Assembly (NCBI GenBank): GCA_963833225.1
Contig: CAWHXD010000008.1
Location: 128,001 to 192,000 of the forward strand
Direction of reading: 5' to 3'
Origin: an uncultured Chloroflexia bacterium
Lineage (GTDB): Bacteria > Chloroflexota > Limnocylindria > Limnocylindrales > CSP1-4
DNA: 64,000 bases
Shown here: piece by piece, positions 1-64,000 of the stretch
Numbering within the stretch: position 1 is the stretch's first letter
Layout of the letters: every line of letters begins with the position of its first letter
Translations under genes and position numbers: made by a program
Notes under the pieces: generated by a model
Told to the model about the DNA's origin: nothing
The model's database searches: none
What the model saw: the letters and a program-made list of their open reading frames with translations, nothing else

Positions 1-755
1 CGGACGAACCACGCGAGCAGTCCGATGGCCGCCGCCAGCATCGCCCCGACCTGCGGTGACACCCAGCCGAACAGGTCGCCACCCTCCGAGACGGCCACCA
101 GCAACAGCACGATGCCACCGGTGAGGATGGCGGCGCCCATCCAGTCGATGCGCTGCGGGCGCCGCTCGGCGGTCTCGTGGAGCGCGAACCAGATGATCAG
201 GCCTGCCAGGATCCCAACCGGCAGGTTGAGCTCGAACACCCACGGCCAGCCGATGGTCGAGGTGATCAGGCCGCCGATCGCCGGTCCGATGATGGCGGAC
301 ACGCCCCACACGGCCGAGAACCACCCCTGCATCCGGGCGCGGCGTTCCGGCGAGAAGATGTCGCCGGCGATCGTGAACGAGATGGGCTGGACCGCCCCCG
401 CCCCCAGGCCCTGGAGGGCCCGAAAGGCGATCAGCTGGGGCATGGAGACGGCAAACCCGCACAGCACGGAGCCCACGACGAACAGCGTGAGCCCCGCCAT
501 GAACACGGGCTTGCGGCCATGGACATCGGCGAGGCGGGCGTAGATCGGGACGGTGGTCGTGGAGGTCAGCAGGTAGATCGAGAACACCCACGCGTACTCG
601 GACAGGCCACCGAGCTGCCCGATGATGGTGGGCATCGCGGTCCCGACAACCGTCGAGTCCAGCGCCGCCAGCGCGATCGCGGACATGATCCCGACCGTGA
701 CCAGGCGCTGCTCGCGGGTGAGCGGCGCCAGCGCCGCGGGGGGATGGGGGTTCAC
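1..755 (-). CDS. MDR-type MFS efflux transporter (DHA2/EmrB-QacA family), runs off window start
   Basis: Manual minus-strand translation from GTG at 755: ...IALAALDSTVVGTAMPTIIGQLGG...WVFSIYLLTSTTTVPIYARLADVHGRKP, typical of the DHA2 N-terminus. Confidence 0.85.
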   Translation of the reverse strand, partial: MNPHPPAALAPLTREQRLVTVGIMSAIALAALDSTVVGTAMPTIIGQLGGLSEYAWVFSIYLLTSTTTVPIYARLADVHGRKPVFMAGLTLFVVGSVLCGFAVSMPQLIAFRALQGLGAGAVQPISFTIAGDIFSPERRARMQGWFSAVWGVSAIIGPAIGGLITSTIGWPWVFELNLPVGILAGLIIWFALHETAERRPQRIDWMGAAILTGGIVLLLVAVSEGGDLFGWVSPQVGAMLAAAIGLLAWFV

Positions 756-764
756 CCCGCGAGT

Positions 765-1430
765 CTACGGGTGCCGCGGGATGCTCGCGCCCTCAGCCGA
801 TCGTGGCTCGACAGGGTGTCGCAGCAGGGTCCTGAGCTTCTCCGGAGCCGATCGGCCCGGGATCCCCAGGTAGATCTCGTGGTGGTCGCCGCGGGGCCGC
901 ATGCCGGCGGCCTCGATCGACGCGTGCAGCAGCTCGATCGTCGGGCGCTCAGCCGCGTATGGCCCCACGTGCAGGACCTGCGCGACCCGGCCCTCGGCCA
1001 GCTCGTCACGGCGCAGGCGATCCGCCACGCTGGGCTCCATCCTCGCCCGCCCGGCCGCCATCGCGGCCTCCAGCTCGGCCTCCGTGGCGGCACGAGGGAG
1101 GACGATCAGGAGCGTCCACCGCCAGCCGGAGCGATCGTGGTCGGCATCAAAGATCCCGTCCAGGTCAGTCGTCCCGTCCGCCGTCCGGTAGAGGCCCTCC
1201 ACGGGCCCGACCTTCTCCTCCACCCCGCGGCGCTTGAGCGCAAACCGCAGCGAGTAGGCCGCCGCGTACAGGCCGGGCACCAGGGGTGCGAACGCATCGG
1301 GGCCAACGGCGCCCTGGCCATCGACCATGACCGCACGCGCCGGCGGCAGGTCAAGCAACCGGATGACACCGGGCTTGCCCGCAAGCTCCGCGGCTCGATC
1401 CCGCGGTACCTCGAAGACGGGCTCCACCAT
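765..1430 (-). CDS. GyrI-like small-molecule-binding domain protein
   Basis: WRWTLLI, QVLHVGPYAAE and HHEIYLG..P.KLRTLLRHP motifs; start re-placed at MVEPVF. Confidence 0.8.
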   Translation of the reverse strand: MVEPVFEVPRDRAAELAGKPGVIRLLDLPPARAVMVDGQGAVGPDAFAPLVPGLYAAAYSLRFALKRRGVEEKVGPVEGLYRTADGTTDLDGIFDADHDRSGWRWTLLIVLPRAATEAELEAAMAAGRARMEPSVADRLRRDELAEGRVAQVLHVGPYAAERPTIELLHASIEAAGMRPRGDHHEIYLGIPGRSAPEKLRTLLRHPVEPRSAEGASIPRHP

Positions 1431-1480
1431 GGCCCGATGGTGCCGCAGCCGGCCGGCCTCCGACAGGGCCGACTGGAGTG

Positions 1481-1903
1481 TCAGCCTCCGGACGCCTGGG
1501 CCCGCATCGTGGGGCTCTCCTGGACGGACCAGCTGTTGCCGTCCGGGTCGTCGAAGAAGAAGAACGAGTTCCAGTCGTCGCCCTTGCCCTCGGCGAACCC
1601 CGTGCCGTCGTGGTGCTGGATCGCGCTGACGGGGACGCCGGCCGTCGCCAGCCGCTGGCGGGCTGCCTCGATGTCGGCGACGCACAGCTGGAGGCCCTTG
1701 AGCGAGCCCGGCGCCATGGCTGCGAGTCCCGTGCCAATGGTGATCGAGCAGCCGGAGCCCTCCGGCGTCAGCTGGACCACGCGGAAGTGCTCGTTCGGCG
1801 CGTGGTCCACGTCGACGGGAAAGCCGAGCTGGCCGGCGTAGAAGGCCTTGGCCCGGTCGACATCGGACACGGGTACCACCACGACCTCAAGCTTGAACTC
1901 CAT
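1481..1903 (-). CDS. VOC/glyoxalase family protein
   Basis: VPVSDVDRAKAFY and FFDDPDGNSWSVQE motifs. Confidence 0.9.
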   Translation of the reverse strand: MEFKLEVVVVPVSDVDRAKAFYAGQLGFPVDVDHAPNEHFRVVQLTPEGSGCSITIGTGLAAMAPGSLKGLQLCVADIEAARQRLATAGVPVSAIQHHDGTGFAEGKGDDWNSFFFFDDPDGNSWSVQESPTMRAQASGG

Positions 1904-1936
1904 CCGGGTCTCCTCCTGGTGTCGCGATCGAGCGGG

Positions 1937-2431
1937 TCAGGCCTGGGCACGCAGGCGAGCGGCGAGCTCCTCGAGGCGCTGGAAACCCTCCTCCATGCCG
2001 CCGGTCATGCCGCTGGCAAGCATCCCGTCGCGGGCCTCGACGCTCTGGAAGGCTGAGGTCGTGCGGATGAGGGTCCGGGTCCCTCGCTCCACGAGGTCCA
2101 GCGTGTCCAGCGAGACGTGCCCCGGCTCGCCCAGGAACTCGAAGGTCTGGACGAGCCGGTCCGGCGACGGTTCGCCGTGGAAGATGCCTCGGAACACGTA
2201 CTCCGTGCCGTCCGTGTCCACGTGGACATACCGGTAGACGCCGCCGTGGCGGACGTCGTACGCCTCGACCCGCATCCTCAGCCGGCGGGGCCCGAGCCAC
2301 TGCGCGAGCAGTTCCGGCTCGGTGAACGCGCGGTATACGAGGTCCCGCGGGGCATCTACCTCGCGCTCAGTGATGATCAGGGTGCTCGCGGGTTCGGCGG
2401 TGACGTGGATGGCGGGGGTATCGGTGGTCAC
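1937..2431 (-). CDS. SRPBCC/AHSA1-like protein
   Basis: REVDAPRDLVYRAFTEPELLAQWLGP and GMEEGFQRL motifs; follows ArsR gene. Confidence 0.9.
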   Translation of the reverse strand: MTTDTPAIHVTAEPASTLIITEREVDAPRDLVYRAFTEPELLAQWLGPRRLRMRVEAYDVRHGGVYRYVHVDTDGTEYVFRGIFHGEPSPDRLVQTFEFLGEPGHVSLDTLDLVERGTRTLIRTTSAFQSVEARDGMLASGMTGGMEEGFQRLEELAARLRAQA

Positions 2432-2832
2432 GGGACGCGTCCTTTCTCGCTTTGGTGGCTGGGGTGCTGATGGCGGCCGGGTTGGGACTGCAGGTCGTCG
2501 AGCAGCTCGTCGAGTCGCTCGAAGCTCTCCTCCCAGTACTCGCGATAGCCCACGAGCCAGGCGGCTGCCTCCCGGAGCGGCTCGGCGCGCAGGTGGCTGA
2601 GGCGCGCCGTCCCCCGCCGGGTCCTGATGATGAGCCCGGCATCCTCCAGCACGCGAAGGTGCTTGGAGACGGCCGGCTGCGAGATGGGGAGCGGGGCGCG
2701 CAGCTCCCCGACCGACCGCTCACCGTCGACGAGCCTTGCGAGGATGGCCCGTCGCGTCGGATCTGCCAGGGCGCCGAAGACCGAGCTGAGTGGGTCGGGC
2801 GAGTCCTTGATAACCGTGTGGTTATGGAGCAT
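2428..2832 (-). CDS. ArsR/SmtB family transcriptional regulator
   Basis: FGALADPTRRAIL...SQPAVSKHLRVLEDAGLI HTH; overlaps the SRPBCC start. Confidence 0.9.
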   Translation of the reverse strand: MLHNHTVIKDSPDPLSSVFGALADPTRRAILARLVDGERSVGELRAPLPISQPAVSKHLRVLEDAGLIIRTRRGTARLSHLRAEPLREAAAWLVGYREYWEESFERLDELLDDLQSQPGRHQHPSHQSEKGRVP

Positions 2833-3124
2833 GACACCAGTGAAGCGCATTGCAGCGGTTGCTGTCAACCCCGCTGACGCCCGTGGCAGTCCGGGACTGC
2901 CAGTCGCAGCAACGGCCGGTTTCGGGTCAATCTGGGGTGCCCCAGTCCCGGGCGAGCGCAACGCACGCCGGAGTTCCCATCCACTCGGGGACCACGGAGC
3001 CCCGAACTGAGGCTGGACCTTGGTGCGCTGGCGACTGCGAGACCCCGGACACGAGCGCTCCCGCGAGTCGCAGCGACCTGGGGCGGCGCGCCGTTCAGCG
3101 CCCGGCTCCGCTCCGGTCCGCGCC

Positions 3125-4363
3125 TCAGGGCAGCGGTTCACCCTTCGCGAACCGGACCATCAGGTCCGTGTAGCCCTCGATGCCGCGCTCGTAGCCGATC
3201 GCCCACCAGCCGGCGCCCGCCAGACCTCGCTCGTTTGCGAGGGCCAGCTTGGATGCCAGGGTCTCGGGCGAGTCCACGTACACGGCCTGCCACGTCCGCG
3301 CGTCCGCCGAGGCGCCGGGTTCGATCGAGGGCGCCCCAACCGATCCGTCGGAGCCCAGCAGGTAGACATCCACCTGCTCGACCTGGTCGTGAAACGGCAC
3401 CGCGCTGGGGTCACTCAACAGGTCCACGTGGCTGCGCGGGAACCAGGCCTCGCCTCGACCCGTGGACGGTGCGCCCACGACCGGTCCCGCGACCGGCCAC
3501 TCGACGCCGTACAGCGGCAGGCCGAGCAGGAGGCGTTCGGGCGGCACGCCGAGCAGCGCGTACATGTCGAGCGAGCTGCGGAGCGAGAGACGCTCCCCGT
3601 CGCTCCGGTCCAGCGGGGACGTCGCCCCCGGTTGCGAGCGACCGGTGCGGTAGTCGTAGCCCATCAGGAAGATGCGGTCCACGCCGGCGGACCCGGCGGC
3701 GGCGGCCATCGCCGCCCCCACGGAGTGCGCGCCCGTCGCAACCGAGACCTGGTCGCCCGGATCGGCGGCCACGACGGCCGCCCGGATGGCCACGAGGAAC
3801 GCCGCGTACGCGGGGAGGAGCGTCGCGTCCAGTGCCTCGATGTCCACGTTGATCCCGTCGAGGCCCAGCTCGCCCACGAGGCCCACCAGTCCCGCGATCA
3901 CGGCCGTCTGCATCTCCGGTCGCCCGAGCAGCTTGCGGTTGCGACTCGCGCCGAAGCTGGTGTACACGAGCTCCACCCGCGTCCCACGATCGTGGGCCTC
4001 GTCGATCAGCCGGCGCCCCACGTCCCCGGTGATCAGGGCATAGCCCTGCTGCCGGGTGTTGAGGGCCCCCTTGCTCGTGTGCGTGACGCTGAACAGCGCG
4101 AGGGTCGTGAGCGGCGTGTGCGACAGGTGGTCGGCGATGGCCTCGTCGTCCATCTCCCAGTACGGGAGGTACCCATAGAGCTCGTGGCCCGGCTTCGGGA
4201 CGACGGCGGGGGGCGGTGCCGTCGCCCCCGGCTCGCGGCTCGGGGCCAGGGAGCCCGACGCGCTTGGCCCCGCGGTCAGGCGCGGGTCGCTTCCACACGC
4301 CATGAGCACGACGGCCAGCAGCAGCGCGGTTGTCCTGGTGAGAACGTGGATCGAGCTTGGCAC
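3125..4363 (-). CDS. Glycoside hydrolase family 18 lipoprotein
   Basis: Lipobox-like LMAC; LDGINVDIE; FLMGYDY; LLLGLPLYG; GLAGAGWWAIGYE. Confidence 0.8.
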   Translation of the reverse strand: MPSSIHVLTRTTALLLAVVLMACGSDPRLTAGPSASGSLAPSREPGATAPPPAVVPKPGHELYGYLPYWEMDDEAIADHLSHTPLTTLALFSVTHTSKGALNTRQQGYALITGDVGRRLIDEAHDRGTRVELVYTSFGASRNRKLLGRPEMQTAVIAGLVGLVGELGLDGINVDIEALDATLLPAYAAFLVAIRAAVVAADPGDQVSVATGAHSVGAAMAAAAGSAGVDRIFLMGYDYRTGRSQPGATSPLDRSDGERLSLRSSLDMYALLGVPPERLLLGLPLYGVEWPVAGPVVGAPSTGRGEAWFPRSHVDLLSDPSAVPFHDQVEQVDVYLLGSDGSVGAPSIEPGASADARTWQAVYVDSPETLASKLALANERGLAGAGWWAIGYERGIEGYTDLMVRFAKGEPLP

Positions 4364-4522
4364 GGGCTGAGGGTGCGGCCGCGCCGCCGTCCGGTCAAAT
4401 GGTGGTACGTGCTCGCGACAGCCGCGTGTTCAGAACGCAACCGGAACCTCACCTGGGACCCTTGACGCCGTCAGCCGGGAGATGGACGATCGTTGACGGA
4501 ACGACGCCAGGGGATCGACGCC

Positions 4523-4756
4523 ATGACAGTCCAAGCGGCGAATTCAGGACGTTCCCCGGGGCCGGTGAGCCTCGAGCGACGCGCCATGGCCCTCTGGCCG
4601 CGGCTTGATCGCGCGGCGCTCCGCCGCTGCCACCAGGATCCCGGCAAGATCGCTGCGCTGATCTCGAGGCGGACCTCGCTGTCCCCCGAGACCATCAAGC
4701 AGGTCCTGCTCATGCCGGCGGTCAGCGACGAGGAGGTCTCCACCTGGTTCGGCTGA
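4523..4756 (+). CDS. Small hypothetical protein, weakly CsbD/YjbJ-like
   Basis: 77-aa ORF with plausible codon use; WPRLDRAALRR...IAALISRRTSLS pattern. Confidence 0.5.
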   Translation: MTVQAANSGRSPGPVSLERRAMALWPRLDRAALRRCHQDPGKIAALISRRTSLSPETIKQVLLMPAVSDEEVSTWFG

Positions 4757-4770
4757 CCAGCTCACCGGGG

Positions 4771-6498
4771 TCAGCCCGTGCCTGACTCGAACTGGAGACG
4801 GTACAGCCGCGCGTAGAGACCGCCCGCGTCCAGCAGCTCCCCGTGACTTCCCAGCTCCACCAGCCAGCCGTCATCGAGCACCGCGATCCGCGTTGCCGCC
4901 CGGATCGTGGACAGCCGGTGGGCCACGATCACCGTGGTCCGTCCCACCTTGAGCCGGTCGAGGGCCTCCTGGACCAGGCGTTCCGACTCGTTGTCCAGCG
5001 AGCTCGTCGCCTCGTCGAGCAACAGGATGGGTGGGTCCTTGAGGATCGCGCGGGCGATCGCGATCCGCTGGCGCTGCCCGCCGGACAGCCGTGAGCCGCG
5101 ATCGCCGACCGGCGTCGCGTACCCGCCCGGCATCGCCGTGATGAACTCGTGGGCATTGGCGGCGCGAGCGGCCGCCTCGATCTCCGCGTCGCTGGCGTCG
5201 AGCCGCCCGTACCGGATGTTGTCGTGGACGGTTCCCCCGAACAGGACGGCCTCCTGGGGCACGAGGCCGATCTGCGAACGCAGGCTGGCGGCCGTGACCT
5301 CGCGGACATCGGTGCCGTCGACGCGGATCGCGCCCCGCGTCACGTCCCACAGCCGCGGGAGGAGCGACACCAGCGTCGTCTTGCCCGCGCCCGACGGGCC
5401 GACCAGCGCGAGGACCTCGCCGGCCGGGATCTCGAGGCTGACATCGCGGATGACCTCGGTCACGCCGTCGTACGCGAACGACACGTGGTCCAGGCTGACC
5501 GCACCGCGCACGCGGGGCAGCGCGACGGCTCCGGGCGCGTCGCGGATGGTGGGCTCCATGTCCAGGATCTCGAACACGCGCGCCACGGCACCGGTGCCTT
5601 CCCGGAACTGCCCGTACAGGCCCGCGATGCTGGCCAGGCTGCCGCCGATCGCCACGCCGTAGAGCAGGAACCCGGTGAGGGTTCCGATCGAGAGGCTGCC
5701 GTCGATCACGCGGTGCCCCGTGTACCACAGGAGCACGGCGATGGCGCCGAACCCCAGGAAGCCCATCATGGCCCCGAAGCCGGCCCGCCACAGCGCCAGA
5801 CGCGAGCCCTGGGCCACCACGCCGCCGAGGTTCGTCCCATACCGATCGGTCTCGAAGCCCTCACGGACGTAGCTCTTGACCACCCGGATGCCGCCCAGCG
5901 CCTCCTCGGCGGTCACCGTGCTGTGGGCGATCGCGTCCTGGACCTGCGTGGCAACCCGCTGGAGCGGACGGCCGAACACGATCGCCACGACGATCAGCGC
6001 CGGGGCGAGGAGCAGGGCCACCAGCAGCAGCGTGGGGCTGAGGGTGAACAGGATCGCGACCGAGCCCACCAGGCCGATCACCGACGACAGCAGCGAGGTC
6101 GTCGTCTGGGTCAGCATCGTGCGCACGAGGGTCACGTCACTGGACAGGCGTGAGACCAGCTCCCCCACCCGGCTGCGCGCGTGGAAGTCGAGCGACAGCG
6201 TCACCAGCCGCTCGAACAGCTCGCCGCGCAGCTGGGCGACGATCCGCTCCCCCACCACGCCCAGCAGCCAGGTCTGGACAAAGCCGCCCGCCGACTGGGC
6301 CAGGAACAGGACCACGAGCCCGCCGATCAGCCGGTCCAGGCCGGCGCCATCGCCGCCCGCCACGACCTGCGTCACGAGGCCCGCGACGACCAGCGGGACG
6401 AGGAGGCCGAGCCCGGACCCCAGCACCAGGCCCACCAGCGCGACCGAGAACGGGCGAAGGTGCGGCCGCAGGTACCGGAACAGGCGGCGCCAGGGCAC
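4771..6498 (-). CDS. ABC exporter, fused permease/ATPase (MsbA-like)
   Basis: TM domain plus GPSGAGKT, LSGGQRQR and LLLDEATSSLD. Confidence 0.92.
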   Translation of the reverse strand: MPWRRLFRYLRPHLRPFSVALVGLVLGSGLGLLVPLVVAGLVTQVVAGGDGAGLDRLIGGLVVLFLAQSAGGFVQTWLLGVVGERIVAQLRGELFERLVTLSLDFHARSRVGELVSRLSSDVTLVRTMLTQTTTSLLSSVIGLVGSVAILFTLSPTLLLVALLLAPALIVVAIVFGRPLQRVATQVQDAIAHSTVTAEEALGGIRVVKSYVREGFETDRYGTNLGGVVAQGSRLALWRAGFGAMMGFLGFGAIAVLLWYTGHRVIDGSLSIGTLTGFLLYGVAIGGSLASIAGLYGQFREGTGAVARVFEILDMEPTIRDAPGAVALPRVRGAVSLDHVSFAYDGVTEVIRDVSLEIPAGEVLALVGPSGAGKTTLVSLLPRLWDVTRGAIRVDGTDVREVTAASLRSQIGLVPQEAVLFGGTVHDNIRYGRLDASDAEIEAAARAANAHEFITAMPGGYATPVGDRGSRLSGGQRQRIAIARAILKDPPILLLDEATSSLDNESERLVQEALDRLKVGRTTVIVAHRLSTIRAATRIAVLDDGWLVELGSHGELLDAGGLYARLYRLQFESGTG

Positions 6499-6612
6499 GC
6501 CGCCGCCTGCCGAGCGCGCGGCGTGCCATCTCGCGCGGCGATGCGCGCGTCGACGCCGGGGGTTCCATGCCGGCGATCATGCCATGGGAGGCCGCGCGGG
6601 CCTCCCAGGCTG

Positions 6613-7545
6613 TCAGCCGCGGACCGAGGCCATGATCGCGGCGGCGCCGGCGTGGTCGGCGAACGAGGCCTGGGTGCCCGGACGCGTGACGCTGTCAGCC
6701 GCGAACGCGCACCCCAGCCGCGCGGCGTCCACCGCGTCCCATCCCTCGGCAAGCCCGACGGCGAAGGCGCCGACGAACGCGTCGCCCGCCCCCGTGGTGT
6801 CCGTCGCCGTGACCGGGCCGGCCGCCACCCGGGTGACGTCGCCCGCCGCGCGGGAGGACCGCGGCACCACGCTCGCCGAGGGTCACGAGGAACGAGACGC
6901 CGAGGCGCCCGGCGAGCGCCGTGATCAGCACGTCCTCCGCGGCCTCATCGCCGTCGAGCGTGCCCCCGCCGATGAGCGCGAACTCGTGCTCGTTGGGCAC
7001 CAGCCAGTCGGTGGCGGCGAGGAGCGCCGGGATCCAGGTCGTCGGCGGGTGCCGGGTTGAGCACGGTGGTGATCCGCCGGGCGCGCGCCGCCGCGAACGC
7101 GGCCGCGGTGACCCCCTGGGGGATCTCGAACTGGCCCACGACCACCGCGGGTGCGAGGGCCTCCACGGCCTCGACCGCGAGCGCCGCCGGAACGTGGCGG
7201 TTCGCGCCGGGGACGATGATGATCCGGTTCATCCCCGCGCCGTCCACCCAGATCGGCGCCACGCCCGATGACCCGGGAACGCGTCGCACGAACGTGGTGT
7301 CCACGCCCTGCTCCGCGAAGTTGGCCAGGGTCTCCGCCCCGTACGAGTCCTCGCCAACGGTGTTGACCATGGACACCCGGGCGCCGAAGCCGCGCGGCCG
7401 CCACGGCCTGGTTGGCGCCCTTGCCGCCAAAGCCCATCCGGAAGTCCGTGCCCACCAGCGTCTCGCCCGCCTCGGGCAGACGGTCCGCGTAGGCGATCAG
7501 GTCGATCATGGTGCTGCCGACGACGAGGATGGACGGATTCGGCAT
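6613..7545 (-). CDS. rbsK: Ribokinase (PfkB family), split by apparent frameshifts
   Basis: VVGSTMIDL..., [19 protein letters not shown] and [13 protein letters not shown] found across successive frames. Confidence 0.8.
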
Positions 7546-7701
7546 TGGTTCCCCTGTGTTGCGAAGGGATGGGGTCCGGCCCCAGAATGGTCGCGTGTCG
7601 GACGCTTCGATGCTGGCCGTTCGTGCACGTCGTCTTGATCGCGACGCCGGCCCGCGAGGAGCGTGATCGAGCTGCGGCTCGAGCCCAGGAGCCGAACCAG
7701 C

Positions 7702-8691
7702 ATGAGCCTCATCGAGCGCAGCCCAGCGCTGCAATCCGTCCTGCCCGTCATCGAAGCGTCGCGACACGTCCGCACCCATCCCGAGGAGATCGCTCGGGTG
7801 GCCGCGTGGATGGCCTACGAGGAGTTCTCGCTGCCCGGCGATATGTTCGCGTTCCCGATGGGCGACGATCCCGACCATCTCCTCGACGTGATCATGCTGT
7901 CGTCGACCCTCGACTTCGCGTTCACGGACTTCTCGACGTCGGTCAAGTTCGAGACCAGCTACCGGGGCGCCACCTGGAGCGACTCGGACGCGATGTTCGC
8001 CTGCCTCCACCGGGCCATCGAGGGCGGGATCCCGATGATGTCCGGAGCGTGGCAGGCCAGCTGCACGCGCGCCGATCTCGAGCGGATCTTCGCGGGCAAC
8101 ATCGAGATGCCCATGCTCGACGAGCGGGTGACGATCCTCAACGAGACCGGGGCGATCCTCGTCGACCGGTTCGAGGGTCGCTGGGCGGCATGGGCACGCA
8201 CCTGCGACCGGGCGCTGTACGCCGATGGCAACGGGATGCTCGAGCGCCTGGAGGCGGACTTCCCCCGGTTCCGGGACGTGTCCCGCTACGACGACGCCGA
8301 TGTCCGGATCCTCAAGCTGGCCCAGCTCGCGCTGTGGTCGCTGCACGCGACCTGGTCCACGCACGGCCTCGAGGGCTTCCCCGATCTCGACCGCATGAGC
8401 GCGTTCGCCGACTACATCGTCCCGGTGGGCTTGCGCCTGATGGGGATCACGTCCTACACGCCCGCCCTCGAGACCCGCATCAACCGCGGCGACCTCATCC
8501 CGCGCGACAGCGAGGAGGAGATCGAGATCCGGGCCCACACGCTGTATGCCACCGCGTTGCTGACCGAGGCCTGCAACGCGCTTCGCCCGGCGGACCGGCA
8601 GCTCGTGATCCCCCAGATCGACTACCGCTTCTGGAAGCCGTTCCACACGACCCACTGGCCGCATCACCTGACACGGACGGTCATGTACTAG
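7702..8691 (+). CDS. Queuosine salvage protein (DUF2419; Qng1-type queuosine 5'-phosphate N-glycosylase/hydrolase)
   Basis: F.D...Y....[30 protein letters not shown] and terminal HHLTRTVMY; AGGAG SD. Confidence 0.85.
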
Positions 8692-8693
8692 GC

Positions 8694-10025
8694 ATGGCGG
8701 GTCCCCTGGGTTCGTTCCGGTTCCTGCTGGCACACCCCGGCGGCCTCGCCCAGTCGGTCTTCGGCCTGCTGGGCCGGGCGCCGGGGGCGATGCTGTCCGT
8801 GGGCTTCGTGGCCGCCGCCTCGTCCGCGGGCGGTGATGCCGGCTACGCGCTCGGCGGCCTGGCGGCCGGGAGCTACTCCCTCGCCAGCGCGGTCGCGGGT
8901 CCCACCCTCGGCCGCCTGGCCGACCTGCACGGACAGCGCCGGATCGGGGTGCCGTTCGCGCTGGTCTCCGCGACGGCCGCCCTCGCCGCGGTCGCCTCGC
9001 TGCTGACCCTGGGTGCCTCGTGGCTGCTCGTCCCCCTGGCCGCCCTGGCCGGTGGCTCCCAGCCAAACGTCGGGGCGTTTGCGCGGGTGCGCTGGGCGGC
9101 GCTCCTTCACGATCGAGACCGCGCCACCAGTGCCCAGGCCCTCGAATCGATCATCGACGAGCTCACCTTCCTGATCGGCCCGCCGGTCGTGGCCCTGCTG
9201 GCCGGGGTCTGGTTCGACGGCCTGCCGATCGCCCTGGCGGCCGCGCTGCTGCTGATGGGGATGGGCGGCATCACGTCCAGGCTGGGGTTGCCGGCGCCGG
9301 CGCCGCACCCGGTGGCCTCGGGCACCTCGCGCTGGCGGACGGAGTTCCCCGCCGGGCGCGGCCTGCTCGTCTCGGTGCTCCTGATGGGCGGCGTGCTGGG
9401 AGCCATCCAGGTCCTCCAGCTCGCCTACTGCCGGTTCATCGGCCTCGCGGAAGGCGCCGCGCTCGTGTTCTTCGTCAACTCCGGGCTCTCGCTCGTCGGC
9501 GCGCTGGTGGTCGGGTCCATCGCCTGGCGAACGCCGGGGAGGCGCCGGTTCACGATCGCGCTGGTCGTGTACGCGGTGGCGGTCCTGCCGTCTGCCGTCG
9601 TCACGGGCTACCTCCCGTTCGTGCTGGCCTCGGCGCTTGCCGGCGTCGCGATCGCCCCGACGTTCGTCCAGGTCAACGCCGTGATCGCCGAGGAGACGCC
9701 GGCCCGGGTCCGGACCGCGGCCTTCGCCCTCGTCGCGTCGGCCGCGGGGCTGGGGATCGCGCTGGGCGCGGCGCTGGCCGGCTGGGTCATCAGCCAGGCG
9801 GGTGGCGACCAGGCCCGGCTGATCCTGGTGCCCCTCGCCGCCATGACGGCCGTCGCGGGGATCGTCGCCGACGCGGTGCACCGGACGCACCGGATCGATG
9901 AGCCGCCGACGCCGCTCGAGCCCGAGCTCGAGGCGCCGATGGTGCCCGCCCCCGCTCCCCCGCCGTTCCCGCCGGGCTCGCACGGACGTGACCAGGCGCC
10001 GGGGCCCTCAGGCGATCCGCGTTAG
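8694..10025 (+). CDS. MFS transporter
   Basis: About 12 hydrophobic segments, [11 protein letters not shown] motif [14 protein letters not shown]; starts 2 nt after the Qng1 stop. Confidence 0.85.
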
Positions 10026-11251
10026 GGCGATCTCCAGGCGCTGGTACCCCCGGAACTGGAACATCGGGCTGCGGATCGCCGGCGGCAGGATCACCAGCTC
10101 ATCCTCCGACGAGGCCAGCTCGCGCAGGGTCGTCTCCATCTCCATCCGCGCCAGCGGGGCCCCGATGCAGAAGTGGATCCCGCCGCCGAACGCGAGGTGC
10201 GAGGTGTCCGCCCGCGTGACGTCGAACCGGTCCGGGTCCGGGAAGCGCCTGGGATCCCGGTTCGCGGCGCCCAGCACGAGTGCCAGGCGGGAGCCACGCG
10301 GGAGCGGCACCCCGTCGATCTCGACGCCGTCATCGAGCACCCAGCGCTCGAACCACTGGAGCGGCGGGTCGAAGCGGAGGATCTCCTCGATGGCCGCCCT
10401 GATCTCCACCTCGCCCCGGCGGATTCGCCGCCACTGGTCGGGATGCGCGGCCAGCGCGGCGACGCCGTTGGAGGTCGCGTTGACCGTGGCCTCGTGCCCG
10501 GCCATGAGCAGGACCATCGCGGTTGACACGACCTGGTCGTCGGTGAGCCGCTCCCCATCCACCGTGGCCTCGAGGAGGGCGCTCATCATGTCCTCGGCCG
10601 GGTGCCGCCGACGATGGGCCACGACATCGAGCAGGTATCGCCGGAAGTCGCCGGCCGCCCGGTTGGCGGCCGCCTGCTGCGCTTCCGATGGATGCGGCTC
10701 GTACATGGTGATCGTCGCGTCCGACAGCTCCTTGATGGTCTCCCGATCGTCGGGCGACACCCCGATCAGGTCGCAGATGATCCCCAGCGAGAAGTGCTGG
10801 GCATAGGCACCCACGAGCTCCACCGACCCGGCCTCGCGTGCGGGCGTCAGCAGTGCGTGCGGCCCGGGTAGTCGATGCCGCTGCGCAGGGCCTCCACGGC
10901 GCGCGGCGTGAACGCCTCCAGCACCAGCCGTCGCAGTCGCGTGTGGACCGGCGGCTCGAGGTTGAGCAGCTCCCACCGCTCAAACGCCTGGTAGTCCGTC
11001 CAGCGGGGGTCGCGCCAGGTCGGGATACCCGGTGGCAGGTCCAGCTCCTCGGGCGTGTAGCGGTGCAGGAACGAGGAGCCCAGCCGCTTGTCCCGGAACG
11101 CCGCGTGCACGTCCGCATGGCGGGTGAGGTAGTGGAGATGGTCGCCGGGTTGCGTGAACACCGCCCCCGGTGACTCCCTCGCGATCGCGTACGCGGGATA
11201 CGGGTCCGCGACGAACGCGGGGTCAGCGGGGTCGAGGACGAGGCCGGTCAC
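10008..11251 (-). CDS. Cytochrome P450 (one frameshift near 10850)
   Basis: EPPVHTRLRRL, AGHEAT (I helix), EEILR (ExxR), HLAFGGGIHFCIG (heme Cys). Confidence 0.9.
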
Positions 11252-12021
11252 CCGGCGTCACGCTCGATGAGCACCCGCAGCGCCGCGACGGCCGTGTCGA
11301 TCAGTGGATCGAGGGTGAACTGCTCCATCGACGCGGCGACCTCCTCGTCGGACATCGCCGGGTTGCCAACGCAGACCATGAGGCCCCCGGCCCGCACGCG
11401 CAGGACCGACGCCACGATGAAGATCGCCGCAGCTTCCATCTCGGAGCTGATCGCCCCGCCCGCGATGAACGCCTGCCACCGCTCGGCCAGCTCCGCCGCC
11501 ACGGGCATCCGCTCCGGCTCCAGCTCGCCGTAGAACGAGTCCTTTGACTGCGACACGCCTTCGCGCGCGAGCGCCCCCGTGCGGCGGGCGGCCTCGCGGA
11601 GGGCAAGGACGACATCCACGTCCGCGAGGGCGGGAAACGCCAAGGGCAGGTAGTGGGACGACGTGCCCTCGTCCCGGATGGCGGCCGTGACGATCGCCAG
11701 CTCGCCGGTTTGCATCCCGGGCTGCATTCCGCCCGACGTCCCCACCCGGATGAAGGTGTCGGCCCCGCAACGGACGAGCTCCTCGACCGCGATCGCGGCC
11801 GATGGGCAGCCAATCCCCGTGGACGTGACGGACACCGGAACGCCATCGAGCGAACCCGTCCACGTCTCGTACTCGCGGTTCCGCGCCACCAGCCGCGGCT
11901 CGTCGAAGCGGGCGGCGATCCGCTCACAGCGGCCCGGGTCGCCGGGGAGCAGCACATATCGGCCCACGTCGCCCCGGCGGAGCGCGACGTGATGCTGGAC
12001 ATCCTGGTCGAGCGCGCTCAC
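11248..12021 (-). CDS. Uridine phosphorylase-like nucleoside phosphorylase, paralogue 2
   Basis: LLPGDPGR, STGIGCPS, FIRVGTSG, IRDEGTS, EME; KDSFYGELE variant. Confidence 0.88.
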   Translation of the reverse strand: MSALDQDVQHHVALRRGDVGRYVLLPGDPGRCERIAARFDEPRLVARNREYETWTGSLDGVPVSVTSTGIGCPSAAIAVEELVRCGADTFIRVGTSGGMQPGMQTGELAIVTAAIRDEGTSSHYLPLAFPALADVDVVLALREAARRTGALAREGVSQSKDSFYGELEPERMPVAAELAERWQAFIAGGAISSEMEAAAIFIVASVLRVRAGGLMVCVGNPAMSDEEVAASMEQFTLDPLIDTAVAALRVLIERDAG

Positions 12022-12028
12022 GCCGGGC

Positions 12029-12814
12029 TCACGCCTTGGAGCCCGCCCGGTCAGCCGCGATCAGCCGTCGCAGCCCGGCGATGGCCACGTCGATCACGCG
12101 GTCCACCGAGCCGTTGGCGATGTCCTCCTCGGTTGGCGGGACATGATCAAGGTTCTGGAAGATCAGCATCACCCCGCCGGCCCGGACGCGGAGCGTGGAC
12201 GCGACGATGAACAGGGTTGCGGACTCCATCTCGGAGCAGATCGCCCCGCCGGCCATCCACGCGTCCCAACGGCGGGCCAGCTCCGCGGCGATCGGCATCC
12301 GCTCGGGCTCGTGCTGGCCGTAGAAGGAGTCCTTGGACTGGGCGACACCGAGGTGGAACGGGATCCCCGCATCCCGGGAGCCCTGTCGCAGGGCCACTGT
12401 GACGTCGACGTCGGCAACCGCGGGAAATGCCAGGGGCAGGTAGTGCGACGACGTGCCCTCATCCCGGATCGCGCCGGTGATCACGCCCACGTCCCCCGTC
12501 CGGATGTGGCGCTGCATGGCGCCCGACGTGCCGACCCGGATGAACGTGTCCGCGCCGGCCCCGACGAGCTCCTCCACGGCGATCGCCGTGGACGGGCAGC
12601 CGATGCCGGTCGAGGTGCACGCGACGGGCACGCCGTCGAGCGTCCCGGTCCAGGTCACGTACTCGCGGTTCTGGGCCACGAACGTCGGCGAGTCGAAGCG
12701 CGAGGCGATCTTCTCGACGCGCCCGGGATCCCCGGGCAGCAGGACGTAGCGGCCGACATCGCCGGGCCGGAGCCCGATGTGGTGGAAGTGGCCATCGGGC
12801 TCGGTGACGGGCAT
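12029..12814 (-). CDS. udp: Uridine phosphorylase, paralogue 1
   Basis: LLPGDPGRV, NREY, STGIGCPS, FIRVGTSG, KDSFYGQH, EMES. Confidence 0.85.
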   Translation of the reverse strand: MPVTEPDGHFHHIGLRPGDVGRYVLLPGDPGRVEKIASRFDSPTFVAQNREYVTWTGTLDGVPVACTSTGIGCPSTAIAVEELVGAGADTFIRVGTSGAMQRHIRTGDVGVITGAIRDEGTSSHYLPLAFPAVADVDVTVALRQGSRDAGIPFHLGVAQSKDSFYGQHEPERMPIAAELARRWDAWMAGGAICSEMESATLFIVASTLRVRAGGVMLIFQNLDHVPPTEEDIANGSVDRVIDVAIAGLRRLIAADRAGSKA

Positions 12815-12823
12815 CGGATACCT

Positions 12824-13717
12824 CTAGGAACGGGCGATCGCGACCAGCGCGATGGCGACGACGCCGATGAACATGGTCGCGGCCACGAGGAAGATCGTGA
12901 CCGTCAACCAGACCGGCAGGATGATCACGGGCGTGTTGCCCGCACTCCAGAACAGCAATCCGGCAGCGGTGCCGACGACGCCGACAACGATCCCGGCGAT
13001 GGCCACGACGAAGTCGACCCGCCCGAACGAGATCTGGCGATACGAGGTCTTCTTGCCGGTGGACCCGAACGCCCGGGACTCGAGGCTGATCGCCAGCTGC
13101 TGCACCCGTTCGAAGGCGCCCGCGAACACTGGCACGAATGACGGGATCAGGGATCCGAAGCCGGTGCTCTTCATGCCCCGGGAGCGCTGCGCCGAGAGCA
13201 CCACCTGGACCTCGCGCTGGAGCACGGGGATCAGCTGGAGGGTCATCGCCAGCATGAAGTTGAGGACATACGGCATCCGCAGCCGGGCGAAGGCCGAGAA
13301 CAGGTCTGAGGGGTGCGTGGTCATCAGCACCGCGATCGCCACGATCTCCATGGACAACACCCGCGCGACGAGCGACAGCCCGTGCGAGATTCCCTCCTGG
13401 TAGAGGGTGAACGGGCCGAGCTGGACGGCCGGCGTGCAGTTGTTGGAACAGATCGCCGGGGCGATCGCCTGGATCACCAGCATCGATGCGGTGACCGGCG
13501 CGAACACGAGCAGGACCCGGGCCACGCCCTTGAGAATCCCGGCGCTCGCCGCCATCACGAGGCCGATGATCGCGATCGCGAACAGCGGCCAGGGGTTGTA
13601 GCTGGCGAAGGCGAAGAACATGATCGCGACAAGCCAGGTGAGCTTCGCGATCGGGCTCAGGCGGTGCAGCCACGACGTCCCGCGGACGTGCGTGACCGAC
13701 ATGTTCATCGTTTGCAT
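12824..13717 (-). CDS. ECF transporter transmembrane T component
   Basis: LHRLSPIAKL, AQRSRG and LESRAF coupling-helix motifs. Confidence 0.9.
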   Translation of the reverse strand: MQTMNMSVTHVRGTSWLHRLSPIAKLTWLVAIMFFAFASYNPWPLFAIAIIGLVMAASAGILKGVARVLLVFAPVTASMLVIQAIAPAICSNNCTPAVQLGPFTLYQEGISHGLSLVARVLSMEIVAIAVLMTTHPSDLFSAFARLRMPYVLNFMLAMTLQLIPVLQREVQVVLSAQRSRGMKSTGFGSLIPSFVPVFAGAFERVQQLAISLESRAFGSTGKKTSYRQISFGRVDFVVAIAGIVVGVVGTAAGLLFWSAGNTPVIILPVWLTVTIFLVAATMFIGVVAIALVAIARS

Positions 13718-13721
13718 GGCG

Positions 13722-14606
13722 TCATCCCTCCCCGGCCGCTGCGGATGCGCCGCCCCGGAGATCGTTGACCAGCTCCTCCACCGACAGCGCCGCCGGCCGC
13801 CCCGCCCGCGAGGGGATCCGGAGCGAGAGCTGCGTGATCTGGGGAGGGGCCAGGTGGGTCTGGTCCATCATCGCCTTGTCCGCGAACACCTCCCGCGGCG
13901 TTCCATCCGCGATCAGCTTCGCGTTCCACATGACGATCAGCCGCTCCGCGACATCCGCGAGCAGGGGCATGTCATGGGAAACGCACAGGACGGTGTCCCC
14001 GCGCTCGCCGAGGCGGCGGATGAGCTTGTTGATCACGCCCGTGGTCCGGTGATCCTGACCCGTCGTGGGCTCATCAAGGATGAACACCTTGGGTCGCATC
14101 GTGAAGATCGACGCGATGCCCACCAGCTTGCGCAGCGGGAAGCTGATCCGGTACGGGTGGAGCTGGAGGACGTCCTGGAGCTTGAAGAACTCGACGGCCT
14201 CGGTCACCCGCTCGGCGAGCTCCGCCTCGGGCACCCCGAGGTTCCGCGGCCCGAACTTGAGCTCATCCTCGACCGTCGTGGCGAACAGCTGGTGGTTGGG
14301 GTTCTGGAACACGTACCCCACGTGCGCCGCCATCTTCTGGACCGGGTTGTCGGCGGTGTTCATCCCGTTGACCACGATGGTCCCGCTGGAGGGCTTGAGC
14401 AGCCCGTTGAGCAACTTGGTGAGCGTCGTCTTGCCCGAGCCGTTCTGGCCAACGATGCCCACGACCTGCCCGGCAGGCACTGTGAGCGAGACGCCATCCA
14501 GCGCCAGGACCGCGCCGCGGCTGTAGACGTAGCTGACGTTGTCGACCATCACAATCGGCTGGCCGTCGGCGGGCGTGACACCCGGCGCGCCGCCGTTCGC
14601 GGTCAT
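13722..14606 (-). CDS. ECF transporter ATPase (A')
   Basis: GQNGSGKT, VFQNP, ILDEPTTGQD; degenerate signature ISFPLRK. Confidence 0.9.
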   Translation of the reverse strand: MTANGGAPGVTPADGQPIVMVDNVSYVYSRGAVLALDGVSLTVPAGQVVGIVGQNGSGKTTLTKLLNGLLKPSSGTIVVNGMNTADNPVQKMAAHVGYVFQNPNHQLFATTVEDELKFGPRNLGVPEAELAERVTEAVEFFKLQDVLQLHPYRISFPLRKLVGIASIFTMRPKVFILDEPTTGQDHRTTGVINKLIRRLGERGDTVLCVSHDMPLLADVAERLIVMWNAKLIADGTPREVFADKAMMDQTHLAPPQITQLSLRIPSRAGRPAALSVEELVNDLRGGASAAAGEG

Positions 14607-15451
14607 GCGCGGGCCCCCAGCCACGCGACCGCGGCATCCGTGGTGACGGGGAGGTCCGTCGCCGCTGGGCCCGCCAGGGAGCGAGCCATCTCGGTGACCT
14701 GCGGCACGCGGAGCCCCAGCTCGGTGATCCGCTCGACCTGCGAGAACACCTCGGCCGGCGACCCCTGGAGCGCGATCCTTCCCTCGTCGAGGACGATGAT
14801 CCGGTCCGCGTACTGGGCGAGCACCTCCACCTCGTGCTCCGCCACGATCACGGTCAGACCCTCCTCGCGGTTGAGGCGGCGGGCGATCTCGAAGACCTCC
14901 TCCTTGCCCAGGGGATCGAGATTCGACGTCGGCTCGTCCATGAACAGCACGGTCGGGCGCATGACCAGGGTCGCGGCGATCGCGAGCCGCTGCTGCTGGC
15001 CGCCGGAGAGCCCCATCGGGCTTCGCTCGTCATAGCCGGTCAGGCCCACGAGCTCCAGCGCTGCCGCGATCCGCGGCACCATCTCGGCATAGGGCACGCC
15101 CAGGTTCTCGAGGCCCAGCGCCACCTCTTCGGCGACGGTGATCTGGCTCATCTGGAACTCGGGATTGTCGAACACCATCCCGATGATCCGGCCCATCTCG
15201 CGGACAGGCTCCACCGTCGGATCGTGCTCACCCACCTTCACCGTGCCAGTCTGCTCGCCCATCAGCATGTGCGGGATGATCCCGTTCAGGCACAGGCCAA
15301 GCGTGGTCTTGCCGGCCCCGTTGAGACCGATCAGACCGACATAGTCACCGCGCCGGATGTCCAGGTTGATGTCCGCGAGCGCAGGTCGTGTCCCTTGCGC
15401 GTAGGTGAACCCCAGCTCACGGATGGAGATGAAGGCGCCGTCGTCCGCCAC
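14603..15451 (-). CDS. ECF transporter ATPase (A)
   Basis: GLNGAGKT, LSGGQQQR, MDEPTSNLD. Confidence 0.9.
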   Translation of the reverse strand: MADDGAFISIRELGFTYAQGTRPALADINLDIRRGDYVGLIGLNGAGKTTLGLCLNGIIPHMLMGEQTGTVKVGEHDPTVEPVREMGRIIGMVFDNPEFQMSQITVAEEVALGLENLGVPYAEMVPRIAAALELVGLTGYDERSPMGLSGGQQQRLAIAATLVMRPTVLFMDEPTSNLDPLGKEEVFEIARRLNREEGLTVIVAEHEVEVLAQYADRIIVLDEGRIALQGSPAEVFSQVERITELGLRVPQVTEMARSLAGPAATDLPVTTDAAVAWLGARA

Positions 15452-15542
15452 ATGGTCCTCGTGCTGTCGAGTGGAAACCCCCCGGAAACGATCGCCCCCG
15501 CCGGCCAATGGCGTGGCGGGGGCGAGATGCGAGATGCTGGCG

Positions 15543-15773
15543 TCAGTCCTTGATGACGAAGGACATGATGCCGGCGAGGATGACGAAGACGCCCATCAGC
15601 ACCATCATCCCCGCGAGCGTGGGGGCGGGTCCAAGCTCGCCCTGGGCCGCCGGGAGCGAGTCCACGACGGCGGGGAGGGCGATCAGCATGACGCCGAGGC
15701 CGACGATCCCGGACGCGAGACCCGCTCGCGGACCGACAGTCCGACCTTCGCTCTGGTTCTGGTTCTCGGTCAT
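15543..15773 (-). CDS. Small two-TM membrane protein in the ECF operon
   Basis: 76 aa with two hydrophobic helices; GAGGAG SD upstream. Confidence 0.65.
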   Translation of the reverse strand: MTENQNQSEGRTVGPRAGLASGIVGLGVMLIALPAVVDSLPAAQGELGPAPTLAGMMVLMGVFVILAGIMSFVIKD

Positions 15774-15803
15774 GGTATTTGGTCTCCTCTCGCTCTCGTG
15801 GGC

Positions 15804-16499
15804 TCAGGCCGGCGTCGGAGCGAGGATGAGCATGTAGATCAACATGAGCGCCACGCCGATCACGACCCCGATCACAGCGGTCATCACGCCCCTCATGCCC
15901 GTTTGGGTTGGGAGCTTGATCCCCATGACCAGGTTCGATGGCAGGGCGTTGATGATCGCCAGCGCCACGTAGCCCGCGATGATCTTGTCGGCGAGCGACA
16001 CGATGATGTTGGACGCGAACACCGAGGTGATCAGGTCCTGGCCGGCCTGCGCGAAGGCGGCGGTCAGCGCATCGGACGAGTGGCCGGTGGCCCCGCCGAA
16101 CACGAAGATCACGATCGGGGCGGCGGCTGCGGTCACCGCCAGCGACACGATGATGTTGAGGATGAAGAAGGTGACGTTGTTCCGGCCCATGCCCCACGAG
16201 CGGACACCGTAGCCCCAGACGAGCGCGCCCGCCACGTTGGCCAGCGCGAACGGGATGCCGATGGGGCCGTTGATCAGCGAGCCGCCCACGTTGGTGATGA
16301 CACCGACGAGCGCGCCCCACCATGGGCCGAGCACGATGGCCGCGACGCAGGTCCCGATCATGTCCAGGAAGATCGGGAGCTTGAGCGCGGTGTTGATCGT
16401 CGAGCCGACGATGTTGAGCGCTGCCGCCGCCGGCACGAGCGCGACGACGAGTGTCAGCGGTATGCGGTTTGCTGACCTCGCGACAGATGCCGCTGTCAT
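15804..16499 (-). CDS. ECF transporter S component, QrtT/STY3230-like (queuosine-regulated ECF family)
   Basis: LKLPIFLDMIGT..AAIVLGP..G.LVG.ITN, FGGATG and DKI motifs, matching the QrtT family as I recall it; not database-checked. Confidence 0.8.
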   Translation of the reverse strand: MTAASVARSANRIPLTLVVALVPAAAALNIVGSTINTALKLPIFLDMIGTCVAAIVLGPWWGALVGVITNVGGSLINGPIGIPFALANVAGALVWGYGVRSWGMGRNNVTFFILNIIVSLAVTAAAAPIVIFVFGGATGHSSDALTAAFAQAGQDLITSVFASNIIVSLADKIIAGYVALAIINALPSNLVMGIKLPTQTGMRGVMTAVIGVVIGVALMLIYMLILAPTPA

Positions 16500-16695
16500 G
16501 GTTCCCTCGAACCTCCCTCGTACCCCTGGCCTCCCGTCTCCCTTGGACGGGATGGGCCTCCTCCACGGTGTCTGCCAGGCGCTGCCGCGGGATCTATATC
16601 CCGCCGCTCCTGGCACCGCCGGATGGGCTATCCGGCTCCGGGCCCGGGTGCGACGTCGGTTCTCCCAACGGCAACTCCTGCTTGCCGTGGCGGCA

Positions 16696-16726
16696 ACTCT
16701 AGTCCATCCATGCCACCAGTCGTCAA
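16696..16726 (-). promoter_or_regulatory. Putative sigma70-type promoter for the ECF/phosphorylase/P450 operon
   Basis: TTGACG-N19-TAGAGT on the minus strand; the spacer is long. Confidence 0.45.
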
Positions 16727-16814
16727 GCATTTTGCGCACACCCCCTCGGGGTCCGGGTCGGCTGGGGTAGCATCGCGGCCGTCGGCGAGCGAGATCAGGG
16801 GCATCGGAGGGCAT

Positions 16815-17531
16815 ATGGCGGCAGCACGCACCGGAATGGTCCTTGTTCCCGCCGGCCCGTTCCTGATGGGGTCGGACGAATTCGCGAGGGAGGGGCCGCC
16901 GCGTCGCGTCAACGTGCCCGCCTTCTGGATCGACCGGTTCCCGGTGACCAACGATGACTACGTCGCCTTCGTCGCCGCGACTGGCCATCGTCCGCCCGTC
17001 GACTGGGCGGACGGCCGGCCGCGCGAGGGGTTCGGACGCCACCCGGTGATGGTCACCTGGGCCGATGCCGACGCCTACGCGCGTTGGGCCGGCAAGCGGC
17101 TTCCCACCGAAGCGGAGTGGGAGAAGGCGGCCCGCGGCACGGACGGGCGCCGGTACCCGTGGGGTGACACGTGGGATGGCACCCGCGCCCTGACCTGGGA
17201 GACGGTCGCGCCCACCGGCATGCGAACGGAGCCCGTGGATGCCCGCCCGTCCGGGGCCAGCCCGTACGGCGCCGAGCAGATGGTGGGGCTCCTCGAGGAG
17301 TGGTGCGCAGACTGGTACGACGCCTATCCGGGATCGCCATACCGCTCCCTCGGCTACGGGGAGCGGTTCAAGGTCCTTCGGGGTGGGGCCTGGATCTTCA
17401 CGCAGACGCATGCCCGGTGCGCCTATCGCTGCTTCGAGCTGCCCAGTCGCCCGCCCGAGGAGATGGAGGTCCTCGGAGCCCCGACCTTTCGGTGTGTCGT
17501 GGACGTGGATGCCGCGGAGACGCCGGCATGA
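16815..17531 (+). CDS. FGE-sulfatase (SUMF1/EgtB/PvdO-like) domain protein 1
   Basis: VPAGPFLMGS, PVTN, KRLPTEAEWEKAARG, YPWG, VLRGGAW; GGAGG SD. Confidence 0.88.
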   Translation: MAAARTGMVLVPAGPFLMGSDEFAREGPPRRVNVPAFWIDRFPVTNDDYVAFVAATGHRPPVDWADGRPREGFGRHPVMVTWADADAYARWAGKRLPTEAEWEKAARGTDGRRYPWGDTWDGTRALTWETVAPTGMRTEPVDARPSGASPYGAEQMVGLLEEWCADWYDAYPGSPYRSLGYGERFKVLRGGAWIFTQTHARCAYRCFELPSRPPEEMEVLGAPTFRCVVDVDAAETPA

Positions 17532-18220
17532 TCGCATCGACCGATGGCATGGTCCTCGTGCCGGCGGGGCCGTTCCGCATGGGTTCCGACGAGTTCGACC
17601 TCGAGGGCCCCCCTCACACGGTTGACCTGCCGGCGTTCTTGATCGACCGGTACCCGGTCACCTGCGCACAGTACCTGGGCTTCGTCGCCGCCACGGGCCA
17701 CCCGGCCCCGCCGGACTGGCCAAACGGGCGGCCGGTGCCGGGTCGCGAGGACCATCCCGTGGAACGCGTGTCGTGGCACGACGCCGTCGCGTATGCCGCG
17801 TGGGCGGGCAAGCGCCTCCCCACCGAGGCTGAATGGGAGAAAGCGGCCCGTGGCACGGACGGCCGGCGCTTCCCATGGGGCAACACGTTCGCGGAGGATC
17901 ACTGCATCGTGTGGGACCATGCCATGGTCCTCGACGTCACCACCATGCCGGTCACGTCTCACCCGTCGGGTGCCAGCCCATACGGCGTGGAGCAGCTCGC
18001 CGGCAACGTCGAGGAGTGGGTCCAGGACGAGCTGCTCCCCTATCCCGGCTCAACGCATGTGTCCCCGTCCGCGGCAGGTGGCCTGCGGGTCGTCCGCGGC
18101 GGGTCGTGGTTCTACACACAGGAGCACACGCGCTGCGCGTACCGCCGCGGGCTGCTGCCCGACAGCACCGGGTGGACACAAGCGGGCGGCCCGGGGTTCC
18201 GTTGCGCGCTGACCCCCTGA
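17528..18220 (+). CDS. FGE-sulfatase domain protein 2
   Basis: KRLPTEAEWEKAARG, AGNVEEW, VRGGSW, GFRC; ATGA overlap with protein 1. Confidence 0.88.
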   Translation: MIASTDGMVLVPAGPFRMGSDEFDLEGPPHTVDLPAFLIDRYPVTCAQYLGFVAATGHPAPPDWPNGRPVPGREDHPVERVSWHDAVAYAAWAGKRLPTEAEWEKAARGTDGRRFPWGNTFAEDHCIVWDHAMVLDVTTMPVTSHPSGASPYGVEQLAGNVEEWVQDELLPYPGSTHVSPSAAGGLRVVRGGSWFYTQEHTRCAYRRGLLPDSTGWTQAGGPGFRCALTP

Positions 18221-18242
18221 GCCACGGGCAGTCAGGTACGGA

Positions 18243-18274
18243 GCGACCCCCCGGACCTCGTCGCGGGGGGTCGC
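18243..18274. terminator. GC-rich hairpin between convergent genes
   Basis: GCGACCCCCC...GGGGGGTCGC inverted repeat. Confidence 0.5.
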
Positions 18275-18296
18275 ATGTGGCAAGCGGCCTGAGCGC

Positions 18297-19508
18297 CTAC
18301 AGCAGGCTGACGAGCCGTGCAATGCGCTGCGCTCGGAAGCGATCGTCATCCGAGTGACGCGACTGAGCCGACACGACGACATTGCCGTGCTGGACGCGTC
18401 CCGCGATCTCGAACACCAGCGCGCCGGCGCTGTCGCTGATGACGATCTGGAACCGATCGGTTGCCCGGGGTGCGTGATGCCGATACGAGTCGCGGCCGTT
18501 ACGCGCCTGGTCCACGGCAGTCGCGGTGAATGTGTAGCCCGTGTGGCCGTTCCACTTGCCGGTGCCGGTCCACGTCGCGGTCGTTCCTGAGATCAGGAAC
18601 GTCGTGACCGAGTGGCTCCGGAACGACGAGCGCCCGGACACGAGCTTCAGCTGACCCTTGGCACCCTCGTGGTTAGCCTTGACCTCGAACTCGAACCGTG
18701 CCGAGCCGGGGTCCCCGATGACGGCTCCGGCACCTGATGCGCGACCCGCCGAGTTGGGGACGGGTGTGGGGACCGGCGACGGGACAGGCGTCGGGACCGG
18801 GGTCGGAACCGGCGTGGCCGTCGGGACAGGCGTCGGGACCGGGGTCGGAACCGGCGTGGCCGTCGGGACAGGCGTCGGGACCGGGGTCGGAACCGGCGTG
18901 GCCGTCGGCACCGGCGTCGGGACAGGGGTCGGGACCGGCGTGGCCGTCGGCACCGGCGTCGGGACAGGCGTCGGGACCGGGGTCGGGACGGGTGTTGGAA
19001 CCGGCGTCGGCACCGGGGTGGGCACCGGCGTGGGAACCGGGGTCGCGGCCGGCGGATCGATCAGCCCGGTGATCCCGGCGGGCACCGGCTGACCCGTCGT
19101 CGGGACCCCGTCGATGTCGTAGATCGTGTTGTTGTTGCCGAGCGTCCAGCCGGGCTGGGCGTTGGCGTTGATCTCGGCGAGATTCGAGAGACCTCCGGGG
19201 TCTCCATCCGAGTTCAGGCCGGCGGCAGCGTTGATGGCCGCGGCATTCGCGCCGCCCGTGCGGATCGCCTGCCCGTACGGGTTCCAGGTATCCGTCCCAC
19301 TCGGTCCATGACAGAGGAGGCAGCCGGCGTTCGTCCGTGACGCGGAGGCCGGGTAGATCCCCGACCAGGTGTTCGCGATCGAGTTGAAGGCAAACACCGT
19401 GGCCGGGATCAGCAGCAAGCCCACGAAGGCCATGATGCCCGCGGATCGTGCCCGTCGCCGGTGGCGCCCTGAACCGTTGCCCTGCGGGGGGCGATGAATG
19501 TCGTGCAT
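18297..19508 (-). CDS. Secreted protein with a CxxCH motif, Pro/Thr linker and C-terminal beta-rich domain
   Basis: Signal peptide ending VFA; GCLLCHG; NSDGD; (PTPV)n linker; AGGAG SD. Confidence 0.75.
18755..19050 (-). repeat. Coding tandem repeat (12-bp PTPV units with 30-bp higher-order units)
   Basis: Repeated ggcgtcgggacc/ggggtcggaacc units encoding [12 protein letters not shown]. Confidence 0.85.
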
Positions 19509-19866
19509 AGGTCTCCTCACCAGGCCTCGTCGGGCGTTCGTGCCGGTTTGGCTGTCGCCCGCCAGCGGCCGTGTGGTCGTAGGGGTGTGCAGGGAGGCTC
19601 CTGTCTACGCATCGGGGCGACGCACGTCGCAAGGGCGCCTGCTGGTGCGCCGCGCTGCCGCGTCTCGTCCCGGAGTGGCCGACCCAGGCGTGCACACGCT
19701 GAGCGCGAGCTCCGTCGTATCGGGCGGCGGAGCCGATCGTCGGCTCCACTCCTATCGGGGGAGGCGATGGTCGTGGGGTTTCGGTGACCTGGGGGCTGCA
19801 TGCCCTGATCTCAGCGGGCCGGTTGGCACCTTCCGCGCTGCCCCGCCTGCGGCCCAGCGCCGTAGA

Positions 19867-21258
19867 TCAGCCGGGTGGCACGTTCTGGACGTGGCGGAAC
19901 AGGTTGTCCGGGTCGTAACGCCGCTTGATGGCGGCCAGTCGGTCCCACGTCGAGCCCGGGTACGCGTCGCGCACCCGCTCCTGCCCCTCGTCGCCGAGGA
20001 AGTTGACGTAGGCGCCGGGCACGGGATCCAGCCCGAGAGCAACAGCGTCCAGCCACGCTTCCTGGTTCGGCCTGTCCGCGAGGTCGGTGGCGACGGACAG
20101 GATGTAGACCATCAGCCGCCGATCCCGGTGGGCATACGCCGTGGCGTCGACCGCCACCCGCGCCGCGGCACCGCCCAGGGGCCGCAGCTGGAACAGGCGC
20201 ATCGGTGATCCGGGTTCGGCCAGCCGATCAAGCGCACGCAAAGCGATGGCCGGCTCGATGGCGTCGAGGAACCCGGTCCGGCTGAGGAAGATCTGCGGCT
20301 CCCCACGAGGCTCGGGCGGATACAGCTCCGGGTAGCGCATCGGCCGGATCAGGTCAGCGATTGGTTCAGCGACGCCCCGGAGCGGGGCCAGGGCGGCGGC
20401 TGCGGCTGACGCGGCGCCCACGTAGCAGGCCCCGACCATGATCACGATCCGGCCGTGTACGTCGGGCGGCACGAACGGCATCGGCGGGCAGCGCATGACG
20501 TTGATGATCCCCGAGAGCTCGTCCGGCGCCTCGTCCATGACCCCCACGACCGCGGCAACGGTCGCCGGCGTTGCCGGCAGGACCATGAGACCGCCCGTAA
20601 CCTCGTCGACAGCGTGGAGGCGGTACCGGAACCGGGTCGCAACCCCGAAGTTGCCGCCGCCGCCGCGCACTGCCCAGAACAGGTCCGGCTCATGCTCGGC
20701 ATCCACGACGTGGACCGCACCGTCGGCGGTCACCAGCTCGGCGGCGAGCAGGTTGTCGATGGTCAGGCCCTGCTTGCGCACCAGGTACCCGACGCCACCA
20801 CCGAGCGTGATCCCCGCGATCCCCACGGATCCCGTGTCGCCGAACCCTGTGGCCAGCCCGTGCTCGGCGGCAGCCTCCGTATACGCGCGAGCGGTCAGGC
20901 CGGCGCCCGCCCATGCCAGCCGGCCCTCGACGTCGATCTCCAGGCTCGTCAGATCCCGCGTGTCGACGACGATCCCACCCTCGATGACCGAGTGGCCGGC
21001 GCCGCTGTGGCCGCCACCCCGGACCGTGAGCCCGAGGCCCGCTTCGCGGGCCAGGGAGACGACTTCGCGAACGTCATCGGTGCCGGCGACACGGACGATC
21101 ACGGCCGGGCATCGATCGACGCCGCCGAGCATCACGACGCGGGCAGCGTCGTAGCCATCATCGCCCGGAGCGAGGACAGCGCCGGACACGCGCTGCCGAA
21201 GGGCAGCGATGTCGAGCGGGCCGGGATGCGTGGGCGTGGACGCCATCGATGCCTCCAT
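19867..21258 (-). CDS. FAD-binding oxidoreductase (berberine-bridge/VAO-PCMH family)
   Basis: RGGGHS, GGGGNFGV, YVNF, KRRYDPDNLF. Confidence 0.9.
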   Translation of the reverse strand: MEASMASTPTHPGPLDIAALRQRVSGAVLAPGDDGYDAARVVMLGGVDRCPAVIVRVAGTDDVREVVSLAREAGLGLTVRGGGHSGAGHSVIEGGIVVDTRDLTSLEIDVEGRLAWAGAGLTARAYTEAAAEHGLATGFGDTGSVGIAGITLGGGVGYLVRKQGLTIDNLLAAELVTADGAVHVVDAEHEPDLFWAVRGGGGNFGVATRFRYRLHAVDEVTGGLMVLPATPATVAAVVGVMDEAPDELSGIINVMRCPPMPFVPPDVHGRIVIMVGACYVGAASAAAAALAPLRGVAEPIADLIRPMRYPELYPPEPRGEPQIFLSRTGFLDAIEPAIALRALDRLAEPGSPMRLFQLRPLGGAAARVAVDATAYAHRDRRLMVYILSVATDLADRPNQEAWLDAVALGLDPVPGAYVNFLGDEGQERVRDAYPGSTWDRLAAIKRRYDPDNLFRHVQNVPPG

Positions 21259-21376
21259 CAGGTGGGTGCGCGAGTCCTGCGTGGCCCGATCCTATCGCGG
21301 GCACGTGGAGAACCCTTGCACAGCGCCGTAGGCTGGGCGCCAGCGGAACCGAGTCCCCGACTACCGGAGATCACCC

Positions 21377-22453
21377 ATGACCTCGCGCTGCGTCCTGCTC
21401 CTCGGCACGCCCAAGGGGGCCTTCATCCTCGACGGCGATGCCGGCCGTCGAGACTGGACCCTCCGCGGCCCGGTGTGCGGCGGCTGGCCCGTCCACGACA
21501 TCTCCGTCGACCGGGCGTCAGGCGCGCTGCTCGCCGGTGCCGGCAGCCCGTGGTTCGGCCCGGCCGTCTGGCGCAGCGACGACGTCGGTGAGACGTGGAT
21601 CCACTCGTCGGAGGGACTGACCTACGGCGACGACGGCCCGAAGGTCGCCACGGTCTGGAACGTCACGGCCGGCATCGACGGCTCCATCTACGCGGGCGTC
21701 GAGCCGGCGGGCCTGTTCCGCTCCACCGACGGCGGCGCCACCTGGTCGCACGTCGAGGGCCTCACCAACCACCCCAGCCGCCCCGATTGGGTGCCGGGCG
21801 CGGGAGGCCTGATCCTCCACACCATCGTCCCCCACCCCACCGACCCCGACCGGCTGTGGGTCGGCATCTCCGCGGTCGGCGTGTTCGAGACCCGCGACGG
21901 TGGGGCGACATGGCACACCCGCAACGCGGGCGTCCGGGCCGAGTTCAACCCGGAGAACCGGTTCCCCGAGTTTGGACAGTGCGTCCACAAGCTGGTGATG
22001 GCGAGTGACGGCGAGCGGCTCTACCAGCAGAACCACTGTGGCGTGTACCGCTCGTCCGACGGCGGGGAGCACTGGGAGGAGGTCACCGGCGCGCTGCCCT
22101 CGGACTTCGGCTTCGGCATGACCGCCCATCCACGGGATCCGCTCACGGTCTGGAACATCCCGCTCACGGACCCGACGCAGGGCCGGATGATGCCGGGCGG
22201 GGCGGCGGCCGTATGGCGCACCCAAGACGCCGGCGACACCTGGTCCCGGTCCGGGGAGGGCCTGCCCCAGCAGGATGCCTTCGTCGGCGTCCTCCGCGAG
22301 GCGATGGCGCACGATGGGCTGGACCCCGTGGGCGTCTACTTCGGGACGAGCACGGGCCAGGTCTACGGGTCGGCTGACGAAGGGGTGACCTGGACGATGC
22401 TGGCGGACAACCTGCCCCCGATCTGGTCCGTGGAGGCGCACCTCGTTGGCTGA
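21377..22453 (+). CDS. BNR/Asp-box beta-propeller (sialidase-like) protein
   Basis: Multiple S.DGG.TW Asp-boxes; GQCVHK, QQNHCGVYRS. Confidence 0.85.
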   Translation: MTSRCVLLLGTPKGAFILDGDAGRRDWTLRGPVCGGWPVHDISVDRASGALLAGAGSPWFGPAVWRSDDVGETWIHSSEGLTYGDDGPKVATVWNVTAGIDGSIYAGVEPAGLFRSTDGGATWSHVEGLTNHPSRPDWVPGAGGLILHTIVPHPTDPDRLWVGISAVGVFETRDGGATWHTRNAGVRAEFNPENRFPEFGQCVHKLVMASDGERLYQQNHCGVYRSSDGGEHWEEVTGALPSDFGFGMTAHPRDPLTVWNIPLTDPTQGRMMPGGAAAVWRTQDAGDTWSRSGEGLPQQDAFVGVLREAMAHDGLDPVGVYFGTSTGQVYGSADEGVTWTMLADNLPPIWSVEAHLVG

Positions 22454-22733
22454 CCCGGGAACACCCGTCCCCTGCGTCGTCCACCTCCCGCGCTCGCTGG
22501 TTGCGCTGTTCCCGGGTGCCGAGCGACAGGTGCTGGCGAGGGGCATGACGGTGCTCGAGGTCGTGCGCGACATCGACCGCCAGGTGCCGGGCATCGCCAA
22601 CCGGATCCTGGACAGCGGGCCGGCGATCCGGACCCACCTCAACGTGTTCGTGGACGGCGAACGGGCGGCGATCGACACCCCGGTCCGGCCGGGTTCGGAG
22701 GTCCATGTCATCCCGGCGGTCTCAGGCGGCTGA
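22446..22733 (+). CDS. MoaD/ThiS ubiquitin-like protein
   Basis: HLNVFVDGE and C-terminal IPAVSGG di-glycine. Confidence 0.88.
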   Translation: MADPGTPVPCVVHLPRSLVALFPGAERQVLARGMTVLEVVRDIDRQVPGIANRILDSGPAIRTHLNVFVDGERAAIDTPVRPGSEVHVIPAVSGG

Positions 22734-22872
22734 GGCGGCGATGCCAGGTGCACGGGCAGGACCTTCGATGAGCTGGAGCCGGACCATCCAGCGGTGGTCG
22801 AATGGGGGTGGTTCGGTGAGGATGTGGTGGCCGTCACACGACGCACCCTCGAACACCGTGGAGCCTGATCTC

Positions 22873-25704
22873 TTGCGACGCGCGCTCATCGCCTTCCTGT
22901 CCGTCCTGCTCGTGTGGCTCGCGATGCCCGTCGCCCCAGCGCTCGCCGCATCGGACGCGAAGGTCGTGGTCGTGGTCGGCCCCGTCGGCAGCCACACCGC
23001 CCACTACAAGGACGACGCCAACCAGATCGTCGGAGAAGCCCGCCGCTGGACCACCAACGTGGTCAAGGTCTACACGCCGAAGGCGACGTGGGCCAAGGTG
23101 AAGGCAGCCGCGCAGGGGGCGAGCGTCCTCGTCTACCTCGGCCACGGCAACGGATGGCCGAGCATCTACGCCCCGTTCCAGACGTTGACCAAGGACGGCC
23201 TTGGCCTCGATCCGTCGACCGGCGCCGATTCCACCAGGACCGTCTACTACGGCGAGTCGTACATCGCGCGGGACATCCGGCTCGCCCCGAACGCCGTGGT
23301 CCTGCTGTACCACCTGTGCTACGCCTCGGGCAACACGGAGCCCGGCCTCGCGGTCGGCAGCTTCGCCGACTCGCGCGAGCGCGTCGACAACTTTGGGGCC
23401 GGGTTCATCGGTGCCGGGGCCCGGGCGGTCATCGCCGAAGGCCATCCCGCCCATCCGGTCGTCGACGCCATCCACCAGCTGTTCACCACCAACCGCACGC
23501 TGGAGAGCCTGTTCCGGAGCGCCCCCACGGCCCACGGCAACGTCCTTGGTCCCTACCCGTCGGAACGCACGCCCGGGCTGTCATTCCTCCTGGATCCCGA
23601 CACCAGTGCCCCGTCTGGCTTCTACCGGTCCATCATCGGGGATCTCTCGCTCACGGCCAGCCAGGTGGTGTCCCCCGGCCCGAGCCCGACGGATCTCGCA
23701 CCCGCGGACTTCGTCGTGCCGGGCTCGGCCGAGGTGGTCGCGCCGGATGGGGCCGGTCTGTGGGGAAAGGCGGGCAACGCGGCTGACAGCGGATCGACGG
23801 CCCCGGACACCCTTCCGACCGGCACCCGGCTGCGCCTCACGTCCGAGGAGGCCGCGGCCGCCGACGGAACCCGGATCTTCGGGGTCAAGGTGCTAGGCGG
23901 CACCGGGACCGGGTTCGTGCGGTCGTCCGCCCTCGCGCCGCGCGACAGTGCCAGCCCCGAAGCCTGGTCGCTCGACCAGAGCGCGTCCTGGCTGTCGCCC
24001 AACGGCGACGCGACCAGCGACGCCCTCGTCGTCGCCGCCCGCTTCTCCGAGACGGTATCCGCGGTGCTCAAGGTCAGGAATGCCGCCGGCACCACGGTGA
24101 AGACGCTGTCCGCAAGCAACGACATCACCCGGTTCGCGTGGGATCTCCACACCTCCGCGGGCGTCGTGCCGGACGGCGACTACACCTGGAAGCTGCGCGC
24201 GGCCGACGCCTGGGGGAACCCGGCGTTCGCCGCATCCGGTGACTTCACGGTCGACGGCACTGCCCCCGTCACGACGGCGGCGTCCGATGCGACCGCCGGC
24301 AAGGACGGGTGGCTGGTGACCCCGGCCACGGTGGCGCTCTCCGCTCGCGACGCCATGTCGGGGGTCCGGACCATCAGCTGGCGCGTCAATGGCGGCCCGG
24401 TCACGGCGTACTCCAAGCCGGTCGTCGTGAGTGCCAATGGCACCGTCACCTTCAAGTATCGGGCCGTCGACAACGCCGGCATCCGCGAGTCGTGGCGGAA
24501 GCTCACGCTCCGGATCGACACCGTGGCGCCTTCGGTCACGCTGGCCAAGACGGGCGACGCCGGTGACGCGCCCGGTGCCTGGCGGAGCAAGGTCACCATC
24601 ACGCCGGACGTCCACGACGCCTCGTCCGGGGTCGCGACGGTCCGGTTCAGCGTCGACGGCGGCGACACCGGGCCCGTCGGCAGCGATCCCATCGTCGTCC
24701 GCGGCAATGGGTCGCACACCGTCGTGGTGACCGCCACGGACGTGGCCGGCAACCGGACCCGGGTCGTGGACGAGTTCACGATCGATACGGTCGCGCCGCT
24801 CGTGGACCTGCCGGGGACCGGCAACGGGATCCCCACCGTGAGCCCCAACGGTGATGGACGTGGCGACCGGATCTCCCTTCCCTTCTCGCTCTCGGAGCCG
24901 GGGACGGTCAGCGCCTCGATCGCCACCGCCGGCGGGACCGTCGTCCGCACCATCACCCTCCCACCGGGCTCCGGCACCGGTGCCCTGGACTGGGACGGAA
25001 CGCGCACCGCCGGCAAGCCGGTTCCGGATGGCCGCTACACGGTCACGATCACCGCCCGGGACGCCGCCGGCAACACCGGCCCGGCCACCACCACCGAGGT
25101 TGACGTGTTTGCCGCGCTGGCGGCGGTCCGGCGCTCGCCGCGCCTGTTCTTCCCGCAGGACGGGGACCGGCTCGCACGCAAGGTCTCGGCCTCGTGGACG
25201 CTGCTCTCTCCTGCCTCCATCTCGGTCCGGGTCCTTGACGCCGACGGGGCGCTCGTCCGCACCGGCCCCACGGATCGGGCGTTCCCTGCTGGTGCCGCGG
25301 CCTGGGCGTGGAACGGCAAGAACGACGCCGGTGCCGTTGCCGCCCCAGGCCTCTACCGGATCGTCGTGACGGGCGGCAACGGCACGCAGTCCGCGACCCA
25401 GCAGGTGTCCGTCCTGGCGGACGCGTTCAAGCTCAAGAGCTCCGTGACCACCGCCGTGCGCGGGACGCCGCTGGTGCTCACGGCGATCAGCGCTGAGCCG
25501 CTCGCCACCGCCCCTCGTGTGGTCGTGCGCCAGCCAGGCCACGATCCGTGGACCGTGACCATGACCGGGAAATCGGGCTCCACCTGGACCGCCGTGGTGA
25601 AGCCGAAGCGCGGTGGCACCCCCGGCGTGCTGAGGCTGGTGGTCAAGGCCAGGGACACGGGCCACGGCCGCAACGCGAGCACCCTGCGCCTCGTTCTCGA
25701 GTAA
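22873..25704 (+). CDS. Secreted multidomain protein: putative clan-CD cysteine peptidase domain plus FlgD/Ig-like repeats
   Basis: Signal peptide (ALA); YLGHG...HLCYA; SPNGD, WDG...VPDGxY and D.AGN Ig motifs. Confidence 0.75.
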   Translation: MRRALIAFLSVLLVWLAMPVAPALAASDAKVVVVVGPVGSHTAHYKDDANQIVGEARRWTTNVVKVYTPKATWAKVKAAAQGASVLVYLGHGNGWPSIYAPFQTLTKDGLGLDPSTGADSTRTVYYGESYIARDIRLAPNAVVLLYHLCYASGNTEPGLAVGSFADSRERVDNFGAGFIGAGARAVIAEGHPAHPVVDAIHQLFTTNRTLESLFRSAPTAHGNVLGPYPSERTPGLSFLLDPDTSAPSGFYRSIIGDLSLTASQVVSPGPSPTDLAPADFVVPGSAEVVAPDGAGLWGKAGNAADSGSTAPDTLPTGTRLRLTSEEAAAADGTRIFGVKVLGGTGTGFVRSSALAPRDSASPEAWSLDQSASWLSPNGDATSDALVVAARFSETVSAVLKVRNAAGTTVKTLSASNDITRFAWDLHTSAGVVPDGDYTWKLRAADAWGNPAFAASGDFTVDGTAPVTTAASDATAGKDGWLVTPATVALSARDAMSGVRTISWRVNGGPVTAYSKPVVVSANGTVTFKYRAVDNAGIRESWRKLTLRIDTVAPSVTLAKTGDAGDAPGAWRSKVTITPDVHDASSGVATVRFSVDGGDTGPVGSDPIVVRGNGSHTVVVTATDVAGNRTRVVDEFTIDTVAPLVDLPGTGNGIPTVSPNGDGRGDRISLPFSLSEPGTVSASIATAGGTVVRTITLPPGSGTGALDWDGTRTAGKPVPDGRYTVTITARDAAGNTGPATTTEVDVFAALAAVRRSPRLFFPQDGDRLARKVSASWTLLSPASISVRVLDADGALVRTGPTDRAFPAGAAAWAWNGKNDAGAVAAPGLYRIVVTGGNGTQSATQQVSVLADAFKLKSSVTTAVRGTPLVLTAISAEPLATAPRVVVRQPGHDPWTVTMTGKSGSTWTAVVKPKRGGTPGVLRLVVKARDTGHGRNASTLRLVLE

Positions 25705-25762
25705 CCGGAGCGGGCCCTGGAGGGCCCCGACGACCCGTGGATCGCTGGCCCTATGCCGCCGC

Positions 25763-25791
25763 GTGACGGGGCTTGCGCAACGGTCCATAAT
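25763..25791 (+). promoter_or_regulatory. Putative sigma70-type promoter in an intergenic region
   Basis: GTGACG-N17-CATAAT. Confidence 0.55.
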
Positions 25792-25796
25792 CACCT

Positions 25797-26098
25797 TGTC
25801 AAGCTCCTCCCCCCGACGGGGCGTCCCGGAGGTGACCGACGGTGACGATGCGAACGGCCAGGTGGCCAAGCCCGCAACGGCGTTCCGAGATCGGGCGCCG
25901 GCCGACCGCGGGCCTCGACGCATCGTATGGCGCCGGCAATCCGGTGAGCCGTCCCCGGGCGGGCAACCTGTCGAGCGACTCCAGGGCTGGCAGGGATCGG
26001 CGGTCGGGGCGGTAGCCCCCACCGCCCTCCTCGGAGCCGGTGATGCCGGCTCCCAACCAAACGAAACGCTGGGCCGTCGTTCAAGGGAACGGCGGCCC
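25797..26098 (+). ncRNA. Candidate structured non-coding RNA, family unknown
   Basis: Follows the promoter; nested stems (ACGATGCG/CGCATCGT, GCCCGC/GCGGGC, GGAGCCGG/CCGGCTCC); ends in a strong hairpin at 26071-26098; no credible ORF. Confidence 0.4.
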
Positions 26099-26136
26099 TC
26101 GCGATTCCCGGACAGACCGCTAGACTCGGCCCGACC

Positions 26137-26997
26137 ATGACGACTGATCCGCCTGACGAGCCGGGGGTCCGACCTGCGACCCCCGACGAGGCCGCAGATG
26201 TCCGCCGCATGCACGCCGCCAACCGGGCCGCCTGGGACGAGGCGGCAGAGCGCTACGAAGGCTGGTTCGATGAAGCGGTGGCGATCATCCGGTCCGGTGG
26301 CTCCAACCTCCTGGCTGTCGAGCAGGAGCTGATCGGCGACCTGCGGGGCCACTGCCGGCGGGCGATCCACCTCCAGTGTGCCGGCGGGCGTGACACGCTC
26401 TCGCTGTGGAACCTGGGCGCCGCGGAGGTGGTGGGCATCGACTTCAGCCCCCGGATGCTCGAGCTCGCCCGGCGGCTCGGCGCCGCGACGGGGGCCCCCG
26501 CGACGTGGATCGAAGCGGACGTGATCGATGTCCCCCACACGCTCAACGGCACGGCCGACCTGGTGTACACGGGCCGCGGGGCGATCATCTGGCTGGGCGA
26601 CCTCGACGCCTGGGCGGGCGTGCTGATCCGGCTCCTGGCCCCAGGCGGGCGCCTGGTCATCTTCGACGGCCATCCGGCCGAGTGGCTGTTCGACGGCGAT
26701 GGAGAGGGTGGCTGGACGCTCACGGACTACGACTACTTCGGCGGGCCCGAAGCGTCTCGGGGCTGGGCGCCCGAGTACATCGACCGCCTCTCCATCCCGG
26801 ACGACGAGCAGCACTGGAAGTTCGCCCGCGCCTGGACGCTGGGCGAGATCCTGACCGCGCTGCTGCGGGCCGGCTTGCGGCTCGAGCAGGTTGCCGAGCA
26901 CCCCGTGGACTGGTGGGCCGGGCACCGCGACGTGCGGCCCGATGAACGCGGTCGCGTGCCGCTCAGCTTCTCGGTGGTCGCGAGGCGCCCGGGCTGA
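26137..26997 (+). CDS. Class I SAM-dependent methyltransferase
   Basis: HLQCAGGRDTLS, GIDFS, LAPGGRL..DGHP. Confidence 0.88.
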   Translation: MTTDPPDEPGVRPATPDEAADVRRMHAANRAAWDEAAERYEGWFDEAVAIIRSGGSNLLAVEQELIGDLRGHCRRAIHLQCAGGRDTLSLWNLGAAEVVGIDFSPRMLELARRLGAATGAPATWIEADVIDVPHTLNGTADLVYTGRGAIIWLGDLDAWAGVLIRLLAPGGRLVIFDGHPAEWLFDGDGEGGWTLTDYDYFGGPEASRGWAPEYIDRLSIPDDEQHWKFARAWTLGEILTALLRAGLRLEQVAEHPVDWWAGHRDVRPDERGRVPLSFSVVARRPG

Positions 26998-27027
26998 CCC
27001 ATCGCGAATGGCCGAACAGGGCGCGGC

Positions 27028-28261
27028 TCAGACCACCGGGATCCGTGCCGCCGGCCGCAGCCGAGCCGGCGCGAGGCTCCAGGCGAACGGGACCATCAAT
27101 GCCGCGATCCCCGCCAGCAGCCACAGGCTCGCCTCGAAGTTGCCGGTCGCATCCCGGACGGCACCCAGCACGAATGGCGCCGCGGACGCGATGAGATAGC
27201 CCACAAGGAGCATCGAGCGTGGCCGCCGCGCCCACCTCGCGCTGGCTGTCGCTGATGTCCACCGGGAGCGTGAGCACCAGGGTGAACGTCATCCCCAGTC
27301 CCAGGCCGATCAGTGCCGCCCAGAGGATCGCCGGCTCCGCCGGGACGGTCACCCCCACCAGACCAAGCGCCCCGATCCCGGCCGATGCCGCGAGCAGCGT
27401 CCGGCGGGATGCCCCACGGGCGGACAGCGCCGGCACGAGGACGATCGCGCCGAGGCTGGCCACGTTCATCAGGGTGAGCAGGCCCGCCGCCGCAGCGGGG
27501 TCCCACCCACGCTCCACGTAGACGTTCGCAATCCAGGCCGTGGTGCCGTAGTACAGCCACGACTGGAGTCCGAACAGGAGGCCGATCGCCCAGGCGACCG
27601 GTCGGCGCCATGGGAGTCGCGGGAGCTCCAGTCGACGGGTCGCTGCTGCCGTGGGGCCTGGATCGGCATCACGACTGGGCGCACCCGGCATCCGGCGAGC
27701 CAGTGAGAGCCAGGCCACGAGCGTCACCGCCGATGCGACGGTGAGCACGATGAGGGCCTCGCGCCAGCCTCCGGTGACGCGCGCGAGCGGCACCACGACG
27801 CCGCTGCCGACGGATGCGCCGATGATCGTCCCGGCGGCGTAGGCAGCCGTGCCCGCCACGATGCGACCCGGGAGCCGCCCTCGAACAAACATCGGCAGGA
27901 TCGGACCCACGGTCCCTGTCCCGACCCCCATCGCGAAGGTCAGGAACAGCAGCGGGACCGCGCCTGGCACCACCGCCCGCAGGAGCGCGAAGAGCAGCAG
28001 CGTCCCCACGCTGAGGGTGATCCCCGCGCGCACACCGAAGAGGTTCGCCAGCGCCGGCCCGATGAACGCGAACACGCCCATGCACAGCACGGGGATCGTC
28101 GTGAGCAGACCGACGAAGGCGTGAGTGGTACCCAGGTCGGCGATGATCCGGTCCGCCAGCGGGCCGATCGCGGAGAGCTGCGGCCGCAGCGCCAGCGCGA
28201 CGAGCAACAGGGCGGCCAGCGACGCGCGCGGCACCAGGGCGGGTCGAGCGGTGGGGTTCAT
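27028..28261 (-). CDS. CynX-like MFS transporter (frameshift near 27215)
   Basis: LRP..SAIGPL, GLLTTIPV, FGLQS; C-terminus GYLIASAAP..LGAVRDATG in a second frame. Confidence 0.82.
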
Positions 28262-28334
28262 GGGCGCGCCAAGCATGCCAGATGGGCCACCGCCGCCATT
28301 GACGACGCGCACCGGGCGCGGCAGCATGCGGGCC

Positions 28335-28559
28335 ATGGACAGCCACCCGGAACCCGACGATGACGCGCTGCTCGACCCGCGCGAGGCGGCCCGTGCCCGC
28401 CGCCGGGACAGGGACGCGGACGCCCCGCATCGGGATCTGATGCGCCCGGGCATGGGCAAGGTGTTCAAACAGATCACGGACTCGTGGGGCGAGAAGTCCT
28501 CCCCCGATCAGACTCGTGCGCGGCAGGGGGCTGGAAGAGGCTCCGATAGGCGACGCTAG
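28335..28559 (+). CDS. Small hypothetical protein
   Basis: 74-aa ORF in an otherwise empty intergenic space; GC3-rich codons. Confidence 0.45.
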   Translation: MDSHPEPDDDALLDPREAARARRRDRDADAPHRDLMRPGMGKVFKQITDSWGEKSSPDQTRARQGAGRGSDRRR

Positions 28560-28801
28560 TCCCGTCGTGAGTGCAGACGTCCGTGCGCGGACGCGGGGGC
28601 TCTCAAGCCGAGGTGGTCGATCCCCTCACGCAACGGAACCTGCGCGTGGTGGCCCCTGCCGCGCATCGACTGAGGGGCGTCCCCCGTCCCAGCCCCGCCG
28701 GCCAATTCGACTGGCGCGTGACAAATTCGCGTACACGCGCGAAGATGTCGCGACTGCCGGGGCTGATTCCTGCCGCCGGCCGATTCGCGCATGAGCATCT
28801 G

Positions 28802-30961
28802 ATGACCGATCTGTCCGACTCCGCAGCCGACGGGGCTGCCAACGCCTCCACGTCCGACGGTGAGACGCCCGCCGGCGACCCCGAGCTGGCGGCGCTCGTC
28901 CGGCACGGCGCACCGCCGGGTCACGTCGACGCCTCGCTGGCTGCCCTGGTGAATCCCACCGCGGGCGACTCCACGCCCGAGGCCGGGGAGGATGCCACCG
29001 AGCCCGTGTCCGATGTCACCTTGGCCGCCGCGGAGTCGACCTCGCCCGGTCCCGGCGAGCCGGCCCCCGAGCCCGGCGTCAATTCCGTGCCGGTCCTGCC
29101 CGTCGCGGCCGCCGTCACCGTCGCGGCCGCCGTGACCGACGGCGAGCCCCCGGCACGGCCCCGGCGTCGGCGGTCGCTCGCTCTCCGCTTTGGCATCTCG
29201 TTCGTCCTGGGCGCCATGCTTGCCGTCGGCATCGGCACTGGTGGCCTGTACGCGTGGGGCCGGCAGTACGACGGCCGGGTCCTGCCCGGCGTCCGCGTCG
29301 GCGGCACGGAGCTCGGTGGACTCACCCGCGAGCAGGCGGCGGCGGAAATCGGAAACGCCTATGCGTCGCTCACGAGCGGGCAGATCACGCTCACGGGCCC
29401 GGACGGCCGGACGACGACCATCAGCTACGCGGACATCGGCCGCGGCCCCGACACGTCGGCGCTGCTCGACGCGGCACTCGCGGCAGGGCGCCAAGGTGAG
29501 CCCCTCGCGAACCTCATCGGCGCACCCCAGATCGCGATCCACGGCCTGACCCTCGACACCGCCGTCGCCTATGATCGCGACAAGCTGGCGGCCGCCGTCG
29601 GGACCCTCGCCACGACGATCGACCAGACCCCTGCGGACGCCTCCGTGTCGGCCGACCTGGGCGGGACATTCAGCTTCTCCCCGGCGAAGGACGGTCGCAC
29701 CGTGGACACGGCGGCCCTGCTCACCGCGCTCGACCAGCAGCTCGCGGCGCCCGGCACGCCGGAGTCGATCACGATGGCCGTGCCGGTCGTGTCGTTGGCA
29801 CCCGCCGTCGCCACCGCCACGGCCGAGGCGGCGAAGGCGGCCGCGGATCGAATGGCCGCCGACGTGGTCGTCGCCCGTGGCGAGGACAGTTGGACGATCG
29901 CCGGCGCGAGCCTTGCGCCGCTGATCTCGTTCTCGACCGCTGCCGACGGGAGCATCACCCCGGTCTTTGACGAGTCGGGCCTCGACCCGATCCTCGAGAC
30001 GCTGGCCAAGCAGGTCAACCAGAAGGTGAAGGACGCCGGCCTCAAGCTGGTCAGCGGTCACGTCGTCGCCACCGGCGCCAGCCGCGAGGGGCGCACGCTC
30101 AAGGTTCCCGAGACGAAGGCCGCAATCGTCGGCCAGATCCAGGCCCGCCAGGCCGGCATCACAGCCCAGCCCGTCACGGCGGTCGTCAAGGCCGTCGATC
30201 CCAAGCTGACATCGGCCGACGCCGAGGCCTTCGCCCCCAAGATGAAGGACATCGGCAAGTACAGCGTCTACTACTGGGTCCTCATCAACAACCACTGGGG
30301 CGGCAATATCGAGGCGCCGGCCAAGAAGATCAACGGCACCGTCGTGCCGGCAGGCGCCAAGTTCGATTTCTGGAAGGTCGTCGGCGACCTGCACGATCTG
30401 CCGCGTACGGGCCCGGGCAACGCGATCGAGGACGGGAAGATCACCGTCACCGGCGCGTTCGGTGGCGGTATCTGCACGACGTCCACGACGCTGTTCAACG
30501 CGGCGCTCGATGCCGGCATGGTGCCGCTCGCCCGCCAGAACCACAACGAGTTCATCAACCGGTATCCGCCGGGCCTCGACGCCACCGTGTGGATCGTCGG
30601 CAATACCAAGCAGACCATGAGCTTCAGGAACGACACCAAGTACCCGATCCTGATCACGAGCTACGTCACCAATGCCGGCAGCAAGCGATGGCTCACGTTC
30701 AAGATCTGGAGCGTGCCCAACGGTCGGCAGACCAAGATCACCAACACGGTCATTCGGCCGGGCGAGCGCGCGATCGACACGGTCGTGAAGGATCCGACCA
30801 AACCCGTGGGGTACACGTACCGCAACAACTCCCCGGTGGACGGCGCCAAGGTGTGGGTCACCGTGTCGATCTACGACCACGGCAAGCTCCACTGGACGAA
30901 GCGGTACTACTCGTTCTACCCGGCGGTCGACGGCGTCGTCGTGGTGGGGACCAAGTCCTGA
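28802..30961 (+). CDS. VanW family protein with peptidoglycan-binding (PG_binding_4) repeats
   Basis: TM anchor, PGVRVGGTELGGLT, GGGICTTSTTLFNAAL, RYPPGLDAT, FRNDT. Confidence 0.88.
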   Translation: MTDLSDSAADGAANASTSDGETPAGDPELAALVRHGAPPGHVDASLAALVNPTAGDSTPEAGEDATEPVSDVTLAAAESTSPGPGEPAPEPGVNSVPVLPVAAAVTVAAAVTDGEPPARPRRRRSLALRFGISFVLGAMLAVGIGTGGLYAWGRQYDGRVLPGVRVGGTELGGLTREQAAAEIGNAYASLTSGQITLTGPDGRTTTISYADIGRGPDTSALLDAALAAGRQGEPLANLIGAPQIAIHGLTLDTAVAYDRDKLAAAVGTLATTIDQTPADASVSADLGGTFSFSPAKDGRTVDTAALLTALDQQLAAPGTPESITMAVPVVSLAPAVATATAEAAKAAADRMAADVVVARGEDSWTIAGASLAPLISFSTAADGSITPVFDESGLDPILETLAKQVNQKVKDAGLKLVSGHVVATGASREGRTLKVPETKAAIVGQIQARQAGITAQPVTAVVKAVDPKLTSADAEAFAPKMKDIGKYSVYYWVLINNHWGGNIEAPAKKINGTVVPAGAKFDFWKVVGDLHDLPRTGPGNAIEDGKITVTGAFGGGICTTSTTLFNAALDAGMVPLARQNHNEFINRYPPGLDATVWIVGNTKQTMSFRNDTKYPILITSYVTNAGSKRWLTFKIWSVPNGRQTKITNTVIRPGERAIDTVVKDPTKPVGYTYRNNSPVDGAKVWVTVSIYDHGKLHWTKRYYSFYPAVDGVVVVGTKS

Positions 30962-31155
30962 CGCCGGGCTAGTCTCGCCGTCGCACGACGTTCGTGCGCC
31001 CCCAGCATGGGTCCGAGGCCACGACGGACACGGCCCTCCAGCCGGTGACCTCCCGGTGACCTGATGGAGCGCCCGGCTCCCGATGCATCGCGTCTCTCGG
31101 CGCTTCGCGTCGCGCGGCGGCGCGAGTGGAGCGAGGTCTGCTAGCGTGCTTCGCG

Positions 31156-32413
31156 ATGCCCATCCAGGATCCGCCGCCGTCCTACCGCGCGCTGCTCGAG
31201 ATCCCCGCCATGGGCCGGATCCTGCTGGGCATGGCCCTCAGCCGGATCGGCGGCAGCATGCTGGGGGTCGCGATCGTGCTGTTCGCGCTCGAGCGGTTCG
31301 GCTCCCCAACCCTGGCCGGGATCGTGACGTTCACCAGCGTGGCTCCCGGGCTGCTGCTCAGCCCCATCGTGGGGGCGCTGCTCGATCGACACGGCCGCAC
31401 GAGACTGATCATCCTGGACCAGGCCGTCGGCGCGTCGGCGCTGATCCTCGTCGCGGCGCTCACTGTCACGGGCGCGCTCAACCCGCTCCTGCTGGTCCTG
31501 GTCACGACGGTGGCAGGGCTCACGGCGCCGCTCTCCAGCGTCGGGCTGCGGACCCTGTTCCCGATCATCGTGCCCAGGCGGCTGTGGGAGCGGGCGAATG
31601 CCGTCGATTCCAACGGCTACGTCGTCGCCACGCTGATCGGCCCCCCGGCAGCGGGTCTCCTGGTCCAGGTCGCCGGTGGAGCGACGACGCTGCTGGTGAT
31701 CGCCGCGCTGTTCGGGCTGGCGGCGGTGGTGTTCGTCAACGTCCCGGACCCGCAGACGGATCACGTCTCGACCGGACGGCTGGTCCAGGACGCCTGGCTC
31801 GGGCTGGTGTACACGCTCCGCAATCCGACCCTGCGCGCCCTCGGAGCGTCGATCGCGGTCCTCAACCTCGGCTGGGGCATCGTGACGATCGTGCTGCCCG
31901 TCCTGATCCTCCAGCAGTTCAAGCTGGGCGAGGCGGTCGTGGGCGGGGTGTTCGCCGTGTCCGGGCTGGCAGGCGGGATCGGCGCCCTGGCCGCCGGCCG
32001 CTGGCGGTCACAGGGACGGGAGCGCCGGATGCTCGATCTGGCCGATGGCGGGCACGACGGTCGCCGCTCTCGTGCTGGTCCTCTCCCCCACCCTGCCGGT
32101 GCTCGTCATCGTGATGGCGGTGGTGGGATTCCTCAACGGCCCGCTGGACGTCGCGATGTTCACGCTCCGCCAGCGTCGCACCGACCAGGCCTGGATGGGT
32201 CGGGCCTTCGCCGTGTCGATGGCGCTCAACTTCAGCGGCTACCCGTTCGGCGCGGCCATCGGCGGGGCGCTGGTGGGCCTGGGCGTGGGCATCCCGCTCG
32301 CCGCCGCGGCCGCGTTCACCGCGCTGGCCGCCGTGCTGGCGGCGGTGCTCCTGCCTCGCGACGACCCGCCCGGGTCCACGGCCCCGCTGGTCGCGCCCTC
32401 GGAGGCGCCGTAG
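31156..32413 (+). CDS. MFS transporter (frameshift near 32040)
   Basis: GALLDRHGRTR motif A; LRQRRTD..WMGRAF in a second frame. Confidence 0.82.
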
Positions 32414-32464
32414 CGCGTACCGACGCCGCTGAACGCGCCATCCGCTGCCCGGGCCGCCTGGCGA

Positions 32465-32604
32465 ATGCGCCAGATATCACCCCAGCCTGCTGCAGCGACG
32501 GTCGATGTGCCGGGATGCGCACGTTGCATCACCCCTGGTCGATATTGCGGGCAGCGGGGGCCGTCCGCGGTTGGTGCAGCGCCGGTGGGTGATATCTGGT
32601 GCAT
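32465..32604. repeat. 140-bp element bounded by 18-bp inverted repeats (MITE/REP-like)
   Basis: ATGCGCCAGATATCACCC ... GGGTGATATCTGGTGCAT, 17/18 match. Confidence 0.6.
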
Positions 32605-32755
32605 CGGGCACGCGCGCCGCCGGGTGCGGGCCGGCGCCGTCGGGTGGGGGCCGCTGGCGGGAGCCGGCGCCGCCGGGTGGGTGCCGCCGCGGCCGGGTGA
32701 GAGCCGGCGCCGGCCGGGTGAGAGCCGAAGCCCCGGCTCCCTCCGCCAACGTCCC

Positions 32756-33097
32756 TTAGCGGGGGCTGATCCCGATGAACGTGCCGCCGGAATCGCGGAT
32801 CAACCGCCTGACCTCGATCACGCTCGTCGTGTCGATCGGGCCGTAGACGTGCGGGTAGATCCCGGCAGGGTCGTCGAACCGCCACGGGCTCCCGGTCGCG
32901 TCGAGGTCGATGGTCAGCAGCAGGAACGATCGCGGATCCTCGCGGTAGAACCGGTTGGCCACCGCGACCATCGCCTCGTCACCGTCGGTGCAGTGCACGA
33001 ACCCGTCGTCGCGGTACCCGGCCGGGAGGTACGCGACGGCCGGATCGTGCGCCTCCCAGGTCGCCTCCGGGACCAGGTGCAGGGTCGGCCGGGTCAC
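32756..33097 (-). CDS. DUF952 domain protein
   Basis: DGFVHCT, VANRFY, YPHVYGPI. Confidence 0.88.
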   Translation of the reverse strand: MTRPTLHLVPEATWEAHDPAVAYLPAGYRDDGFVHCTDGDEAMVAVANRFYREDPRSFLLLTIDLDATGSPWRFDDPAGIYPHVYGPIDTTSVIEVRRLIRDSGGTFIGISPR

Positions 33098-35227
33098 GCG
33101 GGCGCCAGCTCCGCAAAGGCGGGCTCATCGACGCTCACCCATCGCCGGTCCAGCGCGAGCTGGATCACGGTGGGTCCGGAGGCGGCAAGCGCCGTTCGAA
33201 GCACCCCCTCGAACGCGGCATCGCTCTCCACCCTCACCCCGCGGGCACCACAGGCACGCGCCGCGGCGGCGAAGTCCAGCGGGCCCAGGTCCGTCCCGGG
33301 TGAGCTCGGGGCTCCCCTGCCGGTCCTGGTGGGCCCGGATCATGCCGTAGCGCTCGTTGTCGAACACGATGGCGACGACGTGGGCTTCCTCGCGGACCGC
33401 CGTCTCGACCTCGGCCAGGGTCATGCCCATGCCACCGTCGCCGAGCACGGCGACCACCCGGCGCTCGCGGTGGACGAGCGCGGCCGCGAGGGCGGCTGGA
33501 AAGCCGTAGCCCATCGCGCCCGACGTGGGACCGAGGAACGTGCCCGGCCGCCTGAACCGGAAGCCGCGAGCCGCCCACCCGCCGAACGCGCCCGCGTCAG
33601 TGGTCAGGATGGCGTCGTCGGGGAGCAGCCGGCGCAGATCGGCGATGATCTTGCCGGGGTGGACGCCGGGTCCGGTCCAGGTCCCCTCGTCGACGGCGGT
33701 TGCCGCCTCCCATGCGGTGCGGTCGGCCGTGTTGTGCGCATCGCGGACCGCGAGGGGTGCCGCCAGCAGGACCGCTTCCTTGAGACGCGCGTTGGCCGCC
33801 CGAAGGAAGGCGCGGGCATCGGCGCGCACGGCCAGCTCCGGAGCCGCCGCGAAGCCCACGGGCGCGGTCCGCGGCTCGACGTCCACGTGCATCCAGCGCT
33901 GGCCCATGGCCGGGACCCGGTAGTCGAACGTCGTCGGCTGGTTGAGGCGCGAGCCGAGGACGAGCAGCGCGTCCGCCTGCTCGATCCGCTCGCGCACGAC
34001 GCGGGGGCTGCCGAAGCCGGCCATCCCGAGGAACAGCGGGTGATCGTTGGGGATGACGTCGCCGCGCCGCCAGCTCGCGATCACCGGCACGTGGAGGAGC
34101 TCGGCAAAGCGCACCAGATCGTTTGAGCATCGGGCCCGCAGGACACCCGCCCCGGCAAGGATCAGCGGACGCTCGGCGGAGGCGAGGAAGTTGAGCACGG
34201 CGCGCACGTCCGTGACGGTCGGCGCCTCGGGATGCGGGCGCACGACCGGGACGAGCGTGCCTTCGGGGAGCTGCTGCTCCTGGACATCCTCCGGGATCGC
34301 GAGGACAACGGGGCCGGGCCGGCCTTCAACGGTGGCTCGAACGGCACTCTCGAGCATGGCCGCTGCCGTGGCCGGGTCGTCGATCGAGCCGGCCCACGTG
34401 GCAAGCCCGCCAACCGTGCCGACCAGGTCGACCTCCTGGAACGCCTCGCGTCCGACCAGACCGCGATCGACGTCGCCGAGGATGACGAACATCGGCGTCG
34501 AGTCGGCGGTGGCCGTATGGATGCCGATGGCCAGGTTCGCCGCGCCCACGGCACGGGTGCCAAGGCACACGGCAGGCCGGCCGGTGAGCTGGCCATAGGC
34601 TTCCGCGGCGAACGCGGCGCCGCCCTCGTGGCGCGTGGCGACGATCCGGATCCCCACGGCGGCCAGCGCGTCGAGGATGGCGAGGAAGCTCTCGCCGGCA
34701 ACCGTGAACGCGACGCGGACGCCCGCCGCGCGCAGGGTGGCGGCGACGAGCTCGGCGACCGTGGTCGGCTCCACGGGCGCGGTCGAGACGGGCTCTAGCT
34801 CGGGGGTCTCGGGTTCCGTGGTCTCGGCGGTGATCGGCGCTGCGGCAGGCTCCGGATCGGGAGCTGCCGTCGTCGTGGGCTCGGCCTCCGTCGGCTCGGC
34901 CTCCTCGGGCTCTGTCGCAGGGAGCTCGGCCTCCGCGGGCTCTGATGCCTCCGGCTCCGTTTCCGTGGCCGGCTCTGGCGCCGGTTCGGCAACTTCCGGA
35001 TCGGCTTCGGGTTCGGCGACTTCCGGATCGGCTTCGGGCTCGGCCTCCGGCTCGCCCGCTTCGGGATCGGCCACTTCGGGGTCCGGATCCGCCGCCCCGG
35101 GCGCGGCGTCGGGTCCCGTCAGCACCGCCGCGTCGACGTCGACCCCCACCGGTTCGACCTTCTCGTCGTCGGCGGCCTGCGGCCCGGCGGCCGGCTCGTC
35201 AGTGGCTTCAGGGCGAAACGGTTCCAT
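33094..35227 (-). CDS. Thiamine pyrophosphate-binding enzyme (acetolactate synthase-like), frameshift near 33300, with acidic N-terminal extension
   Basis: GESFL, TRHEGGAAF, EAFQEVD, SGAMGYG, GDGG...N TPP motif. Confidence 0.85.
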
Positions 35228-35310
35228 CGGAGACCTCCTCTCCGGCCTGACGGCGGTCCGTCCGGGGCCGGTGCCTGCGAAGTGGATCTGGGGACGCGAC
35301 GGGGGGTTGA

Positions 35311-35421
35311 TCAGGTCGGGGCGACGACCAGGCTCGCGGCCACCATCCCGAACACCATCCCGGTGATGATGACGACCGTGAGGATGATCATGATGGTGCG
35401 GCCGGCACGGGATCCCGGCAT
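35311..35421 (-). CDS. 36-aa single-TM small protein, not in the ORF track
   Basis: GGAGG SD, then MPGSRAGRTIMIILTVVIITGMVFGMVAASLVVAPT*. Confidence 0.65.
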   Translation of the reverse strand: MPGSRAGRTIMIILTVVIITGMVFGMVAASLVVAPT

Positions 35422-35430
35422 GCCAACCTC

Positions 35431-35922
35431 CTAGCGGTAGTTCTCGAACTGGAGCGGGACCGTCTCGTCGAGCTGCCGGAGACGACCGATCACCTTCTGG
35501 AGCTCATCCCGGCTCTTGCCGACCACCCGGATCGCGTCGCCCTGGACCCGGGGCTGGACCTTGGGGAACTCGTCGCGGATCAGCTTCACGAGCTTGCGGG
35601 CCAGGTCGTCCGGGAGCCCGCGCCGCAGGGTGATCTCCTGGCGCACCTTGTTGCCGCCAGCGGGGAGGACCTCGCCCCAGTCGAAGATCTTGAGCGACAG
35701 GCCGCGCCGCACGGCCTTGGACTCGATGAGGTCGTGGACGGCCCCCGCGCGCATCTCGCTGTCGGTCACCAGCACCAGGCGCGTCTTCTCCTGCGTGAGG
35801 TCGACGTGGGCGCCCTTGAAGTCGTAGCGCTGCTGGACCTCGCGACGGACCTGGTCGAGCGCGTTCCGGAGCTCCTGCTCATCGAAGTCCGACACGACGT
35901 CGAACGATTCTCCGCCCGCCAT
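35431..35922 (-). CDS. yajQ: YajQ family nucleotide/c-di-GMP-binding protein
   Basis: SFDVVS, RYDFKG, QGDAIRVVGKSRDELQ, PLQFENYR. Confidence 0.95.
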   Translation of the reverse strand: MAGGESFDVVSDFDEQELRNALDQVRREVQQRYDFKGAHVDLTQEKTRLVLVTDSEMRAGAVHDLIESKAVRRGLSLKIFDWGEVLPAGGNKVRQEITLRRGLPDDLARKLVKLIRDEFPKVQPRVQGDAIRVVGKSRDELQKVIGRLRQLDETVPLQFENYR

Positions 35923-35934
35923 CGGCGCTCCTTC

Positions 35935-36321
35935 CTAGCCCGCGAGGTGCTCGCGGGTCACTGCCCATTGCCTGAGGCGCACGATGCGCCCGTCCTCTCC
36001 GACCTCGGCGGAGAGAAACCCAGCCTGCCGGACCTTCGCCTCGTCGCGGCGCCGGTTCCAGCTGGCATGCCACGCGGCGAGGACCATGTTGCCCGACACC
36101 CAGTGCCGTTCGATCGCCAGATCGTAGTACCGCTCGGACTCGGCCGCGTCGTTCAAGTATGCCCGGAGCGCGTTGTGGCCTGCCAGCGGTGGTGTGAAGG
36201 GGTCCAGCGAGACCTCGGCCGTCTCGGCGAAGCGGTCCGTGAACGCGTCCCCGTCGTAGGCCGTCCGGGCGTGGGACAGGGCGGCCAGCAGGTCGTGGGC
36301 CTGGGGGTAGGTGATGTCCAT
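35935..36321 (-). CDS. NTF2/SnoaL-like protein
   Basis: MDITYPQA...FAETA...DPF.PPLAG..ALRAY...GRIVRLRQW. Confidence 0.7.
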   Translation of the reverse strand: MDITYPQAHDLLAALSHARTAYDGDAFTDRFAETAEVSLDPFTPPLAGHNALRAYLNDAAESERYYDLAIERHWVSGNMVLAAWHASWNRRRDEAKVRQAGFLSAEVGEDGRIVRLRQWAVTREHLAG

Positions 36322-37894
36322 CAGGCCTCCAGCTGGTCCAGCAGGAGCTCGCCGATCCGGTAGCGAGCGGCCGCCGCCCATGACCAGCACCACGTCACCG
36401 GCACCGACCCTCGTCGCCAGCCAGGCGGCCGTCTCCTCGACGGATCCTGGGGCCTCGACGGGCTTGCCGGGTGCCAGCTCCGCGATCAGGCGGGCGAGCG
36501 CCCCCGACGAGGTGATCGTGGTGTCCGGATCTCGACCGGCCCAGATATCGGCGATGGCCACGGCATCCGCCGCGGCCAGCACCTCGGCGAAGGCGTCGAG
36601 CATCGCCGCGGTGCGGTGATAGGTCAGCGGCTCGTAGACGGCCCACACGCGACGCCCGGGCTCGCGCTGACGGACGGCCGCCAGCGTCTCTCGAATGGCG
36701 GTGGGATGGTGGCCGTAGTCGTCGTAGACGACGACCCCGCGCGCCTCTCCCTTGCGCTCGAGCCGCCTTCCGACCCCCGCGAACGAGGCGATCCCCGGAG
36801 CCAGGACGTCCGGCCGGACGCCCGCGGCAATCCCCGCCCCGAGCACCCCGAGGGCGTTGGAGGCGTTGTGGCGGCCGGCGGTCGCGAGCTGGATCGATGC
36901 CCAGGCTGACATCGCCGGGTGCTGTCGCGACCTCGAGCGCCGTCCCATCGGGTCCGGCGGCGGCGATCCGTCCGACGATGCCCACCGTGGCGGGCCAGTG
37001 GGTGCGGAACCCGTCGGCGGCGGCGCGGGCATCGAGCGGCTCCCCGTCCCCGATCAGCTTCGTGGCGACGAGACGGCCCTGCCAATCCCAAAGCCGCCCG
37101 ACCAGCGTGGCCACCCCCGCGTCGCCGACGTTCGCCACGAGCACGGGGGGTGCCTCGGAGGGTCCCCGGTCCGCGGCCGCCCGCCGGACCCAGGCCTCGA
37201 ACGCATCGAGCACCGCGTCGCGGTCCGCGAACACGTCTGGGTGGTCCCACTCGACCGTGGTCAGGACGATCACGTCGGGCCGGTACGGGTCGAAGTTGCC
37301 CGCGTACTCGTCGGCCTCGACGACGAACGGCCGCCCGGCTCCCCGCCGGGCGGTTGCCGGCACGCCGATCCCGGTCAGGCTTGCCGGCAGGAGCGCGCCG
37401 ACGAACGCTCCAGGGTCGGTGCCGGCGGCCGCGAGCGCATGGACCAGCCAGCCGGCCGTGGTGCTCTTGCCGTGAGTCCCCGCGACGGCGATCAGGCGAC
37501 GTCCCGACGCGGCGTCCGCGACGACCTGCTGCCAGGGTTCCAGCGGGATGCCCGCCGCCCGGGCCGCCGCCAGCTCCGCGTTGTCCGGGTCGATCGCGGT
37601 GAGGGCCTTGGTCACGGCGAGCCGGTCAGGCGCGGGTCCTCCGGTGATGTGGGCGGCATCGTGCGCCCCCGCGACCACCACCCCCGCGGCGTCGAGCGCC
37701 TGCGAGTAGGGCGACGGTCCCCCCGGGTCGCACCCGTCCACGTCCGCGCCGGCCCAGGCGGCCAGCAGGGCGGCGGCTGAGGCGCCCGCCCCGTGCGCCC
37801 CGACCACATGGATCCGCTCGCCGGGCCGGATCGGCCGCGCGAGCCGCGCCGCGGCGAGCCCGGCCCCGATCTCCGCGGCCCCGCGAACGCTCAC
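36321..37894 (-). CDS. murC: UDP-N-acetylmuramate--L-alanine ligase (MurC/Mpl-like), frameshifted
   Basis: AVAGTHGKSTT, VVEADEY, DHPD, GVGRRLE, DDYGHHPTAI, MGGG. Confidence 0.8.
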
Positions 37895-38394
37895 GCGGGC
37901 GCGTCGCGCAAGCCGAGCTCGGTGAGCATCGTCATGGCCGCCTCGGCGCTCGCGAGCTTGTTCTGCGTCCGGTCACCGGACCACTGGAACCGCCGGACCT
38001 CGGGCGGGGCGCCGCCGCCGCCGGCCACCGCCACGTACACGAGCCCCACGGGCTTGGACGCGGTCCCTCCGTCGGGACCGGCCACGCCCGTCACCGAGAC
38101 ACCCAGATCCGTCCCGAGCCGCGCCCGGACCCCCTCGGCCATCGCGATCGCCACCTGGGCCGACACGGCCCCGTGAGCGGCGAGCACCTCCCGGGGCACG
38201 CCGAGCTGCGCCACCTTGACGGCGTCCGCGTAGGCGATCACCCCGCCACGGAAGTAGCCCGATGACCCCGGAACCTCGGTGAGCAGGTGCGCCACCAGCC
38301 CGCCGGTGCACGACTCGGCCGTGGCGACGGTCAGGCCGGCCGCCAGGCAGGCGGCCTGGAGGCGAGCAGCGAGCGCTTCGAGCTCCTCGGCCAC
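37891..38394 (-). CDS. cinA: CinA C-terminal domain / NMN amidohydrolase (PncC)
   Basis: ATAESCTGG, PGSS.YF, GAVS, TGVAGPDGG, KPVGLV. Confidence 0.88.
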   Translation of the reverse strand: MAEELEALAARLQAACLAAGLTVATAESCTGGLVAHLLTEVPGSSGYFRGGVIAYADAVKVAQLGVPREVLAAHGAVSAQVAIAMAEGVRARLGTDLGVSVTGVAGPDGGTASKPVGLVYVAVAGGGGAPPEVRRFQWSGDRTQNKLASAEAAMTMLTELGLRDAPA

Positions 38395-38397
38395 CGG

Positions 38398-39819
38398 CTA
38401 TGTCCGGTTGGTCTTGACCGGCGGATCGGGCGGCGCGAACAGCCAGGTCTCCGGGTTGCCCAGCTTGGACATGTGTCCCAGGTCCTCCCCGTTGAGGGTG
38501 AAGTACGTCGCGCTGGACTTGCCCGTGCGCACCTCGATGGACTGCTGCGCGGTGAACGTCAGCACCTTGCCCGGGCTGTAGACGGTGCCCGCGGCACCCG
38601 TCACCTTGGACAGCTTGCCATCCACCCAGACCTTGAGCCACGCCGTGGAGCCCTTGACCGTGATCACGAGGTTCACGCCCTTGTAGACGATCGTGACGTT
38701 GCGCGTCAGCGTGGTGGCCTTGCCCTCCTGCGAGGTGGCGGTCACCACGATCGTCCAGGCCCCGGCCGAGAGATCGAGCGGCGTGTCGAACGAGCCGTCC
38801 TCGCCCACCTCGACCGTCACCGGACCCACGGTGGGACCAGCCGGGATCACTGGCGCCGGCGAGCCCGAATCCGGCGCGGCGGTCGGCGTGTCTGCGGGGG
38901 CTGCGGGCGTCGCGACCGGCTTCCCGTCGGCGTCCGCGGTCTGCACCGCCCCGATCGCGACCGACACGGCGTTCGATGTCGTCCCTCGCACCGGGATGGC
39001 GCCGTTCTCGAACTTGGAGCCCTCGGCCGGCGAGTCGAGGTTGAGCGTGGGCGCCTCGATCACGAGGAAGGGCACGGTGATGAACACCCGCTCGGAGTTC
39101 TCGGACGCCTTGCCGGTCTCCGGGTCCAGCGCGCTGATGTCGAACTGGTTGCGTCCGCGGCGAAGCTCGACATCGGCGGTCCAGCGCCCATTGTCGTCCG
39201 CCGTCACCCGGTATGGCTGCTCGCGCCCGGCAGCGTCGACCGTGATCGTCGCCCCCGCGATCGAGGTCCCGCGCAGGGAGTACGTCGTCGTGTCCTCGGG
39301 GACCTCGATCACCGCCTGGGGCGGATTGGTCAGAGCGAGCGTCGGCGGCTTGGCAAACCGGACGAGCTGGATCCCGATGTACACGGCGAACACCGCGATC
39401 AGGATCGTGAGCAGCGCGGCCACGATGATCACCGGGGAGAACGTCAGGCCCTGCCGCGGCGCGGCCAGCGGCTTGGGCACCGACAGGGCGGGCTCTGCCG
39501 CCACCTGGGTATCGCCGCGCTCCCGGCGCCACTGGCGGATCACGTCCTCCGGGTCCAGGCCCAGATACAGCGCGTAGTTGCGCAGGAAGCCCTTGGTGTA
39601 GACGGCACCCGGCAGCTCGGCATACTCGCCGTGCTCGAGGGCCGCGAGATAGCGGGCGCGGATCTTGGTGTCGCGCTCGGCGCGGTAGAGGTCGACCCCC
39701 TTGCGCTCGCGAGCGGCCAGCAGCCGTTCCGGAAGGAGCGGGCCGGCCTCCTGGGCGTACGCGCGGTCCCCATCTCGCGCATCGGCGCGGGCCCGGCGCA
39801 GTCGGTCTCGCGTCGTCAT
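38398..39819 (-). CDS. rodZ: RodZ-like protein (HTH_25, TM, Ig-like domains, DUF4115)
   Basis: TKIRARYLAALE...LPGAVYTKGFLRNYA; WLKVWVDG; own ATG overlapping the ftsK stop. Confidence 0.8.
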   Translation of the reverse strand: MTTRDRLRRARADARDGDRAYAQEAGPLLPERLLAARERKGVDLYRAERDTKIRARYLAALEHGEYAELPGAVYTKGFLRNYALYLGLDPEDVIRQWRRERGDTQVAAEPALSVPKPLAAPRQGLTFSPVIIVAALLTILIAVFAVYIGIQLVRFAKPPTLALTNPPQAVIEVPEDTTTYSLRGTSIAGATITVDAAGREQPYRVTADDNGRWTADVELRRGRNQFDISALDPETGKASENSERVFITVPFLVIEAPTLNLDSPAEGSKFENGAIPVRGTTSNAVSVAIGAVQTADADGKPVATPAAPADTPTAAPDSGSPAPVIPAGPTVGPVTVEVGEDGSFDTPLDLSAGAWTIVVTATSQEGKATTLTRNVTIVYKGVNLVITVKGSTAWLKVWVDGKLSKVTGAAGTVYSPGKVLTFTAQQSIEVRTGKSSATYFTLNGEDLGHMSKLGNPETWLFAPPDPPVKTNRT

Positions 39820-42255
39820 GCCCTGTCCTCGTCCTCTGCCGGGCCCGGCGCTTCCGCCCGGCGGAGGACCACCCGGGCATTGGAGCCGTCGAACTTGCCC
39901 ACGTATCCCCGCACCTCGAGCTGGTCGATGATCCGGGCGGCCCTGGCGTAGCCGATTCTTCAGGCGCCGCTGGAGCAGGGACGCCGAGGCCCGATCGTAC
40001 TCCTGGATGACCGCGACCGCGTCCAGCAGGAGCCGGTCGGCGTCATCCTCGACGGCCTCTTCGACGGAGCCCGTGGAATCCTCGTCGGACGCGACGATGG
40101 CGAGGTCGTAGCGCGGCGGCCCGTCCACCTGGTCCCGCCAGTGCTGGGTCACGGCCACGATCTCCGGGTCCGAGACGAACACGCCCTGGTGGCGCGTGGG
40201 CTTGGGCTGGTCGGACGGCTGGTACAGCATGTCCCCGCGGCCGATCAGGTCCTCCGCGCCGGGCGCATCGAGGATCGTGCGGCTGTCGATCTGGCTGGCC
40301 ATCGCGAACGCGATCCGCGAGGGGAAGTTGGCCTTGATCAGGCCGGTCACGACGTTGACCGACGGGCGCTGGGTGGCGAGGACCATGTGGACGCCGGTGG
40401 CCCGCGCCTTCTGCGCCAGCCGGACGATCGGGTCCTCGACGTTCTTCCCTTCCCGCATCATGAGGTCCGCGAGCTCGTCGATCACGATCACGATGTACGG
40501 CAGGCGGTCGGCCGGATCCACCCGGGTGTCGTTGTAGGACTTGATGTTGCGGGCGGTCGCGCCGGCGAACTTGCGGTAGCGGTGCTCCATCTCGGACACG
40601 GCCCACTTGAGCGCCGCCTTGGCCTTGTCGGGCTCGGTGATCACCGGGACCAGCAGGTGCGGCAGCTCGTTGTAGCCGGCGAGCTCGACGCGCTTGAGGT
40701 CCATCAGGATCATCCGCACGTCGTCCGGGGTGGCGTTGCACAACAGGCTGGTGATCACGGCGTTGACCATGACGCTCTTGCCCGAGCCCGTGGCGCCCGC
40801 GATCAGCAGGTGGGGCATCCGGGCGAGGTCCACGGCCACGGCGCGGCCGGCCACGTCGCGGCCGAGGGCGAAGGTCAGGCGCGTCCCCGAGGCTGAGAAG
40901 TCGACCTCCTCGAGGATCCGGCGCAGCGCGACGACGTTGAAGTCCGCGTTGGGGATCTCGATGCCCACGGCGCTCTTGCCCGGGATGGGCGCCTCGATCC
41001 GGATGCTGCGTGCGGCAAGCGCCATGGCGAGATCGTCCGAGAGGGCCTCGATCCGGCTGACCTTGATGTGGGCCGCCGGCTGGACCTCGTACTGGGTGAC
41101 GACGGGCCCCGCGTTGCGTCCGACGATCCGGGCCGGGATGTCGAAGCTCTGGAGCTTGCGGACGATGATCTCCTCGTTGCGCGCGTGGAGCACGTCCTGG
41201 TTGCCGGAGGCGACGGCGCTGATCGGCTCGCCCGGATCGAGCAGCGCGTGGGGCGGCAGCGTCCACTCGATAGGCGCGCGTGTGGGCGGCGTGTCCGCCC
41301 CGTCCGTGACGTCACCCGGATCGCGACGAGGACGCTCGGCCGGCACGCGCGCGAGCCCCGGATCGGCGAGCGCCGAACCCGCCGCGCGCAACGGGGCGAT
41401 GGTGGCCGACGCGGGCCCCATCGTGGGCATCGCGACCGGGATGTCGTTCATCCCGTCGTCCGAGCCCCAGACGCCGGTCTGGCCAGGGGCGTCCACGGCC
41501 GGGATCCGGGCGCCCCGGCCTCGACGGCCGCCTTCCGACGGGGCCGGCCCGGTTGCCACGTCCACGACGCGTTGCCCGTTGGCGCTCTTGCCATTAGCCT
41601 TCGGGGTCGACCCCTCCGTCTTCACGGCCTTGATCGTCCGGTCCTGGAGCGTGGTCCCGGCCGCCTTTGCGAGGTTCGTGGCTGGCGCCAGCATGGCCCG
41701 CAACGGTTGGTCGAAGGCGATCAGCAGGCCCGCGAGCAGCAGGACGGTCAGCACCACGAACGCACCCGGGCCTGTCAAGAGCGGTGCCAGGAGGTCCGCC
41801 AGGAACCGCCCGATGCGTCCGCCGGTCCAGCGATTGACGTCGATCAGCTGGAGCATGCCCACGAACCCCACGTAGGCGAGGCCGATGCCCAGCAGCGTGC
41901 GTCCCCAGGGCGCGCCCTTCTCCTTGCCGGGACCCCATTCGAGGTACCAGCCGGCAACGAGCAGCACGAACGGCAGCAGCCAGCGCCCGGATCCCACGAA
42001 CGGGGCGGCGGTGTCGCGCCACCAGTCCGTGAGGCTCCCCTTGCCCGGCAGCGTCAGGGCGATCAGCGTCACGGCGCCCAGGCCCAGCAGGAACAGGCCA
42101 ACCAGCGACCGGACCACATCCGAGGACAGCCCGAGCGACAGCCGCGGCAGCGGCAGACCACGACGCCTGGCCGTCGACCGCGACCGGGATGACGGGGCCC
42201 GGGTCGGTCGCCGCGCCGGCGCGGAGCGCGACGTCGGGCGTCGCTGCTTCGCCAT
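39816..42255 (-). CDS. ftsK: DNA translocase FtsK/SpoIIIE (frameshift near 39958 in the gamma domain)
   Basis: PHLLIAGATGSGKS, IDELADLM, ATQRPSV, GRGDML, ASASLLQRRL; GYARAARIIDQLE in the shifted frame. Confidence 0.93.
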
Positions 42256-42258
42256 CCG

Positions 42259-43926
42259 CTAGACCTCGACCACGACGGGGAAGACCATCGGCCGGCGCTT
42301 GGTCTGCTCGTAGAGGAACCGGGAGACGCCGCCCTTGATCTGCTCCTTGAGCAGCGCGATCTCGGAGATCCGGTCGCCGGGGGTCTCCACCGCCTCGCGG
42401 ATCCGGCGGATCGCCTCCTCGATCAGCGGGTCGTCCTCGTTCCCGTGGACGAACCCGCGGGTGATGATCTCCGGCCGGCCGACCATCTTGTTGGTCTGCT
42501 TGTCGATCTGGACCACGACCATGAACATGCCGTCGTTGGCGAGCGCACGGCGGTCCCGCAGGACGACGTCCCCCACCTCGCCCACCGACAGGCCGTCCAC
42601 GTAGACATACCCCGCGGCGACGGGCTGGCCCCGGCGCGCGGACCCGTCCGCGAAGATCTCGATCGGCGTCCCGTTCTCGATGATGAACACGTTCTCGGGC
42701 TCCACGCCCGTCTCGATCGCCAGGCGCCCGTGCTGCACCTGCATCCGGAACTCGCCGTGCATGGGGATGAAGTACCGGGGCTTGGTGAGCCCCAGCATGA
42801 GCTTGAGCTCCTCCTGGCTGGCGTGGCCCGAGACGTGCGCGTGCTTGATCGTGTGGTAGTAGACGTTGGCACCCGCCTTGAACAGGTTGTCGATGGTCCG
42901 GGCCACGTATTCCTCGTTGCCCGGGATGGGGCTCGCGGACACGATGACCGTGTCGCCCTGCTGGATCTCCACGAACCGGTGGTCCCGGTTGGCCATCCGC
43001 GCGAGTCCCGACATCGGCTCACCCTGCGCCCCGGTCGTCGCGATCACGGTCCGATGGGCCGGGTGATCGCCGATCTTGTCCTTGGCCAGGAACTGCGACG
43101 GCTCGAAGTTGAGATAGCCGAGGTCCGACGCGATCCGGGTGTTCTGCTCCATCGACCGGCCGACCACGGCCACCTGCCGGTTGAACGTCTTGGCGGCGTC
43201 GAACACCTGCTGGATGCGGGCGATGTTGGATGCGAAGGTGGCGACGATGACCCGCCCCTCGAGGCCCTCCATGATCTCGCGGAAGGCCTCGCCCACCGTG
43301 CGCTCGGACGGCGTGTAGCCCGGGTTCTCGGCCCGCGTCGAGTCCGACAGGAGGCAGATCACGCCCTCCTGGCCCATGCGCGCGATGGTGGCGAACTCGG
43401 ACGGCTTGCCGTCAACGGGGGTGTGGTCGAACTTGAAGTCCCCCGTGGTGACCACGACCCCGACCGGGGTCCGCAGGGCAAGGCCCATGGCGTCGGGGAT
43501 CGAATGGCCGACCCGGAACGGGATGACGTCGAACGGGCCGATCGTGATCTCATCGCCCGGATCGAGCGCGAGGATCGGGTTGGCGTGGAGCTTGTGCTCC
43601 TTGACCTTGTTGCCCAGCAGGCCGCGGGCGAGGGTGCTCGCGTACACCGGCACGCCGGGGAACTCCGGGAGCACGTAGGGCAGGCCGCCGACGTGGTCCT
43701 CGTGGGCGTGGGTGATCAGGAACGCCCGGACCTTGGCGCGGTTCTCCTTGAGATAGGTCACGTCGGGGACGACGAGGTCGATGCCGAACATCTCCTCGTC
43801 GGGGAACATGAGCCCGCAGTCGATCACGACGATGTCGTCGCCGTACTCCACGACGTAGCAGTTCTTGCCGATCTCGCCCACACCTCCGAGCGGGATGATG
43901 CGGAGCGGGATGTTGGGGTCGGCCAT
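42259..43926 (-). CDS. rnj: Ribonuclease J
   Basis: PLGGVGEIGKN, THAHEDHVGG, GDFKFD, HVSGHA, HGE. Confidence 0.96.
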   Translation of the reverse strand: MADPNIPLRIIPLGGVGEIGKNCYVVEYGDDIVVIDCGLMFPDEEMFGIDLVVPDVTYLKENRAKVRAFLITHAHEDHVGGLPYVLPEFPGVPVYASTLARGLLGNKVKEHKLHANPILALDPGDEITIGPFDVIPFRVGHSIPDAMGLALRTPVGVVVTTGDFKFDHTPVDGKPSEFATIARMGQEGVICLLSDSTRAENPGYTPSERTVGEAFREIMEGLEGRVIVATFASNIARIQQVFDAAKTFNRQVAVVGRSMEQNTRIASDLGYLNFEPSQFLAKDKIGDHPAHRTVIATTGAQGEPMSGLARMANRDHRFVEIQQGDTVIVSASPIPGNEEYVARTIDNLFKAGANVYYHTIKHAHVSGHASQEELKLMLGLTKPRYFIPMHGEFRMQVQHGRLAIETGVEPENVFIIENGTPIEIFADGSARRGQPVAAGYVYVDGLSVGEVGDVVLRDRRALANDGMFMVVVQIDKQTNKMVGRPEIITRGFVHGNEDDPLIEEAIRRIREAVETPGDRISEIALLKEQIKGGVSRFLYEQTKRRPMVFPVVVEV

Positions 43927-43944
43927 GGGGTCTCTCGTTCCTGG

Positions 43945-44707
43945 CTAGAAGAGGGTGAGCTGGGACGCATCGTCGGCCGCGGGGTCGGCGGCGCTGGGCG
44001 ACGGGGTGGGGGCCGGCGGCGGGTCGGCGGGACCGGGGGTCGGCGGCGGGTCGTCGGGACCCGGGTCGGAGGATGGCGGGGCGGCTTCCCCGACCGCGGA
44101 GGCCGGGTCGGCACGACGTTCGCGGGCATCGAGCAGGACGGTCGGAACCCGGGCCATGTCCTCGAAGCTCTCGCGCTCGATGGCCGCGGTTCGCAGCGCC
44201 GCGGCGGGGTGGTACATCGCGAACACGAGGGCGTTCCGGGCGCCGGTGGCGGGGTCCACCGGGGCCGTCGTGCCGTGGACCTGCCCGATCCGGGCGCCGG
44301 GCATGAACGCGCCCATCGAGTACCGGCCCAGGGTCACGACCACGGCGGGATCGAGCACCTCCAGCTGCCGGCGGAGGAACCCGGCGCAGGCCGCGATCTC
44401 GTCCGGTTGCGGGTCCCGGTTGTCCGGCGGGCGGCACTTCACGACGTTGGTGATGAACACGTCCTCCCGGCGCCAGCCGACGTGCGCGCAGGAGACGAAC
44501 GAGCAGCGCGCCGGCACGGCCCACGAACGGGCGCCCCTCGCGGTCCTCGTTGAACCCCGGCCCCTCGCCGACGAACACGACCTCCGTGTCCGGATCGCCC
44601 TCGCCCGGGACAGCGCGGGTGCGCCCCTCGTGCAAGCGGCAGGCCGTGCAGTCCCGGACCTCGTTCGCGATCAGCTCGAGCGCCGCGCGGCGCTCGTCGC
44701 GGGTCAC
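43945..44707 (-). CDS. Uracil-DNA glycosylase family 4 (Fe-S), frameshifted near 44500
   Basis: C..C.L, VGEGPG, GRPFVGRAG, ITNVVKCRPP.NR, YHPAAALR. Confidence 0.88.
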
Positions 44708-45789
44708 GCGGGCCGTCCCCCGGACGCTGCCAGCACGCCCCGCTCGGATCCCTTCCGCACCCAGCCACGCTCGACGAGGACCTCGGCGATCTCCACGGCG
44801 TTGGAGGCCGCGCCCTTGCGCAGGTTGTCCGAGACCACCCAGAAGGCCAGGCCGCGGTTGCCGTCGATCGACGGGTCCTGGCGGACGCGGCCGACGAAGA
44901 CCTGGTCCGAGCCCGCCGACTCCGTCGCGAGCGGGTAGACGTTGTTGGCTGGATCGTCCTGGACCACCACGCCGGTGACGGCCGCGAACAGCTCCCGGGC
45001 CTCCTCGGGCGTGATCGGGTCCCGCGTCTCCACGTGGACCGCCTCCGAGTGGCCGATGAACACCGGCACCCGGACGGCCGTGCACGAGACGCGCAGGTCC
45101 GGCAGGTGCAGGATCTTGCGGCTCTCGGTCACGACCTTCCACTCCTCCTTCGTGTACCCGTTGTCGAGGAACACGTCGATGTGGGGAAGGGCGTTGAACC
45201 CGATGACGTGGGGATACACGTTGGCGACCTTCGGGCGGCCCTCCGCGTGGGCCTTGATCTGCTCGTCAAGCTCCACGATCGCCTTCTGGCCGGTCCCTGC
45301 CACCGCCTGGTAGGTGTCCACCACCATGCGCTCGATGCCCACGGCGTCGCGCAGCGCCATCAGCGGCGGCATCAGCTGCATCGTGGAGCAGTTGGGGTTG
45401 GCGATGATGCCCTCGTGCCAGGCGAGGTCGTCCGGGTTGACCTGGCTGACCACGAGCGGCACCGACGGGTCCATCCGCCAGGCGCTGGAGTTGTCGACCA
45501 CGACACAGCCGCGCTTCGCGGCCTCGGGGGCCAGCGCCTTCGAGGTCCCGCCACCGGCGCTGAAGATCGCGATGTCGATCCCCTCGAACGCGTCGGGGGT
45601 GGCCAGCTCCACGGTGATCGCGTCGCCGTTCACGGTCATCACCGTGCCGGCCGAGCGCTCGGAGGCCAGCAGGCGCAGCTCCGTGTACGGGAACCGCTTC
45701 TCGGCGAGAACGGCGACCATGGTCCGGCCGACGGCGCCGGTGGCGCCGACGACGGCGACGGTGAGCTTGTCTGGGAGGCTTCCGGGCAC
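44704..45789 (-). CDS. asd: Aspartate-semialdehyde dehydrogenase
   Basis: VVGATGAVG, DNSSAWR, NPNCST, RVPVF.GH, DNLRKGAA. Confidence 0.96.
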   Translation of the reverse strand: MPGSLPDKLTVAVVGATGAVGRTMVAVLAEKRFPYTELRLLASERSAGTVMTVNGDAITVELATPDAFEGIDIAIFSAGGGTSKALAPEAAKRGCVVVDNSSAWRMDPSVPLVVSQVNPDDLAWHEGIIANPNCSTMQLMPPLMALRDAVGIERMVVDTYQAVAGTGQKAIVELDEQIKAHAEGRPKVANVYPHVIGFNALPHIDVFLDNGYTKEEWKVVTESRKILHLPDLRVSCTAVRVPVFIGHSEAVHVETRDPITPEEARELFAAVTGVVVQDDPANNVYPLATESAGSDQVFVGRVRQDPSIDGNRGLAFWVVSDNLRKGAASNAVEIAEVLVERGWVRKGSERGVLAASGGRPA

Positions 45790-45961
45790 GGTCCGACCTG
45801 CTAGCGAGGAGTTGTCGGGCACGGCGCGGAGTATACCAGCGGGCCTCCCCCGCCCTCCCACGGGCCGCAGCGACCGCGCACGGAAGACCCAAGGTGGGTC
45901 GGGGACGGAACCTGGAGCGGCGGCGCATCGCCGCCTCGACGCGGGCCCAACGGGGTGGGGA

Positions 45962-46393
45962 TCAGTCCCGCTCCATCCAGCGCTCGGGATGGATCAGCGG
46001 GCCAAACCCGTAACGCGCATAGAAGGACCCGGCGTCGTTGGTCGCGAGGACCATCCGCCGCAGGCCCTGCAGACGGGGGTCCGCGACGATCGCGGCCATC
46101 AGCCGGCTGCCGACGCCCGCCGAACGCCATGCCTCGTCGACGAACACGTCGCACACCCAGGCGAAGGTCGCCTCGTCGGTGACGACGCGCGCGAACCCGA
46201 CCTGGCGATCGCCGGCCAGGGCCGAGAAGCACAGGGAGCCGCGGAGCGAGGCCTCGACCCGCGCCCGGGACCGGCCCATCGCCCAGTAGGCGCGCTCGGA
46301 CAGGGCGGGATGCAGCCAGCCGAGGTCGACATCCGCGGGATCGATGCTGATCCGGAGGCCGTCCGACGGGACGACCTCCGCATCGCGGGTCAT
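45962..46393 (-). CDS. GNAT family N-acetyltransferase
   Basis: QVGFARVVTD, DVFVD..WR..GVG, FYARYGF. Confidence 0.9.
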   Translation of the reverse strand: MTRDAEVVPSDGLRISIDPADVDLGWLHPALSERAYWAMGRSRARVEASLRGSLCFSALAGDRQVGFARVVTDEATFAWVCDVFVDEAWRSAGVGSRLMAAIVADPRLQGLRRMVLATNDAGSFYARYGFGPLIHPERWMERD

Positions 46394-46397
46394 CCGG

Positions 46398-48983
46398 CTA
46401 CTTCGCCAGATGCCGCTGCATCGCCGCCTTGCGGGACAGGTTGACGCGGCCCTGGCGGTCGATCTCGGTGACCACCACCATGACCTCGTCGCCGACGGAC
46501 ACGACGTCCTCGACGGACGGCACGTGGTAGTCGGCGAGCTCGCCGATCCGGATCAGGCCTTCCTTGCCGGGCAGGATCTCCACGAAGCAGCCGAAGGTCA
46601 TCAGCCGGGTGACCTTGCCCAGGTACAGGGCGCCGATCTCGACCTCGCGGGTGAGGCTCTCGATCCAGGTGATCGCCTTGCGCGAGTTCTCGCCGGAGAC
46701 GGCCGCGATCTCCACGGTGCCGTCGTCCTCGACGTTGATCTCGGTCTCGGTCTCCTCCTGGATCTTGCGGATCATCGATCCACCCTTGCCGATGATCTCG
46801 CGGATCTTCTCGGGGTTGATCTTGATCGTGATGATCCGCGGGGCGAAGTCGGACATCTCCTCGCGAGCCGAGGGGAGGACCGCGGTCATCTTGTCAAGGA
46901 TGAACAGGCGGGCCGCCAGGGCCTGCTTGAGACCCTCACGGATGACCCGCTCGTCGATGCCCTTGACCTTGATGTCCATCTGGAGAGCCGTGATGCCCTC
47001 CGTGGTGCCGGTCACCTTGAAGTCCATGTCGCCGATCGAGTCCTCCTTGCCGAGGATGTCGGTCAGCACCACGAAGTTGCCGGTATCGGCGTCGAGCACG
47101 AGGCCCATCGCCGCGCCGGCCACCGGGGCCTTGATCGGCACGCCGGCATCCATGAGGGCGAGGGTCGAGCCGCAGGTCGAGGCCATGGACGTCGAGCCGT
47201 TGCCGGCGACCACCTCGGACACGAGGCGGATGACGTACGGGAACTCGTCGTGCGACGGGAGGACCGGCAGCAGCGCCCGGCCGGCCAGGTTGCCGTGGCC
47301 GATGTCGCGCCGGCTGGGGCCGCGCATGGGCTTGTTCTCGCCCGTGCTGTACGGCGGGAAGTTGTAGTGGTGGAGGTACCGCTTCTCGGTCTCGGGGCTG
47401 ATGGTGTCGATCCGCTGGACGTCCGAGGACGCCCCCAGGGTGGCGACGGTCAGCGCCTGCGTCTGGCCACGGGTGAACAGGCCCGAGCCGTGGGCGCGCG
47501 GCAGCAGGCCGACCTCGACCGAGATCGGGCGGATCTCGTCGGTGGCACGGCCGTCCATCCGGAGCCCCTCGGCGAGGACGAGCCCGCGGACGGTCTTCTT
47601 GTTGACGAGGTTGAACAGGCTCTTGCTCACGCGCGCGCTGCGACGCGCCGCCTCCAGCATGGCAGCCGCCTTCGCGGCATCCCCGCGGGTGGCCCGGACG
47701 GCATCCGCGATGCCGGCCTTGAGCGTCTCGAGGCGGCCCGGCAGCTCGTTGCCGAACCAGATCAGCAGGTTCGCGGTCGCCTCCGCGTCCGGAAGGGCGC
47801 GGTGGTTCTCGGACAGCTCGACCCCGAAGAACTTGGCCAGGGTGCCCAGCTTGTAGTTCTCGAGATCCGGGTAGCCCTCGCGGGCGATCACCAGCGTGTC
47901 CAGGTAGCGGCCCTGCTCCACGCGGGTGCCGTCGCCGAGAGCCTCCTCGATGAACCCGATGTCAAACCCGACGGAGTGGCCGACGAACGGCGCATCGCCC
48001 ACGAAGTCGAGCGCCTTGCGGGCGGCCTCGGCCGGGGTCGGGGCGCCCTTCACGTCCTTGTCCGTGATGCCGTGCATCTGGTTGCCCACGATCGGCCGGC
48101 CCGGGTTGACGAGGGTGGACCAGCGGTCGGTGATCTTGCCGCCCTTGACCCGCACCGCGGCGACCTCGACCAGGTCCGCCATCTTGGGGTCCGTGCCCGT
48201 GGTCTCGACGTCCACCACGACGAACTCGCCGCCCGCCTTCGCCAGGTCGGCGAAGTTGAGCACGGAGCTGGTCGCCGGCTCGATGTAGGGCAGGCGCTTG
48301 GGCTTGCCGACGAGCTCCCGGAGCTTCTCCTGGATGTCGATCAGCGGCTGCAGGGCCCGGTGGCCGAACAGGATGGCCTCGGCCATCACGTCCTCGGGCA
48401 GGATCTTGACGCCCGCCTCGACCATCATGATCGCGTCGCGCGTGCCGGAGACGATCAGGTCGAGCGCCGAGTCGGCCAGCTGCGGGTAGGTGGGGTTGAG
48501 GACGAACTCGCCGTCGATGTAGCCGACGCGGACCGCGCCGACCGGACCCTGGAACGGGATCTCGCTGATCGTGAGCGCCGCGGACGCGGCGATCGTGCCC
48601 AGGATGTCCGGGTCGTTCTCGTGGTCCGTCGAGAGGACGGTGATCACGAGCTGGATATCGTCCTTGTAGCCCTCGGGGAACAGGGGGCGGATGGGGCGGT
48701 CCGTGAGGCGCGCCGCGAGCGTCGCTGCCTCGGACGCGCGGCCCTCGCGCTTGATGAAGCCGCCGGGGATCTTGCCCGCGGCGTACATGCGCTCCTCGAA
48801 GTCGACCGTCAGCGGGAAGAAGTCGAGGCCGGGGCGCGGCTCGGACCGGTTCGCGGTCCCGAGGACCATGGAGTCGCCGTAGCGCAGGGTGACGGCGCCG
48901 CCGGCGAGCCCGGCAAGCTTGCCGGTTTCCAGCGTGAGCGTGCGATCGCCGAACTCGATCTCGAGCGTGGTGGGAGTGGGCAC
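46398..48983 (-). CDS. pnp: Polyribonucleotide nucleotidyltransferase with an internal DEDDh exonuclease domain
   Basis: DFFPLTVDFEE, AGKIPGGF, RxDGR, RRDIGHG, DILGKEDSIGDMDFK, KH and S1 domains; insert with DVETTG / FD / HRALPDA. Confidence 0.96.
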   Translation of the reverse strand: MPTPTTLEIEFGDRTLTLETGKLAGLAGGAVTLRYGDSMVLGTANRSEPRPGLDFFPLTVDFEERMYAAGKIPGGFIKREGRASEAATLAARLTDRPIRPLFPEGYKDDIQLVITVLSTDHENDPDILGTIAASAALTISEIPFQGPVGAVRVGYIDGEFVLNPTYPQLADSALDLIVSGTRDAIMMVEAGVKILPEDVMAEAILFGHRALQPLIDIQEKLRELVGKPKRLPYIEPATSSVLNFADLAKAGGEFVVVDVETTGTDPKMADLVEVAAVRVKGGKITDRWSTLVNPGRPIVGNQMHGITDKDVKGAPTPAEAARKALDFVGDAPFVGHSVGFDIGFIEEALGDGTRVEQGRYLDTLVIAREGYPDLENYKLGTLAKFFGVELSENHRALPDAEATANLLIWFGNELPGRLETLKAGIADAVRATRGDAAKAAAMLEAARRSARVSKSLFNLVNKKTVRGLVLAEGLRMDGRATDEIRPISVEVGLLPRAHGSGLFTRGQTQALTVATLGASSDVQRIDTISPETEKRYLHHYNFPPYSTGENKPMRGPSRRDIGHGNLAGRALLPVLPSHDEFPYVIRLVSEVVAGNGSTSMASTCGSTLALMDAGVPIKAPVAGAAMGLVLDADTGNFVVLTDILGKEDSIGDMDFKVTGTTEGITALQMDIKVKGIDERVIREGLKQALAARLFILDKMTAVLPSAREEMSDFAPRIITIKINPEKIREIIGKGGSMIRKIQEETETEINVEDDGTVEIAAVSGENSRKAITWIESLTREVEIGALYLGKVTRLMTFGCFVEILPGKEGLIRIGELADYHVPSVEDVVSVGDEVMVVVTEIDRQGRVNLSRKAAMQRHLAK

Positions 48984-49113
48984 AGGTGAACGACCTCCTT
49001 GGTCGAGCGTGTGAGGATGCCTTGCGGCGGGTGGGGCCGGGTTGTCGCGAGGGACCGGGCGCCGGATGCGTACGACCCCGGGACAACGGCCCGGGGTCGG
49101 GATGCGGCTGGTC

Positions 49114-49383
49114 CTAGCGGCGAAGTCCGAGCGAGCCGATCACGGCTCGATAGCGAGCGGGGTCCTTCTTCACCAGGTAGGCGAGAAGGCGCCGGCGCTG
49201 TCCCACGAGCTTGAGGAGGCCGCGGCGCGAATGGTTGTCCTTCGGGAAGCGGCGGAGGTGCTCCGTCAGGTCCCGGATCCGCTCCGTCAGGAGCGCGATC
49301 TGGACCTCGGGCGAACCCGTGTCGCCGTCCTTGACGGCGTACTCGGTGATGACCTCTTGCTTCTTCTCCCGCGCGAGCGGCAC
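49114..49383 (-). CDS. rpsO: 30S ribosomal protein S15
   Basis: [33 protein letters not shown]; GTG start with GGAGG SD gives 89 aa. Confidence 0.97.
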
Positions 49384-49500
49384 TCGATCCTCCGACACGA
49401 ACGATGGCGTGACTACACAACTTGTTCTTCGACCCGCGGAGGATAGCAGGCGCTTCCATGTTCCGCCACCAGCCCGGGGGCACGTCGCGGGTGGCCGGCC

Positions 49501-51207
49501 TCAACCGCTGCCGAGCGCCGGCGGCGTCCACGGCGATGTCCCCGCCGCTCCCCGTCGCACCACGACCCACGCGTCGCCGTCAACCGTCAGTCCACGCGCC
49601 CACCTCGCCGTCCGGCCAGGTGACCCGGACGTCGGCTCGTTGCGACGGCCCCAGCCCCACATGCAGCGGCCCGAGACGCCCACCGATGTGCCCGCCGCCC
49701 ACGACGATCTCGTGGCTCACCACCGACTCCCCCACCCGGACATCGACCACGGCCCCGATCGCGTCCCGATTGGGACCTGCCTGCTCCAGGCGGATCCCAA
49801 GCCAGTGGCCCATCGCGACCGGACCGGTCCCGTCACCCGGCGCCCACGTTGCGCCACACGCGCACGGGTGCGCCCAGGTACACCTCCACGAGGTCCGGCA
49901 GGCCATCGAGGTTGAGATCGGCCAGGCTGGCGCCGCGGCCGCGGTCAAAGCCGGTGATCCCGGCGGCCTCGGCCGCCTCGACGAACGTCCCGTCGGGCTG
50001 GCCCAGGAACAGGTCGCTGGGGTCCCGGCTCGCATACCCGGGATCCGCGCTCACGTTGCCCTTGGTGACGAGGAGGTCGAGGAACCCGTCGTTGTTGACG
50101 TCGTCGAACTCCGGGTGCCACGCGGTCGAGGGCAGGACGTCGCCGCCGCTGCTCGGGGTGGCCGCGTTGACCCCGCGCTTGAGGGCGATGTCCCGGTACA
50201 TGGGCTGTGCCGGGCCGGACAACAGCGTCTGCAGCTTGTTGTCACCCTGGCTGGTCAGGTACACCTCGGGCATCCCGTCGCCGGTGAGATCCTGGCTGGC
50301 GATCCCCATGCCCCAGATCTGCATGCTGACCCAGCCGTCGTCGGCCGTGTACGGGCGCGGTGCCGCGCCGGGCTCGATCCGCCACAGCTGGTCCGAGCCA
50401 TCGCTGTAGTAGTGGCGGTCGTTGGTGACCCGCAGGTCGCGGCGGCCGGACCCGTCCCAGTCGCTGAACAGCATCGACAGGGTGCAGTACCCGGGCGTCA
50501 GGGCGATGGGCGCCCCGTAGCCCGTTGCCGACGCGGGCCGGTAGAGGGCGTTGTCCTCGCAGTGCCAGGTGGGCTGGAGGGCACCATCGACCGTCACGTA
50601 GTGGCCGACGCCAGCGTCGGCAGGGCAGCGTCGCCCTCCCACGTGGCCGAGAACGCCGTCGTCCAGGCGTCCTGGCCGGCGAAGCCCCAGGCTTCGTTCG
50701 CGCGCTCGAAGCCGCAGCCACCGGTGCCACGCAGCAGGACCGGCTCGCCGACCCGGAGCACCGCGAGGTCGATGATCCCGTCGCCGTCGATGTCGAGCGG
50801 GTAGGCGCCGGTGACGCCGGCGAGATCGGTGGCCTCGCCGGGCACGCGCGTGAACCGCAGCGCCCCACCCACCTGGCTGTCGTTGCGGAACAGCGCGGCG
50901 GGATGCTCGCCCCCAGCGAGGTACAGGTCGGGCCTTGCCGTCGGCGTCGCAGTCGAGGGCGGCCACCCCGCCACCGGTGGAGAAGGTCGGCCCGCCGTCA
51001 TAGGTGTGCTCGATGCCGGCGTCGCCGGTTTCCTCGACGAAGCGCGGCGGACCGAGGGCCGTCACCGGCGTCGTGGCGCCGCCCAGCGTGCCGGTCGCCA
51101 CCAGGCCCGTCGCGGCGACCCCGACCACGACCAGGATCGCCAGGACCGCGACCCACGCTGCCCGGCCGGCGGCCACCGGCCGCCGGTGCCGCGGGCCTGT
51201 CGCTCAC
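49501..51207 (-). CDS. CRTAC1/ASPIC-UnbV FG-GAP repeat protein, multiple frameshifts
   Basis: DxDxDG repeats, WGMGIA, N-terminal TM, C-terminal NRDAIGA..V...LHVGLG (UnbV). Confidence 0.8.
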
Positions 51208-53241
51208 GAGCCTCCCATTCCCGCGTAGTACCGCTGCGCGAGTGCCCAGGCGCCCTTGCCGCAGATCGCCCCGATCTCGCGGCCCGCGAAGTCGTCGGCC
51301 TGGATGTGGATGCCGCCCCACAGCCGTGACCGGCCGGCCTGGTCGGACGCGTCGTAGTAGGTCGCCCACTCGAGCCGGATGTCGGTCGTCGGCCCCTGCT
51401 CGAACTTGAGCGAGCCCGCCTTGATCGTGTAGCCCGACACCCCGCCCGGGAAGTACTCGCTTCCGGTGAATGCCGTGAGCACCTCGGCGCCGGCCCGGCT
51501 GAACGTGCTGTGCCCCGAGATGTACCCGGGAACGAGGGCGTCACGAACGTCGGCAGCTGGTACGGGACCCAGTCACCGGCCAGGATCCAGCCCACCCCGC
51601 CGAGCTCTGTCTTCGGGTCCGCAGGGGTTCCCGTCCACGCGTGCACGGCGATCTCGCCCTCGTGCCCGGCGAGCGCGGCGTGCCGCCCGCCCGGCGCCGT
51701 CGTCTCGGGGGTGATGAGCTCGATCAGGTCCGGGATCAGCGGCAGCCCCTCCGGGTCGTACGAGGGCAGCGACGGGTCGCTCGACTGACCGAGGCCACCC
51801 ATGTACCGGATCATCGAGATCGGGCGGATGCTGTCGTAGTGGCCCTTGAGCCCCCAGGCGGTGATGGCGGCGTCGTGGACCGCGCCGTTGAGGGCGAGGT
51901 AGAGCTTGACGTCCCACTCCAGCCGGCCGACGCGGCGCGCCCGTGCCCCCGATCCGGAGATCGGGGTCGAGCTCGTCGGACACGAAGTTGGCCAGCACGT
52001 TCCAGTGACCGGGTGGCGTCTCCGAGCTGGGGCCGTCGGCCCAGAACTCGGCCATCACCCGCCCGAAGTCCGCCTCGAGCACGATGTCGGGCGGGTACGG
52101 CTCACCGGTCACCGGGTTGACGGGGTGCCCGGCGCCGTCGTTGGTGCCGAGGTCGCTGCCGCCCATCACGGCGGGCGAGATGTCGATCGTCGCGCCGTCC
52201 GTCGGGTCGAGCAGGCTGCTGAGCTGGAGGACCTCGACGGCCTGGTCGCGATACGCCTGGTCGGTCGCGGGGTCACCCAGGCGGGGCGGCGGCCCGGGAT
52301 CGATCGGCGTGCCCGCCCCGCTGTCCGCCGGGAGCGCGAAGCCGGTCACGTGACCCCAGTGGGGGCCCGACGGCCTGCTGGACGCCGTTGGTCACCGGGA
52401 TCCCGTTCTGCGAGATCATGTGCTCGATCTGGAGCGGCTGCCAGCGGTTGGGATCCACGAGCGTCGTGCCCGATCCGGCGACCACGAGCGGCGGGTTCAC
52501 CGGCGCGTAGCCGACCGGCGCGTAGCCACCGTCCTCGTTCGATCCATCCGTCTTGCCATAGGCGATCACGACCTCGGCGATGCGGTTGCCCAGCGCCGCC
52601 GGGGAGTCGCCCTCGGTGATGGTGACGTCCACCGGGTAGCACATCGCGTCCATCAGGTCGGCGAACTCGCTCAGCGAGTCGGCGCCGCCCGTTGCCTTGA
52701 TGTAGCGCTCATTGAGCAGGCGATACGCGGCGTAGGACATCGCCTCGGCACGGGCCGCATCGACATCGTCGGCATGGAGCTTCTCGGTGACCAGGTAGCC
52801 CCGCGCGGTGGGATCGTAGGCGGCCCACGCATCCCACATCGCGACCGACGTGTGGAACAGGTTTCGGGCGTGGACGGTCGGGGCGGGCAGCGCCCGCCGG
52901 ATGGCGTCCAGCAGGACCTCGTCCCAGCGGCGGGCGACGGACCACGTCGGGTGCTCGGCGATCGGCGGGCAGGTGGGCGCCGTGACCCACGGACGCGTCA
53001 CCAGCAGCGCAGCGACCCCGCCAACCACCAGGACCGCGGCGACGGCCACCCCGGCGATCATCACGGCGGGTCGACGCCGCCGCGACGGCGCCGGTCGAAC
53101 CGGCTCGTCGGCCGGTGCCCCTTGGGCCGGGCTTCCGGCCGCGACCTCGGCCGTCGTCTCGCCCGTCGGCATCGTGGTCCCGTCCTGGCCGGGGCTCTTC
53201 GTCGCGTCACCGTTGCTCACGCCTTCGCCCTCCTCTGGCAC
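51204..53241 (-). CDS. Vanadium-dependent haloperoxidase-like protein (PAP2 superfamily), membrane-anchored, frameshifted
   Basis: SVARRW.E..L.AIR...PTVHARNLFH, EFWADGP..ETPPGHWN, RPIS, P.FPGY.SGHSTFS, SRLWGGIH. Confidence 0.8.
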
Positions 53242-53329
53242 CCGGCGTTGGCCGCCGCGGACGGCAGCCCGTCTGCGGCCGCTCCAGCCTCGTCATGCTA
53301 CTCCGCTGGCCCATCCGTCCCGCCGTGGA

Positions 53330-54316
53330 TCATGAGCCGGCCGCCGCGAACAGGCGCTCGATCACCCGCACGCCCGCCACGGCATCCGCCGCCGGGACCG
53401 CGGGCGCCACGCCATCGAGGACGGTCGCGGCGAATGCGTCCACCTCGCAGGCGTACGGGTCGGACGGTCCGAACACCAGCGTCTCGGTCTCGGGGGCCAC
53501 GGGCGGATCACCGCCCGCCGTGACGAACACCCGGGTCGGTCGGTCCGGCGGGATGTTGAACGGGATCTCGATGCTGATCCGGCCTGCCGACCCGTAGACA
53601 TGGACCCGCTGGTCGGGCTCCACGCGAGTGGAGCAGGTGAAGCTGGCCCGGCCGGAGCCAAAGGCCATGAGCGCCGTGGTCAGGACGTCCACCCCGGACA
53701 CCGGGTCCCGCGCCAGGGAGGCGGCGACGGTGTCGGGCTCGGCATCGAACAGCCAGCGCGACAGGCTCACCGAGTAGCACCCGATATCCCACAGCGCCCC
53801 ACCACCGAAGGCGAGGATGTTCCGGATGTTCGCCGGGTCGTCATTGAAGTACGAGAACCACGAGTCGACCGCGGCGAGCTGGCCGATCCGCCCCGACGCG
53901 ACCAGGTCGCGCACGGCAAGCCAGGTCGGGTGATGGCGATACATGAACGCCTCGGCCAGCACCCGCCCGGCCCGGCTGGCGGCATCGACCATCGCCTCGG
54001 CGTCCGCGACCGTCAGCGCGAGCGGCTTCTCGCACAGCACATGCTTGCCCGCCTCGAGCGCCCGGAGCGTCCACTCGGCGTGCAGGTGGTTGGGCAGCGG
54101 GATGTAGATCGCGTCCACGCCGGGATCCGCCAGGAGTGCCTCGTAGGACCCGTGGGCGACGGGGATCTCGAGCCGGTCGGCCACCGCGCGCGCCCGTCCG
54201 GCATCGCGCGACGCGATCGCGGCCACCTCGGCGCGCGCGGCCCGGCGCATCCCCGGGATCACGTTCCCGGTCGCGATGTCCGCTGTCGACAGGACCCCCC
54301 AACGAAGCCGATCCAT
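53330..54316 (-). CDS. Gfo/Idh/MocA oxidoreductase (possible D-xylose dehydrogenase)
   Basis: WGVLSTA.I, YIPLPNHLH, HVLCEKP, GGGALWDIGCY. Confidence 0.88.
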   Translation of the reverse strand: MDRLRWGVLSTADIATGNVIPGMRRAARAEVAAIASRDAGRARAVADRLEIPVAHGSYEALLADPGVDAIYIPLPNHLHAEWTLRALEAGKHVLCEKPLALTVADAEAMVDAASRAGRVLAEAFMYRHHPTWLAVRDLVASGRIGQLAAVDSWFSYFNDDPANIRNILAFGGGALWDIGCYSVSLSRWLFDAEPDTVAASLARDPVSGVDVLTTALMAFGSGRASFTCSTRVEPDQRVHVYGSAGRISIEIPFNIPPDRPTRVFVTAGGDPPVAPETETLVFGPSDPYACEVDAFAATVLDGVAPAVPAADAVAGVRVIERLFAAAGS

Positions 54317-54336
54317 GAGTTCCTCCGCCGCTGGTC

Positions 54337-54366
54337 TTGACAGCCGTGGGGCTCACGCGTCAGTCT
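54337..54366 (+). promoter_or_regulatory. Putative sigma70 promoter of xylR
   Basis: TTGACA-N18-CAGTCT. Confidence 0.55.
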
Positions 54367-54373
54367 GGCACAT

Positions 54374-54396
54374 ATTTGAACGGGAGGAACACAAAC
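54374..54396. promoter_or_regulatory. Putative XylR (ROK) operator
   Basis: ATTTGAACGGGAGGAACACAAAC, 23-bp imperfect palindrome overlapping the SD; resembles the site before xylA. Confidence 0.5.
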
Positions 54397-54399
54397 CCT

Positions 54400-55635
54400 G
54401 TGACTCACCGGCGGCTCGACCTCGGGCAACGCAGCGAGACGGTTCGGCGAGCGAACCTGAGCTCGATCGTCCGCGTCCTGCACAACGATGGCCCGCAGTC
54501 GAGATCGGACCTCGTCGGGCACACCGGCCTGACGCGCAGCGCCATCCGCGCGCTGGTCGGCGAGCTGACCAGCGCCGGGGTTGCGATCGAGGATCCGGGC
54601 GTGGCCAATGGCCGGCCCGGTCGTCCCTCGCCAGAGGTCCGCCTCGTCCCCGATGCCGTCGTGGCCGTCGCGTTCTCGATCCTGGTCGACTCGCTCTCCG
54701 TGGCGGTCGTGGGCCTGGGCGGCGCGATGCTCGCCGAGGCCCGCACGGACCGCCCGCGGGGCCACAGCTCCCCGGAGGAGGTTGCCGACGATCTCGTGGC
54801 GCTGCTCCGGCACCTGCCCGGCGGCCCGCCGCCCGTCGACCGCGTCGCCGGCGTTGGCGTGGCCGTGGCCGCCGTCGTCCGACGATCCGATGGGATGGTC
54901 GAGATGGCGCCCAACCTGGGCTGGCGTGGCGTGCCCCTCGCACGGCTGGTGGCCGGGCGCCTGGGCTGGTCCGTGCCCGTGCTTGTGGGCAACGAGTCCG
55001 ACTTGGGAATGCTGGCCGAGGTCCGCCGCGGCGCCGCGATCGGTATCGATGACCTCATCTACCTCCACGGCGAGGTGGGCGTCGGTGCCGGCATCTACGC
55101 CGGCGGCCGACCCCTCACGGGCGCCGCCGGCTACGCGGGCGAGCTTGGCCACTTCCCGATCGAGGCCGAGGGAGCGCGGTGCCGTTGCGGCTCTCGGGGC
55201 TGCTGGGAGACGGTCGTCGGCACCGAGGCCCTGCTCGTGCGCGCGGGACGACCCGCGGATTCGGGCGACGATGGCGTCGAGGAGCTCTTCAGCGATGCCG
55301 CCGCCGGCGATCGCGTCGTGCTCGGAGCGATCGAGGAGACCGGCCGCCGGCTCGGGATCGGGCTGGCCGGCTTCGTCAACGTGTTCAACCCGCGGCTCGT
55401 GGTCCTCGGCGGCCTGTTCGGCCGCCTCGAGCCATTCGCCCACGCCGCGATCGTGAGCGGGCTCGATGAGCGTGCCCTGCCCGCAAGCCGCGCCATGGTG
55501 CGCGTGGTGCCTGCAGCCCTGCGCGAGGAAGCGACCCTGCTCGGCGCGGCCGAGCTCGCCCTCGAGGGCTTCCTGGATGATCCATCGGCATGGCTCGCCC
55601 CAAGCGAGGCTGTCGGCGAGCTTGCGACGGCATGA
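54400..55635 (+). CDS. xylR: ROK family transcriptional regulator (xylose repressor)
   Basis: N-terminal HTH SRSDL...GLTRS, GRP, GELGH, CRCGSRGCWE; xylose gene context. Confidence 0.8.
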   Translation: MTHRRLDLGQRSETVRRANLSSIVRVLHNDGPQSRSDLVGHTGLTRSAIRALVGELTSAGVAIEDPGVANGRPGRPSPEVRLVPDAVVAVAFSILVDSLSVAVVGLGGAMLAEARTDRPRGHSSPEEVADDLVALLRHLPGGPPPVDRVAGVGVAVAAVVRRSDGMVEMAPNLGWRGVPLARLVAGRLGWSVPVLVGNESDLGMLAEVRRGAAIGIDDLIYLHGEVGVGAGIYAGGRPLTGAAGYAGELGHFPIEAEGARCRCGSRGCWETVVGTEALLVRAGRPADSGDDGVEELFSDAAAGDRVVLGAIEETGRRLGIGLAGFVNVFNPRLVVLGGLFGRLEPFAHAAIVSGLDERALPASRAMVRVVPAALREEATLLGAAELALEGFLDDPSAWLAPSEAVGELATA

Positions 55636-55805
55636 GACCGTCGCCCGTCATCCTGACTCGTGGCTGCCAGTCCCCGCTCGGGGTCGGGCGTGATGAAAGG
55701 AGCGATCGAACGCTGTAGCCTGTCCGGGAACCGTCCACATCGCGTGACCATTCTGGCTCCCGCCGTCGAGCCGACGCCGGGGGACCCCTGGAGGAGAGCA
55801 CACGC

Positions 55806-56948
55806 ATGAATCTGCGCAAGATTGCGGCCCTGCTGGGCGCCTCGGCGGTCTTCGTCGCGGCCTGTGGCAGCGGAGCGGCAACGACCGCTCCCACGACCGC
55901 TCCCACGACCGCTCCCACCGTAGCCCCGACCGAGGCCATGACCGAGGCGCCCAGCGCCCAGGCCGGCTGCGTCGTCGGTGTGTCCTGGAACAACTACCAG
56001 GAGGAGCGCTGGGCCCACTGGGACGAGCCCGCCCTCAAGGACGCCATCGCGGCCGGCGGCGGCTCGTACATCTCGAACGACGCCAAGTCGTCGGCTGAGG
56101 CCCAGGCATCCAACGTCGAGAACCTGATCGCACAGGGCGCCAACGTCCTGGTGATCCTCGCCCAGGACGGCACCGCCATCAAGCCGTCCGTTGCCAACGC
56201 GATCGCCAACGGCGTCCCCGTCATCGCCTACGACCGCCTGATCGAGGATCCGGCGGCCCTGTACATCACCTTTGACAACAAGCTGGTCGGCAAGATGCAG
56301 GCGGAGGCTGTCCTGGCCGTCGTGTCCGAGGGCAACTTCGCGGTCATCAAGGGCAACTCGGCCGACGCCAACGCGGACTTCCTCCGCGCGGGCATGGTCG
56401 AGGCCGGCATCCCGGCCGTCGGCGAGACGGATCCCACGGGCAAGATCAAGATCGTGGGTGAGACGTACACCGACAACTGGGACCCGGCCAACGCCCAGAC
56501 CGAGATGGAGCAGATCCTGTCCGCAAACGACAACAAGGTCGATGCGGTGCTGTCGGAGAACGACGGCATGGCCGGAGGCGTCGTCGCGGCGCTTGAGGCC
56601 CAGGGCATGGCGGGGACGGTTCCCGTGTCCGGCCAGGACGGCGACAAGGCCGCCCTCAACCGCGTGGCGCTCGGCACCCAGACGGTCTCCGTCTGGAAGG
56701 ACGCCCGGGAGCTGGGCAAGGCCGCCGGCGAGGCGGCAATCGCCCTGTGTGCCAACCCCGACATCAAGTCCGTCCCCGGCGTCGTGCAGTTCATGAGCCC
56801 GGGCAACAACGACATGACCTCGATCTTCCTGACCCCGATCCCGATCAAGCAGGACAACCTGAATGTCGTGGTCGACGCCGGCTGGATCGACAAGGCCTCG
56901 CTCTGCCAGGGCGTGACCGACACCGCGGCCGTCCCCGCCTGCCAGTAG
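55806..56948 (+). CDS. xylF: D-xylose ABC transporter substrate-binding lipoprotein
   Basis: Lipobox VAAC, EERW, VIAYDRLI, FDN..VG..Q, NDGMAGG, VSGQDGD, QTVSVWKD. Confidence 0.85.
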   Translation: MNLRKIAALLGASAVFVAACGSGAATTAPTTAPTTAPTVAPTEAMTEAPSAQAGCVVGVSWNNYQEERWAHWDEPALKDAIAAGGGSYISNDAKSSAEAQASNVENLIAQGANVLVILAQDGTAIKPSVANAIANGVPVIAYDRLIEDPAALYITFDNKLVGKMQAEAVLAVVSEGNFAVIKGNSADANADFLRAGMVEAGIPAVGETDPTGKIKIVGETYTDNWDPANAQTEMEQILSANDNKVDAVLSENDGMAGGVVAALEAQGMAGTVPVSGQDGDKAALNRVALGTQTVSVWKDARELGKAAGEAAIALCANPDIKSVPGVVQFMSPGNNDMTSIFLTPIPIKQDNLNVVVDAGWIDKASLCQGVTDTAAVPACQ

Positions 56949-57011
56949 GCGAGACGCCGCACTGACCCACTCGCGCCCTGCGCCGCGATCGCGACGCAGG
57001 GCGCGTCTCGC
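56949..57011 (+). other. Intercistronic stem-loop after xylF
   Basis: CGCGCCCTGCG...CGCAGGGCGCG inverted repeat. Confidence 0.45.
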
Positions 57012-57037
57012 ATCCGCCGTCCTCCACGAGGGAGCTG

Positions 57038-58321
57038 ATGTCCGACACGAAATCGCCGAACGCCACCCGGCAGCCTGGGGGCCGATCCGTCCGGTCGACC
57101 ATCGCCGCGATCGAGGTCGACACGCGCCTCATCGGCATGGTGGTGGCCCTCGCGGGCATCTGGGTGTTCTTCAACGTCCTGTCCGGCGGCAACTTCATCA
57201 CGCCGCGCAACCTCTGGAACCTGTCGGTCCAGAGCGCCTCGATCGCGATCATGGCCACGGGCATGGTGCTGATCATCGTGTCCCGCAACATCGACCTCTC
57301 CGTGGGCTCGATGCTGGGCTTCCTGGGCTACGCGATGGCGATGCTCCAGGCGGTGTGGATCCCCAACGCGCTCGGCCTGGGCTTCGACCAGCCGTACACC
57401 TGGGTCGTCACGATCCTGTTCGGGATCGTCCTGGGGGCCATGGCGGGCGGCATCCAGGGTCTCCTGGTCGCCTACGCCGGCATCCCGTCGTTCATCGTCA
57501 CCCTTGGCGGCCTCCTCGTCTGGCGCGGCTTGATCTTCCGGTTCCAGCAGGGTCAGACCATCGCCCCGCTGGACAGCACCTTCCGATTGCTGGGGGGCGG
57601 TGCGACCGGCTCCCTGGGCGACACGGCGAGCTGGGTCCTCGGCGCGCTCATGTGCGTCGGCATCATCTACACGCTCGTTGCCGGCCGGCGCCGGCGGCAG
57701 CGATACGACTTCCCGCTGCGCCCGATCTGGGCCGAGGCCCTGATCGGTGCCGTCGGCTGCGGCGCCGTGATGGCCGCCATCTGGGTCGCCAACAGCTACC
57801 TGTGGCCGGAGCAGCTCGCCAAGCAGGCCGGCTTTGACGTTCCGCCCGCGACCGGCGTCGCCTACCCCGTCGTCATCCTGATCGTCGTGGGCCTGGCGAT
57901 CACGTATCTCGCCACGCGGCGCCGGTTCGGACGCTACGTCTACGCGATCGGCGGCAACCCCGATGCCGCGGAGCTGGGCGGCATCAACGTGCGGCGCACC
58001 ATCCTGGGCACCTTCGCCCTGATGGGCATGCTCGCCGCGATCAGCGCCGCGGTGCAGACCGCGCGCCTCAACTCGGCAGTCACCAACCTGGGCGTGACCA
58101 ACGAGCTCGACGTCATCTCCGCGGCCGTGATCGGCGGCACTTCCTTCGCGGGTGGCATCGGCACCATCCCGGGCGCCATCCTCGGCGCCGTGGTGATGCA
58201 ATCGTTGCGCTCCGGCATGCTCCTGCTCAACGTGGACTCGCCCACCCAGGACGTGGTCGTCGGCATCGTCCTGATCGCCGCCGTCGGCTTCGATGCATTC
58301 CTGCGTCGCCGGGCTTCCTGA
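57038..58321 (+). CDS. xylH: Xylose ABC transporter permease
   Basis: IDLSVGS, IPSFIVTLGG, FGRYVYAIGGN, ELDVISAAVIGG. Confidence 0.88.
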   Translation: MSDTKSPNATRQPGGRSVRSTIAAIEVDTRLIGMVVALAGIWVFFNVLSGGNFITPRNLWNLSVQSASIAIMATGMVLIIVSRNIDLSVGSMLGFLGYAMAMLQAVWIPNALGLGFDQPYTWVVTILFGIVLGAMAGGIQGLLVAYAGIPSFIVTLGGLLVWRGLIFRFQQGQTIAPLDSTFRLLGGGATGSLGDTASWVLGALMCVGIIYTLVAGRRRRQRYDFPLRPIWAEALIGAVGCGAVMAAIWVANSYLWPEQLAKQAGFDVPPATGVAYPVVILIVVGLAITYLATRRRFGRYVYAIGGNPDAAELGGINVRRTILGTFALMGMLAAISAAVQTARLNSAVTNLGVTNELDVISAAVIGGTSFAGGIGTIPGAILGAVVMQSLRSGMLLLNVDSPTQDVVVGIVLIAAVGFDAFLRRRAS

Positions 58322-58476
58322 GGGTATCGAGATGGACCAGCGCAACGAGCCCGTGCCCCAGACACCGGCCGCTTCCGGACCAGGCGAACCGGCCGATCCG
58401 ATGACCCCTCCGACTGCTCGAGGCTCCCCGGGGGGGCGTACCCCTCGTCGACCGCTCCGGGCCGCCCCTTGTCGAG

Positions 58477-59232
58477 ATGCGCAATATCCGGGTCGCGTTC
58501 GGCGGCGTCCACGCCGTCGAGGACGTGTCCGTTGACCTCTACCCCGGCGAGGTCATGGGCCTGGTCGGCGGCAACGGCGCCGGCAAATCGACGCTCATCC
58601 GCGTGCTCTCCGGCGCCCACGTCGCGGACTCGGGCAAGATCCTGATCAACGGGGCCCCGGTCGAGATCCGGAACCCGCGCGATGCCAAGGCCTACGGCAT
58701 CGAGACCATCTACCAGACGCTCGCGCTCGCCGACAACGTCGACGCGGCGGCCAACGTGTTCCTCGGGCGCGAGCGCCTCACCCGGATGGGCTCGCTCGAC
58801 GACGCGGCGATGGAATCCGCCACCCGCAACGTGATGGGCCGGCTCAACCCGCGGTTCCACAACTTCAAGACGGCGGTGAAGTCGCTGTCGGGCGGCCAGC
58901 GCCAGTCCGTCGCGATCGCGAGGGCGGTCCACTTCAACGCCAAGATCCTGATCATGGACGAGCCCACCGCGGCGCTCGGGCCGGCCGAGACGGCCCAGGT
59001 CCGGGACCTCGTGATGCAGCTCAAGGCGGAGGGCATCGGGATCTTCCTGATCAGCCATGACATCCACGACGTGTTCGACCTCTCGGACCGGATCAGCGTC
59101 ATGCTCCAGGGCCGCCTGGTGGGCACGGTGGACCGGGACAGGATCACCAAGGACCAGGTCCTGGCGATGATCATCATGGGCAAGCAGCCCGGCGAGGCAT
59201 CGGAGCGGGAGATGGCCGAGCTCCTCGGCTGA
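58477..59232 (+). CDS. xylG: Sugar ABC transporter ATPase (single domain; true start may lie upstream)
   Basis: [32 protein letters not shown]. Confidence 0.82.
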
Positions 59233-59309
59233 CCAGCAGCCGCCCAACGGGGCGAGCGGGCTCCCGCGACCACGGGGCGGGTCCCCGGGCGGTCGCGCCC
59301 GTGGCCGCC

Positions 59310-60798
59310 TCAGCCGGGGTGGTGGAACAACGGCGCCAGGGCCGGGTAGAGCGCCCGGTAGCGTGCGTGCGTCTCGGCATAGACCGGTGCATCGGGGCCG
59401 GGCTCCGCGACGAGCTCGGAGCGCACCAGGGCGTTCGCGGCCGCGTCCACGTCGGGGAACCAGCCGCCACCCACGGCGGCCAGCAGGGCGGCCCCGAACG
59501 CCGCGCCCTCGGTCGTTGCCGGCGTGGCGATCGCCGCCCCCAGCGCATCGGCCAGGATCTGCCGCCACACGGGACTCGCGAGGCCGCCACCGGAGGCGAG
59601 GATCGTCGAGGGCATCGGCATGCCCGCCGCCAGCATCAGGTCCAGCCCGTCCCGCAGGCCGAAGGCGACGCCCTCCAGCACGGCGCGGGTCAAGTGGCGG
59701 CGATCGTGCCCGAGGGTGAGACCCACGAACGCGCCGCGCGCCTGCGGGTCGGGGTGCGGGCAGCGTTCACCGGTCAGGTAGGGCAGGAACAGCAGGCCGT
59801 CGGCTCCCGGGGCGACCTCGGCGGCGGGCTCCACCAGGTCGGGGTAGGGGTCGCCGGGCGCCACGGCGTCCCGGAACCAGCGCAGGCTCCCCGCGGCCGA
59901 CAGCATCACCGACATCAGGTGCCAGCGACCGGGCACCGCGTGACAGAACGCGTGAACGCGACCCGCCGGGTCGAAGATGGGCCGGTCCGTGGTCGCGAAC
60001 ACCACACCCGAGGTCCCCAGCGACAGGGCGACCTTGCCGGGCACCACGGCGCCCACGCCGACGGCGTTCGCCGCCTGGTCTCCCCCGCCGGCGACCACGG
60101 GAGTGCCCTCGCGCACGCCGGTCGCCGCCGCGGCGGCGCGGGTGACCGTCCCCGTCACGGCCGTCCCCTCGTGCGTCGCCGGCATCCAGGCCGGCTCGAT
60201 CCGGAGGGCGCCGAGCATCTCCGCCGACCAGTCGCGCGCGGCGAGGTCGAACAGGATCGTCCCGGAGCCGCCGGCCTTGTCCATCGCGTGCTCGCCGGTC
60301 AGCTGCAGCCGGACGAAGTCCTTGGGCAGCAGGACATGCGCGACGCGCGCCCAGGCCGCGGGCTCGTGGTCCCGCACCCAGACGAGCTTGGGGGCCGTGA
60401 ACCCGGTGAGGGCGTCGTTGCCGGTGATCTCCACCAGGCGCGCCGGACCCAGCGCGGCCCGGATCAGGTCACACTCGGCCGCCGTCCGCTGGTCGTTCCA
60501 CAGGATAGCCGGACGGATCACCTCGCCTGCCGCATCGAGCAGCACCAGCCCATGCATCTGGCCGGTCAGGCCCACCGCAACGACATCCTGCCCGGTCACC
60601 CCGGCAGCGGCCAGCGCGCGCGGGATGGCCTCGATCGCCGCCTTCCACCAGAGGCCCGGATCCTGTTCGCTCCACTGCGGCTGTGGCTGCTCGAAGCCGT
60701 ACTCCGACGCAGCCACGCTCAGGACATCGCCACCGCTCGCCGACGACGATCGCCTTGGTGGCGGTGGTCGAGACGTCGATCCCGAGGACGACGCCCAT
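59310..60798 (-). CDS. xylB: Xylulokinase (frameshift near 60740)
   Basis: LGIDVSTT..K, LTGQMHG, ILWNDQR, GGGDQAA, LGTSG, FLPYLTGER.P. Confidence 0.92.
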
Positions 60799-60801
60799 CG
60801 A

Positions 60802-62152
60802 TCAGCCCCCGGCGGGCCGGTTCGCCGCCCAGACGCTCCGGTTGACGAGGTGCTCGAGCCGCTCCTGGCCGCCGGAGACCCGGGTCGGCTGGATCGAGCC
60901 GCTCGCGACGCGAGCCTCGAGGTCCGCCAGGCTCTCGCTCCCGTCGAGGATCGCGCGGCCCAAGGCGCCCTCCCAGCCCGCGTAGCGCGCCTCGCGGTTC
61001 GCGAGCAGCTCGCCTCGCTCCACGAGATCGGCCGCCGCCAGCAGGGCCTGGGCAAGCGCGTCCATGCCACCGATGTGGGCGTAGAACAGGTCGGTGCGGT
61101 CGGTGGACTGGCGGCGCAGCTTGGCGTCGAAGTTGAAGCCACCCGTGGTGAACCCGCCGGCCTTGAGGATCTCGTACAGCGGCATGACCAGGTCGTCCAC
61201 GGAGTTCGGGAACTGGTCGGTGTCCCAGCCGTTCTGGGGATCGCCCCGGTTGGCGTCGATCGAGCCGAACATGCCGTTCGCCACGGCGTACGCGACCTCG
61301 TGGTGGAAGGAGTGACCGGCAAGCGTGGCGTGGTTGGCCTCGATGTTGGTCTTGAACTCGCCCTCCAGGCCGTGGCGGACGAGGAAGCCGTGCACGGTCG
61401 CGGTGTCGTAGTCGTACTGGTGCTTGGTGGGCTCCTGCGGCTTGGGCTCGATCAGCAGCTGGCCCTCGAAACCGATCTTTGCCTTGTGCTCCGCGACCAG
61501 GTGCAGGAACCGGGCGAGCTGGTCGCCCTCGCGCCGCAGGTCCGTGTTGAGCAGCGTGTCGTAGCCCTCACGTCCACCCCACAGGACGTAGTTGGTGCCG
61601 CCCAGCCGCTGGGTGACCTCGAGCATGTGCTTGACCTGCGCCGCCGCGTAGGCGAACACCTCGGGATCCGGGTTGGTCGCCGCGCCCGCCTGGTAGCGCG
61701 GGTGGGTGAACAGGTTGGCGGTGCCCCACAGGAGCTTGACGCCCGTGCGCTCCTGGTAGCCCGCTGCCTCGTCCGTCGAGGGCGTCGAGATTGTCCCGGA
61801 ATTCGGCGAAGCTCGCGCCTTCCGGGGCCACGTCACGGTCGTGGAAGCAGTAGTACGGAACGCCCAGCTTGCCCAGGAACTCGAACACGACGGCGAGCCG
61901 CTCGCGTGCGGCACCCATCGGGTCTGCGAGCGGGTCCAGCCACGGGCGGTCCAGCGTGCCGGCGCCGAACATGTCGCGACCGTCCCAGGCAAAGGAGTGC
62001 CACAGGCAGGCGCCAATCCGGAGGTGCTCCTCCATCCGCTTGCCGAGGACCAGCCGATCCGGGTCATAGACCTTGAAGGCGAGCGGGTCCGTCGAGTCCA
62101 GTCCGCCGAACTGGATGCGGTCCGTCACCTCGGTGAAGAACGGCTCGGTCAT
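60802..62152 (-). CDS. xylA: Xylose isomerase (frameshift near 61780)
   Basis: [48 protein letters not shown]. Confidence 0.95.
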
Positions 62153-62209
62153 TGCGCTTGCCTCCACGTTGCCGACGCCACGGCCGGCGCCAGGCGCCCG
62201 GTCCGCGGT

Positions 62210-62232
62210 GTTTGTTCGATGATATTACATAC
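62210..62232. promoter_or_regulatory. Putative XylR operator upstream of xylA
   Basis: GTTTGTTCGATGATATTACATAC, AT-rich 23-bp imperfect palindrome in GC-rich DNA. Confidence 0.6.
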
Positions 62233-62258
62233 CCGCCGGGCAGGCTACCCCGGCGCGG

Positions 62259-63039
62259 TCAGCCGCCGGTGAACGCCACGCGTACCCACGGCGCGGGAGC
62301 CGTCGCCTCCAGCCTGACGCTGCCGTCCTCGATCACGGCGCGGTCCGGCGATCCGGCATGCACCGGACCGACCTCCACGGCATACGACCCCGCCGGTGGC
62401 AGCGCGACCGGGAGCGGGAAGCCGGAGCAGGCTGCCGGTCCCCTGTCCTGTCGCCCGCTCGACGGCCTGGCCCACGACGCAATGCGCACGGCCGAGCAGC
62501 GCGGCCGCCGTGGCGAGGTCGCCGGCCGTGATCGCGGCGCGGACGTCCGTGCTCCGGACGGGCCGGCCGTCGAGCTCGAACGGGGGCACGACGACCACCT
62601 CGAACCCGCGCTCGCCACCCAGGACGGCCAGCGTCTGCGGCGTCCCGGCCCGCTGGTACCCGAACGCTGCGTCCGGGGTCATCAGCAATCCGGCGACGGG
62701 GACCCGGTCCGTGATCATCTCGACGAACGCGCCGTACGTCGTCTCCCGCAGGCGCTGGTCAAAGTGCACGACGACGGTCGTGTCCACGCCGGCGGCAGCC
62801 AGGCGCTCGAGGCGCTCGTCAGGGTCGCACAGGAGCGGCGGCGCCGAGCCGGTGAGGATCTCGTCGGGGTGGTGGTCGAACGTGATCACGACCGGCCTGG
62901 CGCCGCGACGGCGAGCCTCGGTCGCAAGGTGGTCCAGCAGGTACGCGTGGCCCCGGTGGAGGCCGTCGAACACGCCGACCACGACGAACACGGGAACCTC
63001 GGAGCGGGGCAGGTGCTCGAGCCCGCGGGCGACGTGCAT
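62259..63039 (-). CDS. ribF: FAD synthetase (RibF) with short/degenerate kinase domain; frameshift near 62430
   Basis: GVFDGLHRGH, TFDHHP, FGY.R.G, RSTDVR, LLGR; downstream of truB. Confidence 0.8.
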
Positions 63040-63041
63040 GC

Positions 63042-64000
63042 TCAGCCGACCTCCGCCGGCTCGATGGGCGCGCGCCGCGCGGGCCGGCCGCTCTCGGCGG
63101 CCCGCTCCGCGAGCACCTTGTGGGGGTGGAGCGCGCCCGCGACCGCCCGGCAGACGGCCGCGATCCGGCCGTCAGGCCCGACGGCGAGCACGAGCGGCGC
63201 GTCGCGCACCGCGAACGGCGCCTTGGGGGCGGTGATCAGGCCCTCACCCAGGCGCCGCACCTCGTCGAGCGTGATCTGCGCGTGCGGCAGGTCCTCGAGT
63301 CCGGCGTCGATCGGCCGCAACACCCGCTCGATCCCGGCCGGCCCGTCGGCCGCGTGCTCGCGCAACGACTCGAACGAGATCGCATCCTCGAGCCGGAAGC
63401 TGCCCGAGGCGGTCCGCACCAGCGCCCCGAGGTAGGCGCCGCTCCCGAGGGCCGCCCCGAGGTCCCGGGCAAGCGCCCGGATATAGGTGCCGGCCGAGCA
63501 GCTGACGTCCACGACCGCGACCGGCCGCGCCGGGTCCGATCCGTCCCACTCGAGGAGCGTGGCTTCATGGATCACCACGTCACGCGGCGCGAGCTCGACG
63601 TGCTCGCCGCGCCGGGCCAGCTGGTAGGCACGCCGCCCCTCGATCTGGACCGCCGAGTACACCGGCGGGACCTGGCTGGAGCGGTCCAGTGAAGTCGGCC
63701 AGCGCCCGCTCGACGGCCTCCCGGTCCAGGGCCGGCCCGTCGATCGGGGTCCGCTCGCCATCGATGTCGTCCGTGGTCGATGTGGCCCCGAAGCAGATCG
63801 TCGCCCGGTAGCGCTTGGTGCCCGTGAGGTGGTACTCGACCAGGCGCGTGGCCCTGCCCAGGAAGACGGGGAGCACCCCGGCGGCGAACGGATCCAGGGT
63901 GCCGCCATGTCCCACGCGGCGCGTGGACGACAGGCGCCGGACCAGCCCCACCACGTCGTGGGAGGTCGGACCGGAGGGCTTGGCGACGATGAGCACGCCG
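63042..64000 (-). CDS. truB: tRNA pseudouridine(55) synthase, frameshift near 63680, 5' end off window
   Basis: KPSGPTSHDVV, VGHGGTLDPFA, QVPPVYSA, CSAGTYIRALARDLG. Confidence 0.93.
   Translation of the reverse strand, partial: ACSSSPSPPVRPPTTWWGWSGACRPRAAWDMAAPWIRSPPGCSPSSWAGPRAWSSTTSRAPSATGRRSASGPHRPRTTSMASGPRSTGRPWTGRPSSGRWPTSLDRSSQVPPVYSAVQIEGRRAYQLARRGEHVELAPRDVVIHEATLLEWDGSDPARPVAVVDVSCSAGTYIRALARDLGAALGSGAYLGALVRTASGSFRLEDAISFESLREHAADGPAGIERVLRPIDAGLEDLPHAQITLDEVRRLGEGLITAPKAPFAVRDAPLVLAVGPDGRIAAVCRAVAGALHPHKVLAERAAESGRPARRAPIEPAEVG

Follow-up and report, generated by a model that had tools for sequence, protein, structure and literature searches.

Background

PNPase is among the most studied enzymes of RNA decay, and models of bacterial RNA turnover are shaped by the products it leaves and by its need for phosphate. 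Its helical domain is poorly understood, and roles in DNA repair have been reported for the enzyme. Canonical bacterial PNPase (TIGR03591) has the order first RNase PH core (PH1), helical linker, second RNase PH core (PH2), KH and S1, and its gene stands in an rpsO-pnp context. RNase PH-type rings are also known to be paired with hydrolytic DEDD exonucleases. The eukaryotic exosome ring works with Rrp6, a DEDD-family nuclease. As far as the cited passages go, such a pairing in RNA decay is likewise described for human mitochondrial PNPase-SUV3 with the DEDDh enzyme REXO2 (PMC7261184) and for the Caulobacter degradosome with RNase D (PMC4245959). The PNPase helical domain is itself described as lying opposite KH and S1 and as contributing to a pore that leads to the active site (Nurmohamed et al. 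2009, PMC2723993).

DEDDh domains occur N-terminal to an SF2 helicase in the exonuclease-DinG helicases (8zef, B. subtilis DinG, TIGR01407, PRK08074) and as the proofreading domains of PolC and DnaQ (epsilon) (9qpc, 2p1j, 8h18, 2ido). Here we describe a bacterial PNPase in which a domain of this kind is internal to the PNPase chain, with no helicase and no attached polymerase, PHP or polymerase context. In the REXO2, RNase D and Rrp6 systems the two activities reside on separate proteins, whereas here one chain would carry both, with a predicted three of each per trimer; the DEDD domain also belongs to another subfamily than theirs. A literature search found no paper on a PNPase-DEDDh fusion, in line with the initial annotation, which knew of no description, and the design seems to be undescribed in print.

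A housekeeping pnp gene with a nested exonuclease domain

The gene was found in a stretch of 64,000 nucleotides, hereafter the window, from an uncultured Chloroflexota bacterium. It is the housekeeping pnp gene behind rpsO and the sole PNPase locus of the source genome (86% complete). Its reading frame, which starts with GTG, is uninterrupted from 46398 to 48983, and the GC content is flat over both insert junctions (0.68-0.73). The features of the locus are as follows.

49114..49398, minus strand: rpsO (ribosomal protein S15), directly upstream of pnp on the same strand (Ribosomal_S15 PF00312, E 8e-36)
46398..48983, minus strand: pnp coding sequence, 861 aa plus stop, PNPase with nested DEDDh domain (ORF; TIGR03591)
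48297..48983, minus strand: PH1, residues 1-229, with GKPK at its end (RNase_PH and RNase_PH_C)
48228..48296, minus strand: linker before the insert, residues 230-252, one helix at 239-249 (AF2 secondary structure)
47754..48227, minus strand: DEDDh 3'-5' exonuclease domain, residues 253-410 (PF00929; catalytic D258, E260, D341, H394, D399)
47568..47753, minus strand: helical remnant, residues 411-472 (AF2 models; partial PF03726 match)
46869..47567, minus strand: PH2 with the phosphorolytic site, residues 473-705 (RNase_PH at 483-616)
46659..46832, minus strand: KH domain, residues 718-775 (KH_1 PF00013, E 1.6e-10)
46428..46643, minus strand: S1 domain, residues 781-852 (PF00575, E 1.1e-16)

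A Pfam scan of the 861-aa protein returned the order RNase_PH, RNase_T (PF00929), RNase_PH, KH, S1, with no helicase domain; RNase_PH (E 3.8e-50) and RNase_PH_C each matched in two stretches. The NCBIfam PNPase equivalog model TIGR03591 scored 936.3 bits against a cut-off of 525, its match being split in two by the insert. The protein was compared with the solved PNPases 5yjj, 7ogk/3gcm (E. coli), 4aim (C. crescentus) and 1e3h (S. antibioticus), to which Foldseek matches reached E values down to 5e-61; the sequence matches were of 708 bits to 5yjj and 690 bits to 7ogk. PH1 aligns with residues 3-243 of E. coli PNPase 7ogk, and between E. coli positions 243 and 296 the present protein has about 160 extra residues, which form a full DEDDh domain.

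The phosphorolytic motifs are those of canonical PNPase, with RRDIGHG at residues 558-564, NGSTSMAS at 595-602 and GDMDFK at 651-656 in PH2. Residues N595-S602, D648 and G651-K656 are invariant in 36/36 fused sequences; we take the GSTSMA-type loop and the D...GDMDFK segment to be the phosphate- and metal-binding residues of PH2. The main outlines drawn in the initial annotation were thus recovered: an 861-aa housekeeping PNPase behind rpsO, a frame unbroken at both junctions, retained phosphorolytic motifs, KH and S1 domains, and a PH1-PH2 segment put at about 245 aa, for which the spacing from GKPKR (226) to RMDGR (479) is about 250 aa.

The insert is a complete DEDDh domain

The inserted segment amounts to an entire DEDDh domain, of the DnaQ/epsilon kind. 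The RNase_T profile PF00929 matches residues 255-407 over positions 1-164 of its 164 (E 2e-26; 93.9 bits, cut-off 24), and the model of the dnaq subfamily domain, TIGR00573, exceeds its cut-off of 71.5 bits with 73.7. ExoI spans F254-G263 (D258, E260), ExoII V334-F344 (D341) and ExoIII H394-T403 (H394, D399). The DnaQ/epsilon-like domain with complete motifs that had been read from the translation at ~47755-48230 is therefore confirmed by the profile, family-model and Foldseek matches, its limits being 47754-48227. An AF2 model of the domain (pLDDT 89.3, pTM 0.85) has an RNase H-like alpha/beta fold and matches the exonuclease domains of DinG, PolC, DnaQ and epsilon.

The five catalytic residues D258, E260, D341, H394 and D399 are invariant in 36/36 fused sequences, and the carrier families are only ~43% identical in the insert region. 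The dN/dS of the DEDDh domain was 0.08-0.25 (9 pairs), compared with 0.04-0.18 for the PH cores, values that point to purifying selection; the linker ahead of the insert (residues 230-252) gave higher values of 0.18-0.75. Judged by this conservation, DEDDh activity is likely to be retained.

The exonuclease probably sits within the helical domain

The initial annotation placed the exonuclease domain in place of the helical domain. This was not what we found: the stretch from PH1 to PH2 still has about 95 residues outside the DEDDh domain, compared with ~77 in insert-free sister PNPases, and the AF2 models put one helix ahead of the DEDDh domain and three behind it. The last DEDDh helix is predicted to run unbroken into the helical bundle (396-431) and to be followed by helices at 436-450 and 454-472. 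These last two helices correspond to the C-terminal half of PF03726, a sub-threshold match: positions 35-80 of this helical-domain profile match residues 434-479 with E 1.4e-3 and 19.5 bits, so that the fused protein stays below the cut-off of 24.6 bits, whereas sister canonical PNPases match the full profile with 41-46 bits. As modelled, the DEDDh domain is thus nested in the helical domain, with helices kept on both sides, and would be mounted rigidly on the helical bundle through the continuous helix. The full-length AF2 model is of moderate quality (pLDDT 71.3), with low-confidence stretches at 48-84, 518-561 and 779-861.

Distribution of the fusion and assembly control

The genome-by-genome survey covered Chloroflexota. 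The fusion was present in 23/24 genomes of the same genus and in 16/16 of family f2; in one same-genus genome (G014) the insert region was split over three frames. Searching the class sample with the insert as query, matches at E<=1e-20 were obtained in 44/44 genomes of family f1, 6/6 of f2 and 49/50 of f4, and the corresponding counts in the phylum sample were 23/23, 4/4 and 16/16. All 13 loci sampled from these three families (13/13) were PNPase ORFs with the insert. The fusion is therefore common to three families of one Chloroflexota class, named Limnocylindrales by the sources.

Family f3 also matched the insert query, in 28/49 genomes of the class sample, but the 7/7 loci sampled carried the match on the N-terminal DEDDh domain of a DinG-like helicase and not on PNPase, and f3 was for this reason left out of the carrier count. 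A further 18 genomes of the phylum sample also matched, though with the domain core only, at ~40% identity. A DEDDh-bearing ORF was found at 6/7 of the loci fetched from these genomes and none was a PNPase, the domain being near the N-terminus of a protein of 913-970 aa (4 loci) or of roughly 700 aa (2 loci). Every one of the best 120 among 1816 matches combined PF00929 with PF01138. Atlas clusters combining PF01138 and PF00929 came from Chloroflexota, and the best 150 matches of an exhaustive search of representatives were fragments of the fused family or other architectures.

To control that the fusion was not a chimera, junctions were sought in other data. Contigs from other studies, from both DNA and RNA libraries, bridge both junctions; they belong to relatives and not to the window's own strain, and none of the sequencing runs contained as much as half of the words sampled. 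A chimeric assembly was rejected because the fusion recurs in >100 independent assemblies and such bridging contigs exist. The junctions called for by the initial annotation are hence real in relatives, and its proviso that relatives might lack the insert is answered by f1, f2 and f4, which carry it. The relatives' contigs come from wetland, salt-marsh, soil and sediment metagenomes, and the fused enzyme may therefore be common in nature though absent from model organisms.

Subtype and origin of the insert

The best NCBIfam models for the domain were PRK07883 DEDD exonuclease, PolC and DinG. Its top Foldseek match was the S. aureus DinG exonuclease domain 8zef; the DinG, PolC, DnaQ and epsilon exonuclease domains were matched with E values of 1e-11 to 1e-8 and an rmsd of 2.0-2.8 for compact matches. 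PolC 9qpc superposed with an rmsd of 2.0 over 161 columns at 35% identity, and phmmer linked the insert to PolC/DnaQ with E 2.7e-23. RNase T folds ranked below DinG, PolC and epsilon, and no Orn-type structure was among the fold matches listed. By sequence and fold, the closest relatives are DNA enzymes (DinG, PolC, DnaQ, FAN1-like or BRCT fusions). These comparisons classify the insert as DinG/PolC-type and not Orn/RNase T-type; the RNase T-like or Orn-like nature that had first been considered does not agree with the models, the tree or the folds.

When 51 DEDDh domains were placed in one tree, the 23 inserts among them formed a single clade (support 94/99.2), from which the phylogeny shows the insert to have arisen once. 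The clade falls inside a weakly supported DinG-type group (82/78) and has no specific sister relation to the DinG domains of the class itself. The DinG helicase part was detected in 47/49 genomes of f3 and 1/1 of f5 in the class sample, against 0/6 of f2, 0/50 of f4 and 1/44 of f1, the latter a weak match (3e-18) in a 2041-aa frame; it had no match in the source genome (86% complete). The f3 and f5 genomes checked had a canonical PNPase and carried the DEDDh domain on a DinG-like protein instead, ~40% identical to the insert. New in the present analysis are thus the DinG/PolC type of the insert, its single origin and the finding that sister families keep a canonical PNPase together with an exonuclease-DinG helicase. 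The insert was gained on the same branch to which the absence of DinG maps, and the two hence amount to a single coincidence and not to a repeated pattern.

Other exonucleases in the source genome

In the source genome (86% complete), PF00929 matches only twice; the second match is weak and lies at the C-terminus of a protein of 671 aa. Neither an Orn-type nor any other PF00929 candidate, nor a PF01612 protein (NrnC/RNase D type), nor an RNB protein (PF00773) was found there; the genome does encode RNase PH and RNase J. Directly beyond the end of the window stands a gene for an NrnA-like DHH/DHHA1 protein, which scores 78 bits against the NrnA model cut-off of 350. The check proposed in the initial annotation, whether carriers lack orn, nrnA or nrnB, thus had a mixed outcome, with no Orn-type gene found in this genome but an NrnA-like gene adjoining the window. 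RNB proteins were found in 0/151 genomes of the class and 31/401 of the phylum, and the sister families f3 and f5, with canonical PNPase, equally had no RNB match. That the fusion makes up for the loss of RNase R or RNase II was accordingly dismissed as a specific explanation, because non-carriers share the absence and RNB is rare throughout the phylum.

Possible functions of the fused enzyme

The explanation that we favour, with a confidence poised halfway between belief and doubt, is that the sole PNPase of this lineage is a 3'-5' exonuclease with two active sites, a phosphorolytic ring and a hydrolytic DEDDh domain acting mainly on RNA. A trimeric RNase PH ring with KH and S1 would degrade RNA by phosphorolysis, and each protomer would bear a DinG/PolC-type hydrolytic exonuclease within its helical domain. 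Solved PNPases have this helical domain on the side of the ring that faces away from KH/S1, where it borders a side pore leading to the phosphorolytic site; the DEDDh site, if placed there, would take 3' ends that the phosphorolytic site cannot finish, or ends emerging on that face. Candidate substrates are leftover oligonucleotides of short length, or 3' ends encountered under phosphate scarcity. The outcome would be hydrolytic trimming independent of phosphate in a lineage whose only other recognisable hydrolytic 3'-5' exoribonuclease is the NrnA-like protein. That phosphorolytic and hydrolytic activity may be coupled in one enzyme is a reasonable inference. Against the favoured explanation stand the DNA enzymes as nearest relatives of the domain, the NrnA-like protein, which may already deal with short oligonucleotides, the shared want of RNB in sister families with canonical PNPase, and the one same-genus genome with a split insert region.

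A possible alternative, to which we give clearly less credence, is that the domain is a DNA or RNA:DNA-hybrid exonuclease doing the job of the DinG exonuclease domain in a lineage devoid of the DinG helicase. It might trim single-stranded DNA 3' tails and remove the RNA strand of R-loops at stalled forks, with the PNPase ring and KH/S1 serving as single-strand binder. Besides the tree grouping, the fold match to 8zef, the complementary distribution in the class and the situation in f3 and f5 genomes, this proposal draws on B. subtilis DinG, which in the cited passages degrades single-stranded DNA 3'-5' and the RNA strand of hybrids, and the authors of that work list PNPase as a further 3'-5' exonuclease for such 3' tails (PMC12525004). 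However, the complementary distribution reduces to the one coincidence noted above, the insert clade is not the specific sister of the class's own DinG domains and shows no sign of deriving from the lineage's own DinG gene, and the protein that hosts the domain is an enzyme of RNA, encoded in the usual rpsO-pnp setting.

A bolder reading makes the fused enzyme a one-chain bacterial equivalent of the eukaryotic exosome. The ring would thread a single strand through its channel and bring the 3' end to three hydrolytic DEDDh sites fixed on its far face; once the lineage had given up the exonuclease-DinG helicase, the enzyme would also have taken over the work of that helicase on R-loops and single-stranded DNA 3' tails, so that a single essential protein would serve both RNA decay and genome maintenance. 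We regard it as speculative and unlikely.

Slightly more doubtful still is the idea, put first in the initial annotation, that the domain is mainly a tethered nanoRNase, an analogue of Orn or REXO2 that would convert the 2-5 nt end products of PNPase to mononucleotides. NanoRNases of the Orn type work as homodimers whose pocket is small and closed, and the insert is DinG/PolC-type, with no Orn-type structure among the fold matches listed. The idea is also weakened by the NrnA-like gene, since its DHH/DHHA1 protein, though below the NrnA cut-off, may already handle short oligonucleotides. What speaks for it is the genome's want of Orn-type and PF01612 genes, its second PF00929 match being the weak one in the 671-aa protein, together with the described position of the helical domain along the pore to the phosphorolytic site (PMC2723993) and the precedent of mitochondrial PNPase and REXO2, as presented in the cited passages (PMC7261184).

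Finally, domains inserted in housekeeping enzymes do sometimes lose activity, but a catalytically silent structural or regulatory module (e.g. a platform for binding nucleic acid or a partner), or an assembly artefact, is highly improbable in view of the invariant catalytic residues in divergent families, the purifying selection on the insert, as strong as that on the PH cores, and the independent assemblies and DNA- and RNA-library contigs that carry the fusion.

Significance

A natural PNPase with a conserved DEDDh domain on each protomer offers a ready-made system for studying the coordination of phosphorolytic and hydrolytic 3'-end chemistry. The fused enzyme also provides a handle on what the helical domain and the side pore do, and it raises the question of whether the DNA-repair roles reported for PNPase extend through a DinG-type nuclease.

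Domain organisation of the fused PNPase

The initial annotation had described a polynucleotide phosphorylase (PNPase) with a built-in DEDDh exonuclease domain. This observation proved right in all details that could be checked. The reading frame follows rpsO, has the Pfam order RNase_PH/RNase_T/RNase_PH/KH/S1, and matches TIGR03591, the NCBIfam PNPase equivalog, in two stretches (936 bits, cut-off 525). The gene order is rpsO, pnp, GNAT acetyltransferase, asd, rnj.

Genes of the pnp region (window positions) and domains of the pnp product (residues, Pfam)
49114-49398: rpsO, directly upstream of pnp
46398-48983, minus strand: pnp, a single 861-aa open reading frame without stops
45962-46393: GNAT acetyltransferase, between pnp and asd
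44704-45861: asd, between the GNAT acetyltransferase and rnj
42271-43902, minus strand: rnj, RNase J (TIGR00649, 600 bits), same strand as pnp and about 2.5 kb downstream of it
before RNase_T: RNase_PH and RNase_PH_C, first copy (PH1)
255-407: RNase_T (PF00929), E 2e-26, 93.9 bits against a cut-off of 24
after RNase_T and before KH_1: RNase_PH and RNase_PH_C, second copy (PH2)
718-775: KH_1
781-852: S1

The PF00929 match spans profile positions 1-164 of 164, and the best NCBIfam models for the middle part of the protein were the DEDD exonuclease PRK07883, PolC and DinG. GC content is unchanged over both insert junctions. No second PNPase locus turned up when the entire assembly (3.89 Mb, 20 contigs, 86% complete) was searched for the family.

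Position of the DEDDh domain

The DEDDh domain had been annotated as standing in place of the helical domain. Instead, it is nested inside it, because helices remain on both sides and the final ones match the C-terminal half of PF03726, the Pfam helical-domain model, below cut-off. The insert-free sister PNPases match PF03726 in full. Two AlphaFold models were used, one of the whole fused protein (pLDDT 71.3) and one of residues 226-482 (pLDDT 89.3, pTM 0.85). Both show a single helix at 239-249 ahead of the DEDDh domain, a last DEDDh helix running unbroken to residue 431, and two further helices at 436-450 and 454-472. Judging from model confidence, the DEDDh domain appears to be rigidly joined to the helical domain.

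Compared with E. coli PNPase (7ogk), residues 3-243 of the fused protein align to 3-243 and residues 456-857 to 296-695, so that about 212 residues stand for about 52; the net gain of about 160 residues corresponds to the length of a single DEDDh domain. Between GKPK (226-229) and DGR (477-479) lie about 248 residues, of which 153 belong to the Pfam DEDDh match. The roughly 95 non-DEDDh residues left between the cores compare with roughly 77 in insert-free sister-family PNPases.

Occurrence of the fusion

The insert region served as query (residues 215-470 or 236-440) at several taxonomic scales. The best 120 of 1816 database matches, each a protein of about 860 aa or a piece of one, all combine PF00929 and PF01138; their sources are labelled Chloroflexota or Candidatus Limnocylindrales, and they go by the names 'polyribonucleotide nucleotidyltransferase' or 'DNA polymerase III epsilon subunit family exonuclease'. 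Hundreds of fused sequences are already in databases under generic names. Whole genomes of 23 of 24 same-genus species carry the insert, the sole miss (G016) being 62% complete, as do 16/16 genomes of a second family, f2 (genome size 1.0-1.4 Mb).

That relatives should carry the insert was borne out in a class sample, where it was found in three families: f1 (44/44), f2 (6/6) and f4 (49/50). The only f4 miss, G096, gave no PNPase match at all. All 13 fetched loci from these families code for a PNPase with the insert. In a 401-genome phylum sample, the insert with its flanks was restricted to f1 (23/23), f2 (4/4) and f4 (16/16); 18 other genomes matched the domain core only, at about 40% identity. 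Seven of these core-only loci were fetched; six yielded a DEDDh-bearing ORF, in no case a PNPase.

In the sister families f3 and f5, three genomes (G055, G067, G052) encode a normal PNPase in frames of 744-760 aa, matching residues 2-230 and then 424-459 to 854, and nothing of the stretch in between. A fourth genome, G070, is uninformative, its pnp being divided between two contigs. Matches to the insert query in f3 (28/49) were ruled out as PNPase fusions, since in 7/7 sampled loci the query had hit a DinG-like helicase (PF00929, DEAD, Helicase_C_2; PRK08074 566 bits, below cut-off) in its N-terminal DEDDh domain. Three insert-free PNPases of f5 and f3 (loci L009, L010, L011) bear a 40-50 residue Arg/Gly/Pro-rich tail after S1 (alignment A1 columns 878-925), absent from all fused PNPases in that alignment.

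No sequencing run contained half or more of the sampled words of the stretch. Bridging of both junctions, which speaks against a chimeric assembly, was nevertheless seen in contigs that other studies had assembled from close relatives, for example X1 record 5 (48085-48350, 5 differences), X1 record 3 (47516-47788) and X2 record 19 (47590-47874). Contigs from RNA libraries (X9 records 26, 29, 30) also span both junctions, although this origin alone is no proof of transcription. In one same-genus genome (G014:C1:378314-378930) the insert region matches in three frames (query 1-158, 82-121, 155-205), which suggests frameshifts or assembly indels in that one genome, through either sequencing error or decay.

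The class tallies of insert and DinG include unpublished genomes (G122, G131, G156 in f4; G102, G126, G139, G145 in f3). When these were removed, the insert count in f4 was 46/47 and the DinG count in f3 43/45, so no conclusion depends on them.

Origin and conservation of the insert

Maximum-likelihood analysis of 51 DEDDh domains separated the 23 PNPase inserts from the rest by a branch with ultrafast bootstrap 94 and SH-aLRT 99.2; among the inserts, f4 stood apart from f1 and f2. A PNPase-core tree was built with the insert columns removed and five other Chloroflexota PNPases included. There the fused proteins, 23 in all, grouped in a single clade (SH-aLRT 100) and the insert-free proteins of f3 and f5 in a second (99); one of the five outgroup rows stood apart from the other four. 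Both trees show the same split. The simplest reading is a single insertion in an ancestor shared by f1, f2 and f4, followed by vertical inheritance.

Residues D258, E260, D341, H394 and D399 of the DEDDh domain are invariant in 36/36 fused sequences, as are R558, R559, G562-G564, N595-S602, D648 and G651-K656 of the PNPase, while the insert region shows just 41-44% identity between f1 and f4. Over nine pairs (Nei-Gojobori), dN/dS was 0.08-0.25 for the DEDDh domain, near that of the PH cores (0.04-0.18), with weaker constraint on the flanking linker and helices (0.15-0.75).

Relatives of the DEDDh domain

By its DNA-enzyme relatives, its place in the tree and its fold matches, the insert is epsilon/DinG-like, not Orn- or RNase T-like. 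Among the matches listed in the exhaustive search, its nearest non-PNPase relatives were FAN1-HTH/VRR-NUC proteins, PolC, DinG helicases and proteins with BRCT or UvrC motifs. The insert clade lies within a DinG-type group (82/78, a weak value). The top fold match of the domain model was S. aureus DinG (8zef, E 1.1e-11); PolC (9qpc) superposed with an rmsd of 2.0 over 161 columns at 35% identity, DnaQ and epsilon were also among the best, and RNase T came next (about 4e-8).

Some of the matched proteins combine several domains. P0132 (1045 aa) carries three tandem RNase_T domains and a UvrB/UvrC motif, and P0154 (1631 aa) is PolC-like and contains two RNase_T domains. P0177, P0185, P0221, P0234, P0257 and P0261 (about 705-736 aa) combine FAN1 HTH, VRR-NUC and a C-terminal DEDDh domain, and such proteins rank among the insert's closest non-PNPase relatives in the matches listed.

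Other nucleases and DinG

The source genome has just two PF00929 matches, the pnp insert and a weakly scoring domain at the C-terminus of a protein of 671 aa (L002:1438-3453, minus strand, G000:C8 ~459.3-461.3 kb; DEDD 41 bits). The first 480 residues of the latter have no Pfam match, and its branch in the DEDDh tree is very long. RNase PH and RNase J are both present; PF01612 and RNB were not found in the 86% complete assembly. Just beyond the window end lies a further candidate.

G000:C8:192536-192982 (ORF L036:994-2031), minus strand: 345-aa DHH/DHHA1 protein

Among NCBIfam models NrnA fits this protein best, but at 78 bits it stays below the cut-off of 350; by sequence the protein is likely a nanoRNase/pAp phosphatase relative. 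The suggested check on whether carriers lack orn, nrnA and nrnB has a mixed answer in this genome: neither an Orn-type candidate nor a PF01612 match was found, but an NrnA-like protein is present, below cut-off.

RNB was found in 0/151 class genomes and in 31/401 Chloroflexota genomes, against 11/14 control genomes. Because RNB is rare in the whole phylum, its absence is background, and we rejected it as an explanation of the fusion.

The DinG helicase part was detected in f3 (47/49) and f5 (1/1). It was not found in the source genome, and carriers gave 1/44 in f1 (a weak, different protein), 0/6 in f2 and 0/50 in f4. The class splits into a group with canonical PNPase and exonuclease-DinG and a group with PNPase-DEDDh and no DinG. 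Since both differences map to one branch, this amounts to a single evolutionary coincidence; the complementary distribution is suggestive and does not amount to statistical evidence.

Possible functions

According to PMC2723993, E. coli PNPase has its helical domain on the face opposite KH/S1. This domain helps to form a pore through which the active site can be reached by a second route; in the authors' view, that route serves nucleoside diphosphates and phosphate. We favour, at about even confidence, a bifunctional RNA 3'-end machine. The PNPase ring would degrade RNA by phosphorolysis, and DEDDh sites rigidly mounted on its far face would hydrolyse what phosphorolysis leaves or cannot start, a reaction requiring no phosphate.

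A DinG-like role on DNA or hybrids is a serious rival, tentative but compatible with the bifunctional RNA role. The weakly supported DinG-type grouping and the S. aureus DinG fold match speak for it, as does the lack of the helicase in carriers, but insert gain and DinG absence on one branch count as one coincidence. In B. subtilis, DinG digests ssDNA in the 3'-5' direction as well as the RNA strand of hybrids, and it clears R-loops; the authors of that study mention PNPase as a further enzyme that can process 3' tails (PMC12525004). S. aureus DinG needs both activities for crosslink repair (PMC12345164). A pure nanoRNase role seems improbable, given the NrnA-like DHH protein, below the NrnA cut-off, and a domain that is not Orn-like. 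That the insert is a silent module is very improbable in view of its five invariant catalytic residues and its dN/dS near that of the PH cores.

Novelty

No paper describing a PNPase-DEDDh fusion was found in the PNPase, DEDD(h), DnaQ-like, RNase T, Limnocylindria and Chloroflexota literature (supplementary files and subscription journals lay outside the search), in agreement with the initial annotation, which knew of none. A 2026 Limnocylindria genomics paper (PMC13212565) gave 0 term matches for PNPase, exonuclease, DinG and RNase. What is added here is how far exactly the fusion extends within the class, its single origin and DinG-type affinity, the selection analysis, the distribution of DinG complementary to it, and the negative outcome for the ideas that invoke RNase R or a nanoRNase. 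The PNPase-DEDDh fusion is a new architecture built of known parts.
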